Positions 1 to 64,000 of a DNA stretch of 64,000 nt are shown here, in pieces. This DNA is from Sedimentisphaerales bacterium. GTDB taxonomy: Bacteria > Planctomycetota > Phycisphaerae > Sedimentisphaerales > SM23-30. The notes under the pieces were generated by a model that was given only the letters and a program-made list of their open reading frames with translations, was not told the DNA's origin and searched no databases. A program made the position numbers and the translations under genes. Location of the stretch: NCBI GenBank assembly GCA_963666285.1, contig OY762711.1. One strand, given 5' to 3'. The first letter of the stretch is position 1; the number at the start of each line of letters is the position of its first letter.

Positions 1-737
1 CGGTACATATCACATCGATTACGGCCGCGATAAATACATTTATCTTTTTCAATAGCTCCGGTAGGTTTCACTTCTCTGGCAAAATGGAAAAACACTGCCA
101 TCTCTGCCGTTGTTGCATATAAGCGGTGGCCATACGAACCAAAGTCACAGCACTTACCGCAATTTTCACATTTCGGCGCCGCAGATTCGATATAACGATC
201 AATATCAGAATAAACGTCATAAACCGATTCGATAACAGCCTTATTATCCAGATTATTATTGGCCCATTCAATCGCCTGGTCCGGAACCGGTTTCGATGGC
301 CGAAGCGGGGCCAGATCTCCATCCCGAATAGCTTCTATTTCAACCTGGCTAAACAGTCTGCCCCGGTTCATACCCGGACATCCCTCTGCCGCATCGTCCC
401 AGGACCTCTTATTTGCAAGGTTTGTCTTCCAAAACGGCCATGTTCGACACTGTAGCGGACGAACCTGGTAAAGTTCACAGCCTTTTCCGCCCTCAGGACG
501 TTTCTCAAGGAAGATACAATCGTGGCTCGGACGCTTCTCTTTCAGACTGTATTTTATGCTTACCCTGCGACAGTAGCTATCTTTAAACTCTTTAGCCGTC
601 ATTCGCAGCTGACCGGCCATAGCCTCTATCTCTCTTTTATCTACCCAGACGTAACCTTCCTCAGGGCCGGAACAGCAGTTACCGCAGCCCTGACATTCAA
701 AGGTCAGTCCGTCACTATACCATTTATCTTTAGTCAT
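1..737 (-). CDS. YkgJ-family (CxxCxxCC) cysteine-cluster protein with two tandem domains; 3' end runs off the window
   Basis: Not in the ORF track; translated by hand from ATG at 737: MTKDKWYSDGLTFECQGCGNCCSGPEEGYVWV...DCIFL...CELYQVRPLQCRTWPFW...CPG, then a second CENCGKCCDF...C. Open to position 1. Confidence 0.85.
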   Translation of the reverse strand, partial: MTKDKWYSDGLTFECQGCGNCCSGPEEGYVWVDKREIEAMAGQLRMTAKEFKDSYCRRVSIKYSLKEKRPSHDCIFLEKRPEGGKGCELYQVRPLQCRTWPFWKTNLANKRSWDDAAEGCPGMNRGRLFSQVEIEAIRDGDLAPLRPSKPVPDQAIEWANNNLDNKAVIESVYDVYSDIDRYIESAAPKCENCGKCCDFGSYGHRLYATTAEMAVFFHFAREVKPTGAIEKDKCIYRGRNRCDMY

Positions 738-997
738 AGCATTATGTTACATATTAACTGGAAAAAGACAACTTTTTTTGTATAATAATAACTTATAAAA
801 CATTGAACAAAAATAGCTTACAGGATTGTCCCTTTTTATTCAAACATGACTGGATTCTTGTTTGACTTACTTTTCTGTCCCCGCTGCTATTTGTAAAAGC
901 CAATAAGGACTGTAATTAGAACGCAACTTTGAATATGAGTACAGGCCTGCACAAAAGGTCACATGCTCGAATAAACTAAAGAGCCATAGAGATAGTA

Positions 998-2188
998 ATG
1001 ATCGAATCCCGCACAACAGAAGTTAGCAGCGAAACTGAAATACGCACTTCATGTTTCACTTTCAACAATCAGAAACATATCTTCTTGTCTTTAAAAAGTA
1101 GAAAAAACGTAGCTGAATTTTCAGTTGTTTTCCGGAGCCTGGCAGAAAAACTTCAAGAATTTAACTCTGATGTAAACTCTATCTTTAGAATGACTTGCTA
1201 TACGAAAGACCAGCAGGATAAAGATGAGGTAAGATCTGCCGTTTCTGATTATTACTCTCCGGTTCCCACCCCTCCGTGTGAAATTGTTGTTCAGCCGTCA
1301 TTGGAAAATTCCAAACTCAGCATTTTTGTCTGGGCGGTCGAAAAAGGCCATGTTGAACATACCGACAATGATGTCGCACTACTGACCGCTAACGGCGAAA
1401 GCCAGTGGATGATGGTGCATAAAAGCTGCGATCTAACCCAGTCATACGAAAACTTTTATAAAAATTATAACGGCATAGCTGCCGCCCTGGAAACAAATGG
1501 ATTTGACCCGGTTGATATAACCAGAACCTGGATATATATTCACGATATCGACGGACTGGACAAATCCGACAACAACTACCAGGGAATGAACCACGCACGC
1601 AAGGAAATTTATAATAAAATCAACTTTGCCGGTCGCACAGACTCATTAGTTGATTTCCCGGCCAGTACGGGAATAGGCCTGCAGGACAGAGCACTAACAT
1701 ATTCTACTCTGGCATGTAAGCCGGGAATGCTGAATAAGGTTATTTCTATCGAAAACCAGGCCCAAACCCCCGCATTTGAGTACCCGGAAGTTGAAAGCAA
1801 GTTTCAACCGCTATTCTCTCGTGCGATCGCCCTGCTCGACGAAGAAAAAGCTTTATGCTCGGTCTCTGGTACCGCAAGTATATTAGAAGCCAAATCCATG
1901 TATATTGGTGATGCAGAAAAACAGACAGAAGTAACTCTGGATAATATAGAAAATCTGATATCAAAAGATAATCTCAAGGCTAATAATATTGAAGTAGCAA
2001 ACGGCGGCCTGGAAGCAGTTGTCCAATTTGTTGTGTATATTAAATACCCGGAAAATCTGGATAAAATTAAATCCATATGCCAAAAAAGGCTCCCTGCCGA
2101 TATCCCGCAATTTTATGTCCACGCCGATGTCTGCCGGGACGACCTGCTGGTCGAAGTTGAGGCATTTACATTACACAAACTCTGCTAA
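998..2188 (+). CDS. Rid/YjgF-superfamily protein of the chorismatase FkbO/Hyg5-like type
   Basis: Motifs RTWIY, PASTGIG, IENxxQxPAxxY, FSRA, SGTASI and C-terminal VCRDDLLVEVE. Confidence 0.7.
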   Translation: MIESRTTEVSSETEIRTSCFTFNNQKHIFLSLKSRKNVAEFSVVFRSLAEKLQEFNSDVNSIFRMTCYTKDQQDKDEVRSAVSDYYSPVPTPPCEIVVQPSLENSKLSIFVWAVEKGHVEHTDNDVALLTANGESQWMMVHKSCDLTQSYENFYKNYNGIAAALETNGFDPVDITRTWIYIHDIDGLDKSDNNYQGMNHARKEIYNKINFAGRTDSLVDFPASTGIGLQDRALTYSTLACKPGMLNKVISIENQAQTPAFEYPEVESKFQPLFSRAIALLDEEKALCSVSGTASILEAKSMYIGDAEKQTEVTLDNIENLISKDNLKANNIEVANGGLEAVVQFVVYIKYPENLDKIKSICQKRLPADIPQFYVHADVCRDDLLVEVEAFTLHKLC

Positions 2189-2223
2189 AATTATATATTC
2201 TAAAATACATAAATAACTTAACC

Positions 2224-2260
2224 AAGGCATGCTAAATATAATCCGGCATGCCTTTTTTTT
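2224..2260 (+). terminator. Intrinsic terminator
   Basis: aaggcatgc ... gcatgcctt stem followed by a T run. Confidence 0.8.
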
Positions 2261-2410
2261 GTATATTTTCAGGAAATCACCTTAAATAGCTTACAATTTT
2301 GTTATTGCTTGTCGGAGCTAAGCTTATTAAAATATTTACTGGTTACAGGCCTACTATGGGCCAACCAACAGTATTATAGATAAGTTACTAGATTGTAAAG
2401 GATTACATAG

Positions 2411-3136
2411 ATGAGCGATACGCTTAAATATAAGAGAGTGTTGTTAAAAATCAGCGGTGAGGGTCTAAGTGGCGGCGGTATCGGCCTTGACGGCAGCGAG
2501 ATAAATGCCGTATGTGAACAAATAGCATCGTTGAGCAAAGCAGGCCTGCAGGTGGCACTGGTTTGCGGAGCCGGCAACATCGTCCGCGGGGCAACTCTCA
2601 ACTCAGAAACTTCTATCGAGCGGGTAACAGCCGACCAGATGGGGATGCTGGCTACTTGTATCAATTCACTCGCCCTGCAGGATGTACTAACCGGCATGGG
2701 AGCCCCCGCCGTAACACTGTCAGCGGTTGAAATGCATGCCGTTTGTGACAGATTTAGTGCAAGACGTGCAAATGAGCTATTAAATGCCGGTAAGGTTGTT
2801 ATCCTGGCCGGGGGAACGGGAAACCCATTCTTTACAACTGATACCTGTGCGGCATTACGTGCCAGCGAGATAAATGCCGATGTTATTATCAAAGCGACCA
2901 AAGTTGACGGTGTTTATAATGATGATCCAATGAAAAACCCTGACGCTACCATGTATGATGAGCTTACCTTTGACCAGGTATTAAAAGATGACCTGAAGGT
3001 TATGGACCATAGTGCAATAACACTATGTAAGGAAAATAATATAGATATTATTGTCTGCAATCTTATGAAAAGCGGTACTGTTGAACGCGTTGTAAAAGGT
3101 GAAAATGCCGGAACTAGAGTAAAATCAATGCCTTAA
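2411..3136 (+). CDS. pyrH: UMP kinase
   Basis: YKRVLLKISGE, GAGNIVRG, ADQMGMLAT, GTGNPFFTTD, KATKVDGVY. Confidence 0.97.
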   Translation: MSDTLKYKRVLLKISGEGLSGGGIGLDGSEINAVCEQIASLSKAGLQVALVCGAGNIVRGATLNSETSIERVTADQMGMLATCINSLALQDVLTGMGAPAVTLSAVEMHAVCDRFSARRANELLNAGKVVILAGGTGNPFFTTDTCAALRASEINADVIIKATKVDGVYNDDPMKNPDATMYDELTFDQVLKDDLKVMDHSAITLCKENNIDIIVCNLMKSGTVERVVKGENAGTRVKSMP

Positions 3137-3280
3137 CCAGACCTAAGCAGACATGCTGTTTAGAAAATTAAATAAAACGGCAAAAACAATGCCCGTTTAT
3201 ATTAAACGGATAAATTAAAGCTAAATTAAAACATAGAATTTATACTAATAGAGTAAGTCATAGATATAAAGGAAAGAATT

Positions 3281-3853
3281 ATGCCAGAAGAAATTTCAGT
3301 AGATGAGATATTACTTGAAACAGAAGAAAAAATGGACAAAGCGGTCGAACACCTGAAACACGAATTTAAGGGTTTACGTACAGGTAGAGCCTCAACAGCG
3401 TTAATTGAAAATATTAACGTTGAATATTATGGAACACCAACACCAATGAAACAAGTTGGTAATCTGTCAGCTCCTGAGGCAAATCTGATAGTTATCAAGC
3501 CTTTTGATACTTCTTGTATAAAAGATATCGAAAGAGCTATCATTTCATCTGACCTGGGACTAAATCCTCAAAGTGATGGTCGAATTGTCCGCCTGGCTGT
3601 ACCGCCACTAAGCGGCGAACGACGTCAGCAATTGAGTAACCAGGTTAAACAGCTTGCCGAACAGGCAAAAGTCAGTGTTCGCAATTCACGCCGGGATGGC
3701 AACAAGGCCCTGGACCAGGGTGAAAAAGACAAGGCGTACACAGAAGATGACCGCGACAAGGCCAAAAAAGAAGTTGATGATATGACGAAAAAGCATACAG
3801 ACAACATTGATGAGCTAATGAAGTCAAAAACCGCTGAAATAATGGAAGTCTGA
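3281..3853 (+). CDS. frr: Ribosome recycling factor
   Basis: LRTGRAS, VEYYG, LGLNPQSDG, PPLSGERR, VRNSRRD; follows pyrH. Confidence 0.97.
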   Translation: MPEEISVDEILLETEEKMDKAVEHLKHEFKGLRTGRASTALIENINVEYYGTPTPMKQVGNLSAPEANLIVIKPFDTSCIKDIERAIISSDLGLNPQSDGRIVRLAVPPLSGERRQQLSNQVKQLAEQAKVSVRNSRRDGNKALDQGEKDKAYTEDDRDKAKKEVDDMTKKHTDNIDELMKSKTAEIMEV

Positions 3854-4066
3854 TATTCACAGATTTATAAAGGTTATTAACTGCAAATAGCAAAAAAACA
3901 GCAAAAACATGAAATATTCATTCTTATTTTTCGTTTAACCTAATATTTGCTATGTTATTTTGCTTTAAGCCAATATTATACGGCAACTTACGCTTATATT
4001 TGAAATTTCTATAACTTGCGGGCCAGACATTGCTCGCAAGTTATATTTTCAAGTGGGGACGAAATA

Positions 4067-4402
4067 ATGCAGGAATTATTAGAACAGGCAAAAAAACTTG
4101 GGCAAATGATTGCTGACGATCATCGCACAAAAGCACTGAAAGAAATGCAGAACAAGCTTGATACCGATGAGGAAGCCAAAAAACTACTGCAGGACTATCA
4201 GAAGCAATTTGAAAAAATCTCAGAACTGGAGCAGTCTGGAAAACCTATTGAGGTTGACGATAAGCACCAATTACGTAACATTCAGGAGAAAATGGCTGTT
4301 AACGAAACGATAAAGCAGATTTCAGCCAAACAAGTAGAATTTGTCGACATGATGAATAAAGTAAAGGCTGAAATAGATAACCAGATTCAAATTGAGTCAT
4401 AA
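4067..4402 (+). CDS. YlbF/YmcA-family helical protein
   Basis: ~110-aa all-helical pattern (AKKLGQMI...DEEAKKLLQDYQ...QSGK); ATG at 4067 after GGGGA. Confidence 0.65.
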   Translation: MQELLEQAKKLGQMIADDHRTKALKEMQNKLDTDEEAKKLLQDYQKQFEKISELEQSGKPIEVDDKHQLRNIQEKMAVNETIKQISAKQVEFVDMMNKVKAEIDNQIQIES

Positions 4403-4486
4403 CCACAAGCCAGGCCTTGTTCCATAAAGCCTCAACCACACCACATTAAATTGCATGCCACAGTAATTTGGAAAAGGAATTATACC

Positions 4487-5809
4487 ATGAATAATCGAAT
4501 TTTATTAAAATCTTCATTGGTAATATGTTTATTTGCCTCGATTTCTTTGGGAAATGAGTGGATATCACTTTTTAACGGCAAAAACCTGGATGGATGGACA
4601 AAACGAGGCGGTAATGCCTCCTTCAAAGTTGAAGACGGTACAATAGTAGGATTAAACGGACCTGGACATAACACCTTTCTTTGCAGCAATAAAACATTCT
4701 CAGATTTTGAGCTGGAATTCGATGTTAAATTGTTTACACCGCTAAACTCAGGGGTACAGATACGCTCTGAAACATTTGAAAAGAAAATAGACGGTAAAAA
4801 AGCTGAAGTTATCAGAGGCCCCCAGGTCGAAATAGAACAAGGTCCGGCAGAAGCAGGATATATTTACGGCGAACAGGCCGGTGGATGGATGACTCCGGCA
4901 GATAAGTTAATCAAACACGACACCTTCAAAAACGATGACTGGAACCATTACCGGATAGTTGCAAGAGGTTCCCGCATACAGACTTACATAAATGGTAAGC
5001 AAATATCCGACCTGGTGCATGAGAAGAACTACAAAGCACATCCAAGCGGTTTTATCGGGCTGCAGGTTCACGCAATAAATGCTCCTGCCGGAAGTCATAA
5101 AGTTGCATGGAAAAACATCCAATTACGCGAAACTGACACCGATGACTGGGACGTCTTATTCAATGGCAAGGATCTGTCCGGCTGGATACCAAAGATCACG
5201 GGATACAAACTAGGCGAAAATCCTGGCAATATTTTCCGAGTGCAGGATGGAGTCATCAAGGTGAGATACGACCAGTTTGATAAATTCACCGGTCAATTCG
5301 GCCACTTATTCTTTGAACAGCCGTTTTCCAGCTATATATTCAGGATGGAATACCGCTTTGTCGGCAAACAAACTCCCGGCGGCCCCGGCTGGGCCTACAA
5401 AAACAGCGGTATAATGATACACGGCCAAACACCTGAAAGCATGAAAGTTGACCAGGATTTTCCGAACAGTATTGAAGTACAGCTTTTAGGTGCTGATGAA
5501 GGCCAGGTACGAACGACTGGAAATCTGTGTTCTCCCGGGACAAAATATGAAAAAGACGGTAAAATTGTAACCGACCATTGCGCAAACTCCTCATCAAATA
5601 GTTTCGCAGGAGAACAATGGGTGCAGGTCGAGATACAAGTTGACGGATCAAATGAAATAGTACACTTAATAAACGGCCATGAAGTCATGAGATATCAGAA
5701 ACCACAGCTTGACAATGGAACTCTACTGGAAAGCGGTTCAATTTCGCTGCAGGCAGAAAGTCATGGCTGTGAATTTAGAAATATTGAAATAAAGCCCATA
5801 GACAGATAA
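4487..5809 (+). CDS. Secreted protein with two DUF1080 (3-keto-disaccharide hydrolase-like) domains
   Basis: Signal peptide; two repeats of WxxLFNGKxLxGW...NSG...G(F/S)IxLQ...(W/F)xNI. Confidence 0.9.
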   Translation: MNNRILLKSSLVICLFASISLGNEWISLFNGKNLDGWTKRGGNASFKVEDGTIVGLNGPGHNTFLCSNKTFSDFELEFDVKLFTPLNSGVQIRSETFEKKIDGKKAEVIRGPQVEIEQGPAEAGYIYGEQAGGWMTPADKLIKHDTFKNDDWNHYRIVARGSRIQTYINGKQISDLVHEKNYKAHPSGFIGLQVHAINAPAGSHKVAWKNIQLRETDTDDWDVLFNGKDLSGWIPKITGYKLGENPGNIFRVQDGVIKVRYDQFDKFTGQFGHLFFEQPFSSYIFRMEYRFVGKQTPGGPGWAYKNSGIMIHGQTPESMKVDQDFPNSIEVQLLGADEGQVRTTGNLCSPGTKYEKDGKIVTDHCANSSSNSFAGEQWVQVEIQVDGSNEIVHLINGHEVMRYQKPQLDNGTLLESGSISLQAESHGCEFRNIEIKPIDR

Positions 5810-5860
5810 ATACATATACTGCCGAATTGGAATGTATAGAGAACAGGAGTAAGCAGATAG

Positions 5861-6295
5861 ATGAAAATAGCGTTGGCTTCGGATCATGCCGGGTTCGAGT
5901 ATAAGGAAATAATAAAGAAATTTTTAATCGAAAAAGGATATGAAATTGAGGATTTTGGTACTTATTCCAACGAATCATGTGCATATCCTGAATTTGTCGT
6001 GCCTGCAGCAAAAGCTGTAGTATCAGGTAGTTGTGATAAAGCAATAGTGCTGGGTGGAAGTGGAAACGGCGAAGCTATTGCCGCAAACAAAGTTAGAGGC
6101 GTACGTTGCGGACTGGCATGGGATCTGCGATCAGCCAGACTTTGCAGAGAACATAATAATGCAAATGTACTGTCTTTAGGCCAGAGAATGATGGCTATTG
6201 AAGAAGCACTCGAAATAGTAGAATTATGGCTGAATACCGAGTTTGAAGGTGGTCGACACCAGGACAGAATTGACATGTTAGATCAGATTAACTAA
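5861..6295 (+). CDS. rpiB: Ribose-5-phosphate isomerase B
   Basis: SDHAG, GGSGNGEAIAANKV, REHNNAN, FEGGRH. Confidence 0.95.
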   Translation: MKIALASDHAGFEYKEIIKKFLIEKGYEIEDFGTYSNESCAYPEFVVPAAKAVVSGSCDKAIVLGGSGNGEAIAANKVRGVRCGLAWDLRSARLCREHNNANVLSLGQRMMAIEEALEIVELWLNTEFEGGRHQDRIDMLDQIN

Positions 6296-6313
6296 AACCA
6301 GGACATCTATAAT

Positions 6314-8170
6314 ATGAAAAATACTTTAAAATTTTTAGCAGCTTGTTTAATTATTATAATAGTAATTAATGGATGCAAAGGCCCAAAGCAATATCGCGAA
6401 GAAGCCGACAAAGTGGCATACGACATAATACACGATGCGGAGAAAGATATATTTGATCGTGAATCAGTCTTTACGATAGAAAAGCCTGAGGATGCACTTC
6501 GCAGACGCCTAATGGAAGCACAAGGCCTGCAGTACTCTCATAACGGCTCCCTGGGTATGGAAAATCTTGATAAGCCGGAATTCTGGCCGGAAGAAAACTT
6601 TCCTCCTGTAGCAGAACAACTGGATAATCTAGAAAAATATTCAGATCAAATCATTCTAAGCCTGGATGAAGCTCTAATGATAGCAGCAAAAAACAGCTTT
6701 GAGTATCAAAGTAGAAAAGAAAATGTTTTTTCTGCGGCATTAAATCTTGATCTGGCAGAAAATGTATTTAGAAATATCTATAGTGGAAGTACTTCTCACA
6801 GTATAACCGCTGATACTGATGTACCTACCAGCCCATCCGGCGAAGATGTACTTGTGACTGCCGATAACAGTGCAGAATTCGGAATTAGCAAGATGCTGAA
6901 AAACGGAGCAAGGATATCTGCCTCTCTTGCAATGAGCATAGCGAACCTGCTTACCTTTGGAGATAATGCCTCAAAAGGTTTTGGAGCAGACGCATCTGTT
7001 TCTATCCCCCTTCTGCGAGGCTCAGGTGAACATATTGTCCTGGAAGAGCTGACCCAGACACAAAGAAACCTGGTATATGCTGTTTATGAATTTGAACGTT
7101 ATAAGAAAGAATTTGCAGTGAACATAGCAGGAAGCTATTTTAGTGTTTTGAGACAACGCAATCAGATTGCAAATGCAAAAGCTAACTATGATAGCGTAAA
7201 GATATCTGCGGGTAAAAGTCGCAAACTGGCGGAAACAGGAAGAATGAGTAATGTAGAACGTGACCAGGCAGTTCAGGACGAATTGGATGCAAGAAATAAC
7301 TGGATCAGTACCCAGCAATCGTATAACAGCACCCTGGACTCATTCAAAACAACTTTAGGTTTACCGCCTGACGCAGACATAGAACTGAATAGCGATGAGC
7401 TAGAAAAACTGGTTGAATATACAGGTAAATCGCTGGATATCAACCTGAAACCCGACCTTAAAACGCCTGTTGAATTTAAAGATATACCAGGCCCATATGA
7501 ACTGGATGAAAAACTGGCGATTGAGCTGGCTCTGAAAAACAGATTGGACCTGAAAGTTTCACAGGGTGAAGTTTACGACAGGCAAAGAAATGTTATAATC
7601 AGGGCTGACCGATTAAGAGCAGAAGTAACTCTTAACGGCAGTGCCCAGTTTAGTGACAGCAATGCAAAATCTCTGCTAAATGACGGTCAATATAGAGCAC
7701 TTTTAACTATTGATTTGCCCATCGAGCGTACCAGCGAACGAAATTCATACCGCGAAAGTTTTATAAGTCTGGACAGGAGCGTTCGCAGTTTACAACAAAC
7801 AGAGGACCAGATCAAACTGGAAGTACGTAACAAACTCCGCAGACTTCAGGAACAAAGATTAAGTCTTCAAATTCAGGCAGAATCTGTAAGACTGGCACAA
7901 AACCGTGTTCGCAGTACAACAATGTACCTGGAAGATGGTCGAGTGCAAATGCGAGACCTGCTGGATGCGGAAAGATCGCTGCTAAGTGCCAAAAATAATA
8001 TAACCAGCAGTATTGTAACGTATCGCCTAACCGAATTGGAGCTGCAACGAGATTTGGGACTGCTCACAATTGATAATGACGGCTTATGGGTCGAATTTGA
8101 CCCTAAAAATATAGACGCCAACCAGACACCTGCGGCAGCTAAACACGAGCAGAGTTCTACCGATGCTTAA
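6314..8170 (+). CDS. TolC-family outer-membrane lipoprotein
   Basis: Lipobox INGC; LSLDEAL, IPLLRG, ALKNRLDL and coiled-coil OEP repeats. Confidence 0.8.
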   Translation: MKNTLKFLAACLIIIIVINGCKGPKQYREEADKVAYDIIHDAEKDIFDRESVFTIEKPEDALRRRLMEAQGLQYSHNGSLGMENLDKPEFWPEENFPPVAEQLDNLEKYSDQIILSLDEALMIAAKNSFEYQSRKENVFSAALNLDLAENVFRNIYSGSTSHSITADTDVPTSPSGEDVLVTADNSAEFGISKMLKNGARISASLAMSIANLLTFGDNASKGFGADASVSIPLLRGSGEHIVLEELTQTQRNLVYAVYEFERYKKEFAVNIAGSYFSVLRQRNQIANAKANYDSVKISAGKSRKLAETGRMSNVERDQAVQDELDARNNWISTQQSYNSTLDSFKTTLGLPPDADIELNSDELEKLVEYTGKSLDINLKPDLKTPVEFKDIPGPYELDEKLAIELALKNRLDLKVSQGEVYDRQRNVIIRADRLRAEVTLNGSAQFSDSNAKSLLNDGQYRALLTIDLPIERTSERNSYRESFISLDRSVRSLQQTEDQIKLEVRNKLRRLQEQRLSLQIQAESVRLAQNRVRSTTMYLEDGRVQMRDLLDAERSLLSAKNNITSSIVTYRLTELELQRDLGLLTIDNDGLWVEFDPKNIDANQTPAAAKHEQSSTDA

Positions 8171-8193
8171 TTAATATCATTGGGGGTTCAGTA

Positions 8194-9153
8194 ATGTCAA
8201 AATATCATGCATATATATACCGTAACCTGGCAAGCTTGAATGAAAGCGGAGTTGATACCCGCAGAGCTCTTCGGTCAGTAGGCAAAGGCTCTCCATATTT
8301 CAAAAGAGTTATGGAAGACATGGCAGAATCTGTCCAGAATGGCACTACTATTGCCGAAGCTATGCGAAAGCATCCCAAACGGTTCAAAAAACATGACATT
8401 GATCTTATCGACGCCTCCGAACATACCGGCACCCTGCCAGATACCCTAAGAGAACTGGCTCAATGGCATGAATTTAAGAGAAAACTCGTATTTGAGCAAA
8501 TGGGGCAGTTTATATATTCAGTTTTCCTGATTCACGGCATGGCGTTTCTACCCGGTCTATTTCTTTATCTTTTTGGCAAAATATCAACTTCGCAATACCT
8601 GTTAAGTGCTATTGGCCCTCTATTGTTTTTCTACATACCTTTATTGGCAACAATTTTCATTCTAAAATTCACCCCACAAACAGGCCCCCTACGCTGTGGT
8701 TTAGACACATTTTATTATTATATCCCCTGGCTAGGCAGCGCATTAAAAGATCTTGGTATAAGTCGATTTGCCAGGGTTTGCAACACATGCTTCAGATCCG
8801 GAATGGACACAGTATCAGCTCTTACTATGGCATGCAACACAACTGGAAATTTCCAGGTAAAACAATTATTTAAGAAATGTGAAGAATCAGTCAAAATTGG
8901 TAAACCAATATCTACCGGGTTTTCAGCAGGTGTACCAACTATGTTTAGAGAAGTGTGGCTTGTGGCAGAAGAATCCGGCAGCCTGGAAGATGCAACTAGA
9001 AGATTAGCTGAAAATTTCCAGGACTCAGGCTTTGTAAAGTTAAAGCTATTTCTAGGTTTCTTGAATAAAGCTATCTACCTGGCAATTGCACTTAAGATTG
9101 GTTTTATGTATGTTAACACCCTTTCCGGAGTTTTTGGAGCCTACGGATCATGA
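8194..9153 (+). CDS. Type II secretion / type IV pilus inner-membrane platform protein (GspF/PilC family)
   Basis: Two T2SSF repeats (ESGV...SEHTGTL; RSGM...AEESGSLE) with TM segments. Confidence 0.85.
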   Translation: MSKYHAYIYRNLASLNESGVDTRRALRSVGKGSPYFKRVMEDMAESVQNGTTIAEAMRKHPKRFKKHDIDLIDASEHTGTLPDTLRELAQWHEFKRKLVFEQMGQFIYSVFLIHGMAFLPGLFLYLFGKISTSQYLLSAIGPLLFFYIPLLATIFILKFTPQTGPLRCGLDTFYYYIPWLGSALKDLGISRFARVCNTCFRSGMDTVSALTMACNTTGNFQVKQLFKKCEESVKIGKPISTGFSAGVPTMFREVWLVAEESGSLEDATRRLAENFQDSGFVKLKLFLGFLNKAIYLAIALKIGFMYVNTLSGVFGAYGS

Positions 9154-9647
9154 TAATCCTTGGTATTGATCCCGGTTTAAGAACAAGCGGTTACGGGGTA
9201 ATAATGCTTGAGCGTGGACAGTGTAAAGTTATTGACGCAGGAACAATAAAAGTAGCTACTGACTTGCCCATGGAAAAGAGATTGCAGGCTATCTATAATG
9301 ATTTTAATACACTCCTAGACAGTCATGATATTGACATAGTAGCTATTGAAGAGCTGTATGCCCATTACAAGCACCCCAGAACCTCTGTTATGATGGCTCA
9401 TGCCAGGGGGCTTTTTCTGCTGACAGCTGCTCAGAGAAATATAAAAATTGAAGGTTACTCTGCTACTCGAGTAAAAAAGTCTCTGACAGGTAACGGGCGA
9501 GCCACAAAGGAACAAATGCAAAGATCTGTAGCCCAGCAGCTTGGTCTAAATGAAATTCCGCAGCCGGCAGATGTAGCAGATGCCCTGGCGATTGCAATGT
9601 GCTGCGTAAACGAATACGATAAACCCGTGAACCTGGACCTATACTAA
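9150..9647 (+). CDS. ruvC: Holliday junction resolvase RuvC
   Basis: ILGIDPG, IEE, AHARG, VKKSLTGNGRATKEQ, DVADALAIA. Confidence 0.97.
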   Translation: MIILGIDPGLRTSGYGVIMLERGQCKVIDAGTIKVATDLPMEKRLQAIYNDFNTLLDSHDIDIVAIEELYAHYKHPRTSVMMAHARGLFLLTAAQRNIKIEGYSATRVKKSLTGNGRATKEQMQRSVAQQLGLNEIPQPADVADALAIAMCCVNEYDKPVNLDLY

Positions 9648-9648
9648 T

Positions 9649-11793
9649 TTATAGACCAGGTTTTACCGGTGAAATTCCTTCATTTAACATTTCCAGATTT
9701 GGATTAACAATCATCAGAATAATTTCACCTGCATATTCAGAATCGGAAACGTACTTATATCGATAATATTTAACGTCCTTACCAGATATTTCATATATCG
9801 ACTTTCTCATAACTTCCATATTGCCGGTTATGGTATTAGAGTCAGTTACAATCATTAACATTCCATCAGAACTGAGCCGATTTATTATCCTATGGCAAAA
9901 CAAAGGATTTTTAATAAAAATGTGTGGCTCAATGATGTCTTTACTTATACATATTACATCATACTCTCTGAACTTATCTGTTAACATGTGTTCAAAGTTC
10001 CAATATATCCTGGCAATACCAAAATCATTAATTGCCCTGGTTTTTACCAATTCAGGTAAATAAATTATCGCCTGCTCGGCAATAATATCACACTTTATTC
10101 TGCTGTTTTTTAAGTTAAATTCCGGAATATCTTTTATGACCGAACCGGCAAGCAGCATTCTACCATTAAAATCCTTATTTATAATATTGGCAATATCTAC
10201 TGCCATATAATGCTCAGATAAGCAATTATCCGAGTCATTACACGCACTAACCTGACTGAACCAGAAGTTTCCCCTGTCCGCCAGACTAACTGCCCAGGTT
10301 TTGTCAATAGTCTCGCAATAGTTTACAACCTGCCCCTGTTTCTTAAGTATCCAGTTATGAGTAACCCAAAAAATGATCAAAGTACTAAAAACAATTGGAA
10401 GTATAGAATAAACAGCTACCCTGCGATGCCATCGTACATGGGAAGAGGTAAACATTATTGTAATACCATTAGTAATCATTGCCCCAAAAAACAGGATTAT
10501 AACAGTAAGCAATGAACCTAACAGGGGAAGTGAGATTCGGATAAATAATATCCTGCCAAACAAAACACCAAGACAAAACATCACCATCCATATAAACCAT
10601 CCAAAAGACAAACTTGCCACCGCACGAGTCATAAGCTGTTTCAGACAGAATAATAAATCTCCCATAAAAAACAAACCAGAAAGTAAAAACAGATTCCAAA
10701 TTATGATAGCAATCACTCCATGACACCAAGACTGGTTCTGGGATAATGCAATGCAAAAAATCAAGCCCAAACAACAGGCCGACCAGTGATAAAGAGGAGT
10801 AATAACACCTTGCGGATGCTGACGTCCAGCTAATTCACGCCGGTAGCTGAAATACCAACCGGCCAAAAGAAATAATGTCAACCATGAATGGCTGTATTTA
10901 GCCGGAATAACACCAAATCCTGCTATTCTTTCCAGATATGCGGTGAGTGGCAAATAGCTGCCAAAAAGAAGCCCCCCCAGTAATATTGAAACAGCTGCTT
11001 TTTTACCAGACAGATAACTTCGTTCCTGGACACCGGATTTGAGTTCATAATGTTTTATATATGACCGGTCGGTACTGCGTGAAAATATGGCTGGAAGCCA
11101 CAGTGAACAGGCAATTAACGGTAAAAGCGATAGCAGTAAGATCAATGAACAATTAATTATAACCGAACACACATACGGCCATATGCACATGCCTATTATA
11201 TATCCCAAAGCCAACAGCATATTGAATCTTTGCTCAAGAGTCTGATAAGGCCCAGTCTGGGTAGTTAATGAAAGTGCCATACGATAAAGTAAAGCACAGA
11301 GAATTCCGCAGAGCAGCCATATAAACCCGGTAAAAACAAATACAAGCAAACTGTCGCTAATCCATAAAAATCTGCTCAGAAAGAAGCTATTAAACATATA
11401 GGATCTCAGATGATAAAACCATCCCTGCCAGAACAAAGAAACTATAACAGCAAGACAGAGAAGGATAATCACACCTGAGATTGCCAGGGTTACGGTTTGA
11501 AGATCTGCCCTGCCAGTGGGTAAATTAGGTAAAGTGTCTCTTTTTCCTTCATGCTTTAATTGGTCAGTCCAAAGTAAAGCCCCAAGAATCCACTGCGGCA
11601 GCATAACACCAATTGACATAAAAAACAGAAATGATGTGTTATAAGCCATATCAATATTCGTCAGCGGGAAAATGCGAGAAGACAAAAACTCCTTGAATCC
11701 CACTAAAATCCCGGTAATTGAAAAGGCAATAATGACACAAACAAAAACGAAATGCTTCTTAAATTGTGCTATGCTAATGTCAAACATTATCAA
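9649..11793 (-). CDS. Polytopic membrane protein with a divergent C-terminal spermidine-synthase/SAM-methyltransferase-like domain
   Basis: About 13 hydrophobic segments, then a soluble domain with YDVIxI and RLSSDGMLMI; Gly-rich SAM motif not evident. Confidence 0.5.
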   Translation of the reverse strand: MIMFDISIAQFKKHFVFVCVIIAFSITGILVGFKEFLSSRIFPLTNIDMAYNTSFLFFMSIGVMLPQWILGALLWTDQLKHEGKRDTLPNLPTGRADLQTVTLAISGVIILLCLAVIVSLFWQGWFYHLRSYMFNSFFLSRFLWISDSLLVFVFTGFIWLLCGILCALLYRMALSLTTQTGPYQTLEQRFNMLLALGYIIGMCIWPYVCSVIINCSLILLLSLLPLIACSLWLPAIFSRSTDRSYIKHYELKSGVQERSYLSGKKAAVSILLGGLLFGSYLPLTAYLERIAGFGVIPAKYSHSWLTLFLLAGWYFSYRRELAGRQHPQGVITPLYHWSACCLGLIFCIALSQNQSWCHGVIAIIIWNLFLLSGLFFMGDLLFCLKQLMTRAVASLSFGWFIWMVMFCLGVLFGRILFIRISLPLLGSLLTVIILFFGAMITNGITIMFTSSHVRWHRRVAVYSILPIVFSTLIIFWVTHNWILKKQGQVVNYCETIDKTWAVSLADRGNFWFSQVSACNDSDNCLSEHYMAVDIANIINKDFNGRMLLAGSVIKDIPEFNLKNSRIKCDIIAEQAIIYLPELVKTRAINDFGIARIYWNFEHMLTDKFREYDVICISKDIIEPHIFIKNPLFCHRIINRLSSDGMLMIVTDSNTITGNMEVMRKSIYEISGKDVKYYRYKYVSDSEYAGEIILMIVNPNLEMLNEGISPVKPGL

Positions 11794-11822
11794 ATAACAA
11801 ATCTATACAAAAAAAGTATTTA

Positions 11823-12274
11823 TCAAAAATCTTCATCATCCAGTTCATCAATCCCCTGCATTTCCTTATCTGTAGGCATATCATCCTGCTGTACTCTTGG
11901 ATTGCCCCATATATCCTGATATTTCATCTTCTTTTCCCGGTTTAATCTGGCAAAATATTTTATACCTCGTTTAAAACGGAACATGGAAATTAACGCACAA
12001 AAAAGAAAAAAAGCAGAAGTATCACAACTGAAGTAATTACCTCATATCTGACACGTCGACGATAATGTTCCGGATCAAGTTCGGCAGCAGAAGATTCATC
12101 ATCACTAACTACAGATGAGTCATTTGGACTATTAATATCTTCTGATATATTTTCCCCGACATTAGATTGCTCAGAAGTGAAGGATGCATCTTCCTGGGCA
12201 CATACATGAGAACTAAAGGCTATGGAAAATACCATCAATAACAAATAGAAATATATACCAGGCTCAAATTTCAT
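11823..12274 (-). CDS. Small exported single-pass membrane protein, apparently frameshifted in a T homopolymer
   Basis: ORF 12274-11990 stops mid-TM helix; adding one T at 11999-12012 continues it as CALISMFRFKRG...DELDDEDF* ending at 11823. Confidence 0.6.
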
Positions 12275-12477
12275 AAAGCATCCTTAAAGTGCGATTTCGC
12301 ACTTTTTGACTGTTCAACATTACACGCAAAGGTCGGAACGGGCCTTGTGAATGAAAAACTTTACGTTTAATTGTATTTCCGAGCTAGTTCTCGAAAACAT
12401 ATTTAATCAAAGTGCTGCATAAAGGCCCTTTCAGGCGATTTTTGCAACTTATAACTGCTAAAGTATCCTTAAACAGA

Positions 12478-13419
12478 TTACCATTTTCTAATATTTTCCT
12501 GAGGGTTTAGTTTAGAAAATTCACGTAAAAGCTCAGCAGATTGGTCATCAATATCAGTCGGTACGACAATTTTTAAAATAAGGTATAGATCGCCAGCACC
12601 AGATTTGACATTTATTCCCCTGCCCTTTAATCTAAGCTTTCTACCGGAAGGACTCCCAGGCGGAACACTAACCATAGTTCTATCTGATAGAGTAGGAACC
12701 TCAACCTGAGTACCCAAGGCAGCCTCGGTAACAGTAACAGGAAGGTCCATGAGAATATCGTTGCCGTCTCGCTTGAAATAAGGATGCTGGGTAACATTAA
12801 CAGTTAAAATAAGATCTCCGTTAGTGCCGCCGGGTGAAGGCTGCCCTTTGCCACGAAGTCTTATCTTACCGCCATTATCAATGCCAGCCGGGATTTTCAC
12901 AGAAAGTTTTTCTACTCTTCTACCACCATCAGGTTCCGTAATAGTCAGGCTCACATCCCTTGTCGCACCATTGACAGCTTCCATAAAACCGATAGTAATA
13001 GAATGTTCAATATTTTGCCCTTTGGTCGGATGATTTCTTCTATGCGATCTTGATGATTGTCCTGAACGCATTTGTTCGAAAATATCTGCGATTCCTCCAA
13101 ACCCACTTGAACCACCACCAAAGCCAGAAAAAATATCCGAGAAATTTACCCCGTTAACATTAGAGCGATATCCGCCTTGAGCACCGGCACCAGCAAAATT
13201 TTGTGCGGTATGACCAAACCTGTCATAATTTTTTCGTTTTTCCTTATCACTCAGGGTGTCATACGCTTCCTGGAGTTCATGGAATTTTTCAACATTTTCC
13301 TTGGTATCGCCTCCGGAATCCGGATGATATTTCCTGGCAAGCTTGCGATAGGCCTGTTTAATATCATTTTCAGATGCATTCCTGGATATACCTAATACTT
13401 CGTAATAATCACGTTTCAT
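12478..13419 (-). CDS. Class B J-domain chaperone (DnaJ/CbpA-like, no zinc finger)
   Basis: RDYYEVLG, HPD motif, G/F-rich linker, DnaJ C-terminal domain; no CxxCxGxG repeats. Confidence 0.92.
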   Translation of the reverse strand: MKRDYYEVLGISRNASENDIKQAYRKLARKYHPDSGGDTKENVEKFHELQEAYDTLSDKEKRKNYDRFGHTAQNFAGAGAQGGYRSNVNGVNFSDIFSGFGGGSSGFGGIADIFEQMRSGQSSRSHRRNHPTKGQNIEHSITIGFMEAVNGATRDVSLTITEPDGGRRVEKLSVKIPAGIDNGGKIRLRGKGQPSPGGTNGDLILTVNVTQHPYFKRDGNDILMDLPVTVTEAALGTQVEVPTLSDRTMVSVPPGSPSGRKLRLKGRGINVKSGAGDLYLILKIVVPTDIDDQSAELLREFSKLNPQENIRKW

Positions 13420-13522
13420 ATTATACAGCACTAAATACTTTGCACTTTATTCCATATTAAATAATCTTAGTTAACTTTCGTCATTTATAAGTTGCATAAA
13501 TCGCACTCTTATAAAGAAAAGA

Positions 13523-15472
13523 CTAATCTTTGTCACCAACGTATTTCCCCTGCCTGATTCGGTCTTTCTTATATACCTCACCACGCCCCTTTGACAGAAT
13601 CTCTCTAATATACGCTTTTGCCTGTTCAGCTTCTTCGGTTCCAGGCCAGCCTTCAAGAACCTCATCACAAAGAGTAAGAGCAGAACCAAAACTAATACCA
13701 AATTTGATTTTCATTTTTTTCTCTGCCAATTGAAGTTTATCTCGTGCCTGAAGAATAGTAGGGTCTTCTTCCATTGTTACTTTTCTTGGAGCATTATTCT
13801 CTTTTGGTCTGGTCTGAGCATTATTAGGTGATCTGGTTACTGGCTGAGCCGGAGCTGCATCTTCAATCGACTGCCCCATTTCTGTCGTCATTGTTTCCAT
13901 CTGGCCCTTCATCATTTCCCCCATCTGCTCCATCATATCATTTAACCCCTCCTGCATTTCTGTTCCCATCAAATCAGATAATTGCGATATGCCACCTAAT
14001 GATTCAGCAAGCTTCATACTCTCTCTAACCATAATCGCGTTTACAATAGGTCCATCGACAGGCCCAACATAACAAACAACACCACTTGTATCGGCAACCA
14101 GAACAACCGGTGAAGCCGGATCGATCGCAGCAAGCTGCTGCTTATTTTCCTGAGTCATAACACAGTTCACCCATGGCGATGGTGTTTTTGCAATATCATC
14201 AATAAGTATCTTCATAGATAATGGGTTATTTATTTCGTTACAGTTAACAGCAACAAACTGCAGAATACCGAAACCTCCCATGCTCTCTGAAAAATTCTTC
14301 AGAAAAACTTTTTTCTGTTCGGCTAACATTGAATCTCCATAGGACCACAGCAGCATACAGAGTATCTTGCCCTGGTCCGGGCTATAATTCAATACACTTC
14401 CATTTATATCAGTCAAAGTCATATTCTTGAGCTGTTTGCCCAACATTGCAACCGGCATATAATCCAGCTTAAGATTTAACGCCGATGCCGGAGCCTGCTG
14501 CTGAGCAGGATTTGCTGCTCCATAGCCCATTCCAAAATTATTTTGCCCCGGCTGGTTAACTGCACCAGTACGATTAGAACGATTAGACCTGTTCGAGCCT
14601 CCGCCTAAGGCGCTTTGGCTATCAACCGGCATCATACCACCCAAACCTCCACCGACGCCATAGCCCATTCCTCCTCCGCCACCGCCGCGATTACCTCGAT
14701 TGCCACGGTTTCCGCGATTTCCAGGTTGACTGGCAGGCTGAACCGGAGGGTCAAGGGAGTTATCGACTCTTTCACCTCCACCAAAACCGTCACGACCGCC
14801 CATTGGAACAGGCCTGACATTTTGCGGTGCCATGGTACCGGGAATATTGGGCTCTGAAACCATAACGCTGCCAGTAATATTAGGGTCACCAATACCAGCA
14901 CCAATTCCCTGACCACCCATTGTAGATTGCATTATTGCCATTTGAGCTTTTAGAAATTTCTGGGTCTCACCGGCAAGCAGCGTATTACCATTTTGAACCG
15001 AAGCATTTGCCTGAGAACCAAGATGCAAAGTTCTTTCACTTTTGATAATATCTTCAAAATCTTTATTCAAATATGCCAGATAAAGATAGCAATCTCTAAA
15101 CTCCTCATTATCCTCGGCTGCCCGATAGACACTTTTGGCTCTACTGACGGCTTTATCACCATCACCTCGATAATAATCAATAAAAGCATAAATCATATTA
15201 TATTGATATTTAGCATCATCTTCAAACTGCCTGCGATACTTCATAATTCCACGAGATTTTACAGTAGCCTCTTCTAGCTGATCAACCATTTCGGCAGACA
15301 TGGGCATACCAGTTAAGACATGATTGTGAATTAATGCATTATAATTGTCATTTATGTGCTTTACTGCACTTGCAAGATCAGCGAACTCTTCCTGAGCAAC
15401 TGCTGTTCCTGAAAATACCAGTAACAATACAGAAAGCACAACGCTTAGTTTAATTCCTTTGGGAATAAACAT
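13523..15472 (-). CDS. Secreted protein with Gly/Asn/Arg-rich linker and a thioredoxin-like domain lacking CxxC
   Basis: Signal peptide (AVA-Q); GNR x4 and SNR x3 repeats; LTDINGSVL...GKILCMLLWS resembles the start of a TlpA/redoxin fold. Confidence 0.6.
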   Translation of the reverse strand: MFIPKGIKLSVVLSVLLLVFSGTAVAQEEFADLASAVKHINDNYNALIHNHVLTGMPMSAEMVDQLEEATVKSRGIMKYRRQFEDDAKYQYNMIYAFIDYYRGDGDKAVSRAKSVYRAAEDNEEFRDCYLYLAYLNKDFEDIIKSERTLHLGSQANASVQNGNTLLAGETQKFLKAQMAIMQSTMGGQGIGAGIGDPNITGSVMVSEPNIPGTMAPQNVRPVPMGGRDGFGGGERVDNSLDPPVQPASQPGNRGNRGNRGNRGGGGGGMGYGVGGGLGGMMPVDSQSALGGGSNRSNRSNRTGAVNQPGQNNFGMGYGAANPAQQQAPASALNLKLDYMPVAMLGKQLKNMTLTDINGSVLNYSPDQGKILCMLLWSYGDSMLAEQKKVFLKNFSESMGGFGILQFVAVNCNEINNPLSMKILIDDIAKTPSPWVNCVMTQENKQQLAAIDPASPVVLVADTSGVVCYVGPVDGPIVNAIMVRESMKLAESLGGISQLSDLMGTEMQEGLNDMMEQMGEMMKGQMETMTTEMGQSIEDAAPAQPVTRSPNNAQTRPKENNAPRKVTMEEDPTILQARDKLQLAEKKMKIKFGISFGSALTLCDEVLEGWPGTEEAEQAKAYIREILSKGRGEVYKKDRIRQGKYVGDKD

Positions 15473-15658
15473 TTATAAGTCTCCTTAATGTGGCTAATTT
15501 GCGGTGGTAATGATATTTATTAACCAAATCAATAAATATCCAGCAGGTAATGTAATTTACCAGAAATACATCAGGTCTTCAACTAAATAACTTACTGCAA
15601 AAGCTAGATTAAAGTTCTCTGTAAATTGTACCGTATTACATAATAATCGAGTTTTATC

Positions 15659-15871
15659 TTGACAAACCCCAAAATCCAGCTTAATATATGAGGCTCATTC
15701 TATAGTAATGAGACGAAGTAGTCATAGTTAAGTGACTAGCTTCAAACAGTTTAAGGATAAAAATAGTGGTTGATTTAGACTGTGGTGGAGTTAGTTGCAG
15801 GCTTATTTTAAGATTATTGCCCAAACAGGCAATAAAACCACTAGAACCCGCTTTAACCAGGAGGTTAGCAC
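15659..15871 (+). promoter_or_regulatory. Sigma70-type promoter and structured 5' leader of rpsB-tsf
   Basis: TTGACA(15659)-17 bp-TAATAT(15682); ~180-nt leader with hairpins (tagtca/tgacta; tagtggtt/aaccacta); SD GGAGG before the TTG start. Confidence 0.7.
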
Positions 15872-16663
15872 TTGGATAATAACACAGTCCGCTCTCTAAT
15901 TGACGCAGGTATCCACTTCGGACATCGTGCCGGAAGATGGAACCCAAAGATGAAACCTTACATCTTTTGCACTCGTAATTCCATTCACATCATCGACATC
16001 AAAGAAACAGTAAAAGGCTTGGTAAGAGCTCAGAAATTCATTCAGAGCGTTGTTGCTTCAGGCAAAGATGTTCTGTTTGTCGGAACTAAACGTCAAGCTC
16101 GCAGTCCAATCGTAAATCATGCCCAGGCATGTGGAATGCCTTACGTTGCAGAAAGATGGCTGGGAGGCACCCTGACAAACTTCGGTACTATCCGAAAACG
16201 CCTTGCCAGACTGGAAGAACTTGAAGCGATGGAAGAAAACGGCCTGTTGGCAGCTCAGAGCAAAAAAATGGAATCTACATTGCGTCGTGAGCTAAACAAG
16301 ATAAAAACAAACCTGGATGGTATTCGTAACATGAGTCGTATGCCGGGTTGCATAATTATAATTGATGCCAGCAAAGAACACCTGGCCGTAGCAGAAGCCA
16401 AAAAGCTTGGAATCCCTACAGTTGCCCTGATCGACACAGACAGCGATCCAGACAAAGTTGATATTCCAATCCCAGGTAATGATGATGCTATGAAAGCTAT
16501 CGATCAGATATTGGGTCAGATTGCTGAAGCAGTTGCCTCTGGAAAAGCCGGTCTGGAAGAGCAGAAAAAAGCAGAAGCCAGTGAAGCTGCTATTGCTAAA
16601 GGTCGTTCAAGACGAATAAGTGCATCTCAGATGGCAGAAGCCAGCAGCGAAACCGCTCAGTAA
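15872..16663 (+). CDS. rpsB: 30S ribosomal protein S2
   Basis: [39 protein letters not shown] start. Confidence 0.98.
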
Positions 16664-16689
16664 GCTTCATTTTTGGAAGAACTTAGAAC

Positions 16690-16732
16690 AGCGGTGAGAT
16701 CGTAATCATTCGTATCCACCGCTTTATTTTTT
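16690..16732 (+). terminator. Hairpin plus T run between rpsB and tsf (possible attenuating terminator)
   Basis: agcggtg ... caccgct followed by ttatttttt. Confidence 0.55.
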
Positions 16733-16770
16733 GAAGTAGAAGAACTATAGTAGTATCTAAGGAGTAAAAA

Positions 16771-17639
16771 ATGTCAATTTCAGCTAAACAGGTGAAAGAA
16801 TTAAGAGATATGACAGGTCAGTCTATGATGGACTGTAAAAAAGCTCTAACCGAGTGTGACGGCGACATCGAAAAGGCAGTAGAAATGCTGCGTAAAAAAG
16901 GTATGGCTGTCATGGAAAAAAGAAGTGACAGAGCTAATAATGAAGGTCAGATATCTCATAAAACAAGTGCAGACGGTAAAATATCCAGTATTGCCACTCT
17001 TTGCTGTGAAACAGACTTTACAGCCAAAAACGACAACTTTGTTGCTGTTGCAGATAAGTTAGGCAATGCCCTGCTGAACTGTGACGGTGTCCCGGCAGAT
17101 AAAGACGCCCTGGCTGCTTTACCTGCTGACGGTCGCACAGTAGCTGACCTGGTAAATGACCTGGTAAGCCAAACCGGTGAAAAGACCACTCTTGGAAAGT
17201 TTGCAAAATTCGAACTAGCCGGCCCTGGTCTGATTTATACTTACATTCACCACAACGGCAAAGTTGCTGCAATGCTCAAGGTTGAAGCAGAAAATGATGC
17301 AGCTGCAGGAGCGGAAGCTGCCAAAACTATGGCATCTGATATAGCACTTCATATTACAGCTATGAACCCTCAATCTTTGTGTCGTGACGAAGTTGATGCG
17401 GAAACAGCAGCTAAAGAAGAAGCTATTGCCCGCGAACAGATGAAAGGCAAACCAGATAACATTATCGATAATATTGTTAAAGGTAAAATGGACAAATGTT
17501 TAGCGAAATCGTTCTCCTGGAACAACCATTTGTTAAGGATGACAAAATGTCAGTTCAGCAGCTAATCGACCAGACAAGCAAGTCTGTCGGCGGCAAACTA
17601 ACCCTGACACAATTCTGCCGCATCCAGCTAGGCGAATAA
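16771..17639 (+). CDS. tsf: Elongation factor Ts, with a one-base frameshift near 17497-17501
   Basis: VKELRDMTG, MMDCKKAL, CETDF; the canonical C-terminus FSEIVLLEQPFVKDDK...RIQLGE* lies in another frame and ends at 17639. Confidence 0.95.
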
Positions 17640-17682
17640 TCTCGCTTTTCCTGCTTTGCAGGTAACATAACTATGAAAATTT

Positions 17683-17720
17683 AAGCTCTGTAAGTAAATG
17701 CTTGCAGAGCTTTTTTTTTT
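17683..17720 (+). terminator. Intrinsic terminator of rpsB-tsf
   Basis: aagctctgtaagt / gcttgcagagctt stem followed by T10. Confidence 0.9.
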
Positions 17721-17777
17721 GGTTATTATTGATATTTGTACCCTCCAATTCAGATTACTATTAGAAAGGCATTACCT

Positions 17778-19724
17778 ATGTTCACAAAAGGAGTTTCAAT
17801 TAAGCTATTATCAATAGTCGCAGCTATCTTCCTGGCAATTTCATCAACTAATGCTGAAGTTAAGCTGCCTAAAATTGTAAGCAGCGGCATGGTTCTACAG
17901 CAGCAAGAAACTGTAAACTTTTGGGGATGGGCTGCTCAGGGAGAAAAAATCACAATTTTAACCAGCTGGGGCCAGAAAGCCAATACAACCGCTGACAATA
18001 ATGGAAAATGGATCGTACCCGTTAAAACTCCAAAAGCAGGTGGACCATATACAATATCAATAAGCGGAGAAAACAATATTGAACTTGACGATATCTTGAT
18101 TGGTGAAGTCTGGATATGTTCCGGTCAGTCAAATATGGAATTCCATATGAGCTGGTTAAATTCTGACAGGATCAGAAAAGATGTCCAGGAAAGCAGTAAC
18201 GCCAAACTTAGACTATTTACGGTTAAAAAAGCTTTTTCCCCTACTCCCAAATACGACGTTGAAGGTGAATGGCAAATATGCAAGCCGGAAACGGCAAATG
18301 AATTTTCAGCAACAGCATTTTATTTCGGCCAAAAGATTCAAAAAGAGCTCGGGATACCAGTAGGATTGATCTCAACGAACTGGGGAGGTACAGTAGCTGA
18401 GGCATGGACCAGTAAAGAGGGCCTGGCTGATTTTGAAGAATTCAAATTCAAATTGGATTATATGGAAAACCCGGAAAAGGCATTAAAGGAATTCAGATCT
18501 AAGCAGGATAATGAATTAGATAAATGGTATAGCCAGGTTAAATCTCTTGATCCGGGCACTCAGCAGGAATGGTATTCTGAAGATTATTCATGCAAAGGAT
18601 GGAAACAATTAGAGTTGCCGCAACTCTGGAAAAATATTGAATTGAATGAAGTTGATGGTTCCGTATGGTTTCGTAAAGAAGTTGTACTCGATAACAGCTG
18701 GTCTAATAAAGAGGGTATCATCAGGCTGGCAATGGTAGATGATCTTGACACAACATGGATTAACGGCAAGTTGCTCGGCACAACAAACGGCTGGAATGTC
18801 CAGAGGCAATATAAGATTCCTGAGAATGTATTAAAATCGGGTAAAAACATAATAGCGGTCAGAATAGTTGACTATCAGGGCGAAGGTGGGATCCATGGGG
18901 ATAAAGCTGATTTATATTTATCATGCGAAAACAATAGCAAAAAAATCTCACTAGCCGGCAACTGGAAATATAAAGCAAGTTATAATAAGAGAATACCGGC
19001 ATTTCCTGCAGTAGACACCTATATTCACGAGAATTCTCCGACGACCCTCTATAACGCAATGATTGTGCCCCTGTTAAATTATAAAATAGCAGGAGCTATC
19101 TGGTATCAGGGTGAATCGAACAAAGACAGAGCAATACAATATCGCAGCCTGTTCCCTGCGATGATTAAAGACTGGCGAAATCATTGGGGACAGGGAGATT
19201 TCCCATTTTATTATGTTCAGATTGCTCCTTATAAATATGAATATGCAGGAGAAAGCGAACTGCTGCGTGAAGCACAACTGAAGAGTATGTCAGTACCGAA
19301 TACCGGAATGGCCGTAACACTTGATATTGGCGACTATAACGATATTCACCCCAAAAATAAACATGATGTCGGAGACCGGTTGGCTAGATGGGCGTTAGCT
19401 AAAACATATGGCAAAAATATCGCCTACAGCGGCCCTGTATTCAAATCTATGAAAAAAGAAGGCAATAAGATAAGGCTTTTCTTTGATCACGCTGAAAATG
19501 GCTTGAAAGCCGCCCAAGATGGTCTGAAAGATTTCATGCTTGCAAGTTCCGGCAGTTCATTTGCCCCGGCTGATGCTGTCATAGAAGGCAATACCGTAGT
19601 AGTTTCCAGTAAGTATATAGATAACCCGGTTCATGTACGTTACGGTTGGAGAAACTGGGTAATGGGTACTTTATTTAACTCTGAAGGCCTCCCTGCAAGC
19701 TCTTTCAGAACAGATAGCTATTGA
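17778..19724 (+). CDS. Sialate O-acetylesterase (SASA/SGNH) with an inserted beta-sandwich domain
   Basis: Signal peptide; GEVWICSGQSNM, WGGT, WYQGESN, DIHP, LPASSFRTD. Confidence 0.92.
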   Translation: MFTKGVSIKLLSIVAAIFLAISSTNAEVKLPKIVSSGMVLQQQETVNFWGWAAQGEKITILTSWGQKANTTADNNGKWIVPVKTPKAGGPYTISISGENNIELDDILIGEVWICSGQSNMEFHMSWLNSDRIRKDVQESSNAKLRLFTVKKAFSPTPKYDVEGEWQICKPETANEFSATAFYFGQKIQKELGIPVGLISTNWGGTVAEAWTSKEGLADFEEFKFKLDYMENPEKALKEFRSKQDNELDKWYSQVKSLDPGTQQEWYSEDYSCKGWKQLELPQLWKNIELNEVDGSVWFRKEVVLDNSWSNKEGIIRLAMVDDLDTTWINGKLLGTTNGWNVQRQYKIPENVLKSGKNIIAVRIVDYQGEGGIHGDKADLYLSCENNSKKISLAGNWKYKASYNKRIPAFPAVDTYIHENSPTTLYNAMIVPLLNYKIAGAIWYQGESNKDRAIQYRSLFPAMIKDWRNHWGQGDFPFYYVQIAPYKYEYAGESELLREAQLKSMSVPNTGMAVTLDIGDYNDIHPKNKHDVGDRLARWALAKTYGKNIAYSGPVFKSMKKEGNKIRLFFDHAENGLKAAQDGLKDFMLASSGSSFAPADAVIEGNTVVVSSKYIDNPVHVRYGWRNWVMGTLFNSEGLPASSFRTDSY

Positions 19725-19820
19725 CCATTATATTTTCTGAATTAAAACTGGCACGGGCAATAAGACACCGATCTTGTTGCCCTTATCTATTTATCGTAAT
19801 ACATTGAAATATATTGAATA

Positions 19821-20570
19821 ATGGAACGAAAAAGCTATATAGTTCAAATTAAATATGATGGTCGGAACTATTCTGGCTGGAGACGCCAAAGCCATGACCA
19901 AAACACTATCCAGCAGGTAATGGAAGAAACTCTTCGCAAAATGACCAATACCAAAGTAAATCTTCACGCGGCTAGCTGGACTGATGCCGGGGTACATGCA
20001 GATTGCCAGATAGCTGTAATGGTACTAAGACAAAACATTGATAAATATGACTTTATGGCAAAAGCAAATTCACTGTTTCCAGAAGACATACGTATCCTTG
20101 ACATAAATCCGGCCCCACCTGGATTTGATCCTATCGGCGGCAATCAAGGTAAACACTATAGATATACAATCTGGAACGGTCAGTCAGGACCTCCAGATAC
20201 GATGACCTGCTGGCATATAGCAAAGCCTTTATCTATTGAAAAAATGCAGATTGCTGCAGATATGCTTGTCGGAACTCATGATTTCCGCGGTATTAAGCTT
20301 GCGAAAGATAGAAGAAAAGATTGTGTGAGAACTATTTTTGCATGTCAAATAACAAGAGAGAATAGTACAATTTTTATCGATATAAAAGGTGACAATTTTA
20401 TCTATATGATGATAAGAACTTTAGCTTCAGCATTAGTTGAAATTGGAACTGAACAGAAAGCCCCTGAATCCATTAGTAAGCTGCTTTCTGCCAAAGATAA
20501 TCGCTTTGCACCTGTCCCAGCCCCAGGAAGCGGACTTTGCCTGTTAAAAATATATTTCGATGAAATATAG
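19821..20570 (+). CDS. truA: tRNA pseudouridine(38-40) synthase TruA (RTD motif reads WTD)
   Basis: YDGxxYxGW, TDAGVHA, KHYRY, GTHDF, APGSGLCL. Confidence 0.85.
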   Translation: MERKSYIVQIKYDGRNYSGWRRQSHDQNTIQQVMEETLRKMTNTKVNLHAASWTDAGVHADCQIAVMVLRQNIDKYDFMAKANSLFPEDIRILDINPAPPGFDPIGGNQGKHYRYTIWNGQSGPPDTMTCWHIAKPLSIEKMQIAADMLVGTHDFRGIKLAKDRRKDCVRTIFACQITRENSTIFIDIKGDNFIYMMIRTLASALVEIGTEQKAPESISKLLSAKDNRFAPVPAPGSGLCLLKIYFDEI

Positions 20571-20628
20571 ACTTAGAAAAAAAAACAACGTCATGTTAAA
20601 AAAAAGTCCCATTTATATCTTTTTATTG

Positions 20629-20965
20629 TTGACATAATCCTGCTAAATTTGATAAGATAAAATCTCATGAGAAGTGTTTAACTTTATCTAAGTTATTTCT
20701 ATAAGGAAATCTCTGGTAGCTTTCGCAAAAGCGTTTTTGTAATTAATATTTTATTTATTTTTATTTTTTTCAGGAGTTGAGAAGAGTTTTTTAAACTATA
20801 TTCCTTTTTCTAATTATTCAGATCAAGGTGTATATTATGTGGAAGGCTTTTCGGAAAAGGAGACCGTTATATTTCGGTCTAAAAGGTGGATGTGTTTTTG
20901 TTTAGCTTAGAAGGCTTTTTGAAAAGAGATGAGGTCTGGCCTGTCATTACTGACAGGCTTTTTTT
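20629..20965 (+). ncRNA. Candidate ~300-nt intergenic transcript (sRNA, or small-ORF mRNA/leader)
   Basis: TTGACA(20629) plus extended -10 TGnTAAGAT(20650-20658); terminator gcctgtca-ttac-tgacaggc-T7 at 20939-20965. Confidence 0.4.
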
Positions 20966-21209
20966 ATGTCAAAAAATATCCTACTCCATATTCAGCAATA
21001 ATAATTCGTACGAATTATTTGACTATTAAAATTACCTTTCCTATATTCTTATCAAGTGGAGTTCATATCAGCTTTGGTAATACATACAAGCTTTTTGAGG
21101 TATATCATTCTTTCAAAATTAATGCAATTAAGCATTAATATATCTCTGTGGTGTTTTTATAAATCATTATTTATATTTTTCACCATTATTGATTTTGGAG
21201 GTAATGATC

Positions 21210-22868
21210 ATGCTAAAAAAAATATTGTCTTTAGTAATTGTCTTTTTAGTCTCAAATAATATATTGGCTTCTCCTTTTTTCTCAGTAGATTCCGCAGAGG
21301 AATGGCAAACTGTTTTAAGAGCAGAACCAGGCAGCGGGCAATCATTTATCAGGCCCGCCAATCTAAATGATTGGGGTTTACAACAGCAAAATTATGAAGC
21401 CGGTCAGAAGATAGGAGAGCCATATGACCCGATTATATATGGCGATTTTGACATATCAGATCTACTATTATTTCCGGGAGATCCTTCTAACCCAGACGCC
21501 CCCGATGAAGACGTTCTGGTCATGGCATGGGGAACTCAAGACGATATTGGTACAGATAAAGATGTAACTGCTGGTTGGATTTACCAGTATGGCGTTGATC
21601 CGGATCTTAGTAATTGCACTATTAAACTAAAGGTGCACCCCCCTCCTGCAATTACAAACGTCACATTTGGCCTGACTGATATCAATGGTTATCAAATTAG
21701 CTGGAATTGGAATAACCCTGCGAATATTCCTTCTTCGCCGCCAAATCCTCCAACGCTTATTACAATTGATACTTCAAGCTGGCCTTCGTTTGGACCGGCT
21801 ACTCCTTCTCCTGCTGCATATGTATTTACTTATAATCCCTCTTTCGATATAACAAAAGTTGTGTCATTCTTTATCAACGAGACATTTCACTCAACACCAG
21901 GTACTTTTCCTCTGCCAGTTCCCGGAGATGGAACAACAACCAAGCTATGGTGGAATGCCTGGGATGAGTTTGAAGTAACCCCAAACCCAATCGATCCTCC
22001 ACCTGTATACACCAAAAGCCACATCAAGTGGTCACAACCCCCTGTTATCAGAGATAATATGATCTACGGTTGGGACCAGTTGTCAGTGTTTGCAAATGAA
22101 GGCAGATACAAACTGGCAGTTGATGACTGGGAATGTAAAGACCCCAGACCTGTAACAGACTTCCATTGGTGGGGTTCATTTATTGGCTGGACAGAGCCTG
22201 TTCCACCGTCAATAGTTCCAGACTATTTCCTGATAACTATCTGGACTGATATTCCAAAGGGAGTTGATGGATACCTGTATAGCCGCCCCGGCCAGTTAGT
22301 CTGGGCTCATAAATGTGATAAATGGGTATGGAACTACGCGGGGATTGATAAAGATCCTAGATCAAACTACTCACAATATGACAGAGACCTTTTCGGCGAT
22401 CCGATTCAAGGCGAAACCTGCTTCCAGTTTAATCAGCTTTTGAGCGAAGATGAATATTTCTACCAAAAAGGAGAGCGAAATATCTATTGGGTTAGCTTCG
22501 CTGCTGTGTATGAAAACCTGGATCCTACTGATCCCAAACAGGTACCATACCCTTGGGGATGGAAGACCAAACCTCATACAAACCTTGATATTGCCGGAGT
22601 CATTAATGACCTTTCCGGTTCTGTCACCCACCCTCCATATGGCAATACGGTTACAGGATTTTACCCTCTAGTTTTGCCTTTTCCACCAATTGGACCTGAC
22701 ATAGAACCTAAAGGAGAATTTTTTGACTACGCGTTTGAATTGTCAACAAATGCTCCAGACCCAACAAAATGTTATGGACTGGATGGTGACATAAATAACG
22801 ATTGTGTTGTAAACTTGGAAGACTTCGCTACGATGGCAAGTGACTGGTTAAAAACATCAACTAATTAA
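21210..22868 (+). CDS. Secreted Pro/Trp-rich protein with C-terminal dockerin-like tail
   Basis: SD GGAGG; signal peptide; KWSQPP...DDWEC...HWWGSF...WGWKT domain; tail GDINNDCVVNLEDFATMASDWL. Confidence 0.75.
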   Translation: MLKKILSLVIVFLVSNNILASPFFSVDSAEEWQTVLRAEPGSGQSFIRPANLNDWGLQQQNYEAGQKIGEPYDPIIYGDFDISDLLLFPGDPSNPDAPDEDVLVMAWGTQDDIGTDKDVTAGWIYQYGVDPDLSNCTIKLKVHPPPAITNVTFGLTDINGYQISWNWNNPANIPSSPPNPPTLITIDTSSWPSFGPATPSPAAYVFTYNPSFDITKVVSFFINETFHSTPGTFPLPVPGDGTTTKLWWNAWDEFEVTPNPIDPPPVYTKSHIKWSQPPVIRDNMIYGWDQLSVFANEGRYKLAVDDWECKDPRPVTDFHWWGSFIGWTEPVPPSIVPDYFLITIWTDIPKGVDGYLYSRPGQLVWAHKCDKWVWNYAGIDKDPRSNYSQYDRDLFGDPIQGETCFQFNQLLSEDEYFYQKGERNIYWVSFAAVYENLDPTDPKQVPYPWGWKTKPHTNLDIAGVINDLSGSVTHPPYGNTVTGFYPLVLPFPPIGPDIEPKGEFFDYAFELSTNAPDPTKCYGLDGDINNDCVVNLEDFATMASDWLKTSTN

Positions 22869-22966
22869 ATATACTTGAAAATATAATTATTGATTAATAC
22901 ATACTATTACTAATTATTATAAAAGTAAAATTTCGACTCTGATTATTCAACTCAAAAAGAGTTAGC

Positions 22967-23009
22967 AAAAAGTCCTCCTTTATCTATCGATAAGGAGGAC
23001 TTGTATTTT
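22967..23009. terminator. Bidirectional terminator between convergent genes
   Basis: aagtcctcctt ... aaggaggactt stem flanked by A- and T-rich tracts. Confidence 0.8.
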
Positions 23010-23030
23010 CTTGATTGGTAAAGTTTAATT

Positions 23031-23711
23031 TCATAAACCAGAGATATGAGAAGGCACATATTCCTGCTGCTGTGTAATCTCTGCCGGCTTATTCTTTTTA
23101 ATTGCTGCCTTTTGGCCAGTTAATTCAGCAGTTGTTGTCGTAATAACACTTTTAGCTTCAAGCTTTTTGAGAACATAATCAAATTCTGAATTATAAACAC
23201 TAGCAACAGCATCTTTTATCAATGTTACGGTCTTATGACGACTTCTAAGCCCTAAACCGGCATACTTAATCGAAGCTTCAAACCCGGCGCCAAAAATTAT
23301 ATAATGATCAAAATCAAAGTTATTGACCAGGCGTTCAAAGCGTTCACAAAGAAATGGATCAAACTCTCTGCGTTCAAAGATTACCTGACGGTACTTATCA
23401 AAAATGTCAGAAGCCAGATCACGCCTGTGTTCTGCACAAAAAACATAATTAGAAAATAAAGTAGTATAACTGACCTTTTTCTGGCCTTTAGTACCTTCAA
23501 TACAAAACTGAGGTTCAATAATATGATCTTCTTCCCGGCACGCTAAAGATGTCGAAATAACCGGTAGTTTATGAACCTTGGCCCAAGCCATAATTCTTCG
23601 CCACTTCAAAAGCATATCCTGCCTTTGAGATTCTAATGTAGGGAGCATATCGAACTGTGTATCGATATCAAGAACTACTTTTTTTTCTCTTTTTCTAAAT
23701 AACTTTGCCAT
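23031..23711 (-). CDS. Isochorismatase/nicotinamidase-fold protein lacking the catalytic Cys
   Basis: VVLDIDTQFD, FCIEGTKG, IKDAV; GAGFEASI where GxxTxxC is expected. Confidence 0.7.
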   Translation of the reverse strand: MAKLFRKREKKVVLDIDTQFDMLPTLESQRQDMLLKWRRIMAWAKVHKLPVISTSLACREEDHIIEPQFCIEGTKGQKKVSYTTLFSNYVFCAEHRRDLASDIFDKYRQVIFERREFDPFLCERFERLVNNFDFDHYIIFGAGFEASIKYAGLGLRSRHKTVTLIKDAVASVYNSEFDYVLKKLEAKSVITTTTAELTGQKAAIKKNKPAEITQQQEYVPSHISGL

Positions 23712-23984
23712 AACCTACTTTACTCGCTCATCAAAGGTTCTACTTTTACCAACTCCTTATCTCACTTTACGTTTTCGACTATATAATTATGCCACTAAAG
23801 CTAAATATTTATCAAAATAAGAAAAATGAACTACCTACTCTCGCTATTACAGCTCATTTTCTTTTGTAAGATTCTACATACCAATAAGTAAAATCGCCTA
23901 GTTGAAGTCTTGCCCAAATTGTTTTTTTTTTATAATATATTCAGTCTCGACAACATAATATTACTTGCTTAGGAGATTGTTTTT

Positions 23985-24608
23985 TTGACTCTAACAACTA
24001 AAGACATAGAAGTAAAACCAGATAAACTATTTGAAGGAATAGACTTACAAGAGCTATTCCCCAATAGAAACCCACTAGAAATTGAAATTGGTTCAGGTAA
24101 GGGTAACTTTATTAGAGGGCAGGCAGCCGCCCATAAAGATATAAATTTTATCGGAATTGAATGGGCAAATAAGTTCTATAGACACTTTGTTGATCGTGCT
24201 GCCAGAGAAGATTTATCAAATGTAAGGGTTATAAGGACAAATGCCAGTGATTTTATAGAAAAGTATGTCTATGACGAGTCGGTACAGTCTGTCTATATCT
24301 TCTTTCCCGACCCATGGCCTAAAACCAGGCATAATATGAGAAGGTTTATGACAGAACCAAACATCCATAACGTCCACCGCATACTTAAGCCGGGTGGAAA
24401 ACTGCTTTTTGTCACAGACCATGCAGGTTATTACGAATGGACAAAAGCAATGTTTTATGCTAACACAAACGTAAGCAAACTGTTTAAAAAGATTGCTTTT
24501 CCTAAGTTGACAAACGCTCGTGCTGGAGAAATAGTTGGAACAAATTATGAGCGAAAATACATCAAAGAGGGCCGACCATTCTACAAGTTAGCATTTGTGA
24601 AAATCTAG
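23985..24608 (+). CDS. trmB: tRNA (guanine-N7) methyltransferase
   Basis: EIGSGKG, NFIGIE, FFPDPWPK, TDHAGY, TNYERK. Confidence 0.95.
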   Translation: MTLTTKDIEVKPDKLFEGIDLQELFPNRNPLEIEIGSGKGNFIRGQAAAHKDINFIGIEWANKFYRHFVDRAAREDLSNVRVIRTNASDFIEKYVYDESVQSVYIFFPDPWPKTRHNMRRFMTEPNIHNVHRILKPGGKLLFVTDHAGYYEWTKAMFYANTNVSKLFKKIAFPKLTNARAGEIVGTNYERKYIKEGRPFYKLAFVKI

Positions 24609-24622
24609 CCGTTTTATAACTA

Positions 24623-25795
24623 CTACAGCTTAAAACCAAAACCGGAAAGCATTTTTTTAACTTCGTTTTCAATGGAGTTGCTCCCATTCAAAACTATTTT
24701 TGTATTCGCGGCCTCTCGCCTTATAGGATAATTTTTTCGCAAATGGTCAAAATATGAACCAATATTACCAGGTTCTTTAGAAAGAATTTCTCTCATATTT
24801 GAATCGTCATATTGAATGTCATATATAGATTTTACTGCTGATGAAAGTACTTCTTCAGCAGTGTTAAATCTGGAAAGGTCATATTCGAGACATTTAACTG
24901 ATGGTTCAGGCATAAACTCTGAAGAATCAATATGTGGCTCCATATCGATAAAACCACATAATGCTTCATAAAGCATTCTTGTCCCGTTTACCTTGCCATC
25001 AAAGGAATAGCCTGCTATATGGGGAGTAGCAATCTGTGTCATTTTCACCAGTTCCAAATCAGGAGTTGGCTCATTTTCCCATACATCGAGAATAGCATGA
25101 TTACTACTATGTTCTGCTAACCAGCCTTTAAGTGAGTTATTACATACTACCGGCCCGCGAGAGGAATTAATTAAAATCGAATTATGACCTAAAAGTGATA
25201 ATTCCTGTTCAGATAAGAGATGATAAGTTTTATCTGTGCCTTCTTTTGTTAATGGAACATGGCAGGTAACTATATCAGCGTTAAGAACTTCTTCAAGAGA
25301 CGAATACCTGTCCGAATCAGAAATTCTAGCTAAAGGAGGGTCATTAAGCAAAACTTTCATTCCAATAGCTTTTGCCTTAGCTTCAACCAGAGTCCCAATA
25401 TTACCTACTCCGATAATGCCTATACTTTTATCAGACAAAGAAAACGATAGCCTCCCTGCCATAACGAGCAAGGCAGAAAATACATATTCAGCTACAGAAT
25501 TAGCATTAGAACCGGCAGAATTAGTAAAAAATATTCCTCTTTTTTTTAGGTATTCCTGATCAATATGATCAATTCCTATCGTAGCTGTACCAACAAATTT
25601 AATTTTAGAATCATGCAAGAGTGATTCATTTACTTGCGTTACAGACCTGACAAGAAGCACATCTGCATCAGATACGATTTTACTGGTTATCTCTCTGGCA
25701 GAAAGAGTGTTAACTTCCCCTATCTCATTAAAAAATTCGTTTACATATGGGATATTTTCATCAGCAACAATCTTATATTTATAATTATTCTGCAT
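24623..25795 (-). CDS. pdxB: Erythronate-4-phosphate dehydrogenase
   Basis: ADENIP, VRSVT, GTATIGIDH, NANSVAEY, GVGNIG, DVWENEP, TPHIAGYS, LRKNYPIRRE. Confidence 0.93.
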   Translation of the reverse strand: MQNNYKYKIVADENIPYVNEFFNEIGEVNTLSAREITSKIVSDADVLLVRSVTQVNESLLHDSKIKFVGTATIGIDHIDQEYLKKRGIFFTNSAGSNANSVAEYVFSALLVMAGRLSFSLSDKSIGIIGVGNIGTLVEAKAKAIGMKVLLNDPPLARISDSDRYSSLEEVLNADIVTCHVPLTKEGTDKTYHLLSEQELSLLGHNSILINSSRGPVVCNNSLKGWLAEHSSNHAILDVWENEPTPDLELVKMTQIATPHIAGYSFDGKVNGTRMLYEALCGFIDMEPHIDSSEFMPEPSVKCLEYDLSRFNTAEEVLSSAVKSIYDIQYDDSNMREILSKEPGNIGSYFDHLRKNYPIRREAANTKIVLNGSNSIENEVKKMLSGFGFKL

Positions 25796-25916
25796 ATAGT
25801 TCAAACCTGCGTTTTATAGAAGCCTGGTTCATATTTCTTCAAAGTTGTTCTAAGATAAAACTATCAAATTGCAATAAAACTATTGACCTATTTATCTAAT
25901 TATTTATCATATAAAG

Positions 25917-26006
25917 CCTTAAACTAAAAGTATTGCTGCCGCTTACCTCCCTTCAGGCAGCATTCACCGGCAAGTGGAACTCCCAGACACTTGCCGGACT
26001 TTTTTT
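25917..26006 (+). ncRNA. Candidate ~90-nt sRNA with two CUCCC-loop hairpins
   Basis: Promoter TTGACC(25883)-16 bp-TATCAT(25905); hairpin tgctgcc/ggcagca; hairpin ccggcaagtg/cacttgccgg followed by T7; both flanking genes are on the minus strand. Confidence 0.6.
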
Positions 26007-26090
26007 CCGGCTGGTATCATAGGCAATGTTATATTAAAAGGGAAATTATAACTAGAATTGGTTTTTGAAACAAGCTGTAGTAAAAATAGT

Positions 26091-27146
26091 TTAGGCATGC
26101 TCTGCTAATTTTTGCCGTATCAGATCTGCCCTGAACTGATCTCTGTGGGCTGCTTCCAGATTGTTTCCACATAGAAATTGTAGATGAGCCGGTTGTACAA
26201 GCAGCATTATTTCATTAATTACTCTTAAGGGTATCTCAATTTTTCCCATGGACACTCCCATACGCAACTGACTTAGGAAAAACATCGCTTCCTGAGAAGT
26301 AATCAACCTTGCATTTGTCAGGATACCCATCGCCCTGTATATCTTGTCATCCACCAAAACAGGGGATTCTTTTAATAGCTTTTCACGAGCCCGGCGTTCA
26401 TATTCAACAATAGGTTCAATCGCTAAACTTGTTATCTCTTCAATAATCTGTTCTTCTGTTTTACCTAAGGTTGTTTGATTTGAGACCTGAAATAAATCCC
26501 CGGCAGGCTCGCTGCCTTCGCCATGTTGACCGCGAACAGCAAGATGCATATCTCTTGCCGCATTTAATACCTTCTCAATCTGCTTAGTAATATGCAATGC
26601 AGGTAAATGCAGCATTGCCGAAATTCTTATACCAGTACCTACATTAGTTGGACATGCGGTTAAATATCCATATTGAGCAGAAAAAGCATAACTGACCTTC
26701 TCCTGAAACTTATCTTCAATACCAATGACTTCCTTCCATGCAGAATCAATATCCAATCCACTGCTGAAAGCCTGTATCCGAAGATGGTCTTCTTCGTTGA
26801 TCATAACAGAAAGAGATTCATTAGGTGATACTACAACGGCAGTACCTTCACAATCATTAGCAAGCCTCTCTGTTATAATATAACGCTCAGCCAAAATTGC
26901 ACGTTCCAAAGGCAGCATATTTTCTAAACTTTTGAATACCATATTTTCTGAATAAAATGGCATTTTCAGCTGCTCGGCCGCAAATTCAATAATTTCCTGA
27001 CGTTTTTCTTTACATGCCCTGGAGACAAACGGAAACCCAGAAAAATTTCTGGCCAACCGTACCCTGCTGGATATTACAATATCAGATAACGGTCCTGAAC
27101 CATCCATCCATTCAGCCAGATTGTGATAATTCCCGCTTATATCCAT
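26091..27146 (-). CDS. mcsB: Protein arginine kinase McsB
   Basis: SSRVRLARN, INEEDHLR, GYLTACPTNVGTG, FQVSNQTTLG. Confidence 0.95.
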   Translation of the reverse strand: MDISGNYHNLAEWMDGSGPLSDIVISSRVRLARNFSGFPFVSRACKEKRQEIIEFAAEQLKMPFYSENMVFKSLENMLPLERAILAERYIITERLANDCEGTAVVVSPNESLSVMINEEDHLRIQAFSSGLDIDSAWKEVIGIEDKFQEKVSYAFSAQYGYLTACPTNVGTGIRISAMLHLPALHITKQIEKVLNAARDMHLAVRGQHGEGSEPAGDLFQVSNQTTLGKTEEQIIEEITSLAIEPIVEYERRAREKLLKESPVLVDDKIYRAMGILTNARLITSQEAMFFLSQLRMGVSMGKIEIPLRVINEIMLLVQPAHLQFLCGNNLEAAHRDQFRADLIRQKLAEHA

Positions 27147-27160
27147 AAAACTCACCAAAT

Positions 27161-27655
27161 TTAACAATTATTAGTATGAGACAGCTGAGATATTTCATCT
27201 CTGATCTTAGCAGCTGCTTCATAATCTTCTTTATCTAACGCTCGCTGTAGCTCATGCTTGAGCTTCATACATTTAAGTTGATTAGCTCCCGATCTGGCAG
27301 CTTCTCCGGCATTACGGCCAATATGCCTGGTAGCACCTTCATGCGCCCTGGCTATTACCTGCTCAATAGCTTCACCAAAAACATCATAGTCATTTGGACA
27401 TCCCAACAGACCTGTCTTTCTAAACTCTGCCCAGTTCATATTGCAGTCGGGGCAGGTAATTTCATTTAATTTATCAACTTCCTTGTGCGCATCTACCAGA
27501 TGATTAAACATTTTATCAAGAGGAACATGTGACTTAACAACAATACCCTCTTCAGAAGCACATTCTTTACAAAGGTGCCTTTCTACTTTTTCACCATTAT
27601 TTACTTCCGTCAGGTGAACAGTAGCCTGGTTTTGTTGACATTTATCACATTTCAT
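27161..27655 (-). CDS. mcsA: McsA activator (CxxC motifs plus UVR domain)
   Basis: CDKC, CKEC, CPDC, GLLGCPNDY, EDYEAAAKIRDEI. Confidence 0.93.
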   Translation of the reverse strand: MKCDKCQQNQATVHLTEVNNGEKVERHLCKECASEEGIVVKSHVPLDKMFNHLVDAHKEVDKLNEITCPDCNMNWAEFRKTGLLGCPNDYDVFGEAIEQVIARAHEGATRHIGRNAGEAARSGANQLKCMKLKHELQRALDKEDYEAAAKIRDEISQLSHTNNC

Positions 27656-27811
27656 AGTTTCACTCCAGAAAACATTCCGGCATATCTTTTTCTCTTTTAG
27701 AGAGAAAGAAAGTCTCTTTACTAATATTCCTGCTCAACTAAATTATACAGCCAGCAAGATAAAAAACTAAACCTTATATTTAATAATAGTCATAAACACT
27801 ACTAAAAAGCA

Positions 27812-28204
27812 CTATAAAGTTACCATTGCCTTACAATTAGGGGCTTCCTCAACAACAACTTTCTCTAATTTAACTCCATCTGGTAGTGACGATATTACCT
27901 GGTTCATAAAATATTCTGCCATTCTCTCAGCTGTTGGCGGTCTATCCTTAAATAATGCCAGATTGTTCACAAGCGTACAACCAGAAAGAGGCATTGCAGC
28001 ACTTTTAACAATTTTCTCTAATTCGATGAAATCCATAACAAAACCATGACTATCAAGCTTTTCTGATAATACCTCAACCTCAACCTGCCAATGATGAGAA
28101 TGTGGAGGCTCTTCCGAACCATCAGCCAGAATTGTATAGTGTCTGGCCTCAAAGTCATGCTTTACTGATACTGAATACTTCATCTGTGTGCCTGTGCTTA
28201 TCAT
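27812..28204 (-). CDS. PTPS/QueD-family (COG0720) T-fold protein with an ExxH(S)H motif, PTPS-III-like
   Basis: FEARH, EEPPHSHHW, GFVMDF, PTAE, EEAP; no Cys before the His pair. Confidence 0.8.
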   Translation of the reverse strand: MISTGTQMKYSVSVKHDFEARHYTILADGSEEPPHSHHWQVEVEVLSEKLDSHGFVMDFIELEKIVKSAAMPLSGCTLVNNLALFKDRPPTAERMAEYFMNQVISSLPDGVKLEKVVVEEAPNCKAMVTL

Positions 28205-28581
28205 TTTTTCCTCAAATCACTTGATAATTTAATCATACTTAAAATACTAAAAAATATTTACTTTACGTTAATATCTTCGACTTTATTGCTTCATGGCTTT
28301 ATTTTCTGGCAAATCTCTGTAAAAAAACATGCAATTTTATTAAAAAACTATGCTTTTATGTTAAATATATGCAGGCCAGTATATTATATGCCAACTGTTA
28401 TGCTACTTTATAAGGGATTCTAGCATCTATTTATATAAAGATATTTGAGTAATAATAAGCTATTTTGTCAAAAGCGCCATATTTTCTTCGTCCTATAATA
28501 AAATAGATAAGACTGCTAAAAATATATTTTTTTATCTTTTTATTTCTTGACATGATATTAGCAAAAAAGTAATATAGAATT

Positions 28582-28878
28582 TGTCTTTTGAAAGCAATTT
28601 TTGATTTTCGTAAATTGAAGATGGGAGTTTGAGAGTTAGTTCTAAAGCTTGTCGGTTTACTGTTTCAAACGTACCTGATCATCAATATTACTCACAAATT
28701 GTTCTTTTACAAGTTACCCTTTCAGGGAATTTTTTCAGCTAAAATGCTGTTGTAGGATATTTTAATTTTAACAATAGGTGCTTTAGGCACATTTAATAAG
28801 CTATCTACTTTCTACTCTCTCTATGAGCTCTTTATTTGACTGAGTGCAACGCTCAGTCAAATTGAGAGCTATTTTTTT
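28582..28878 (+). ncRNA. Candidate structured ncRNA (~200-nt rod plus terminator; possibly 6S RNA)
   Basis: TTGACA(28547)-17 bp-TAATAT(28570); nested pairing 28623-28652 with 28796-28819; long terminator hairpin 28826-28870 followed by T7; no ORF. Confidence 0.5.
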
Positions 28879-29003
28879 AATACATGTGCAATAAACAGGT
28901 TACAACCATTCTTGCAATATATTGAATATATACATAGTAGAAATACCTATAGCTTCGGAAGATGGTTCAGAAATGAACAATGGTAATTACTTACCACATA
29001 ATT

Positions 29004-30707
29004 TTAATCAGTTACCAACCAATAACTTATAATCAATTCAAAGTCAGCAAGATCGATTGTGCCGCTGCAATCTAGATCTGAGAGCTGACAATTAATATTT
29101 TGATTACAATCAAGTAGATAATCCTCAGCCAATATGCTCATATCACCTATATTAACATTATTATCACGGTTAATATCGGCTGGCCTACAGGAACCATGAA
29201 GTGCCATATTTACCGCCCAGAAAGCATTTGGCATACCATAACCAAAATAGTCATCCCTGCCGGGAACTCCCAGGTCAACTGACGAGTTAATCATAATCAT
29301 CTCAACTTCATCTGCTGTTAAAGAACTATCAACAGACAAGATTAAAGCAGCTACTGAAGCTGCATACGGAGCTGAAAGGCTAGTGCCTTCAGCTATCGCA
29401 TACTCTGGTGCTTCTGCTATCTGGCCGCTGCCGTAACCAAACGAACCTGGAATGTCTGTTGTATATATAGCCTTGGCTGGTGCTGCAAAAGCAATTTCAG
29501 TGCCGTAGTTTCCCCATGAATACCTGGTTCCATTGCTGTTTACACCTGCGACAGCATTCACTGATGGCAATATAGCCGGATAAGCAATATTCGATGAATT
29601 ACTATTACCGGAGCTGGCAAAATGGACAATCCCAGCCTCTCTGGAACCGGCATAAGCCATATCAAGGGCCGAACTGTATAAACCATAAGAATTACTGTTT
29701 ACTGTAACTCTGGCACCAATATCTACTGCCCACTCCAATGCATTAATCGTCCAGGATTCAAGCCCAAACCAGTTCTCACCAATTGAATCAACATCTACAC
29801 CATGCATAGCCCTGGCTGAAGCAATGCTGCATCCGGGAGCTCCTCCAACCGTTCCGATACCGTTGATTTTAGCTGCTGCACACCCCGCAACCAAAGTTCC
29901 ATGGTAATCCAGATCGGGATTTGCCGGACCACCATCATACGATTTATAAGCGGGATTTTTAACGAAATCTTTTGCATATGAAACATTTAGATCCGGATGA
30001 TCCAAGGCTACACCTGTATCTATTACTACAATAATAATATCACTGTTCCCAATTGTAATATCCCATGCAAGAGGCATATCCATATCGATATCAGCAATCC
30101 CAGACTGCCCCCCTACAGACTGGCCAATATTGTGCAACCCCCAGCATTTATCAAAATAATTATCTGTAGGCATTAATTCTGACTTGCCGGAAAATATAAA
30201 ATCTGGCTCACAAAATACTACCTCTTCAAGCATTGCCAGGGTATTGGTCAACTCAAGAACAGCATCACTATTTGGAAGTGAGGTTTTACATAAATACATG
30301 TTTTTTACTGTCTTATAATCAGATTTAATAACCAGAAGGTTAGCTTCTTTCAATATCTTAGCCTGTTGGGTAAATGTCGTATCCTCCTCAAAACAGACCA
30401 AAACCTCCTGTGATACAATCAATTCATGACCATTTGAAATTCTATAAACTTTCGAATAATAACCTTCTCGTAGATTATTAATCGCAGCACTAGATAATGA
30501 CTTGCAGTCAATAACACCCCATCCTAAACCTAAGCACTTACAATTACCTGACTTATAATTCAAAACTTGTGATGTATTACATGCTAATAAGCCGCTTTCT
30601 GAACTGATCGAAACCTTTTCCTTAAAATAACTATAGTAATTGACCTCCCCTTTAGAACAAATGGGGATCATCAAAAGCAAAAGCAAAATATTTGCCCTAA
30701 AATTCAA
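29004..30707 (-). CDS. Secreted S8 (subtilisin-like) serine peptidase with C-terminal dockerin-like domain
   Basis: Triad motifs VIDTG, HGT, GTSLSAP; tail ADINRDNNVNIGD...SDLDCSGTIDLADF...WL; probable TTG start after GGAG. Confidence 0.9.
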   Translation of the reverse strand: MNFRANILLLLLMIPICSKGEVNYYSYFKEKVSISSESGLLACNTSQVLNYKSGNCKCLGLGWGVIDCKSLSSAAINNLREGYYSKVYRISNGHELIVSQEVLVCFEEDTTFTQQAKILKEANLLVIKSDYKTVKNMYLCKTSLPNSDAVLELTNTLAMLEEVVFCEPDFIFSGKSELMPTDNYFDKCWGLHNIGQSVGGQSGIADIDMDMPLAWDITIGNSDIIIVVIDTGVALDHPDLNVSYAKDFVKNPAYKSYDGGPANPDLDYHGTLVAGCAAAKINGIGTVGGAPGCSIASARAMHGVDVDSIGENWFGLESWTINALEWAVDIGARVTVNSNSYGLYSSALDMAYAGSREAGIVHFASSGNSNSSNIAYPAILPSVNAVAGVNSNGTRYSWGNYGTEIAFAAPAKAIYTTDIPGSFGYGSGQIAEAPEYAIAEGTSLSAPYAASVAALILSVDSSLTADEVEMIMINSSVDLGVPGRDDYFGYGMPNAFWAVNMALHGSCRPADINRDNNVNIGDMSILAEDYLLDCNQNINCQLSDLDCSGTIDLADFELIISYWLVTD

Positions 30708-30861
30708 CTTATCTCCTATGGAACTTCTCACTATATAAATAATTCACGAAGCAATAATAGAATACTGCTAAACATATTAATAATAGCAAAATCAAACATG
30801 AAAAAGAAAGAAAACTTAACCAAATCGCAATTTTTAAGCCAATAATCGAGATAAGACACTA

Positions 30862-32028
30862 TCAACTAGTGTATTCTCGCAAATCTGAACTTAATATTCG
30901 GTAAAGCTCCTCTATATTATCACTTCTGGTCTCAGTGAAAAAATATCCGAATAGTGGAAATTTAGTCCAATTTGTCCTTCTTAATTCCAAAGGATTTTCA
31001 AACTGACTCAGAACTGCGGCATAATCAAAAGCAGATATGTATTTACCCTCAATGCCGGTAGAATTATCTAAAACCACCAAAGCATACAGCATGTTTTCTT
31101 TACCTGCCCAATATTTATTCCAGTCAGGCACTTCCTGGTTTAAGTAAGATAAATATTGATTCACACCATATGAATACCAGGATATATCAGCAGTTGTACA
31201 CCAGCCGCCAAAACGCAAGGGATTAACCTCTATTGGCACTATTGCACCAGATTCATTTACTCTTACTTCGACATGTAGAGGAAAATGCTTAACATTAAGG
31301 AACTTGTTTATTTGCGATAAAAAATTGGTAAATCTTGAAAGATTTTCTTCAATAACAGATTTTGAAGTAAAATATATTCGATCACTAACATCATCCGGTC
31401 CGGCAAACAAATGCTCGAGAATATTCAGAACTACAGGTTCACCATCGATGTCATAATATGCATCGAACGCAAACTCTCTACCATTTATTACCTCTTCAAT
31501 AATGAAAGTTTCTACATTTAAAACTGCATTTGGATATAAATTTTCAATAATATGAATCTGATCAGAAATTTTCTTTTTAACAGCTTGCCAATTCTCCGGA
31601 TTTTCTACCATATGTACCCCAAGGCTGAAAAATCCAACTGTCGGCTTTATTACAAATGGGTAACATAGACCATCTGGTTTTATATCATCGATCTCATTTA
31701 GTAAAACTTCACGAAAATAATAATCCGGGTACAAAGGCCTGATCAATTCACGAAACTTAGCTTTATTTTTAGTTACATTAACAAATTCGGCCAGCTTCGT
31801 ATCAGGTAAATTTTCAGAAATCCATCCTATTGAGTTTTCAGATGCGGTATATACAATAGGATATTGCTGAGATTCTAATTGCTCGATTGCCTGCTGTTCT
31901 GGAAGAATATTCCAGTCGGCACCCGCCCCAACAGCAGCTAAGCCGGAATTATTAACAACCGGCAAAGAAAAATCCGAAATCGTCTTTCGCAAATAATCCG
32001 ATATGTATGGGTTATCAAGTAATATCAT
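30862..32028 (-). CDS. ATP-grasp domain protein
   Basis: KNKAKFR, PFVIKP, IIEEVINGREF, HVEVR, IEVNPLRFGG. Confidence 0.8.
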   Translation of the reverse strand: MILLDNPYISDYLRKTISDFSLPVVNNSGLAAVGAGADWNILPEQQAIEQLESQQYPIVYTASENSIGWISENLPDTKLAEFVNVTKNKAKFRELIRPLYPDYYFREVLLNEIDDIKPDGLCYPFVIKPTVGFFSLGVHMVENPENWQAVKKKISDQIHIIENLYPNAVLNVETFIIEEVINGREFAFDAYYDIDGEPVVLNILEHLFAGPDDVSDRIYFTSKSVIEENLSRFTNFLSQINKFLNVKHFPLHVEVRVNESGAIVPIEVNPLRFGGWCTTADISWYSYGVNQYLSYLNQEVPDWNKYWAGKENMLYALVVLDNSTGIEGKYISAFDYAAVLSQFENPLELRRTNWTKFPLFGYFFTETRSDNIEELYRILSSDLREYTS

Positions 32029-32081
32029 CCCTATACCTTACAAGATTTTATCAAAAATGAAACCAGAAAAGCAGATATTTT

Positions 32082-33182
32082 TTATTGTAAATAACTCAAT
32101 CTATTTGGAACAAGTCGCTCAACATAACAATACACTACAATATCCGGTCTATATTTTTTAATTAATTCCATATCTTTATGAGCTGAATGCCGTATATATA
32201 TTGATTTGCCAAATGTCCGTTCAAGATATTTGCCTAAAACAGACTCCAAAAAAGAATCACAAATAAAGAGAGCTGTTTTAGCCTGCCCTTTAGCCTCACA
32301 AACATATTCAGTATTCCAGTAATTAACAGTTTCCTTATCAGATATAACTTCAGGTAGTATGGAATCAAAATCAGCCTCTAAAGCATCTTCAACCATTTCC
32401 GGGATACAAAGCATTCCAGCAAGATCGCCTTTTTGTTGAACAGATTTATAGTTAAACTGATCCTGGCTAATCCAGTTAAGTTCACATTGCGGATCTATCA
32501 TACGCATAACTTCCAAATACCCAATATATCCACCTTGGTCTGTCCAATGTGTATCATAATTAAAATAAAGTTTTGTGTCAATAATATGTTTCCTAAGACA
32601 ATCTTGAAGATATAGAAACCCTTCAACCTTGTTCTCATTAAACATAATTTCCAATTGCTCTGCAATTCTAGGCCTGTCAATAACAGTTAAATATTCAGGT
32701 AAATTTTCAGGGTACATTGAATGTTTATCAGGAACAATTATAAAATACAATTTTCCCCCATAACTTTCAACAATTTGTTTCCGGTCTATATAACTTTTAG
32801 ACCATTCATCAAGCTGACGGTAAGATAAAACTCTGATAGCCCTGTGTTTGTCAATTACATTCGCCTCACCCTTATAAAACAGCATATCATTTTTACCAAA
32901 AATAACTTTTGAAGAAAGTGACATATTATAATGCTTCAATTGCTCGCTTATTTCCTGAATAAGCTCTCTTCTCCCAGGAAAGGTTGCTATAATATAATTA
33001 TCGATTTTCATGGGATACAACTCTAATTGCTTAAGCGTCTCTGGAAATTCAGGTAAAGACTTTTGTAATTTTGATCTGCAACCAGAAACTTCTCCATAAA
33101 ATGATATTAAAATGTTAAGGAACGCCGGTAACATCAAAATCATCAAGGTGATATATATAAGAATTCGTTGTTTTGTGGACAT
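32082..33182 (-). CDS. AlgJ/AlgX-like periplasmic O-acetyltransferase (SGNH-like)
   Basis: N-terminal TM; VIFGKNDMLFY, IVPDKHSMYPE, DTHWT, GDLA, DSF. Confidence 0.8.
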   Translation of the reverse strand: MSTKQRILIYITLMILMLPAFLNILISFYGEVSGCRSKLQKSLPEFPETLKQLELYPMKIDNYIIATFPGRRELIQEISEQLKHYNMSLSSKVIFGKNDMLFYKGEANVIDKHRAIRVLSYRQLDEWSKSYIDRKQIVESYGGKLYFIIVPDKHSMYPENLPEYLTVIDRPRIAEQLEIMFNENKVEGFLYLQDCLRKHIIDTKLYFNYDTHWTDQGGYIGYLEVMRMIDPQCELNWISQDQFNYKSVQQKGDLAGMLCIPEMVEDALEADFDSILPEVISDKETVNYWNTEYVCEAKGQAKTALFICDSFLESVLGKYLERTFGKSIYIRHSAHKDMELIKKYRPDIVVYCYVERLVPNRLSYLQ

Positions 33183-33192
33183 ATAACACTCT

Positions 33193-34581
33193 CTAGAAAC
33201 GATAGTAAATAAATGGGTTATAAGTACCGCATAATAAAAAGGCAACAGATAACAGAAATAAAGATAAATATATAATTATTCCTGTTATATGCCGCGAAAA
33301 AGGTGGTTTATCATAATCTAATCTAACAACTGACAAAAAAGCTCCTATTGCAGACATACAACCCCAGGCAGAATAATTAACTTCTCTAAATGTGTGGGCA
33401 GGAATATCACACAATCCAATCATAGCAAACAGATACCCCTTAAGTTGTTCGAAAGAGTTGCATCTAAATAATACCCATCCAATTATAACGACTATAAAGA
33501 CATAAGACCTTTTAAGTATAGTTGGAAATACAAATTTATTTACAAAAAAAAGTCTTTCAAAAATTAAGAAGAAGCCATGGAAAAGGCCCCATAGCAAAAA
33601 ATTCCAACCCGCACCATGCCATAAACCACATAATATAAAAACTACTAATAAGTTTCTATATGTTACAAAATTACTCACCCTACTGCCGCCAAGCGGAATA
33701 TACAAGTAATCTCTAAACCAGGTAGAAAGTGAAATATGCCAGCGATGCCAGAAATCTGATATAGAATGAGCAATGTAAGGTCGATCGAAATTACGTTGAA
33801 AATTAAATCCCATTATTCTGCCAAGACCTATAGCCATAATGGAATAGCCGTTAAAATCAAAATATATCTGAAAATAATATGAAAGTGCCCCAATCCAACT
33901 TGCTATAAATGAAAGGTAATTGCTGTCTTTGCTGAAATAATAATCTGCTGCAACTGCAAAATTATTGGCAAGTAGTACTTTGGCTGCAAGTCCAAGTATA
34001 AACAATTGGGTCCCAGAAATAACATTTTCGAATTTGATAGAAATATCATGTAAATCCTGACGTATATGCTCGTATCGCACAATTGGCCCGGCAATAAGTT
34101 GAGGAAACATTGAAATATAAGTACCCAAAATAATTATATTCTTCTCAGACTTATACTTGCTCCTATAAACGTCAATAACATACGAAAGTGCTTGAAAAGT
34201 AAAAAAAGAAATACCAACTGGAAGAGGTAATTTCCTAAAATAATCATAATTTGGCACAACATAACCCAAAAAGGATTTCATATTACCAACAATAAATGGT
34301 GAATATTTGAAAAAAAACAATACCGAAAGATTAAAAATAACTGCTAAATACAAGAAACATTTGCGAGCTGCAATATCTCTGTCAATCAGTAAAGCCAAAA
34401 ACCAATTAACAATAATAGACACCAGCATAAGAAAAACATATACTGGTTCACCCCAGGCATAAAACAATAAACTAAAAAAGAAAATAGCAGTTATTTTTAT
34501 AGACGGTTTATTCGTGCAAAAATAGACCGCAAGAAAAAGCGGCAAAAAATAAAACAAAAATGTAATTGAACTAAAAACCAT
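33193..34581 (-). CDS. AlgI/DltB-type MBOAT O-acyltransferase
   Basis: MVFSS, LPVGISFFTFQ, FPQLIAGPIVRY, QIYFDFNGYS, FWHRWHISLS, GLWHGA. Confidence 0.93.
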   Translation of the reverse strand: MVFSSITFLFYFLPLFLAVYFCTNKPSIKITAIFFFSLLFYAWGEPVYVFLMLVSIIVNWFLALLIDRDIAARKCFLYLAVIFNLSVLFFFKYSPFIVGNMKSFLGYVVPNYDYFRKLPLPVGISFFTFQALSYVIDVYRSKYKSEKNIIILGTYISMFPQLIAGPIVRYEHIRQDLHDISIKFENVISGTQLFILGLAAKVLLANNFAVAADYYFSKDSNYLSFIASWIGALSYYFQIYFDFNGYSIMAIGLGRIMGFNFQRNFDRPYIAHSISDFWHRWHISLSTWFRDYLYIPLGGSRVSNFVTYRNLLVVFILCGLWHGAGWNFLLWGLFHGFFLIFERLFFVNKFVFPTILKRSYVFIVVIIGWVLFRCNSFEQLKGYLFAMIGLCDIPAHTFREVNYSAWGCMSAIGAFLSVVRLDYDKPPFSRHITGIIIYLSLFLLSVAFLLCGTYNPFIYYRF

Positions 34582-34613
34582 TTGAACTTTATAAAATAGT
34601 AATCGCCAATCAA

Positions 34614-37517
34614 TCAATTATACAAATTGTAGTGCCTGAAGTTATTCAGCCCATATTTATTTACAAGTTTTCTCTGATACAATTCTGCCTTGATTATTTT
34701 CACATTCCCAGGTTTAATACCAGGATTTGTTAATATTATCTCAATATTATCTATAGCTGAATTCAGCATCCATTTATACGAAATATCTAAAGGCACAATA
34801 TTGATACCGTTTTTTAGATTACATATCAACTTTGAATCTGGACGATTATCCCAAGATATTTCGGCGGAAAGCTTATTATAAGATGAATCCAGAGTGATAG
34901 ATAATACACCTTCTTTAGCACCATTTACCGGTTGTTCAAAAGTTACATTAGAATAAATTCCATTTTCACCAAGAAAAAAAGGACCTGGATTATTTATACT
35001 ACTTCTCAGATCAAGGGTATTGATAATCGAACCAGAATTATAACCAAAATTTATTGGATGATCTCCAATATTGTCGGTTTGTGGAACTGCTTCTAAGGCA
35101 GATAACATATGCGCTTTGTCTGGAACAGGAATATTGGCTTTCAGATAATATTTCTCTGGCATGAAATATACACTATTGCCAAGCTTTACTGGGATATTGC
35201 CGGATAATGCAAAACGATACAAATAATACCCCCTGGTATTTACATATTGGCCATCAATATGTATGTCATCTCTAACAACAGATACTTTCACACTCTGCTC
35301 AATCAATCTGCCAATTGCATGTTCTTCTTGCAGTTCACAGGCAAACATGAAATAACTGTGATATTCAATTGGAAGGAATCTTTGAGCTGCAATGTTTTCA
35401 AGATTAGCTTGTGTTAAGCTCAAAAATGTCTCTTCAGGGGCTAAAATTCGATTCATATTGAATTTTATATCATGCAATTCCTTAATTGCCTGCTCATCAA
35501 ATGCTTTGCCTTTGAGTCCCTTTCCTATATAGGGCATCCCCCATTTACTACCATCAATGAAATCGGAATCTGTAAAATGAGAAATAGTTCGCATACTTTT
35601 TCCAAACTGAATTGGTGTTTTAGATTCAAACTGGCAAAATATCGCTGCTCCAATTATACATAATATTCCAGATATCTTCTTGTTATACAAATTTGTGGCA
35701 AAAGAGAAATACAACAAAGGGAAAAAAGACATTAATATAACATATTGCCTACCGGAAGTATTTCCATCAACACGAGAAAAACTGTATCCGAGAGTAAGCA
35801 AAGAATATATTACAGCTATAAAAGACAATAATAATATCGTTTTTTTATTAGATATTTGCTTGTATTTCATTAAAAGAAACATTATTAAAAATGCCAATAG
35901 TGGCACTGCAATTACACAATTACCTAAAATAACTTCCGATAGACTTTTCGAAAAGAGCCATAAATTTCCAGCCCATACCTGATTGTTTGCCTTAAACGAA
36001 AGCATCATCTTTACCAAGGCATAAACATAGCTCCAATATGAAGTAAATAATGATATGATCAGGATTATACTCAAAACTAAACCGGTTTTAGCAAAACTTA
36101 CAATATTTGTTTTGTATAATAATATTAATTGATATATTAATATCGGTATAGTAGCCACTACAGCAACCGTTCCAAGTGGAACCCTAAAAAACGGCAAAAA
36201 GGCCGCCAGAAGTACCCAAACAAACACCCAAAATATTTTATTCTCAAATACTTTGTAATATAGCAACAAGCAGAAAAAAATAACAGGTACTGAAATATGC
36301 ATATATAAACTTAAAACAAATATAGCTAAATACCATGGAATCACTAATCGATACGCAAAGTATTGTGCCAATAACATTATAGATGCAAATATAGAAAAGC
36401 CATATATATTTGAAAAAAGGTTGTATTCACTGCAGAAAAAACCACCAAATATATATCCACAAACATCACTAAAACCATAGGTTACTTGATAATCTTTAAA
36501 TAATTCGCCATACCCATGCTTATAAGCATCATATGGAGAAAAACGTGCAGAAAATTCAAAAAGATTATAAGGTAATTCTGGATAAACCTTGTTGTTTGCC
36601 CAAAAAAATAAGACTATTGCACCACCAATAAACACAGGCAATGACGAAAAATCAATACTTCCATCCTTAAATAAATACCTAAAGATATTGATTATTCCAA
36701 ATACAATTAAAGGCAATACAATACAAAGAATTATTTTTGTATGATTACAATTATTAACTAAATCTGAGTCTATATAAAATGGTAAAGGAATAAAAAGCAG
36801 ATAAAGAAGCAAAATTGCTAGCATAATCGGAGTACATATGAGATTCTTATACATTTTCATTTCTCGGATAAGAAAATATGATACGGAACTGAAAATTGGC
36901 AAAAATATAGTTAAACCCAATAATAATAAGCGACATTGTTTCCATGAAATATCAAATGAATATAACAACTTATAATAACAAAGAAATGTATATAGCCCGG
37001 CCCCAGCAAAAAGAGAAAGAGTAGTAGTAGTAATTACACATTTGATGTATTCAGAAGAATACTTATTGTCTTTCTCAAAAATAATAATCGATAAAACAAA
37101 AAACACTAAATACAAAGATAAAAAAATCCAATCAGCATAAAGTTCTTCTGTTGATACATTTTTTAATGCGGAAATTAACCAAAATATAACAGGGAAAAGG
37201 GCATATAACACTAGATTGAAAGCATCTATTTGCCTGCTTCTTTGTTTTGCATAATTAAACATAAACAACATCAGATGAAATATTAAAACGGATACAAGAA
37301 TTGCAATTTTTATAGAGATAATTCTATTTGTTACCAAAATAGACATCTGGTTGCTAATACTAAAATGCAATTCGGAAAATTGATTTTCCCATAATGGAAA
37401 GCTTACTAAACAAAGTAGAGTTATGACAATTGATAATAAAGAAACAAAAAATGATAATAGCACAGCATTAATATCACTATTGCATAAAAATTGTTTGTAT
37501 CTATTTAATATTTTCAT
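34614..37517 (-). CDS. Large polytopic membrane protein, possibly a GT-C-like glycosyltransferase
   Basis: Many hydrophobic segments, a loop with FKDYQVTYG, and a soluble C-terminal region; start uncertain (37517 or 37550). Confidence 0.55.
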   Translation of the reverse strand: MKILNRYKQFLCNSDINAVLLSFFVSLLSIVITLLCLVSFPLWENQFSELHFSISNQMSILVTNRIISIKIAILVSVLIFHLMLFMFNYAKQRSRQIDAFNLVLYALFPVIFWLISALKNVSTEELYADWIFLSLYLVFFVLSIIIFEKDNKYSSEYIKCVITTTTLSLFAGAGLYTFLCYYKLLYSFDISWKQCRLLLLGLTIFLPIFSSVSYFLIREMKMYKNLICTPIMLAILLLYLLFIPLPFYIDSDLVNNCNHTKIILCIVLPLIVFGIINIFRYLFKDGSIDFSSLPVFIGGAIVLFFWANNKVYPELPYNLFEFSARFSPYDAYKHGYGELFKDYQVTYGFSDVCGYIFGGFFCSEYNLFSNIYGFSIFASIMLLAQYFAYRLVIPWYLAIFVLSLYMHISVPVIFFCLLLYYKVFENKIFWVFVWVLLAAFLPFFRVPLGTVAVVATIPILIYQLILLYKTNIVSFAKTGLVLSIILIISLFTSYWSYVYALVKMMLSFKANNQVWAGNLWLFSKSLSEVILGNCVIAVPLLAFLIMFLLMKYKQISNKKTILLLSFIAVIYSLLTLGYSFSRVDGNTSGRQYVILMSFFPLLYFSFATNLYNKKISGILCIIGAAIFCQFESKTPIQFGKSMRTISHFTDSDFIDGSKWGMPYIGKGLKGKAFDEQAIKELHDIKFNMNRILAPEETFLSLTQANLENIAAQRFLPIEYHSYFMFACELQEEHAIGRLIEQSVKVSVVRDDIHIDGQYVNTRGYYLYRFALSGNIPVKLGNSVYFMPEKYYLKANIPVPDKAHMLSALEAVPQTDNIGDHPINFGYNSGSIINTLDLRSSINNPGPFFLGENGIYSNVTFEQPVNGAKEGVLSITLDSSYNKLSAEISWDNRPDSKLICNLKNGINIVPLDISYKWMLNSAIDNIEIILTNPGIKPGNVKIIKAELYQRKLVNKYGLNNFRHYNLYN

Positions 37518-37533
37518 TAAATCTTCCAACGAA

Positions 37534-38433
37534 TTATTTTTGAGCAACAATAATCATTTGCCCATATCTTATACTGAATGGGATTTTCTTTATCCATTTA
37601 GGCAATAACCTGAGAATGAATATTACCCAAAATAGACACCATGAAGTTCCATTATGAGCCATTACAGCGTCAATATAAGAAATATTTAATTTTTTGGGAA
37701 AATTGAGAACATATTTATACTCTAAATCATTGTTTTCAATAATCTGTCGAGCTCCTTTTACTGAAAAATAAAATAAATGTTCTGAAACAAAATGCTCCCA
37801 TGTCTTGCCAGCTATTCTCTGACTCAATGCCCCCATCATAGGAGTCACTGCGACAAAATAGCCGTCTTCTTTTAAAAGATACTTTGCCGTTTGTATTGCC
37901 TCATTTGGGTCTCTTACATGCTCTATAACGTCAAACATTATGACTGCATCAAACTGACCTGCCATGGAACTAAAACTATCTTGAGAAAAATATCCTTGAT
38001 ATACCTTGTCAGGGCCGAACAACTTCCTGATTCTATCACATCCATCATGTGCAACCTCTACACCATACGGCTCATATCCAAGCTCAGATGCTACCTCCAT
38101 TAAACGGCCAGTGGCTGCTCCTATGTCTAATATCTTTGCATTTGGAGGCAGATTTCTCAAATGTTTGTTAAAAAAATTGAGGAAATTATCTTTTTTTAAC
38201 CTGGAATAATTGTCTTCTTCTCCCCAATTTGCATAATATCCCATTTTATAAATCGCATCTAACTGTGAATCTGTCGGCTGAGGATTAATTCTGGCTGAAT
38301 AACAGTTAAGACATTTCTCATATGTAAACTGGTCTTTTCTGAACATATATCTGAATGTAGTCCCACCGCAACAGGGACACTTCTCAGCAGTATATGAAGC
38401 AGACACGGATTTGATCAATGTTTCATCTGTCAT
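37534..38433 (-). CDS. Class I SAM-dependent methyltransferase with N-terminal CxxC/CxxC
   Basis: CPCC...CLNC, ILDIGAATG, FDVIEHV, EHLFYFS. Confidence 0.88.
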   Translation of the reverse strand: MTDETLIKSVSASYTAEKCPCCGGTTFRYMFRKDQFTYEKCLNCYSARINPQPTDSQLDAIYKMGYYANWGEEDNYSRLKKDNFLNFFNKHLRNLPPNAKILDIGAATGRLMEVASELGYEPYGVEVAHDGCDRIRKLFGPDKVYQGYFSQDSFSSMAGQFDAVIMFDVIEHVRDPNEAIQTAKYLLKEDGYFVAVTPMMGALSQRIAGKTWEHFVSEHLFYFSVKGARQIIENNDLEYKYVLNFPKKLNISYIDAVMAHNGTSWCLFWVIFILRLLPKWIKKIPFSIRYGQMIIVAQK

Positions 38434-39592
38434 AATTAATATTCCGTTTAAGCTTATTAATTGAATTCAAAACCAAATCGGGAGTAATTTTCTGCATACA
38501 AATATTATCACCACCACAAGGAGTGGAATCCATTTCATGAATGCAGGGTGAACATTTAACATTACTATATAAGATAAGATTAATTTCAGTCTCCATCCCA
38601 AAATGCTCAGGACAAGACATGCCGAATAGAGAAACTGTTGGCTTCCTTAGAGCATAAGCAATGTGCATAGGTCCGGTATCACCAGTAACAATTAAAAACG
38701 CTTTTTCCATTACCAAAAGATATTCATTAAATGACAATTTTCCAGCCAAATTATAAATACCACTATTATCATCAAACATTTCAAAAAGCTGCCGGGTATA
38801 TTCCTGCTCCTTTTTAGTACCGGTTAATACAATATTAAAATCTTCTTTTACAGAAATAATTACTTCCCAAAAATACTGCAATGGCCATCTTCTTTCAAAT
38901 GCTAACTCAGACGCATGAACATTGAAAATCACATACGGCTTTGCAGAATTAATAAAATCCTTATCAATAGCAACCAAATTTACTTTAGGATAGTTTAAAT
39001 ATGCAAGTTCAATAGAGCTATCCTCTTTATTGCTTAATACCTGCCCCAAACTAATATAATTATCACTATAATGATTTCTTGTATTAAAAAAGACAATATG
39101 TGAATAAAGCGAACGTTTAATTTTTGCAGAATGCCTGACAAAACCTATCCTGTTTTTCGAAAATGAAAGAGTAGTAATGAGAGTTGAAAAATATGAATAA
39201 ATTTCTAAATCAAAAAAAACATCTATCTTCATTTTCCATAATTTGAATAAAAATACAGGCAGTTTATATAAATCAAAAAGTTTATCAGGAAAAAGTAATA
39301 TATTGTCGATTTCACTGATTGTTTTACAGATTGGATAGTTTTCCTTAGATGTTATATAAGTAATATTTGAATCAGGAAATTCAATTTTAAGATATTTAAT
39401 TAGCCTAGTCGATTGGATTATACTACCAAGTCCTACATATTTTGCAATAACAATATTATGAATTTTATCCTGATCCAACAGATGATCTCTTCTTAGAAAT
39501 AATTTGCTAAGAAAGCACACAAATGGTCTTATAAGAATACATAAAACCAGTCCACAAGTTCTGTCTAATTTTATTTTAAGATTAAGATTCAT
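38423..39592 (-). CDS. Glycosyltransferase family 9 (heptosyltransferase-like)
   Basis: GLGS, RRWP, NLAGKLS, GDTGPMHIA, CSPC...CM. Confidence 0.88.
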   Translation of the reverse strand: MNLNLKIKLDRTCGLVLCILIRPFVCFLSKLFLRRDHLLDQDKIHNIVIAKYVGLGSIIQSTRLIKYLKIEFPDSNITYITSKENYPICKTISEIDNILLFPDKLFDLYKLPVFLFKLWKMKIDVFFDLEIYSYFSTLITTLSFSKNRIGFVRHSAKIKRSLYSHIVFFNTRNHYSDNYISLGQVLSNKEDSSIELAYLNYPKVNLVAIDKDFINSAKPYVIFNVHASELAFERRWPLQYFWEVIISVKEDFNIVLTGTKKEQEYTRQLFEMFDDNSGIYNLAGKLSFNEYLLVMEKAFLIVTGDTGPMHIAYALRKPTVSLFGMSCPEHFGMETEINLILYSNVKCSPCIHEMDSTPCGGDNICMQKITPDLVLNSINKLKRNINYDR

Positions 39593-39701
39593 TGATACAT
39601 ATTTTAAAGAAATAACACATAATATTCATAATCAATTATATATAAACATTATAAATAAAAGACTATATACAAATCAATGATAAACCACCCATTACTATTT
39701 T

Positions 39702-39741
39702 AAAAAGAACAAGGCCCCGCAGGGTTACCTACAGGGCCTTG
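39702..39741 (-). terminator. rRNA operon terminator
   Basis: caaggccc / gggccttg stem with a minus-strand U tract just after 5S. Confidence 0.8.
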
Positions 39742-39747
39742 AAAAAA

Positions 39748-39854
39748 GTTGGCGGCGACTTACTTTCACGCTCACGCACTATCATCAGCGTTAGTGCCTT
39801 AGCTTCTGAGTTCGGAAAGGGATCAGGCGTTTCACACTAACTATGACCACCAAC
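39748..39854 (-). rRNA. rrf: 5S rRNA (short, ~107 nt)
   Basis: Minus strand GTTGGTGGTCATAG...CCGAACTCAGAAGCTAAG...AGTAAGTCGCCGCCAAC with paired ends. Confidence 0.95.
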
Positions 39855-39990
39855 AGTTCGGAAGAATAACAGGTCCAAAGACCTGATTCATTACACTTGT
39901 TGTATCATATAATATGAGGTAAGGAACAAAATTTGCAGGATACCATTTATAACCAATTATCCTTAGAGCTTTACAGCTCAAAAATAATGT

Positions 39991-42847
<2,857 letters not shown>

Positions 42848-43022
42848 ACATTATTTTTAAGCTGTGGTCATATCGCTCTAAAGATTCATCAGTTTTATAA
42901 ATGGAATTATATTTACGAAATTGTAATTTTAATAATTATGTGCAAGACACTTATATTCATATCTTTACGATATGATTCGCAAGTATTACCTACAAAAATC
43001 ATTACCTTTACCTCATATTAAA

Positions 43023-43275
43023 TTGTCAAAGAACTTCGCTTTATTGCGAGCCGTAAATTTTAACAGCTCTTATTTTCTTTGTCAAGAACCTTTTTGAAAT
43101 TTTTTATTTTTTTCGTTTCAGGTTTCTCAACTAGCGAGCCTTATATATTAAGGCCACTTCCCTTTCTCGTCAAGTGTTAATTTTATTTTTTTTGAAGTTT
43201 TTTTTAACTCCTAAAGATTAACACTTTTGTTGATCAAGGGATGGAAGATTGTATCGTTAATTTTATAATTGTCAA
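43023..43275 (-). promoter_or_regulatory. Three tandem sigma70-type promoters and a boxA-like element upstream of 23S
   Basis: TTGACA-17-TAAAAT (43085-43057), TTGACG-17-TAATAT (43173-43145), TTGACA-16-TACAAT (43275-43248); boxA-like GTTCTTTGACAA at 43034-43023. Confidence 0.75.
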
Positions 43276-43308
43276 CAATTAAATTTAACTTTTTTTTTCA
43301 ATCTTCAA

Positions 43309-43381
43309 TGGAGACGATCGGGATCGAACCGACGACCTTCTGGATGCAAACCAGACGCTCTCCCAGCTGAGCTACGTCCCC
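43309..43381 (-). tRNA. tRNA-Ala(TGC)
   Basis: GGGGACGTAGCTCAG...TTTGCAT...GGTTCGATCCC...CTCCA; G3:U70 pair; CCA not encoded. Confidence 0.97.
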
Positions 43382-43596
43382 TTGAATCGCTGACACTTCA
43401 CCACTGTGACATGCAGCTCTTTATTTACTTGTTATATTTAGCTCAGCTTGTCTTTTAACCATTTGAATAAAGCTGATACTAATACTATGACAAGGAAGAT
43501 GAAACCCATTGATCTAATTAAGGTTCTCATCGATGCCAATATTGTAATAAGCATTTAGCTTTCTCCGTTTTACGGTTATCTTAAGCCTGCTAAAAA

Positions 43597-43670
43597 TGGG
43601 CCCAGATGGAGTCGAACCATCGACCTCTCCGTTATCAGCGGAACGCTCTAACCAACTGAGCTATGAGCCC
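43597..43670 (-). tRNA. tRNA-Ile(GAT)
   Basis: GGGCTCATAGCTCAG...CTGATAA...GGTTCGACTCC...GGGCCCA cloverleaf. Confidence 0.97.
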
Positions 43671-43726
43671 TGCCCACTTATTTTTTGCTCAGGGCTTTAA
43701 CCCCTCGCGTTGATAAGAGACCGGGA

Positions 43727-43755
43727 ATTATATTACTTATAGCTATTTACGTCAA
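43727..43755 (-). promoter_or_regulatory. Promoter of tRNA-Ile/tRNA-Ala
   Basis: TTGACG-17 bp-TATAAT. Confidence 0.8.
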
Positions 43756-44106
43756 GCAGTAACTTGTATTTTTTTATTAAAAATTAACAGAACAGTAAAC
43801 CATTGTAATCCACAATTCAAATAAACCATTTTACAACAATAACTTATGCTATTATCGGCTTAATATCTTATTAACTCGAACAAATCATCAGAATAATTGG
43901 CAAACACTGCTATTTCCATATTTTAACTCATAAATATTTATAACAGTAATAGTAGATTTAATGATGATTAACAGTACTAATACGATATATCAATATTTTC
44001 TGGTTGCTGGAGATATATATTATGATAAAATTATTATACGATTAACTTAGTTTCATTGAAATAACTTTCCCGGCGGTTCGGAAACTGCAAAAACATACGG
44101 GCAAAC

Positions 44107-45822
44107 ATGGAAGATTTTAAGACATATTTATTAAACCAGAATGTTTTCCAACCATCTGAGTTGGACAATATCCCTGATAATTTACAGGAGCCTTTACACT
44201 ATTGGCTCCTAGGGCAATTTCCTTCCAGGGAAATAGACATCTGGATATGTCTTTCGGAATTCCTGCACACTAAGTTAATATCACCCGATTCTGTCGAGTA
44301 TTCACCAAATCTCAAACTGTTATTGCCGGCAAAGTTAGCTCATAACCTCACAGTCGCTCCTATCGAAATTACGGGGAATACCGTGAAACTTGTTATGGCA
44401 GACCCAGGACAGCTTGATAAATGCGATGAAATTGGCCTGATGCTCAACCTGGACAGCCTATCCGACACTTCGTCAGCAAACCTGGAAGTTATTGGACAAC
44501 TGGCCAGTCCCAGCGATGTCAGGGAGATAATTAAAAGAGTATATGGGCTCGGTGCTGAAACCGTTGAAAATGTAATTATCGAAAATGAATATTCTCTTTC
44601 TGAGTCCGAGACGGCAGATATTTCTCAAGCGATCCATGTTGATATTAACAGCGAAGGCTATCATGATGCCGCAATAATAAGATTTGTTAATCAGCTAATT
44701 TTGGAAGCCATTAAGTGCAATGCCTCTGATATTCATCTGGAACCTTATGAAACAAGCTTCCAGGTACGATATAGAATTGACGGAATGCTGCATACAGAGC
44801 CTGTTCCTTCCAATATTAAAAATCTTGAATCAGCTATAATATCAAGAATTAAAATAATGGCTAATCTGGATATCGCTGAAAAACGTCTTCCGCAAGATGG
44901 ACAAATTAGAATTCAGGCCCTAGGACGCCCTATCGATGTCAGGGTATCTGCTATCCCAACTATGTTTGGCCAGGGGCTGGTATTAAGACTTCTGGATAGA
45001 GAAACTGCTTTTATCAAGTTCGATAATCTCGGCATGTCAGAAAGACATATGAGCATGTTTAAGAATGCAGTATCTATCTCCCATGGCGTTGTCCTGCTCA
45101 CAGGCCCTACCGGAAGCGGTAAAACTACTACATTATATTCGCTGCTCAATGAAATCAATAGAGATAACAGCAAAGTTATTACTGTTGAAGATCCAATTGA
45201 ATATCAACTGGAAAATGTTTCGCAAATCCAGGTTAAACCGGAAATTGGACTTACCTTTACACATTCATTGCGAAGCATACTCAGGCATGACCCTGATATC
45301 ATAATGATTGGTGAAATCCGGGATACAGACACTGCCAGGATCGCAATTTCATCTGCAATGACCGGACATCTCGTGCTGAGCACCCTGCATACTAATGATG
45401 CTACTTCTTCATCTATCAGGCTGATGGAAATGGGAATCGAACCATATCTGGTGGCTTCTGCCCTCGAACTGGTGGCTGCCCAAAGACTTGTCCGACTATT
45501 ATGCCCAAGATGTAAAATTGCCGTTTTAGATAAAAATAAAATACCTGATGATATTCGAGGAAGGCTAACTCCGGGCAAAATATTTGAACCTGTCGGTTGC
45601 AATGATTGTCGCCATACCGGATACAAAGGACGTTCGGCTATAATAGAAATGTTTGAACTAAATGAAGAAATTCGCAATATGATTATAGAAAAGGCGAATG
45701 CTTCTTCTATTAGAAATAAAGCCGTTGAAAAAGGAATGGAAACTTTATACGAAAACGGATTAGAAAAAATTAACCAGGGAATTACCTCACTGGCTGAAGT
45801 ATATCGTGTAGCTGGAAAATAG
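44107..45822 (+). CDS. GspE/PilB-family secretion ATPase
   Basis: ASDIHLEP, EKRLPQDG, GPTGSGKTTT, LRHDPD, GHLVLSTLHTN, CxxC...CxxC. Confidence 0.95.
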   Translation: MEDFKTYLLNQNVFQPSELDNIPDNLQEPLHYWLLGQFPSREIDIWICLSEFLHTKLISPDSVEYSPNLKLLLPAKLAHNLTVAPIEITGNTVKLVMADPGQLDKCDEIGLMLNLDSLSDTSSANLEVIGQLASPSDVREIIKRVYGLGAETVENVIIENEYSLSESETADISQAIHVDINSEGYHDAAIIRFVNQLILEAIKCNASDIHLEPYETSFQVRYRIDGMLHTEPVPSNIKNLESAIISRIKIMANLDIAEKRLPQDGQIRIQALGRPIDVRVSAIPTMFGQGLVLRLLDRETAFIKFDNLGMSERHMSMFKNAVSISHGVVLLTGPTGSGKTTTLYSLLNEINRDNSKVITVEDPIEYQLENVSQIQVKPEIGLTFTHSLRSILRHDPDIIMIGEIRDTDTARIAISSAMTGHLVLSTLHTNDATSSSIRLMEMGIEPYLVASALELVAAQRLVRLLCPRCKIAVLDKNKIPDDIRGRLTPGKIFEPVGCNDCRHTGYKGRSAIIEMFELNEEIRNMIIEKANASSIRNKAVEKGMETLYENGLEKINQGITSLAEVYRVAGK

Positions 45823-45865
45823 CTTATCAGTAAATATAAGTAATAATAATCTTCAAACCTATTTT

Positions 45866-47359
45866 TTGTTAAATCTTATGCTCGGAATAGATATTGGCAA
45901 CAACCAAATAAATATACTCAACCTGAAACGCAAACGCGGTAAATGGACCGTTACTGGTTCCGCCGTAATATCTTATGGCAAAGATCAGCAGGTTGAATCG
46001 ATAGGAAAAAAACTGCTAAATATAATTGGAAAGCAAGGTTGGAATAAAAGAGACGCTGTGATATCTATTGCTAACAAGCCTTGCTTTGTTAAAAGACTTG
46101 AGGTTAATGAAGTTCACACCGGTACTCTTTCGCGTGCTGAAATCGATAACCTTATCAGCAAAGCCAAAAACTCACTTGTTGCCTCTGCTGAAAATATGGT
46201 CTTCGATATTTGGCAGCCTAGACTTTCTCATATCGGCAATCGTTTTGCCCTTATCGGTGCTGCCCAAAAAAGCTCGATATTATTTGCTCGACAACTTGCC
46301 GACTACTGCGGCTTAAAGCTAAAATCTATCGAACTCAGGCCTGTAGCAATATTAAACGGATTAATGAATTGCTGGAACAATGCCGAAGAACAAAATATAG
46401 CAGTAATTTATAAGGATATCTCTCGTTTTGTAGTAGCCATATTTGACAACCTTGGACTTGTTTCTATACAAACCACTCCTATAGGATCAGGTGATGCAAA
46501 TGACGATGCTAACCAAATATTAAGAATATTTAATACTATAAAACTTAAAAGTGACAGTTCTTTACCAAACAGAATATTTCTTTCGGGCATATCTAATACT
46601 GAATTCTCTAAATGGGAAAATGATCTGGGTGCTATTATTGCTCACAATACTTCAATGGAAGTAACTACCTGTGACACTGATCTGGATATTGCCTGGCAGG
46701 CAGATAATTCCGATCATGCACCTGATTTTGCTGGGGCTTTGGGGGCTGCATTTGATGGCGTAGGTGCCAGTCCTGTATCTTTCGATTTTCTACATATAAA
46801 AGAAAAAAAAACGCAGGATAATAAAAACAATAGTCATACTACTCTTCTGATTGCTATCATTTTATTATCGATGCTTGCTTTGATTTTATGGATCAGTATT
46901 GTTGGCCAGAGAAAATCTACTATTAGAAGGCTTGAAAAAGATGTAGCTAATTCGGAACCCTTAAAAACACAAGTTTATGATGCACAGTCTCATTGGGTGA
47001 GTTGTATGAAATATATTCATGAGGCCAAAGGAGGTTCCAGACTGGAATATCTCAAGGTGCTTTATGAAATTTCCAGACGTATGCCTGAAACAGATAAAGC
47101 ATATCTTACAAACCTTTCAGTATACACAGACAAAAATGAAAATGGATATAATGTTAAACTTACGGTAAAGGCCACTGAAGCAACTTTAATTACTGAATTG
47201 ATTGAAAGCTTGAATAAATCCGATAAGTTCAAAGATATCAAGCAGGACGGTGCTAGAACACATGACGAAACGGATACATTCTATCCAATCAGCTTTTCTG
47301 TTACATTTAATCTGAACAGACCTCCTGCCATAAAACCTTATCCGAAAGGAGCAGAGTAG
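45866..47359 (+). CDS. PilM/GspL-like actin-fold protein with TM and PilN-like C-terminal region
   Basis: LGIDIG start, IFLSG, ALGAA, then one TM, coiled coil and C-terminal domain; follows the ATPase. Confidence 0.65.
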   Translation: MLNLMLGIDIGNNQINILNLKRKRGKWTVTGSAVISYGKDQQVESIGKKLLNIIGKQGWNKRDAVISIANKPCFVKRLEVNEVHTGTLSRAEIDNLISKAKNSLVASAENMVFDIWQPRLSHIGNRFALIGAAQKSSILFARQLADYCGLKLKSIELRPVAILNGLMNCWNNAEEQNIAVIYKDISRFVVAIFDNLGLVSIQTTPIGSGDANDDANQILRIFNTIKLKSDSSLPNRIFLSGISNTEFSKWENDLGAIIAHNTSMEVTTCDTDLDIAWQADNSDHAPDFAGALGAAFDGVGASPVSFDFLHIKEKKTQDNKNNSHTTLLIAIILLSMLALILWISIVGQRKSTIRRLEKDVANSEPLKTQVYDAQSHWVSCMKYIHEAKGGSRLEYLKVLYEISRRMPETDKAYLTNLSVYTDKNENGYNVKLTVKATEATLITELIESLNKSDKFKDIKQDGARTHDETDTFYPISFSVTFNLNRPPAIKPYPKGAE

Positions 47360-47362
47360 ATA

Positions 47363-47962
47363 ATGGCACTCAAAAAGCGTAATATTCTTATTCTGCCAAT
47401 TATAATCATCATAGCTTTTGTTGGTTACTTTACTTACAAAAAATGTACCGAATACCTTGAAAAACTGGAACATGAAATAAATCAGAAAAGCCTTGAATAC
47501 AGCCTGATCAAACAGGAAATAGATGATAATAAGGTGTATGAAGAAAAATGGGACAGCATAAAATCATTTATGAACGAACTACCTGGCGATCGAATGAACA
47601 ACTATGGAGATTTTCTGATCAATCTGGAAACTGAACGTAATTTTGATCTTCAGTCTACACCCGAAGAAGTTCCAATTCCGGCTAATGAAGAAATGCAGGA
47701 AATTGTTTTTAAGCTGCAGTTTACTTCTACAATTACAGACCTGGCTGAATTCCTGGGCAGACTTGACAGCGAACAGAATAAACTTCTACAAATTAAAAGT
47801 ATGACTGTAAACTACCACGGTAAATCATTCAGACCAGGTTACTCCACTATTGATAAAAATGAAGACAAAGAACTGGTTGTTGATCTTGTTTTAGCTACCC
47901 CAGCCAAAGCTGTAGAAAGTGAAGAAAACGACATAAAATATGGCGGAACTTTACTGCCTTAG
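47363..47962 (+). CDS. PilO/GspM-like bitopic protein
   Basis: N-terminal TM, coiled coil, LAEFLGRLD...LLQIKSM; operon context. Confidence 0.55.
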   Translation: MALKKRNILILPIIIIIAFVGYFTYKKCTEYLEKLEHEINQKSLEYSLIKQEIDDNKVYEEKWDSIKSFMNELPGDRMNNYGDFLINLETERNFDLQSTPEEVPIPANEEMQEIVFKLQFTSTITDLAEFLGRLDSEQNKLLQIKSMTVNYHGKSFRPGYSTIDKNEDKELVVDLVLATPAKAVESEENDIKYGGTLLP

Positions 47963-48009
47963 TTAATCAATAAAAAAGAGATAGAAGCACATAACATGCC
48001 ATACATGAT

Positions 48010-49815
48010 ATGGTATATAACATTAATATGAAATATTACATGACCCGCAAGAAAAAAAATTCTGCTACTATTTGGAAAATTAGAGAAGCATGGAGTGAAA
48101 GAGACAAGCTGGCCGGATCGGTGGGAGTACCCTCATTCATTGCTCAGTTGCTTTATAACCGCGGCATAAGCGACCCTGACAGCGCTAGAGATTTTCTCAC
48201 TCCAAAACTTAGCCAGCTTCATGAACCGGAGTCGATGAAAGGTATAAAGCCTTCTGTTGCTAGAATCAGGGAAGCTCTCGAAAAAGATGAAAAGATTGTT
48301 ATTTATGGCGATTATGATGTTGACGGTACAACCGGAACTGCCATCCTCTGGCATTGCCTTAAATTATGCGGTAAAGAAGTAGATTTTTATGTCCCTCATA
48401 GAATTGATGAAGGATACGGACTGCATTCAGACGCAGTAAGACAACTTGCAGAAGAAGGCTGCACTCTGCTTATAACCGTAGATTGTGCTATTACAGCAGT
48501 GGAACAGGTTGAACTGGCTAATACTCTGGGAATGGATGTTATTATAACAGACCATCACACCCCGCCGGAAATTCTACCTCCTGCTCTGGCTATTGTTCAC
48601 CCTAATCTTCCTGATGAATATTATCCTAACCCACATCTTTGCGGTTCAGGAGTAGCTTTCAAGCTTAGTTGGGCTATTGCAAAAACCTTTTCTGGCGGTT
48701 CAAAAGTAAAACCGGAATTTAGAGAGTTTTTATTAGCTGCTACATCACTTGCAGCACTTGGTACTATTGGTGATGTCGTCCCCCTGGTTGGCGAAAACCG
48801 TGTACTGGCATTATGGGGTATCAATGGCCTGATGAATAGTAAAAATTTAGGTATTAAAGCCCTCATGGAAAAAGCCGGCCTCAAGGATGCCCTTACCAGC
48901 AGAGATGTTGCCTTCATGCTCGCTCCCCGACTTAATGCTGCCGGCCGACTAGGACATGCCAGGCTGGCAATAGAACTTTTCACAACTGAAAGTCAGATGA
49001 AAGCTGAACAAATTGCCAGCTACTTGGACCAGCAAAATAAAAATCGCCAGAAAATTGAAAAAGAGATTACCGACCAGGCATGCAAAAAAATTAAAGCTGC
49101 CGGATGGGATAAAAATGATTGGAAAGTTATTGTCATTGAAGATGAAAACTGGCATTCCGGCGTTGTAGGAATTGTTGCTGGAAGGCTTTTGGATAAGTTT
49201 AGCAAACCAACAATAGTACTTACCGCCACCGAAAATGGCTGGTATCACGGTTCTGCTCGCAGCATTGACGGGTTTAATATTTATGATGCTCTTAATGCCT
49301 GTTCTGAGCACCTGATCGATTTTGGAGGCCATTCCAAGGCTGCTGGCATGAAAGTTTCATTAGATAAAATTAATGACTTCAGAAATGCATTAAATCAGTA
49401 CGCACAGGATCACCTGGATGAAGATGATATCAAAATGGTGATAAATATTGATACCGAAACGAAGCTGCACGAATTGACTATGAATGCAGTTAAATCTATA
49501 AGCAACCTGGAGCCAATTGGTGAAGGTAACCCGCCTGTAACCCTTGCCGCCAAGGGACTGGAACTTGTTGAGCCTCCTCGTAAAATGGGTAAAGCAGGAA
49601 ACCACTTATCACTTATGGTTAGAGACCCAGAAAAAAGCAACCTGATTATGCGAGCGGTTGCATTCAGTATGGCAGATATGGAAAAAATACTCACTGATGC
49701 TCAGACTATTGATATTGCTTTCAGTCCGAAAGTTAACCATTTTAATGGCAATTCAACTGTTGAAATGATGGTCACCGATATTAAAGTTTCTTCTGAAAAT
49801 AGTGTTCTTGAGTAA
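48010..49815 (+). CDS. recJ: ssDNA exonuclease RecJ (start may be 48028 or 48040)
   Basis: YGDYDVDG, ITVDC, TDHH, DVVPL, PRLNAAGR, GSARS, FGGH. Confidence 0.96.
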   Translation: MVYNINMKYYMTRKKKNSATIWKIREAWSERDKLAGSVGVPSFIAQLLYNRGISDPDSARDFLTPKLSQLHEPESMKGIKPSVARIREALEKDEKIVIYGDYDVDGTTGTAILWHCLKLCGKEVDFYVPHRIDEGYGLHSDAVRQLAEEGCTLLITVDCAITAVEQVELANTLGMDVIITDHHTPPEILPPALAIVHPNLPDEYYPNPHLCGSGVAFKLSWAIAKTFSGGSKVKPEFREFLLAATSLAALGTIGDVVPLVGENRVLALWGINGLMNSKNLGIKALMEKAGLKDALTSRDVAFMLAPRLNAAGRLGHARLAIELFTTESQMKAEQIASYLDQQNKNRQKIEKEITDQACKKIKAAGWDKNDWKVIVIEDENWHSGVVGIVAGRLLDKFSKPTIVLTATENGWYHGSARSIDGFNIYDALNACSEHLIDFGGHSKAAGMKVSLDKINDFRNALNQYAQDHLDEDDIKMVINIDTETKLHELTMNAVKSISNLEPIGEGNPPVTLAAKGLELVEPPRKMGKAGNHLSLMVRDPEKSNLIMRAVAFSMADMEKILTDAQTIDIAFSPKVNHFNGNSTVEMMVTDIKVSSENSVLE

Positions 49816-49834
49816 ATGCTATCTTTTACCTTAA

Positions 49835-49970
49835 CATCTTAAAATGACTGGCTTTACAGTCTAATTTGCTGTAACAGATTATATTACAATTCGTTACAGT
49901 AATAAATTGTTTGCACTGCAACATTCCTTGTAAATACCTCGCAAACTGACCATCGGTCAGTTTAGTTAAC
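49835..49970. repeat. Dispersed structured repeat, copy 1
   Basis: 49838-49904 matches 63692-63758 at 53/67 ungapped positions; further shared blocks ctgcnncattccttg and aatacctc...hairpin. Confidence 0.8.
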
Positions 49971-50077
49971 ATGTAAATGAAAAAGACCTCTATCAAACTG
50001 CGATAGAAGCCTTTTTATTCATTTCATTCTCTTTTCAACAGTAATATTATATCACTGCATTTCCTTTATCCATTATA

Positions 50078-50944
50078 TTAGCGTCTGCGACGAAGCAGAA
50101 GACCGCCTAGAGTCAATAGACCAACTGTTGCTGGTTCTGGAACTGCTATCAGTTCTTCTGGAGCAAGAACTGTATCACTGATACGAATATTGTCCATATA
50201 ACCATTGATATGATCAACAAAACCACCGTTATACCAGCCGCGACCAAATGTCCATGTATAATTTGTGAATGCTAAAGCATTATCTGCAATTGACTGACCA
50301 TTTCCTTCTAGAGAATCTTCAGAAATATCTAAAGAACCAACTACCTGGTAACCTGAACCATCATCAATCAGCATTGTTACAGTTTCGCCATCACTCTGAA
50401 CAGCCAGACCATACCAATAGTTAGCTTGTAGAGTATAATCTCCATCTAATACCCAGCGTTGACCGCCAACAGTATCAAAATTCAGACGGAATTTATTATC
50501 AATACCATTATTCTGCAGATAAAAATCTGCTTCAGCTTCACCCTGGCTTGAACCATCTCGACCTATTATTGTTTTCCAACCATTAAGTTCTTTAAGAGAA
50601 ACTGAACATTCAATTGTCCATGTTGAAGATGACCATGTAGTCAAGGCTTCATCAGTGCAATAACCATCCTGGTGACTGTCAGCATTTCTCATTCCAACTG
50701 AAGAACCCGGCAACTCGGTATTACTTACAAAAGATGGACCATAATAATCACTCCAACCTCTCATTAGATACCCGCCAACAGAATCTACTGTTCCGCCAGA
50801 GCCATCAGCTTCACCTGCTGCTGAATCTGTAAATGGTTCACCTGCGACACCGTCTTCAAAATCCCAATATGCAATCGTAGCACCAAAAGTAGATACACTC
50901 ATCAATGCCAGGAACACAAAACATAGTTTAACCAACTTACTCAT
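50078..50944 (-). CDS. PEP-CTERM protein with LamG/concanavalin-like domain
   Basis: Signal peptide; AYWDFE, WTIEC, GYMDNIRISD; C-terminal VPEPATVGLLTLGGLLLRRRR. Confidence 0.9.
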   Translation of the reverse strand: MSKLVKLCFVFLALMSVSTFGATIAYWDFEDGVAGEPFTDSAAGEADGSGGTVDSVGGYLMRGWSDYYGPSFVSNTELPGSSVGMRNADSHQDGYCTDEALTTWSSSTWTIECSVSLKELNGWKTIIGRDGSSQGEAEADFYLQNNGIDNKFRLNFDTVGGQRWVLDGDYTLQANYWYGLAVQSDGETVTMLIDDGSGYQVVGSLDISEDSLEGNGQSIADNALAFTNYTWTFGRGWYNGGFVDHINGYMDNIRISDTVLAPEELIAVPEPATVGLLTLGGLLLRRRR

Positions 50945-51516
50945 CGTATCGATCCTCCAAAGAAATCACATTTTCTCTTGTAATAATCCTAACGTTAATT
51001 ATTACATTCTCATTATTAAAGAATTTCCATATATGTGGAAATTCACAAAACACAAAAAACATAATTTTGTATGTATACTTATTAATGATTAGTAACAATT
51101 CAAAAATGAATTGCATTTAAATATAAATAAGTCAAAAAGATTTCCTTTGCATGACTTTTATCTAAGGACAAGAATTAGTCCCTTTAAGATATATAATTAT
51201 TATATCATAGAGTTTTTCTCAGGTCAAGAATTTTGTCAAAAACAGCATCATATTCGCATTTTTCCACAAGTTATGAATTTTAATAATCTTACATAATAAT
51301 ATTTAAGTTCAAAATAAACGATATTATTAACTATATTGTACAAAGTAATTATTTATGCACATATTATTCAAATATGCGCATAGATTTATAAAAACTGAAT
51401 TTAATTGAAAAATGCGTCAAAATGGGCAATTGATAACGATTAACGAGATATGATAATAGTTAAAATTGTATTGAAATCATTTTGTCTGGCCAATGACTAG
51501 CCAGATTAAGGTTGCC

Positions 51517-52320
51517 TTATTCTCTTCCAGCTGGAAACGCCACCGAAAAGATTGTTCCTTTGCCTAACTCACTCTCAACAGATATATTTCCTTTGTGTGT
51601 CTCTACTATCTGTTTACAAACCATTAGCCCAAGGCCTGTTCCTATTCTATCCTGACTTTTGCCGCCCTTTTTTGTCGTAAAAAACGGCTCAAATATTTTA
51701 TGCAAAATATCTTCAGGTATGCCATGTCCGGTATCCTCAACAGCTATCTCCACCATACAATCCTCAACTCTTTTAGCTGATACCTTTAAAACTCCCTTCC
51801 TGTCATCAATCATTGCCTGCCGAGCATTAATTATCAAATTCAGTATCACCTGTTGGAGCTGACTATGGATTGCATAAACATCAATATCCTCTGGGACATC
51901 TATTATTACTTTTATCCCGTCTTTTTCAAAATCTCTCGCCAGGCATCGAAATGATTCCCGTACGACATTATAAAGATTAACATCGTGAAATTCCTGGCTT
52001 TCTGCCCGAGTCATCCCCAGAATGCTTTCTATGATATGCCCTGCTTGCGTGCCCTGTTTAACGGTCTTTTCTAAGGTCTTTTTTATCAATTTTTTGTCAT
52101 CTGGATGTTTTAATGCCAACTCGGCATAATTAATAATAGGCATCAAAAGATTATTAAACTCATGTGCAACCAGACAGCTCATTGTACCCATTGTTGCCAA
52201 TTTTTGAGCAAATATCAACTGTTCCTCAAGATCCTTAATCTTCTGCTCGCTATCTTCCAGTTGGCGATAGATATTTTTACGCTGATTTAAGAATTCTGTT
52301 TTTTCTTCCAAATGTTCCAA
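51517..52320 (-). CDS. Cytoplasmic histidine kinase (HisKA + HATPase, no sensor domain)
   Basis: AHEFNN, NLIINA, DTGHGI, FEPFFTTK, GTGLGL. Confidence 0.92.
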   Translation of the reverse strand: MEHLEEKTEFLNQRKNIYRQLEDSEQKIKDLEEQLIFAQKLATMGTMSCLVAHEFNNLLMPIINYAELALKHPDDKKLIKKTLEKTVKQGTQAGHIIESILGMTRAESQEFHDVNLYNVVRESFRCLARDFEKDGIKVIIDVPEDIDVYAIHSQLQQVILNLIINARQAMIDDRKGVLKVSAKRVEDCMVEIAVEDTGHGIPEDILHKIFEPFFTTKKGGKSQDRIGTGLGLMVCKQIVETHKGNISVESELGKGTIFSVAFPAGRE

Positions 52321-52525
52321 TTTAACTATTGCGACCCTGTAAAAATGAGTTAAAATAATTATAGGACCTGTATATCGTTCTAATATCCAGGTTTCTATTT
52401 AATCGGAACAATGGGGCTGTTTTCTTGAGATTTACCCAAATAGAAACCCGTACTTTTATTTTTTCTGATATAGCCTTATATTACAGATACTTACCATTAT
52501 TACGTTTGGGGGAATATCGAACTTT

Positions 52526-52783
52526 ATGAATGAGTATCAAATTTTGGAAAGCTTGCTGGCTGTAGCCGAAGAACTTGGTATCGAAGTCCGAAAGGAACAA
52601 ATCGATGGAGTTTCTGGAGGTGGTCTATGCAAACTTAAGAATAGGCTGGTTTTAATTATTGATCGAACTTCACCATTAACTGAACAAATCAACGCTGCTG
52701 CCGCTTCTCTTAAGGACCGACCGGAACTCGAATGTATATATCTCAGACCTCAGGTTAGAGACGCAATAGAAAGTACTGTATAA
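52526..52783 (+). CDS. Small hypothetical protein
   Basis: 85-aa ORF with SD-like GGGGGA; LGIEVR...GGLC pattern. Confidence 0.65.
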   Translation: MNEYQILESLLAVAEELGIEVRKEQIDGVSGGGLCKLKNRLVLIIDRTSPLTEQINAAAASLKDRPELECIYLRPQVRDAIESTV

Positions 52784-52797
52784 ACAGAATTTCCTTA

Positions 52798-53823
52798 TCA
52801 GGTATATCTCTTAGGAGGCCTTGTTATATTATTAAGTACTGGTACTACCAGGCCGACAAGTAATACTCCATATAATTCTGCAAAAAATACTGGCAGATAC
52901 AACCGAAAAAGAATAGCAAAAGATCCTGCCAAATATGCCGCCCAAACCTGTCCCCTAACTGTTATTGGCCGAGACGTTGTATCTAAAAACAAAACCATTG
53001 CTGAAAAAAATACATACCCTGTAAAGATTTGATAAATTATATAAGCAGTTATAACATCACCTGATAGACCGCTGGCTAGAATACTGTGATACCCATCGGA
53101 ACTCTTTATAGGCAGCAATACAATTGCCATAATAACAGCAAAAATATAAGTTGCAGGAACACGCCAGTTTAAATATCCTCGGTATATACAGTATACTCCA
53201 AATATTGAAAATATTGCCGGACTTGCGGCAATTACCGGCATATCACAACCCAGCAAACAATCCACAATTGTAGGCAATCTGTTAATAAAGATATCCTCAA
53301 TATTTAATTTCCCATCAATCATCACCAGCTTTGACAACTCAAATGAATTCATTGTCATCGCAGTTCCTGTCTGCTGCTCATACTGTCCAAAAATATTCTC
53401 CAAAATACCCCTGTCAAATAACTCGAGTATGGCAACAGAAAGCAAAACCGGATGCAGCCAATATCTTCCCATACCCTTGAAAAAGTGTTTGTATAAAACC
53501 GCAAAAGCCGTTACTAAGAGAATTATTGGCCAACCAAGCTCTGCCGGAAGAATGTAACAGGCAACCATTGCTAAAAATAGCGTATGAGCCGTCGAACCGC
53601 GATAACCGCCGCAACGGCAAAAAATAATTGTTTTTTCAAGTATAAAAGCAAATACAACCGGTATAATACACGTCATTATTGACAATTTATTACATATTAA
53701 ATTTACTCCAATACCTGATAATACAATCAAAAACAACTGAACGTATAACATCATTCGTGACGTTTCCGCTACCGGTCTAAACGGACTGCAATGGCATAAA
53801 TGAGTTCTTCTACTACTTTCCAT
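52798..53823 (-). CDS. Divergent RnfD/NqrB-family membrane protein
   Basis: SP..., LP...W, KHFFKGMG, WRVP, D..SRPIT..G, FR, TRP spacing typical of RnfD; no (S/T)GAT/ATPL FMN-attachment site. Confidence 0.75.
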   Translation of the reverse strand: MESSRRTHLCHCSPFRPVAETSRMMLYVQLFLIVLSGIGVNLICNKLSIMTCIIPVVFAFILEKTIIFCRCGGYRGSTAHTLFLAMVACYILPAELGWPIILLVTAFAVLYKHFFKGMGRYWLHPVLLSVAILELFDRGILENIFGQYEQQTGTAMTMNSFELSKLVMIDGKLNIEDIFINRLPTIVDCLLGCDMPVIAASPAIFSIFGVYCIYRGYLNWRVPATYIFAVIMAIVLLPIKSSDGYHSILASGLSGDVITAYIIYQIFTGYVFFSAMVLFLDTTSRPITVRGQVWAAYLAGSFAILFRLYLPVFFAELYGVLLVGLVVPVLNNITRPPKRYT

Positions 53824-55105
53824 CCTTAATCCTTTTTGCCATTTTTATATTTTCTAGTATTTTCAATCCTGCCGGACAGCAATAGCTGCACAAACCACAT
53901 TCCAGGCAATCAAATAAACCGTATTGTTCAGCCTTTATAAAATCTTGAAGCTCTATCAGATCGTTCAGTCTAATTGGGTCCAGAGCTGCAGGACAAAATT
54001 CAATACAGCGACCACAATTCAAACAGCGGTCCGGTGCGTTTCTGGACGATTCTTTTATAACTACATAACTCTCACAAAATGGTCCTATGACTGTTCGAGC
54101 CGGATCAACTGCTGCCCCGGTAAGACTTCTACCTGCAACAATACATTCATAATGATTTTTGACCTGTGCTATTTCCAGTAACTCTGATACCGGTAATCCA
54201 ACCGGTACCAGGTAATGCCCCGGATTATCAACTGCATCACCACAAACTGTTACTATTCGCTCTGTCGGATTAATACCTGCTAATATCGCTCTTTCAATTA
54301 ATGCTAATGTCTGAATATCAAATACCACACTGTGTTCTGTGTCTTTTCTGCTAATTACTGACTGCCTGCACAGAGTTTGCAAGACACACTTAGGATGATA
54401 CTGGGGATATTTTTCACTTATGGGAACTGTAAGAACCTGCCAGTTATCTGGATTCTCTGTGTCAATCTCAAGCTCATTTGGATAAGCCATTATCGCAGTC
54501 TCAGCTTCGAAAAAATGTTTCATAAGAGCCAGCCCGGTATAAACTATATCAGGATAACTATTCAAAATGGCTGCCGGGGTATTAATATCCGGTTCCGGAG
54601 ATGCTGCATTAGCAATTACAATACGTATATGTTTTGATTTTAATTCACACAGCTTATCATAAAGCAAAACACCATCAGAACACACAATCCCGGTTTTGGA
54701 TATAAGTTCCAGGATATAGCTGGAATCTGTTTTTTCCGGCATCACGGATTTATTCCCATGACCTACATATATCCGTGTACAAAATGATTTGCTCGGCTTT
54801 ATACATATTGCCCGGCATTCTCCATATTTTTGTATCTGACAATATGTAAGGGATACAATCTCACCATCACATGGACTGTATATCGGTTCCGGGGAACAAG
54901 CCAGAACTTCTCCCGCTGATACCCTGCTGCCATCATTGTTCTTAATTTCCGCCGGCATGCCTTCATACTCTGGCACAGGTATAAATAAGTTGCCCGTATA
55001 ACCATCCAGCTCGGTTATCTCAAAAGATGGTATCTCCCCCAGTGGAGAAAGATATATTCCACGCGGGAAATTTCGCTCTATATTGTGACGCTTAAGAAAA
55101 TTCAA
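53813..55105 (-). CDS. Divergent RnfC-like Fe-S protein
   Basis: N-terminal barrel-sandwich (PIYSPCDG), KYPQ, ERIVTVCG, two CxxCxxCxxxCP motifs; GxGGAGFP and GGPMMG absent. Confidence 0.8.
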   Translation of the reverse strand: MNFLKRHNIERNFPRGIYLSPLGEIPSFEITELDGYTGNLFIPVPEYEGMPAEIKNNDGSRVSAGEVLACSPEPIYSPCDGEIVSLTYCQIQKYGECRAICIKPSKSFCTRIYVGHGNKSVMPEKTDSSYILELISKTGIVCSDGVLLYDKLCELKSKHIRIVIANAASPEPDINTPAAILNSYPDIVYTGLALMKHFFEAETAIMAYPNELEIDTENPDNWQVLTVPISEKYPQYHPKCVLQTLCRQSVISRKDTEHSVVFDIQTLALIERAILAGINPTERIVTVCGDAVDNPGHYLVPVGLPVSELLEIAQVKNHYECIVAGRSLTGAAVDPARTVIGPFCESYVVIKESSRNAPDRCLNCGRCIEFCPAALDPIRLNDLIELQDFIKAEQYGLFDCLECGLCSYCCPAGLKILENIKMAKRIKDGK

Positions 55106-55179
55106 TGCTTTTACATTCCAGAGTTACATATTAGCTTTCAGTCATCTTTGATAAATATCTCGTCAGACCGCATTCCGGT

Positions 55180-56103
55180 TTATTGGTAATTTTTCAGTCT
55201 GCCATCAATTATTATCACCTTGGATTCTTGCAATAGCTTCTCCTGCAGGTCCAGTATCTGTTGATTGGACTTCTTCCGTATTACAATTTCACTCAGCTCA
55301 GTTCTCTCAAATGGTATATCAACCTTAGGTATTATTTTTTCAAGCCTGATTTTATACCAATACTGCCGACCATTATCTACAACCTGAAAAGATTCACTTA
55401 TATCTCCTGAATTAGACAAATTAAATGCCTGGTTTCGCAATGCTTCCGGAAGATGGGTGTCCTTCAAAGAAAATGCCGATACAAAACCTCCGTTTCTAAG
55501 CGAAGTTTCATCTTCGGAATATTCAAGAACTACATTATCAAAACTCTTGCCCAAAGACAGTTCTGTCTCTGCCCGTTCAATACTTCTGGCAGAACTTACT
55601 GACAAAAGCATTACAGAACGCTTCTGGCCGTATAATCGAATATATTCATCCTGTAGCTCTTCTTCTGAAACTTCTGCCGGCACCTCTATACATGCTCGAA
55701 GAATGGCCTGCTTTTTTAATATAAGATCGAACAATTCAGGTGTCAGCCCACGTTTTTTCAATACAAACGCAAATATAGCTCGCTGATCTGACTCCGGCTT
55801 ATCTGGTGCTATCTCACTAAGAAATCGTTTAAACTCATCGGCATACATCTCATCGGTCAGCACAATTCCCTTATCTGCCGCATATTGTAGCACCACCTCA
55901 AGCAGTACCATATCATCCATGACCTTACGACCATAAGCTCGCAATACCAGATCGTCCAGCTCATGCTGGGCGATAAATTTCCCATTTACTGCCGCACAAG
56001 ATTTTACCGTGGGTGTATCCAAAATACCGGCTCTATTACTGCCAACGTTATCACAGCCGACTATGAAAACTAACATTAAAAATAAATAATATCGAATATT
56101 CAT
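55180..56103 (-). CDS. PpiC/PrsA-type peptidyl-prolyl isomerase lipoprotein
   Basis: Lipobox IVGC; GKSFD...EYSED...NGG...AFNL..GDIS parvulin pattern. Confidence 0.75.
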   Translation of the reverse strand: MNIRYYLFLMLVFIVGCDNVGSNRAGILDTPTVKSCAAVNGKFIAQHELDDLVLRAYGRKVMDDMVLLEVVLQYAADKGIVLTDEMYADEFKRFLSEIAPDKPESDQRAIFAFVLKKRGLTPELFDLILKKQAILRACIEVPAEVSEEELQDEYIRLYGQKRSVMLLSVSSARSIERAETELSLGKSFDNVVLEYSEDETSLRNGGFVSAFSLKDTHLPEALRNQAFNLSNSGDISESFQVVDNGRQYWYKIRLEKIIPKVDIPFERTELSEIVIRKKSNQQILDLQEKLLQESKVIIIDGRLKNYQ

Positions 56104-56107
56104 AAAA

Positions 56108-56356
56108 TTATTCTTCAACTTCTGAAGCAACTACTGCTTTTTTTGTTTCATATCTTCTAATTGATGCTCTATAACTACTTACTGCTGCAAATATGCCGCA
56201 AGATAAGCTTATTACCGCTCCTGCATTAATAGTAATTAAACCTAACGGAATTGGTATACTTGCTAATGGCCTGAATATTGACATAAAAACACCCACTAAC
56301 AAAGTCGTCAGAATAAACATTACTATTGCACCCACAACACCTATCACATATCTCAT
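56108..56356 (-). CDS. Small two-TM membrane protein
   Basis: 82 aa, two hydrophobic helices, tightly packed in the operon. Confidence 0.7.
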   Translation of the reverse strand: MRYVIGVVGAIVMFILTTLLVGVFMSIFRPLASIPIPLGLITINAGAVISLSCGIFAAVSSYRASIRRYETKKAVVASEVEE

Positions 56357-56369
56357 AATATATCCTGAT

Positions 56370-57482
56370 TTATACTTGTCTAAACGGATCTTTATCTTTT
56401 GTACTTACAAAAGCGTCCAGCTGTTTGAATTCTTCCTTTATCTGCCTGGCAATACGTTTCAGGATAATTCGCTCTGAATTACTATGGCTAGTACAGATTG
56501 TCGTTACCCCCGCCGCCTGAAGCTGCAGTGCATCATGATGCTTCAACTCGCCGGTCATAAAGAAATCACAACCTGTCGCTATTACATCACCTATCAGGCA
56601 TCCGCATGAACCGGCTCCGACTGCTGCTTTTGTTACCTTTGCCGTTGCTGAACCGATCAATCCAACGCTTTCTATTTTAAGTTGCCTTTTCACTTCAGTA
56701 ATAAGCTCAGCTGCTTTTACAGGCTTGGCCAACTCGCCAAATCTTCCCAAACCATGACTAGCGTTCTGTATCAGGGGGTAGACATCATATGCTACTTCTT
56801 CATAACTGTGAGCTGCCTCCATCGCACCTAAAACTTCATTCAGCCTGTCTTTAGGCACTATTGTTTCCAGGCGATACTCATTTACTTCCTCAAAGCTGCC
56901 CGGCTTACCTATCGATGGTTTGCTTGCCAAACCGCAATTAAAGGTACCTGTTCCGTCAACCCGGTAACTGCATTTGGTATATTTGGCATTCTCACCGATC
57001 ACACCGGCCCCCGCACCAAACATCGCTTCACTGACAGTCTCAAACTCATTTACTGGCACAAATACCACCACCTTATAATAACTGGATTCAACATGAGCGG
57101 CTTTCGCCAGTGGTTTTGGTTCTACAATTCCAATTATCCCGGCAAGCAAATCATTAATCCCGCCCTCTGCCATATCCAACGCTGTATGCATCGAATAAAT
57201 GGCCATACCATTTCGAATCACATCATATAACAGCGGCGATGTGCCCCTGCCTGGCAAAACACGTTTTATCGCACTGAATATTGGTGGATGATATGCCAGT
57301 ATCAAATCAACCTTCTTTTGTTTTGCTTCCTCAAGTACTTCTGTCGTCAGGTCAATAGTCAAAATCACATTTTTAATCTTCTGCTCTGGGTCACCTGTCA
57401 AAAGGCCCACATTATCCCAATCTTCTGCTAACTCCAGGGGAGCTATTTTTTGTAAAAAAGGTAATATTTCCACTAATTTCAT
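56370..57482 (-). CDS. Nif3-like dinuclear metal-centre protein with PII-like insertion
   Basis: AEDWDNVGL, YHP, HTALD, GAGVIG, AHSYEEVAYD, TGELKHH, HSNSE. Confidence 0.92.
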   Translation of the reverse strand: MKLVEILPFLQKIAPLELAEDWDNVGLLTGDPEQKIKNVILTIDLTTEVLEEAKQKKVDLILAYHPPIFSAIKRVLPGRGTSPLLYDVIRNGMAIYSMHTALDMAEGGINDLLAGIIGIVEPKPLAKAAHVESSYYKVVVFVPVNEFETVSEAMFGAGAGVIGENAKYTKCSYRVDGTGTFNCGLASKPSIGKPGSFEEVNEYRLETIVPKDRLNEVLGAMEAAHSYEEVAYDVYPLIQNASHGLGRFGELAKPVKAAELITEVKRQLKIESVGLIGSATAKVTKAAVGAGSCGCLIGDVIATGCDFFMTGELKHHDALQLQAAGVTTICTSHSNSERIILKRIARQIKEEFKQLDAFVSTKDKDPFRQV

Positions 57483-57525
57483 AAATTTTTCTTCCTGTCG
57501 TAAATACTATCTCTTTTTCGCAATA

Positions 57526-57628
57526 TTTAGAGCACTCCTATTTCTGATGAAGTCAGCCGAAACCGCAACAGGCAAAAAGCGAACTCACCACAAAGTGATG
57601 CGAAGCATAAAAATTAAATTGCTCTAAA
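57526..57628. repeat. ~103-bp element bounded by inverted repeats (possible MITE)
   Basis: tttagagca (57526-57534) / tgctctaaa (57620-57628), with imperfect extension inward and outward; single copy in the window. Confidence 0.35.
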
Positions 57629-57889
57629 CTTTGCATATATCTCCATAAGAGCTTACAGGTAATACCCTTACGCAATATTTGCCACTTATTACATTTCTGC
57701 CGTAATTCAACATAAGTATAAGCATAGTAGCCATTTATTTCACGGATAAATTTTCCGATACTATTATTCCTGCCATTTTCCTCAAAAAATTGATACCAGG
57801 TTTAAATTCAATGAAACTATTGGTGAAATAATAACCAATTGATATTATAATACTTCAAAAAGAACTTATAGGAGAAACCATTAAATATA

Positions 57890-58687
57890 ATGCGTATCAT
57901 TTTGCCAATTAAACAGGTACCGGAAACTCGCAAAGTTCGGATGGACGAAAAAACTGGAACGGTTATAAGGGAAGGCGTTGAGTCAATCATAAACCCACTT
58001 GACTTATATTCCATCGAATTTGCCTTGAAAATTAAAGAACATATTAAATGCGAGATAATCGGAATTAGTATGGGACCTGAAAAAGCTGAAGTTGCTCTCA
58101 AAGAAGCAATCGCTATGGGTATTGACTCTGCTAGATTAATTAGCGACCGGGCTTTTGCCGGCAGTGACACCTGGGCAACCAGCTATGTTCTGTATAAAGC
58201 AATTCAAAAAATTGGTAATGTTGATCTGGTTATCTGCGGTGAAAGAGCCACTGATGGCGACACAGGTCAGGTTGGCCCCGGAATCGCCGCTTTTATGGAT
58301 ATTCCGGTTGTAACCTATGTCAGTAGCTTAAATAATATCTGTCCTGAATATTGCACTATCGACCGAACTATTGAACATGGTCACGAAACACTCAAAACTG
58401 AATTCCCGGCGGTTCTGACTGTTGTTAAGGAAATTGGCGAGCCGAGACTTCCTACCCTTAAAGGAAAAATACAAGTCAAAAATACTGTTATTCCGCACTG
58501 GAACCTAAACGACCTTGGAATCGAAGCAAACAAAGTCGGGCTGAAAGGCTCACCGACTCGGGTGATGAAAATATTTAGGCCGCAGGTTACCCGTGAATGC
58601 AAACTGCTTTATGCCGACGATGAACCCAAAATGGAATCTACCGTGAACCGGCTGGCTAAAAGTATTAGAGATATGGAGTTGTTTTAA
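57890..58687 (+). CDS. etfB: Electron transfer flavoprotein beta subunit
   Basis: KQVP, NPLD, SMGP, DRAFAGSDT, ATDGDTGQVGP, GLKGSPT. Confidence 0.95.
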   Translation: MRIILPIKQVPETRKVRMDEKTGTVIREGVESIINPLDLYSIEFALKIKEHIKCEIIGISMGPEKAEVALKEAIAMGIDSARLISDRAFAGSDTWATSYVLYKAIQKIGNVDLVICGERATDGDTGQVGPGIAAFMDIPVVTYVSSLNNICPEYCTIDRTIEHGHETLKTEFPAVLTVVKEIGEPRLPTLKGKIQVKNTVIPHWNLNDLGIEANKVGLKGSPTRVMKIFRPQVTRECKLLYADDEPKMESTVNRLAKSIRDMELF

Positions 58688-58688
58688 T

Positions 58689-59690
58689 ATGACCGCGGTA
58701 AATGCCGACATTTGGATATTAGCAGAACAATCCCAGGGGATAATTCAGCGTGTCACTTTTGAACTTATAACTCGTGGATTGAAACTGTCTGCAAAACGGA
58801 ATTGTAAACTGTGTGTTATGCTCTTTGGCCATGGAATCTCCGACCAGGATTTACAGGACTTAATCGACCGGGGAGCAAACAAAATCGTTTATTTAGAACA
58901 TACCGACTTGAAAGATTTCTTAATTGAACCGTTTTCCGATGCTATGTGCGGTATTATCAGCCAATATAATCCTGAAGTTATTCTCGCCGGGGCAACCACA
59001 ACCGGAAGAACACTCATGCCGTATGTGGCAATTAAAGTCAATACCGGACTGACCGCCGATTGCACCTCGCTTGACATTGAGCCGGAAACAGGCAACCTGA
59101 TTCAGACACGCCCTGCTATCGGCGGCAATATTATGGCATCTATCCTGACACCAGAACATCGCCCGCAGATGGCAACGGTTCGTCCCAGGTCTACTAGCTC
59201 CGCAGAAAACAATGGACCTCGAATAGGTGAAATCATCAAAACTTCACCTGAAAAACTAACCTCAAGCCGGCTGACGTTAGTTAAATTTTCGCCATTTGAA
59301 GATAAAATTAATATTTCCGATGCTGATATTGTCGTTACTGTCGGCAGAGGTATCAAGAAAAAAGAAAATCTGTCTATTATATATGATCTGGCAGAAACTC
59401 TTAACGCTGCTATTGGTGCTACCAGGGAAGTAGTCGATCGCGACTGGCTCAGTTATTCTCACCAGGTTGGACTCAGCGGGCACACCATATCACCTAAACT
59501 TTATATCGGCATAGGACTTTCCGGCAGTATACAGCATATTGCCGGCATGCAGACATCGGAAAAAATAATTGCTATAAATAATGATCCTGATGCCCAGATT
59601 TTCAAGCTGGCCGACTATGGCATAGTAGGCGATCTATTCGAAATAGTGCCTTTACTCACCCAAAAGCTGAGGGACGGGGCAAAACTATGA
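58689..59690 (+). CDS. etfA: Electron transfer flavoprotein alpha subunit
   Basis: TGLTADCT, QTRPAIGGNIMA, RPQMATVRP, QVGLSG, SGSIQH, AINND. Confidence 0.95.
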   Translation: MTAVNADIWILAEQSQGIIQRVTFELITRGLKLSAKRNCKLCVMLFGHGISDQDLQDLIDRGANKIVYLEHTDLKDFLIEPFSDAMCGIISQYNPEVILAGATTTGRTLMPYVAIKVNTGLTADCTSLDIEPETGNLIQTRPAIGGNIMASILTPEHRPQMATVRPRSTSSAENNGPRIGEIIKTSPEKLTSSRLTLVKFSPFEDKINISDADIVVTVGRGIKKKENLSIIYDLAETLNAAIGATREVVDRDWLSYSHQVGLSGHTISPKLYIGIGLSGSIQHIAGMQTSEKIIAINNDPDAQIFKLADYGIVGDLFEIVPLLTQKLRDGAKL

Positions 59691-61123
59691 TAAACAAAAC
59701 TAATTATAACCCTGTTACCAGTCAAATAGCTGACATGCTCGCTGAAATTGTCGGAAACAAATATGTCATCTTTGGCGATAGCCACGAACTCGAACAATAT
59801 TCCCACGACGAAATACCAGACAGAAACTATGCCAGAATGCCGGAAGTTGTTCTTCGACCTGGCACAACAGAAGAAATTGCTCAGATTATGACTCTGGCTA
59901 ACCGCGAGCTTATACCCGTCACCCCGCGTGGTGCCGGATCTGGTCTTTCAGGCGGTGCTGTCCCGGTCCACGGCGGAATTGTTCTGCTCACTGACAGGAT
60001 GAACTCTATTATCGAGTTTGACAAAGATAATATGATGATCACCGTTGAGCCTGGCATGATCACAAACGAGATTAATGAATATCTTGAAGAATTCGGGCTT
60101 TTCTTTGCCGGATATCCGATGAGCGGAGAAACTTGCTATATCGGCGGCAACGTCGCTGAAAATGCTGGCGGTGGCAAGGCTGTCAAATATGGCGTCACCG
60201 GCAGATATATCCTGGGGCTGGAAATTGTTACCCCGGTCGGGAAAGTCATCCGGCTCGGCGGAAAACTCATCAAGGACGTTGCCGGATATAATCTGATCGG
60301 ATTAATTACAGGATCGGAAGGAACCCTGGCTGTTATCACCAAAATAACACTCAAACTCATGCCGCTTCCCAAACACCAGGTTGACCTGCTATGCCTGTTC
60401 AATACCTCACAAGATGCTATTCAAACCGTGCCAAAGATAATGACAGAATGCGGTATCATCCCAACAGCAATTGAATTTATGGATAGAAATGCCGTTCAGG
60501 CTGCCTGTCAATATCTGAACGAATCTATTCCCTACCATCAGGCAGGAGCTATGCTTATTATCACTGTTGACGGCAGCAACTCACAGCAGGTTGAAACCGA
60601 ATACGAACTAATTGGCAAGCTTTGCGAAAAATACGGAGCGATTGAGGTTTACGTTGCCGATAACCCGACCACTTCGGAAAGAATCTGGAAAATACGAAGA
60701 AATATCGGGGAAGCTTATAATATTATTAGTAAAAGGCAAAGTAACGAGGATATCGCTGTCCCCCCTGCCTCTATCCCGCAAATGGTTACTATTCTTGGTA
60801 ATTTATCCCAAAAATATAATGTGATGATACCTTGTTTCGGTCATGCCGGTGATGGTAACCTGCATGCCAGGATCGTCTCTGATCCTCAATGGTCCGATGA
60901 AAAATGGTACCAGATTCTTCCACAATTGCTGGATGAACTTTATGACGAAACTGCTCGACTTGGCGGCACTATCTCAGGAGAGCATGGTATCGGCCATAAA
61001 CGTAAAGGATCCCTGGCAAAAGTAGCCGATTCGAATTATCTCGATATTCTCCGTTCAATTAAAATGGCATTTGACCCAAACAATATATTGAACCCCGGCA
61101 AAATCTTTGACATGAAACAATAG
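59687..61123 (+). CDS. FAD-linked oxidoreductase (GlcD/LctD family; lactate/glycolate dehydrogenase-like)
   Basis: PRGAGSGLSGG, IGGNVAENAGG, KYG, GSEGTL, GHAGDGNLH, SGEHGIG, NPGK. Confidence 0.92.
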   Translation: MINKTNYNPVTSQIADMLAEIVGNKYVIFGDSHELEQYSHDEIPDRNYARMPEVVLRPGTTEEIAQIMTLANRELIPVTPRGAGSGLSGGAVPVHGGIVLLTDRMNSIIEFDKDNMMITVEPGMITNEINEYLEEFGLFFAGYPMSGETCYIGGNVAENAGGGKAVKYGVTGRYILGLEIVTPVGKVIRLGGKLIKDVAGYNLIGLITGSEGTLAVITKITLKLMPLPKHQVDLLCLFNTSQDAIQTVPKIMTECGIIPTAIEFMDRNAVQAACQYLNESIPYHQAGAMLIITVDGSNSQQVETEYELIGKLCEKYGAIEVYVADNPTTSERIWKIRRNIGEAYNIISKRQSNEDIAVPPASIPQMVTILGNLSQKYNVMIPCFGHAGDGNLHARIVSDPQWSDEKWYQILPQLLDELYDETARLGGTISGEHGIGHKRKGSLAKVADSNYLDILRSIKMAFDPNNILNPGKIFDMKQ

Positions 61124-61143
61124 CAAATATAAGGAATACACAA

Positions 61144-62184
61144 ATGAAAGCAATGCAGCTTACCGGCATAAACCAGATGAAAATGCTTGATGTCCCTGAT
61201 CCGGAAATAGAAAATGATACTGATGTATTAATAAAGATGCTTTGTGTAGGCGTTTGCGGCAGCGATATTCACTATTTTGAAACAGGAAAAATTGGCAGTC
61301 AGGTTGTTGAATACCCATACACTGTCGGCCATGAAGGTGCCGGTGAAGTAGTCGCTGTTGGCAAAGCTGTTACACATGTCAAACCCGGTGACCGCATAGC
61401 TGTTGAACCGGCGATGCCTTGCTGGCAATGTGACCAATGCAAAGCTGGCAGGCACAACACCTGTCGCAAATTGAAATTCCTCGGCTGCCCCGGTCAGGCC
61501 GAAGGCTGCCTGAGCGAATACCTGGTTATGCCGGAAACCAGCTGCTTCAAAATTAGCGACAATCTCTCTATGCAGGAAGCTGCCCTTTCTGAACCGCTCG
61601 CTATTGGTGTTTATGCTGTCAAACAGTCAATTCCTATGCCAAAAGCCAAAATCGGTGTTCTCGGCACCGGCCCAATTGGGTTCAGCGTCTTTTTGCCGGC
61701 TTTAGCTCAAGGTGCTGCAAAAATATATGCAACAGATAAGATAGATGCCCGCTTAAAACTTGCCCAAAAAGCAGGTGTCTCTTGGACCGGCAACCCCAAA
61801 AAAAGCGATATCGTCGAAGAAATACTATCACGAGAACCACTTGGACTTGATGTTGTTTTTGACTGCTGCGGTGATCAGGAAGCACTGGATCAGGCAATTG
61901 AGTTACTCAAACCTGGCGGCAAGCTCATGATTATCGGTATCCCCAGATTCGATCGGTTCGCTTTCCCGGTTGACCTGCTTCGCCGCAAGGAATTATGTCT
62001 GCAAAACGTTCGCAGACAATGCGATTGCGTAGAAGATGCCTTGGCTATGATCGATCGCAAAGATTTCAATGTCAATATTATGGCCACCCACCACTTCAAC
62101 TTCGAACATACTCAAGAAGCCTTCGACTTGGTGGCAGGTTACAAAGACGGTGTACTTAAAGCTATGATCCATTTTGACCAATAA
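61144..62184 (+). CDS. Zinc-dependent MDR dehydrogenase (sorbitol/iditol-like)
   Basis: GVCGSD, GHE, CxxCxxC...C, GTGPIG. Confidence 0.9.
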   Translation: MKAMQLTGINQMKMLDVPDPEIENDTDVLIKMLCVGVCGSDIHYFETGKIGSQVVEYPYTVGHEGAGEVVAVGKAVTHVKPGDRIAVEPAMPCWQCDQCKAGRHNTCRKLKFLGCPGQAEGCLSEYLVMPETSCFKISDNLSMQEAALSEPLAIGVYAVKQSIPMPKAKIGVLGTGPIGFSVFLPALAQGAAKIYATDKIDARLKLAQKAGVSWTGNPKKSDIVEEILSREPLGLDVVFDCCGDQEALDQAIELLKPGGKLMIIGIPRFDRFAFPVDLLRRKELCLQNVRRQCDCVEDALAMIDRKDFNVNIMATHHFNFEHTQEAFDLVAGYKDGVLKAMIHFDQ

Positions 62185-62201
62185 ACACTACTAATAAATC
62201 A

Positions 62202-62705
62202 ATGTTAAAAAGTTTCGCCCCATTGGAAAACAAGAATTGCAGAATACTTATTCTTGGCACTATGCCCAGTGTAGAATCACTGGCAAAGCAGCAGTATTAC
62301 GGTTTCAAATACAATGCTTTCTGGCCGATTATGGGCAATTTACTGAATTTCGATCCGGAAATACCTTATAACGAGCGTTGCAATTACCTTCCCCAGCACG
62401 GCATCGCTCTTTGGGATGTACTCAAAAACTGCCGGCGCAAAGGTAGTCTCGACAGTAATATCACAGACGAAATCCCAAACGACTATCTTTCTTTCTTAAA
62501 CCAACACCCCAAAATTCACTCCGTATTCTTCAATGGCGGCCCAGCTGAAAAACTTTTCAAAAAGCACATAGCCCCTGTTATCCCGAAACATATAGACAAA
62601 CTGCACTTCCATCGTCTGCCATCAACCTCACCTGCCAATGCCAGGCTAAATTTTGAGCAGAAACTGAAGTACTGGAGCATCATTCTCAATAAAATAAACC
62701 TCTAA
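62202..62705 (+). CDS. UDG-superfamily DNA-deoxyinosine glycosylase-like protein
   Basis: LILGTMPS, YY...NAFW, LWDV, GSLDS, FNG, LPSTSPAN. Confidence 0.85.
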   Translation: MLKSFAPLENKNCRILILGTMPSVESLAKQQYYGFKYNAFWPIMGNLLNFDPEIPYNERCNYLPQHGIALWDVLKNCRRKGSLDSNITDEIPNDYLSFLNQHPKIHSVFFNGGPAEKLFKKHIAPVIPKHIDKLHFHRLPSTSPANARLNFEQKLKYWSIILNKINL

Positions 62706-62828
62706 CAAAAAGGATTATTACAGCAATATCAGCTGAAAACCTTTTTGTTAGAAGTTTTATGGGTAATACATTTAGAGTATTTCTAAAAATTGCTTTTGTT
62801 GCGAAAGATGATTTTTTAGAGACGCCCT

Positions 62829-63533
62829 TTAGTCTTCCAGCTTCTTGCCGGTCCATGGACAATAAGACCAGGAAATGTGAGCATCTTTACCATTAGGACA
62901 TTTTCGCGGTACATGGAGAGTATCAAGCGGTAAACTGATATTAGCTTCAGCTTTACTCCCATTTCTCATCGAAACAGATAATGATATATTTCCCTTTTCA
63001 TATGGATTCATCAGTCTTTCTGAACTGGTACTGGTATCATCAAATACATAAAAATGCATATTTCTTCCCATCTCGCCCATTGCATTTGCCAGCATTGGCC
63101 TGAAAGCTGATAAAAATACTTCTATTTCTGTCTTAACCTTCGTCATAGGTGCTAATTTACGCTTCTGCTCAGATTTATCTTCATAATATACCTCCAGATT
63201 TCTTTCCACTTCTTCTTGAGGATAAAATCTGAAAGCGCCAAATGCTGAAATATCTGCTTCACATACTGCCAGGATAGAAACTCCCGCAAATACTTCCAGT
63301 GTCTCTTTTTTCTCTGCTTCAGAAATCGATGAATCCTGCTCAAAAGTTGCAGCCCAAAACTCATATGGTATCCACCAGAACACTACCATATTACTGTCAC
63401 CAACTCCTGATGGCTCAGGCTGGGTTTCAGTTGTCAACTTATCTGTATTAACGTCAGCTAATTTTTTACGTTCTATTGCTAACAAAGGCGTAACAACAAC
63501 AAGCAATAAAATAACAGCGAATTTGATTTTCAT
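62829..63533 (-). CDS. Secreted hypothetical protein with C-terminal CP...WxYCPxxG motif
   Basis: Signal peptide MKIKFAVILLLVVVTPLLA after an AAAGG SD. Confidence 0.7.
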   Translation of the reverse strand: MKIKFAVILLLVVVTPLLAIERKKLADVNTDKLTTETQPEPSGVGDSNMVVFWWIPYEFWAATFEQDSSISEAEKKETLEVFAGVSILAVCEADISAFGAFRFYPQEEVERNLEVYYEDKSEQKRKLAPMTKVKTEIEVFLSAFRPMLANAMGEMGRNMHFYVFDDTSTSSERLMNPYEKGNISLSVSMRNGSKAEANISLPLDTLHVPRKCPNGKDAHISWSYCPWTGKKLED

Positions 63534-63688
63534 AACACGACCTTTCAAAATAATTATTATCTTTTTCATATATCTCCGAGTTTGCAATTATAGACCGCAC
63601 GACATGTCGAAACAAGTAAATAATATGAATATTTAGTATTTAGACTAACACTTGCTATTATCCTCCTTACTCTCTTATAATAACTGAC

Positions 63689-63853
63689 TTACTCAAAATG
63701 ACCGGTTTTGCACTTTACTTTGCCGTAACAAATTATAGCACAATCTGTTACATTAATATTTAAAATTGGGTGACGTGCTGCGGCATTCCTTGCCTGATAA
63801 CAAAGACCTCACAACGAATACCTCTCAAACTGACTATCAGTCACTTTGAGTAA
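63689..63853. repeat. Dispersed structured repeat, copy 2, with 14-bp terminal inverted repeats
   Basis: ttactcaaaatgac (63689-63702) / gtcactttgagtaa (63840-63853), 1 mismatch; homologous to 49835-49970. Confidence 0.8.
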
Positions 63854-63912
63854 CTTATAATTATTTCCTAACACGTTTACATATAATCAAATTTACAGTA
63901 GAATATCTCTTT

Positions 63913-64000
63913 ATGAGGAAAATTGGATATATTTTTATAGTCATCATAACGGTGTTCTTCCTGTACGCCCCTTTCGATGCAGAATTCAGCAAAAGAGAAA
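63913..64000 (+). CDS. 5' fragment of a probable exported protein
   Basis: MRKIGYIFIVIITVFFLYAPFDAEFSKRE..., open to the window end. Confidence 0.5.
   Translation, partial: MRKIGYIFIVIITVFFLYAPFDAEFSKRE

Follow-up and report, generated by a model that had tools for sequence, protein, structure and literature searches.

A promoter, a pair of hairpins and a terminator conserved as one unit across a family of Phycisphaerae, with a loop predicted to pair with Shine-Dalgarno regions

The gap between a pdxB-like and an mcsB-like gene of a Sedimentisphaerales bacterium (contig OY762711.1) contains a conserved stand-alone unit that consists of a promoter, two hairpins and a terminator and has the layout of an RNA gene. 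We refer to the whole stretch of DNA that was analysed, 64,000 nucleotides in length, as the window. In the reading that we favour with moderate confidence, the unit would produce a small RNA of about 90 nt, the first loop of which would pair with the Shine-Dalgarno regions of mRNAs and hold down their translation. The unit is a member of an uncatalogued RNA family of one GTDB family of Phycisphaerae, and the type of regulator is one that is already known.

The regulatory RNAs of Planctomycetota are, to our knowledge, almost undescribed. Literature listings and abstracts searched for small RNAs in Phycisphaerae or Planctomycetota contained no relevant paper, and a 2022 survey lists only eight families of small RNAs from Rfam across the PVC group as a whole (PMC9029176). 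The family described here is a computational prediction with a familiar mechanism, and it offers a concrete, testable case of a short RNA, with its seed defined, from bacteria that lack Hfq. The boxes at three predicted targets are conserved where the surroundings have all changed, and the replacement of the seed within one genus would constitute a natural experiment in the rewiring of an RNA regulon.

The locus and its relatives

The original prediction placed a promoter, two hairpins with their loops and a run of seven U residues on the + strand, and every one of these coordinates is right, as is the assignment of both neighbouring genes, PdxB-like and McsB-like, to the - strand. The features of the locus are the following.

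25883-25888, + strand: -35 hexamer TTGACC; ATTGAC is kept here in the relatives' 44 distinct upstream sequences
Between TTGACC and TATCAT, + strand: promoter spacer of 16 nt
25905-25910, + strand: -10 hexamer TATCAT, which ends 24 nt before hairpin 1
About 25916-25918, + strand: predicted transcription start, placed from the position of the -10 hexamer
25916-25933, + strand: 5' leader of ~17 nt, present in the window copy only; no relative has one
25934-25962, + strand: hairpin 1, 7 bp, in which TGCTGCC (25934-25940) pairs with GGCAGCA (25956-25962)
25941-25955, + strand: loop 1, GCUUACCUCCCUUCA, 15 nt, with the anti-Shine-Dalgarno-like seed
25963-25966, + strand: linker UUCA
25967-25997, + strand: hairpin 2, the terminator stem, 10 bp, in which CCGGCAAGTG (25967-25976) pairs with CACTTGCCGG (25988-25997)
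25977-25987, + strand: loop 2, GAACUCCCAGA, 11 nt, a second C-rich loop
26000-26006, + strand: U7 tail (T7) of the intrinsic terminator; a U-run after hairpin 2 is also present in relatives
24623-25804, - strand: neighbouring gene for a PdxB-like 2-hydroxyacid dehydrogenase with DUF3410
26091-27167, - strand: neighbouring gene for an McsB-like ATP:guanido phosphotransferase
27161-27655, - strand: McsA-like gene with a UVR motif

The predicted fold of the 90-nt + strand RNA consists of exactly the two hairpins, with the leader AAAAGU paired to the tail ACUUUU (-31.9 kcal/mol, z = -5.68), and none of 200 shuffles matches this folding energy. Three of the listed sequencing runs contain the stretch, and none of them is recorded as RNA. 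The - strand has no U-run after hairpin 2, and the fold of the whole 286-nt intergenic gap on that strand is unremarkable (z = -0.20). Promoter-like sites number 7 in 4.5 kb, against 16.2 +/- 3.8 in shuffles, and a single match is not above chance; the window promoter carries weight because it is conserved at a fixed distance in the relatives.

Two features of the surroundings are recorded in passing. The genes for the McsB-like arginine kinase and the McsA-like UVR-motif protein (26091-27655, -) are adjacent in all four genomes of the genus; this gene pair is best known from Firmicutes. Further along the window (39747-43670, -) are a 23S rRNA gene, a 5S rRNA gene and two tRNA genes, and no 16S gene is found there. 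The rRNA genes are unlinked, since both 16S genes of the genome (C1:1183643 and C1:1451086) are far from the 23S and 5S genes.

The element was initially described as an orphan, a description that does not hold: we identified 21 genomic and 30 metagenomic relatives. A first covariance model led to more distant members, and a second model (R2), built from eight of these, was searched against 151 genomes of the order. Of the 24 other genomes in the GTDB family, 21 have a strong R2 match (E 1e-6 to 1e-18), always one per genome. G004, which belongs to the same GTDB family, gave a weak match that proved on inspection to be just a terminator, and two incomplete family genomes (85% and 62% complete) had no R2 match. 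The 126 other genomes of the order gave weak R2 matches only (E >= 0.001). The window element is the sole R2 match in its own genome and the lowest-scoring true member (36.4 bits, E 8e-5), and the genus members syntenic with it score 43-44 bits. The element is single-copy in the window genome and in each relative, and no canonical family copy was found elsewhere in the window genome.

Pattern scans extended this set. A scan of one genome per species returned 20 contigs with titles naming Sedimentisphaerales or Phycisphaerae, a few of them apparently mislabelled, and a metagenome scan with a family-type hairpin 1 pattern returned 30 contigs. Because the latter pattern fixes hairpin 1, the metagenome set adds nothing on the hairpin 1 stem. 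A metagenome scan with the genus-type hairpin 2 had 0 matches. An Rfam search, one of the checks proposed with the original prediction, identified no known family: nothing on the window reached the gathering threshold, permissive E-values gave two sub-threshold matches that are both unrelated, and the loci of five relatives, which are typical members, gave nothing.

Two loci were considered as possible paralogs and rejected, as each directly follows a same-strand ORF and has the look of an ordinary terminator. The first, in the window genome (L041, C1:3768907-3768983, -), is located ~39 kb before the window start and 80 nt after a 575-aa same-strand ORF. It has two strong hairpins, a loop reading UCUCCCAG and then a terminator on a CCGGCAAGG stem that resembles the one of the window element; these hairpins probably represent the 3' end of the 575-aa gene. 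The second, in a genus relative (L032, G003 C1:2422107-2422169, -), has a terminator loop, AAUUCCCAGA, that is one base off loop 2 of the window element.

Three other genomes of the genus have a homolog in the same pdxB/mcsB gap, with TTGACC kept, a -10 hexamer of TATTAT, a nearly identical hairpin 2 and a fully replaced hairpin 1 stem. The pdxB/mcsB flanks are restricted to this genus. Outside it, a convergent Ogt-like gene lies downstream in 12 of 18 loci and 6 of 18 have a PtsN-like gene upstream, with a sulfatase, MurD or lipid kinase gene elsewhere; the partner gene differs between genera and is absent at some loci. Given this turnover of flanking genes, the element is neither a leader nor the terminator of an adjacent gene, and it has moved as a whole. 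The window genome has a PtsN-like gene too, but the gap that follows it, a possible ancestral place, contains no such element. Other classes of element were ruled out on simple grounds: a 5' leader or riboswitch by the lack of a downstream + strand gene, a peptide gene by the conservation of neither frame nor start codon, and a repeat or mobile-element RNA by the single copy and the lack of mobile-type neighbours.

A typical member of the family begins with ATTGAC, ~18 nt, TAnAAT and 5-8 nt, followed by an RNA start at G. Next come a 5' hairpin (GAAGCGUU/GGCGCUUC) with a ~14-nt loop (UUAUCUCCUUUCGC), a linker of 1-3 nt, a large-looped terminator hairpin of 10-13 bp and a U-run. Hairpin 1 of the relatives begins at the predicted +1, and the two-hairpin fold is predicted for all 22 genomic sequences. 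TAnnAT ends 5-8 nt before the first base of the RNA in 20 of 22 genomes, 20 of 22 promoters agree with the consensus at 9 or more of its 12 bases, and ATTGAC and TAnAAT are conserved across 44 distinct upstream sequences.

The homolog search with covariation analysis that had been suggested recovered a family with a maintained fold, with 12 of 17 pairs changed on both sides. In alignments fitted to the covariance model, 95.7% of cells are paired for 22 sequences (0 of 500 shuffles as high; 26-50% in slid controls) and 97.0% for 70 sequences (42 distinct), where the count of 12 in 17 pairs recurs. Helix 2 holds most of the variation, and helix 1 varies only in the window's genus and two other genomes. 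The genus relatives have a hairpin 1 stem of AAGUUACC/GGUAACUU, which still pairs, and a loop of UUUAUCUCCUUUCG. The hairpin 1 stem of the window differs entirely from those of the genus relatives and of other genera, yet pairs, and its hairpin 2 has one extra G and is otherwise nearly identical across the four genomes.

G.U cells outnumber A.C cells on the + strand by 59 to 6, or by 26 to 6 without one nearly fixed pair. The G.U excess, the one-sided U-run and the promoter together fix the + strand. Along with the different flanking genes in other genera, this bears out the claim that the element is an independent + strand unit as opposed to a terminator of its neighbours.

Loop 1 and its predicted targets

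Hairpin 1 carries the motif UCCUUUC, a repeat of the 16S 3' tail (CCUCCUUUC), in 41 of 42 distinct sequences; the sole exception is the window copy, with ACCUCCCUUC. This loop-1 motif is kept while the stems change. The 16S genes of the window genome (G000) and of two other family members (G020 and G017) have a predicted 3' end reading GGAUCACCUCCUUUCU. By our count, loop 1 of the window agrees with the 16S tail, UCACCUCCUUUCU, in 10 of 13 positions, and it keeps a closer copy of the 16S core, ACCUCC.

Loop 2 is a frequent second C-rich site and is not universal: the top of hairpin 2 has CCC in 28, YCC in 35 and no YCC in 6 of 41 distinct sequences. The C-rich loops described on the two hairpins, reported as CUCCC, are real features of the window, but CUCCC does not define the family. 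With regard to the translation machinery of the host, a Shine-Dalgarno core 4-mer precedes 39% of first ATGs in the window genome, compared to 9-11% at control positions. No Hfq gene was found in this genome, which has one CsrA gene.

We looked in the family genomes for ATG codons preceded by the complement of the invariant part of the loop. The 12-mer GCGAAAGGAGAU recurs at the start sites of the same genes across different genera, and all orthologs were fetched for three gene groups. Group A is a giant secreted protein (2,000-2,900 aa) that begins MANGLRKLIKRARK, group B is a ~640-aa membrane protein and group C is an OmpA-family lipoprotein. In these groups, which were picked because they showed the box, the 10-mer GCGAAAGGAG is present in 6 of 9 group A orthologs outside the genus (8 of 9 have CGAAAGGA), in 13 of 20 group B orthologs and in 13 of 21 group C orthologs. 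With the discovery genomes left out, GCGAAAGGAG is found at the start site in 3/6 (A), 9/16 (B) and 11/19 (C) orthologs outside the genus.

Complementarity to the loop at the ribosome-binding sites of the three groups extends up to 16-17 nt, and the group A gene of G018 has 16 perfect complementary bases. The flanks of the box are unalignable on both sides in all three groups, and unrelated DNA flanking the RNA genes contains the 9-mer GCGAAAGGA a single time in 54.6 kb. The GCG prefix of the box is not explained by the 16S tail, because GCG cannot pair with it. In G015, the loop reads UUUCC and the group A target GGAA. One position further out, loop and target give counts of 12/2 versus 4/5 (Fisher p = 0.066, for genomes that are related and not independent), a covariation that is no more than suggestive.

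The box is also found upstream of genes for a DUF481 outer-membrane barrel, a redoxin lipoprotein, an FMN reductase, an M17 peptidase and an oxidoreductase. By our own sums, the GCG-, CGG- and CCG-prefixed forms of GAAAGGA-N4-12-ATG occur 341, 265 and 187 times outside the genus, a modest excess that is confounded by base composition; the corresponding sums for the three genus relatives are 4, 19 and 10, and the window genome has 8 of each form. Three family genomes without a detected RNA also have the box. A scan of the neighbouring 3 kb at 22 loci for a recurrent cis target found none. As a separate observation, the window genome has three identical copies of GCGAAAGGAGAACCAAAATG (C1:2683184, C1:4206522 and C1:5411001, all -), presumably the start region of a repeated, possibly mobile, gene.

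For the family, comparative support for the predicted pairing of loop 1 with ribosome-binding sites is unusually concrete. The preferred mechanism would start at a sigma-70-type, constitutive-looking promoter, from which an sRNA of ~90 nt in the window genome and ~75 nt in other genera would be transcribed. The loop 1 segment UCCUUUCGC would pair in the cell with the box GCGAAAGGA of extended Shine-Dalgarno sites, and occlusion of the paired box would be expected to cause repression, as against other outcomes. Loop 2 may have a role of its own.

The window copy and alternative readings

The suggestion that the RNA targets ribosome-binding sites fits the family, in which, outside the window's genus, the loop complement is conserved at the start sites of three ortholog groups; for the altered loops of the window, no target could be called. 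The seed of the window copy has changed from UCCUUUCGCG to CUCCCUUCAGG and now reads CUCCCUUCA. In most of the other genera, duplexes between the loop and the three targets reach about -16 to -26 kcal/mol, compared with -11 to -14 kcal/mol and 7-9 remaining complementary bases in the genus relatives; these duplex energies took in a few stem bases. For the window loop, the orthologs of these targets in its own genome give just -5.2 to -6.9 kcal/mol, and it matches none of them.

No target stood out in scans with the window's own loops. In a genome-wide target scan with the window loops, 10 of 40 flank-shuffled controls performed as well, and the top candidates in the window genome are heterogeneous, some with doubtful start sites. 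Words complementary to loop 2 occur before start codons of this genome in about the number expected by chance. The best loop-2 candidate, a 961-aa protein with UCUGGGAGU before its ATG, was rejected because its paralogs in one genus relative start with plain AAGGAG sites, and the second was rejected because it has no relative in the genus.

These properties raise the alternative that the window copy is a drifting or re-purposed ortholog, still made, that has lost the ancestral targets and has either no function or a new, lineage-specific one. The weak duplexes are what this alternative would predict, and the 17-nt leader unique to the window copy, its 16-nt promoter spacer in place of the relatives' 18 nt, its rank as the lowest-scoring true member and the lack of a canonical copy elsewhere in the genome point the same way. 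The promoter, the terminator and both hairpins are nevertheless intact. Seven Watson-Crick pairs make up the rebuilt hairpin 1 stem, an argument for the fold being under selection; hairpin 2 has hardly changed within the genus despite unalignable flanks, and the loop retains an even closer copy of the 16S core, ACCUCC. On this balance we regard drift or re-purposing as rather unlikely, although it is the strongest of the alternatives. Because the unit is intact and the fold clearly maintained, we infer that the window copy is a functional member with a shifted target set, and it probably still binds Shine-Dalgarno-like sites.

A second alternative holds that the RNA is a protein decoy, in which a 16S-tail-like loop on a near-invariant stem (GAAGCG/CGCUUC) titrates a protein that binds the 16S 3' end or CU-rich RNA. 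Such a role would account for the repetition of the 16S tail in the loop and for a degree of constraint that exceeds the needs of the fold alone, as stem 1 hardly varies outside the window's genus and hairpin 2 varies freely. The window's genus, however, has swapped this stem twice with the loop motif kept, and the locus shows no link to a candidate partner protein. Pairing accounts for the conserved complementary boxes found at three unrelated start sites and a decoy does not, and we consider the decoy improbable.

That the hairpins are merely the 3' end or terminator of a convergent minus-strand gene, mcsB here and ogt elsewhere, is very improbable: most loci do place the element convergent with a gene, the - strand has a partly U-rich stretch after hairpin 1 and no other terminator-like site follows mcsB on that strand, but the U-run and the conserved promoter are confined to the + strand, the G.U to A.C ratio favours that strand, different genera have different partner genes or, at some loci, none, and the - strand fold is unremarkable.

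Relation to known RNAs and to other elements

Reading the element as a small RNA that pairs with Shine-Dalgarno regions invites comparison with several characterized groups. The MicA/RybB-type RNAs of Enterobacteria need Hfq, are transcribed from a sigma-E promoter and carry their seed at the 5' end. The window family resembles them in its predicted envelope targets (an OmpA-family lipoprotein, a DUF481 barrel, a membrane protein and a giant secreted protein) and differs in having no Hfq, a sigma-70-like promoter and a seed located in a loop. The 6C RNA of Actinobacteria (RF01066) has two hairpins whose loops contain a run of about six C residues, is thought to pair with G-rich mRNA sites and is found in bacteria without classical Hfq use. 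The window RNA has no Rfam match to it, and its loops are CU-rich with at most CCC.

RsaE/RoxS of Firmicutes is similarly a short trans-encoded RNA; its unpaired C-rich regions block initiation by pairing with G-rich Shine-Dalgarno sequences, and Hfq is not required (PMC4409812). Independence from Hfq is a further likeness, in that the window genome has no Hfq gene. The two nonetheless belong to different phyla and share no Rfam sequence or structure match, the sub-threshold matches being unrelated. The window family has two hairpins only and a seed, CUCCUUUC, that copies the 16S tail, whereas RsaE/RoxS has several UCCC-type regions. Its promoter looks constitutive with no known regulator, unlike that of RsaE/RoxS.

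The cuckoo/CcsR RNAs of Alphaproteobacteria (RSs0680, SmelA075/A099) are alike in having adjacent hairpins, an anti-Shine-Dalgarno-like loop motif and stems that change freely by compensatory mutation (PMC4615179). They have the identical motif CCUCCUCCC in each of two to four adjacent loops, and occur in several copies or clusters (PMC4615179). The window RNA, in contrast, is single-copy, its loops differ from each other (GCUUACCUCCCUUCA and GAACUCCCAGA) and CCUCCUCCC is absent.

Weak matches of the family's model also led to a separate conserved, mostly single-copy RNA-like element in another Phycisphaerae family (L124-L147, G154-G280), present in 19 of the 20 genomes searched, with 3-4 copies in G262. 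It comprises an A-rich upstream region, TGAACC-N16-CGTAT, a variable 5' hairpin, an invariant GUUCCUUCCUUCUCCCCCACGAA and a terminator; TGAACC-N16-CGTAT looks like an ECF-sigma promoter. The terminator stem and CCC loop of this element align closely with those of the window family (GCCGRYGGUCGUAU...CCC...CGACC.UCGGCUAUUUUU), which hints at a wider superfamily that would contain both RNA families. The OmpA-lipoprotein orthologs of the other Phycisphaerae family showed no extended complementarity to its conserved CU-rich stretch.

A broader interpretation, which we advance tentatively and hold to be possible but less than probable, is that the family acts as an Hfq-independent envelope riboregulator of this planctomycete lineage. 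A constitutive 75-nt RNA with a 16S-tail-copying loop would compete with ribosomes at the extended box GCGAAAGGAGAU, co-evolved on the mRNAs of the OmpA-type lipoprotein, the giant secreted protein and the membrane protein. The family would form a branch of a class-wide Phycisphaerae superfamily that includes the other family's RNA with its apparent ECF-sigma-type promoter, and its seed would have been rewired to new targets in the window's lineage.

Further candidates with loops of this kind were encountered. At C1:5682813-5683303 of the window genome, 1.8 Mb off, is a ~450-nt RNA candidate with two hairpins that show UUUGCCUCCUGA, the second of which is a terminator; it carries other motifs and is unmatched by the family's covariance models. 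The window genome therefore has at least two different anti-Shine-Dalgarno-loop RNA candidates. In another family of the order, G130 gave three weak model matches (C71, C37 and C40), and the terminator loop at one locus of this genome (L056) contains GUUCUCCUU, perhaps representing yet another anti-Shine-Dalgarno loop RNA.

Follow-up and report, generated by a model that had tools for sequence, protein, structure and literature searches.

Two overlapping genes in the window (the whole stretch of DNA that was analysed, 64,000 nucleotides, corresponding to 3.81-3.87 Mb of the genome) encode an RnfC-like protein and an RnfD-like membrane protein, hereafter C' and D'; homologues that have lost the FMN/NADH motifs are termed stripped. 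Both open reading frames are uninterrupted and overlap by 11 nt, as a sequence-only reading of this DNA had described, and they follow nif3, an 82-aa ORF and a gene for a PpiC-like lipoprotein, in this order. Between positions 52700 and 57568 the public contig and the window show 0 differences, and the contig may be the source sample itself. The features considered here are the following.

52798..53823, minus strand: D', RnfD-like membrane subunit of 341 aa with about ten helices, no FMN-attachment Thr and a remodelled riboflavin pocket
52981..52983, minus strand: Asp281 of D', in the column of the riboflavin ligand A. woodii D249 / NqrB D346
53452..53454, minus strand: His124 of D', in the column of the riboflavin ligand A. 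woodii N123 / NqrB N203
53584..53586, minus strand: His80 of D', a gained signature in the column of V. cholerae NqrB G158
53813..55105, minus strand: C', RnfC-like subunit of 430 aa with a TTG start, an RnfC fold and two [4Fe-4S] motifs, FMN/NADH motifs lost
53873..53908, minus strand: second [4Fe-4S] motif of C', CLECGLCSYCCP, aa 400-411, by motif reading
53990..54025, minus strand: first [4Fe-4S] motif of C', CLNCGRCIEFCP, aa 361-372, by motif reading
54665..54691, minus strand: eroded GxxGxGGAxFP loop of C', GIVCSDGVL, aa 139-147, by motif reading
55180..56130, minus strand: PpiC/PrsA-like lipoprotein, a neighbour inherited from an ancestral rnfCDG locus
56108..56356, minus strand: 82-aa two-helix membrane ORF, a local insertion
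56370..57482, minus strand: Nif3/DUF34 gene, a family-level neighbour (13/19 loci)

The RnfC and RnfD architecture proposed for the two proteins is borne out by profiles and models, though both fall below the cut-offs of the named families: C' scores 174.5 bits against TIGR01945 (RnfC, cut-off 245.95) and D' 34.8 bits against TIGR01946 (RnfD, cut-off 207), and D' matches PF03116 at 85.5 bits, above the cut-off of 27.7. The AlphaFold model of C' (pLDDT 88.6) finds RnfC as its best solved match (8ahx_C, E 3e-31, TM 0.82), that of D' (pLDDT 85.1) finds RnfD (9eri_D, E 4e-9, TM 0.70), and identity of C' to the canonical subunits is low (24%). Every motif quoted earlier is present, including both intact [4Fe-4S] motifs, NAASPEP (aa 166), YPQYHP (aa 233) and AGRSLTG (aa 324) in C' and KGMGRY (aa 116) in D'; C' fails the NuoF-type motifs GxxGxGGAxFP, NxxExEP, YPxGxE, the N of SNVGT and GGPMMG. 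A pattern scan of the whole D' protein found no [ST]GA[ST] or [AP][TS]P[LM] word, in agreement with the claimed lack of an FMN-attachment site. Two of the quoted changes, YPQYHP and KGMGRY, hold for the window but not family-wide, most same-family orthologues keeping KYPQG (G in 13/17) and GGxG.

Profile searches of the genome found no rnfG, rnfE, rnfA or rnfB within the window, as had been stated, and no nqr genes there either; matches to PF02508, PF04205 and rnfB lie at 1.93, 4.29 and 2.87 Mb. A separate complete rnf system, proposed as something to look for, does exist: a canonical rnfC stands alone at C1:3.09 Mb (TIGR01945 491.8 bits, motifs intact), rnfD-G-E-A lies at 1.93 Mb and rnfB at 2.87 Mb, giving a complete, motif-intact Rnf split over three loci. 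An Nqr-like operon is found at 4.29 Mb, and PF04205 genes occur at 1.93 and 4.30 Mb. Since the genome encodes a real Rnf elsewhere, the window pair is extra, and it is not the genome's only rnfC/D.

Among the 19 orthologous loci fetched, several of which are short contigs, PpiC is present in 14 and nif3 in 13, and no homologue of the 82-aa ORF, the kinase or the ETF/GlcD genes was found. The ETF cluster that had been pointed out nearby does start 2.8 kb from the C' start, but its EtfA, EtfB and GlcD-like oxidase score below the NCBIfam cut-offs of the named types and a link to the pair was rejected for want of any homologue in these loci; likewise, the operon order is as described, but its two-helix gene does not recur. 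The ETF cluster and the two-helix gene are incidental to the pair. The PpiC-like lipoprotein is probably not a subunit, because it is kept where C' and D' are deleted (genomes G014, G018 and G009), and it also flanks cofactor-complete rnfCDG. A promoter scan gave results at chance level (19 found against 18.6 expected).

The family survey comprised 40 relatives, 24 from the same family and 16 from the order's other families. Orthologues of C' (32-56% identity) were found in 19/24 same-family genomes and those of D' in 19/24, with both in 18, and neither protein was found in 16/16 genomes of the other families. The weaker C' matches that were fetched are canonical RnfC, mostly inside whole rnfCDGEAB operons. 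In two near-complete same-family genomes PpiC directly adjoins scpB, a clean deletion; in another (G001) C' and D' lie 0.3 Mb apart, both intact; and frameshifts occur at one orthologous locus, where neighbouring genes are broken too. The pair is dispensable, as seen from the two clean deletions and from its absence in all 16 other-family genomes of the order, and this counts against the electron-relay function proposed below.

Estimates of dN/dS (NG86, Jukes-Cantor) come from the genes of relatives, since the window's own genes have no relative that is close enough, and they range from 0.10 to 0.27 for stripped genes in 10/10 within-genus comparisons, against 0.046 for working RnfC and 0.12-0.21 for PpiC; a cofactor-complete pair of f10 (f-numbers denote family groups within our survey of the class Phycisphaerae) gave 0.34 and 0.47, at low dS. 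These ratios support purifying selection on the stripped pair. Homologues are thus neither absent nor decaying, as the conservation check suggested earlier has made clear. Recent duplication of rnfC and rnfD within this genome, followed by decay, would fit the low identity of C' to canonical subunits, the two clean deletions and the frameshifted locus, but the frames are open across many families, and recent duplication is refuted by the dN/dS values together with the rejection of a tree grouping D' with the operon RnfD of its own family (p-AU 7e-21, 26 rows); we consider this explanation barely credible.

The origin of the pair can be traced through synteny. The f10 loci have rnfG and scpB after the C-D pair, and the f18 loci have PpiC and the aminotransferase before it; all motifs are kept in both groups, and in the two genomes tested this C is the only rnfC. 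Among 20 top-scoring loci fetched from other classes of the phylum, 19 contain RnfC, all of which keep GGAxFP and GGPMMG, and the whole order PpiC, DapL/AlaC-like aminotransferase, rnfC, rnfD, rnfG, scpB is found in two other-class planctomycete loci. TIGR01945 scores of the syntenic RnfC form a gradient, with 502 bits in f18, 480 in f10, 308 in f16, 304 in f13, 220 in f9 and 174 in the window, and f16 and f13 have a separate canonical rnfC as well.

A tree of D unites the stripped proteins in a single clade (31 rows, support 100), and a second tree, built after dropping 17 rows of the first tree's set and adding 14 others, again gives a stripped clade (22 rows, support 92); both were run in quick mode, with SH-aLRT support only. 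The clade nests among syntenic complete RnfD, apart from the operon RnfD of the window's genome. A single origin of stripped D is likely, not proven, because long branches are present in these trees. The C tree, rooted on NqrA, places stripped rows at its base with long-branch warnings, and the argument on origin is based on the D trees instead. Synteny and trees show the pair to be a remnant of an ancestral planctomycete rnfCDG locus, not a local duplicate. It is reasonable to suppose that, with another rnf operon present, this native locus shed rnfG and the flavin chemistry, and that C and D may then have been retained in a different function, also where the pump later disappeared.

Which residues were lost, kept and gained was counted over 60 stripped C rows and 68 stripped D rows against 35 and 28 complete ones, related rows not being independent. 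Complete RnfC have the GGAxFP loop, its Lys and the Asn of SNVGT without exception (35/35); in stripped rows these vary, and the Glu of YPQGxE is kept in only 6 of 60; by comparison with NuoF of complex I, these are residues which we take to serve in FMN/NADH binding. RnfC binds FMN like complex I (PMC9588780). All eight Fe-S cysteines are kept in 59/60 stripped C rows (the sole exception ends at a contig edge), Tyr-Pro in 59 and 60 of 60, and a Trp has been gained in the first [4Fe-4S] motif in 48/60.

In D the FMN word [AP][TS]P[LM] is present in 26/28 complete RnfD versus 0/68 stripped rows, T156 of A. woodii RnfD being the covalent FMN Thr (10.1101/2024.06.21.599731), and the Glu of YPEG is lost. 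The Pro of the N-terminal arm is kept in 68/68 stripped rows; solved Rnf structures show this arm embedded in RnfC (PMC9588780). Riboflavin is contacted by NqrB T162, N200, N203 and D346 (10.1101/2022.04.19.488743), and by N123 and D249 in A. woodii. The corresponding D' residues in the window are L84, Y121, H124 and D281, that is, one kept, one conservative and two lost. The earlier idea of a selective loss of flavin chemistry therefore holds for the NADH/FMN sites, which are gone while Fe-S motifs and fold are kept, but not fully for riboflavin, two of whose four polar contacts are kept or conservative in the window's family.

Across stripped D the N203 column holds His in 33, Gln in 30 and Asn in 2 of 68 rows, and the N200 column is mostly Tyr/Phe, Asn being gone. 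Thr is found at the T162 column in 27/27 f9 rows and 1/18 rows of the window's family, and D/E at the D346 column in 57/57 rows of five family groups and 0/11 rows of f12/f14/f15/f21. With this Asp (0/11) and the N200 Asn lost, some members of the family may have no membrane ligand, which weighs against a relay. The His80 column is His in 59/68 stripped rows versus Ser in 28/28 complete RnfD, and His in 31/46 library representatives; NqrB G141 lies in the helix preceding the NEGF word and is not this column. As it stands four residues before the T162 column, His80 probably faces the riboflavin cavity, and so would share it with the riboflavin contacts. A periplasmic insertion with a G-D and a W was gained in 59/68 stripped D rows and lost again in the window's genus, which is among the most eroded, with a long D' branch, no GxGET loop and Leu at the T162 column; this too is a point against a relay.

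The D' profile matches 92/251 class genomes at E<=1e-52. Of these, 22 are f10 and f18 genomes, and the 3 loci read in those groups are cofactor-complete; at this threshold no match was found in f6, f7, f8, f19 or f26. A broader C' profile matched 10/10 genomes of f11, 31/35 of f12, 26/35 of f14 and 5/10 of f15, and RnfA/E were matched at E<=1e-50 in 1/10, 1/35, 0/35 and 0/10 of these (2/90 together). Adjacent stripped C-D pairs were read in 5/5 sampled f12/f15/f21 genomes, the other f12/f15 C'-profile matches being counted by profile with their loci unread. RnfA/E were not found even at E<=1e-3 in 7 chosen D' carriers (2/5 and 5/5), two of them single-contig genomes. An f14 protein matched records titled Tepidisphaeraceae/Tepidisphaerales, and cultured members of these groups are aerobes.

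A library search was limited to the best 150 of 1.84 billion representatives. Of these matches, 130 are at least 320 aa long, and 46 of the 130 lack all three tested RnfD words. The best 150 also include five natural C-D fusions (792-856 aa), in all of which two Cys motifs are present and the tested flavin words are missing. A pattern scan with one distant D reached, among named genomes, only two close relatives, its other matches being at 24-40%. The named homologues are Sedimentisphaerales and Phycisphaerae proteins, and annotation pipelines label their genes rnfC and rnfD. Taken as a whole, we are highly confident that the pair is a selected, stand-alone Rnf derivative.

One role proposed earlier was that of a modulator of a true Rnf. 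In this role the pair would dock on the genome's RnfA/E/G/B or Nqr core, as a C-D arm that is either alternative or inhibitory. The full split Rnf and the Nqr-like operon of the window's genome would provide such a core, f9 has RnfA/E in 33/35 genomes, and one same-family genome without the pair is also without any RnfD/NqrB genes. However, both genes occur in 24 f11 and f14 genomes that gave no RnfA/E match at E<=1e-50, and D', lacking the FMN Thr, would have no site for the covalent flavin to which RnfG passes its electrons. Because the pair persists where RnfA/E were not found, a modulator is unlikely as its general role, and we regard docking on such a core as improbable.

Three known systems come close. 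With the RnfC-RnfD arm of Rnf RnfABCDGE (PDB 7ZC6, 8AHX, 9ERI) the pair shares both folds, the C-D order, the two [4Fe-4S] motifs, the N-terminal arm of D and part of the riboflavin pocket, and it descends directly from cofactor-complete rnfCDG. Unlike that arm, it is without the FMN/NADH motifs (C'), the FMN Thr (D') and an adjoining rnfG; His80 and, in most members, a periplasmic insertion are new, and natural C-D fusions occur. Working with RnfA/E/G/B is not a trait of the family, which is present where there is no RnfA/E match. NqrA-NqrB of Na+-NQR similarly tether an RnfC-fold subunit without FMN/NAD chemistry to an RnfD-fold subunit. Na+-NQR arose from a second rnf copy, with an analogous stripping of NqrA (PMC4014512), and NqrA is a cofactor-free RnfC derivative that lost its clusters (PMC12174285). 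NqrB, in contrast to D', has covalent FMN plus riboflavin, quinone-pocket helices and a place in a six-subunit pump, whereas the pair keeps the clusters, loses FMN and has no core; C' scores 33.5 against TIGR01936 (NqrA), whose cut-off is 321.

The two-subunit Nqr/Rnf-like systems described in PMC8238504 and PMC10979944 are likewise partial stand-alone Rnf derivatives that lost the flavinylated Thr from the RnfD-like subunit, and occur mainly in Actinobacteria and CPR. They have a PF00175 NAD-binding domain fused to the membrane subunit and a flavinylated RnfG-like partner, whereas the partner of D' is an Fe-S RnfC without an NAD site, there is no RnfG-like gene, and D' carries PF03116 only, with no PF00175 fusion. 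The pair is not RnfC/RnfD by cut-off or cofactor motifs, is not NqrA/B and is not a two-subunit system. No published description of it was found in main texts of mostly non-subscription journals; supplements could list such genes.

What the pair does is best explained, in our tentative view and at somewhat less than even chances, by a stand-alone membrane-anchored 2x[4Fe-4S] ferredoxin relay, for which neither NAD chemistry nor ion pumping is predicted. The path in solved Rnf runs from FMN(D) through riboflavin, two clusters and FMN(C) to NAD (PMC9588780, PMC12174285), and in the A. woodii complex RnfD is the electron-transfer subunit, pumping being assigned to RnfA/E (10.1101/2024.06.21.599731). 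The pair lacks both ends of this path and keeps its middle. C' would hold two [4Fe-4S] clusters and D' would tether it by the N-terminal arm, as in solved Rnf; the emptied FMN/NAD cleft of C' may dock a protein carrier such as ferredoxin, flavodoxin or an Fe-S enzyme; His80, His124 and Asp281 would line one cavity beside the proximal cluster, and the periplasmic insertion would cap the old FMN site in most members. Single electrons could then pass between the soluble partner and a ligand in the remodelled D' pocket. The grounds for a relay, all read from sequence, are the retained Cys, the motif loss, the N-arm Pro, the fusions, the purifying selection and the presence without RnfA/E, which together point to it with the same reserve. 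No ferredoxin or oxidoreductase recurs beside the pair in the loci read, where many neighbours are unannotated, and this also weighs against a relay.

The structural relation of RnfD/NqrB to ammonium and urea transporters (PMC12174285) suggests another function, in which D' would sense or pass a small solute and C' would be a redox or O2 switch. His80 and His/Gln124 persist even where the riboflavin Asp is lost, the gained insertion carries its conserved G-D and W, and Rh, AmtB and UT are the next fold matches of D' after RnfD, though non-significant (E 0.2-0.9). This weakness of the fold matches stands against an Fe-S-gated sensor or channel, as do the keeping of both clusters, a two-step wire, and the lack of any regulator, kinase or output domain recurring beside the pair in the loci read; we consider it unlikely, if less so than the readings that follow.

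His80 falls in the column of NqrB G158, a residue with E157 and F160 of the inhibitor pocket on either side (10.1101/2022.04.19.488743); electrons might pass from the clusters through riboflavin to menaquinone at this site, like ubiquinone reduction by NqrB. MqnC-type matches mirror the pair within the order (18/24 in the family, 0/16 elsewhere), and the family's longest D' branches belong to genomes without an MqnC match. The window's genome, however, has neither an MqnC nor a MenB match, f9, with D' in 34/35 genomes, has MqnC-type matches in 6/35 and MenB in 0/8, f13 has 0/3 and 0/2, and the quinone-pocket helices of NqrB are absent from RnfD (PMC12174285), D' having no such N-terminal extension. 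A ferredoxin:quinone oxidoreductase is thus rather improbable. A UbiA scan matched 22/22 genomes and is non-discriminating for quinone use.

About equally improbable is a structural scaffold, in which the pair would be kept for protein-protein or membrane-organising contacts and the clusters would only stabilise the fold. An RnfC fold that is redox-silent has a precedent in NqrA, the pair has been evolving faster than working RnfC (dN/dS 0.13 for D' vs 0.046), and its neighbours are housekeeping genes (scpB, PpiC, aminotransferase). NqrA, however, lost the Cys that are invariant here, and a Trp was gained in the first motif and a His in D'.

Close to even, in our estimate, is the chance that the pair is an undescribed class-wide two-protein machine that arose as the ancestral planctomycete Rnf lost RnfG and its flavins, an Fe-S head on a transporter-fold membrane domain, whose His-gaining riboflavin cavity takes a new ligand. 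Such a machine would stand next to Rnf and NQR as the third product of Rnf evolution, retained by pump-less lineages, with complete, half-eroded, stripped and fused forms as living intermediates at the same locus. The graded natural series at one locus bears on how a respiratory pump arm loses its cofactors yet persists, and it opens a testable question, namely which functions other than flavin electron transfer the RnfC/NqrA and RnfD/NqrB folds serve. The rnfC and rnfD labels would lead to an Rnf pump being wrongly assigned to many genomes of Phycisphaerae. Without oxygen-labile partners, the two-gene or fused single-chain form would be a simple object for biochemistry and cryo-EM, and two of the fusion clusters have 4 and 6 members.

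The working Rnf of the window's genome (G000) is encoded at three separate loci of contig C1:

C1:3092902-3094263, rnfC
C1:1930908-1934193, rnfD-G-E-A
C1:2869519-2870406, rnfB

The genus's three other genomes likewise have a solitary rnfC, and rnfCDGEAB is kept as one unit in other genera of the family. The same contig carries a further operon:

C1:4293565-4299360, Nqr-like operon (loci L003 and L010)

Its NqrA retains two [4Fe-4S] motifs, an intermediate form in the transition from Rnf to NQR. Searches of G000 for the menaquinone-pathway markers MqnC and MenB matched neither.

Several variant RnfC- and RnfD-like proteins were detected in relatives:

L178:1444-2574, stripped RnfC, family f12
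L179:1345-2514, stripped RnfC, family f12
L183:1498-2799, RnfC-like protein of genome G137
L177:1138-2541, third RnfC-like gene of genome G048
L221:3560-4906, highly degenerate RnfD-like protein of G506, a genome of another class

The f12 proteins (376-389 aa) have lost the N-terminal barrel domain as well, retain both cluster motifs and are encoded adjoining an RnfD gene. In the G137 protein GGAGFP is intact and the barrel domain is relocated to the C-terminus, an arrangement that we take to resemble PduS-type proteins. The third gene of G048, which scores 183 bits on TIGR01945 and forms a long branch, occurs besides canonical and half-eroded RnfC copies. The G506 protein carries an insertion and reads RP at the FMN site; in the tree it forms a long branch that groups with the stripped clade. 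No RnfC match was obtained in the 10 kb fetched around it.

Regarding the neighbours of the stripped pair (C'D'), a QueE-like gene and adjacent queuosine/folate-type genes lie upstream of nif3 at L053, L059, L062 and L063, an association frequent in the window's family, and one f9 locus has such an ORF 3' of the RnfD gene:

L168:8581-9246, QueE-like ORF

The L053 QueE, the sole QueE-like ORF scanned, scored under the cut-off. A radical-SAM enzyme would be a candidate electron client. At one further locus nif3, the PpiC gene and D' are each split or frame-shifted and C' is whole; these frame breaks are probably assembly errors:

G020:C19:202000-221000, L058

Two features of the window lie beyond nif3:

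57539-57627, 89-nt dispersed repeat, upstream of nif3
57890-62705, plus strand, etfB-etfA-GlcD-like FAD oxidase, then alcohol-dehydrogenase-like and uracil-glycosylase-like ORFs (the last two named by eye)

The latter cluster, similar to ETF-linked lactate/glycolate dehydrogenase clusters, showed no synteny with C'D'. The repeat has 21 further BLAST matches on C1 (11 of full length, 87-98% identical) and none in Rfam at E<=1. It contains the words CTGATGA and CGAAAC, which we regard as reminiscent of a hammerhead core, at a spacing too short for a normal hammerhead stem. Elsewhere in the window, short ORFs at about 40100-41100 look like shadows of a putative minus-strand 23S rRNA gene.
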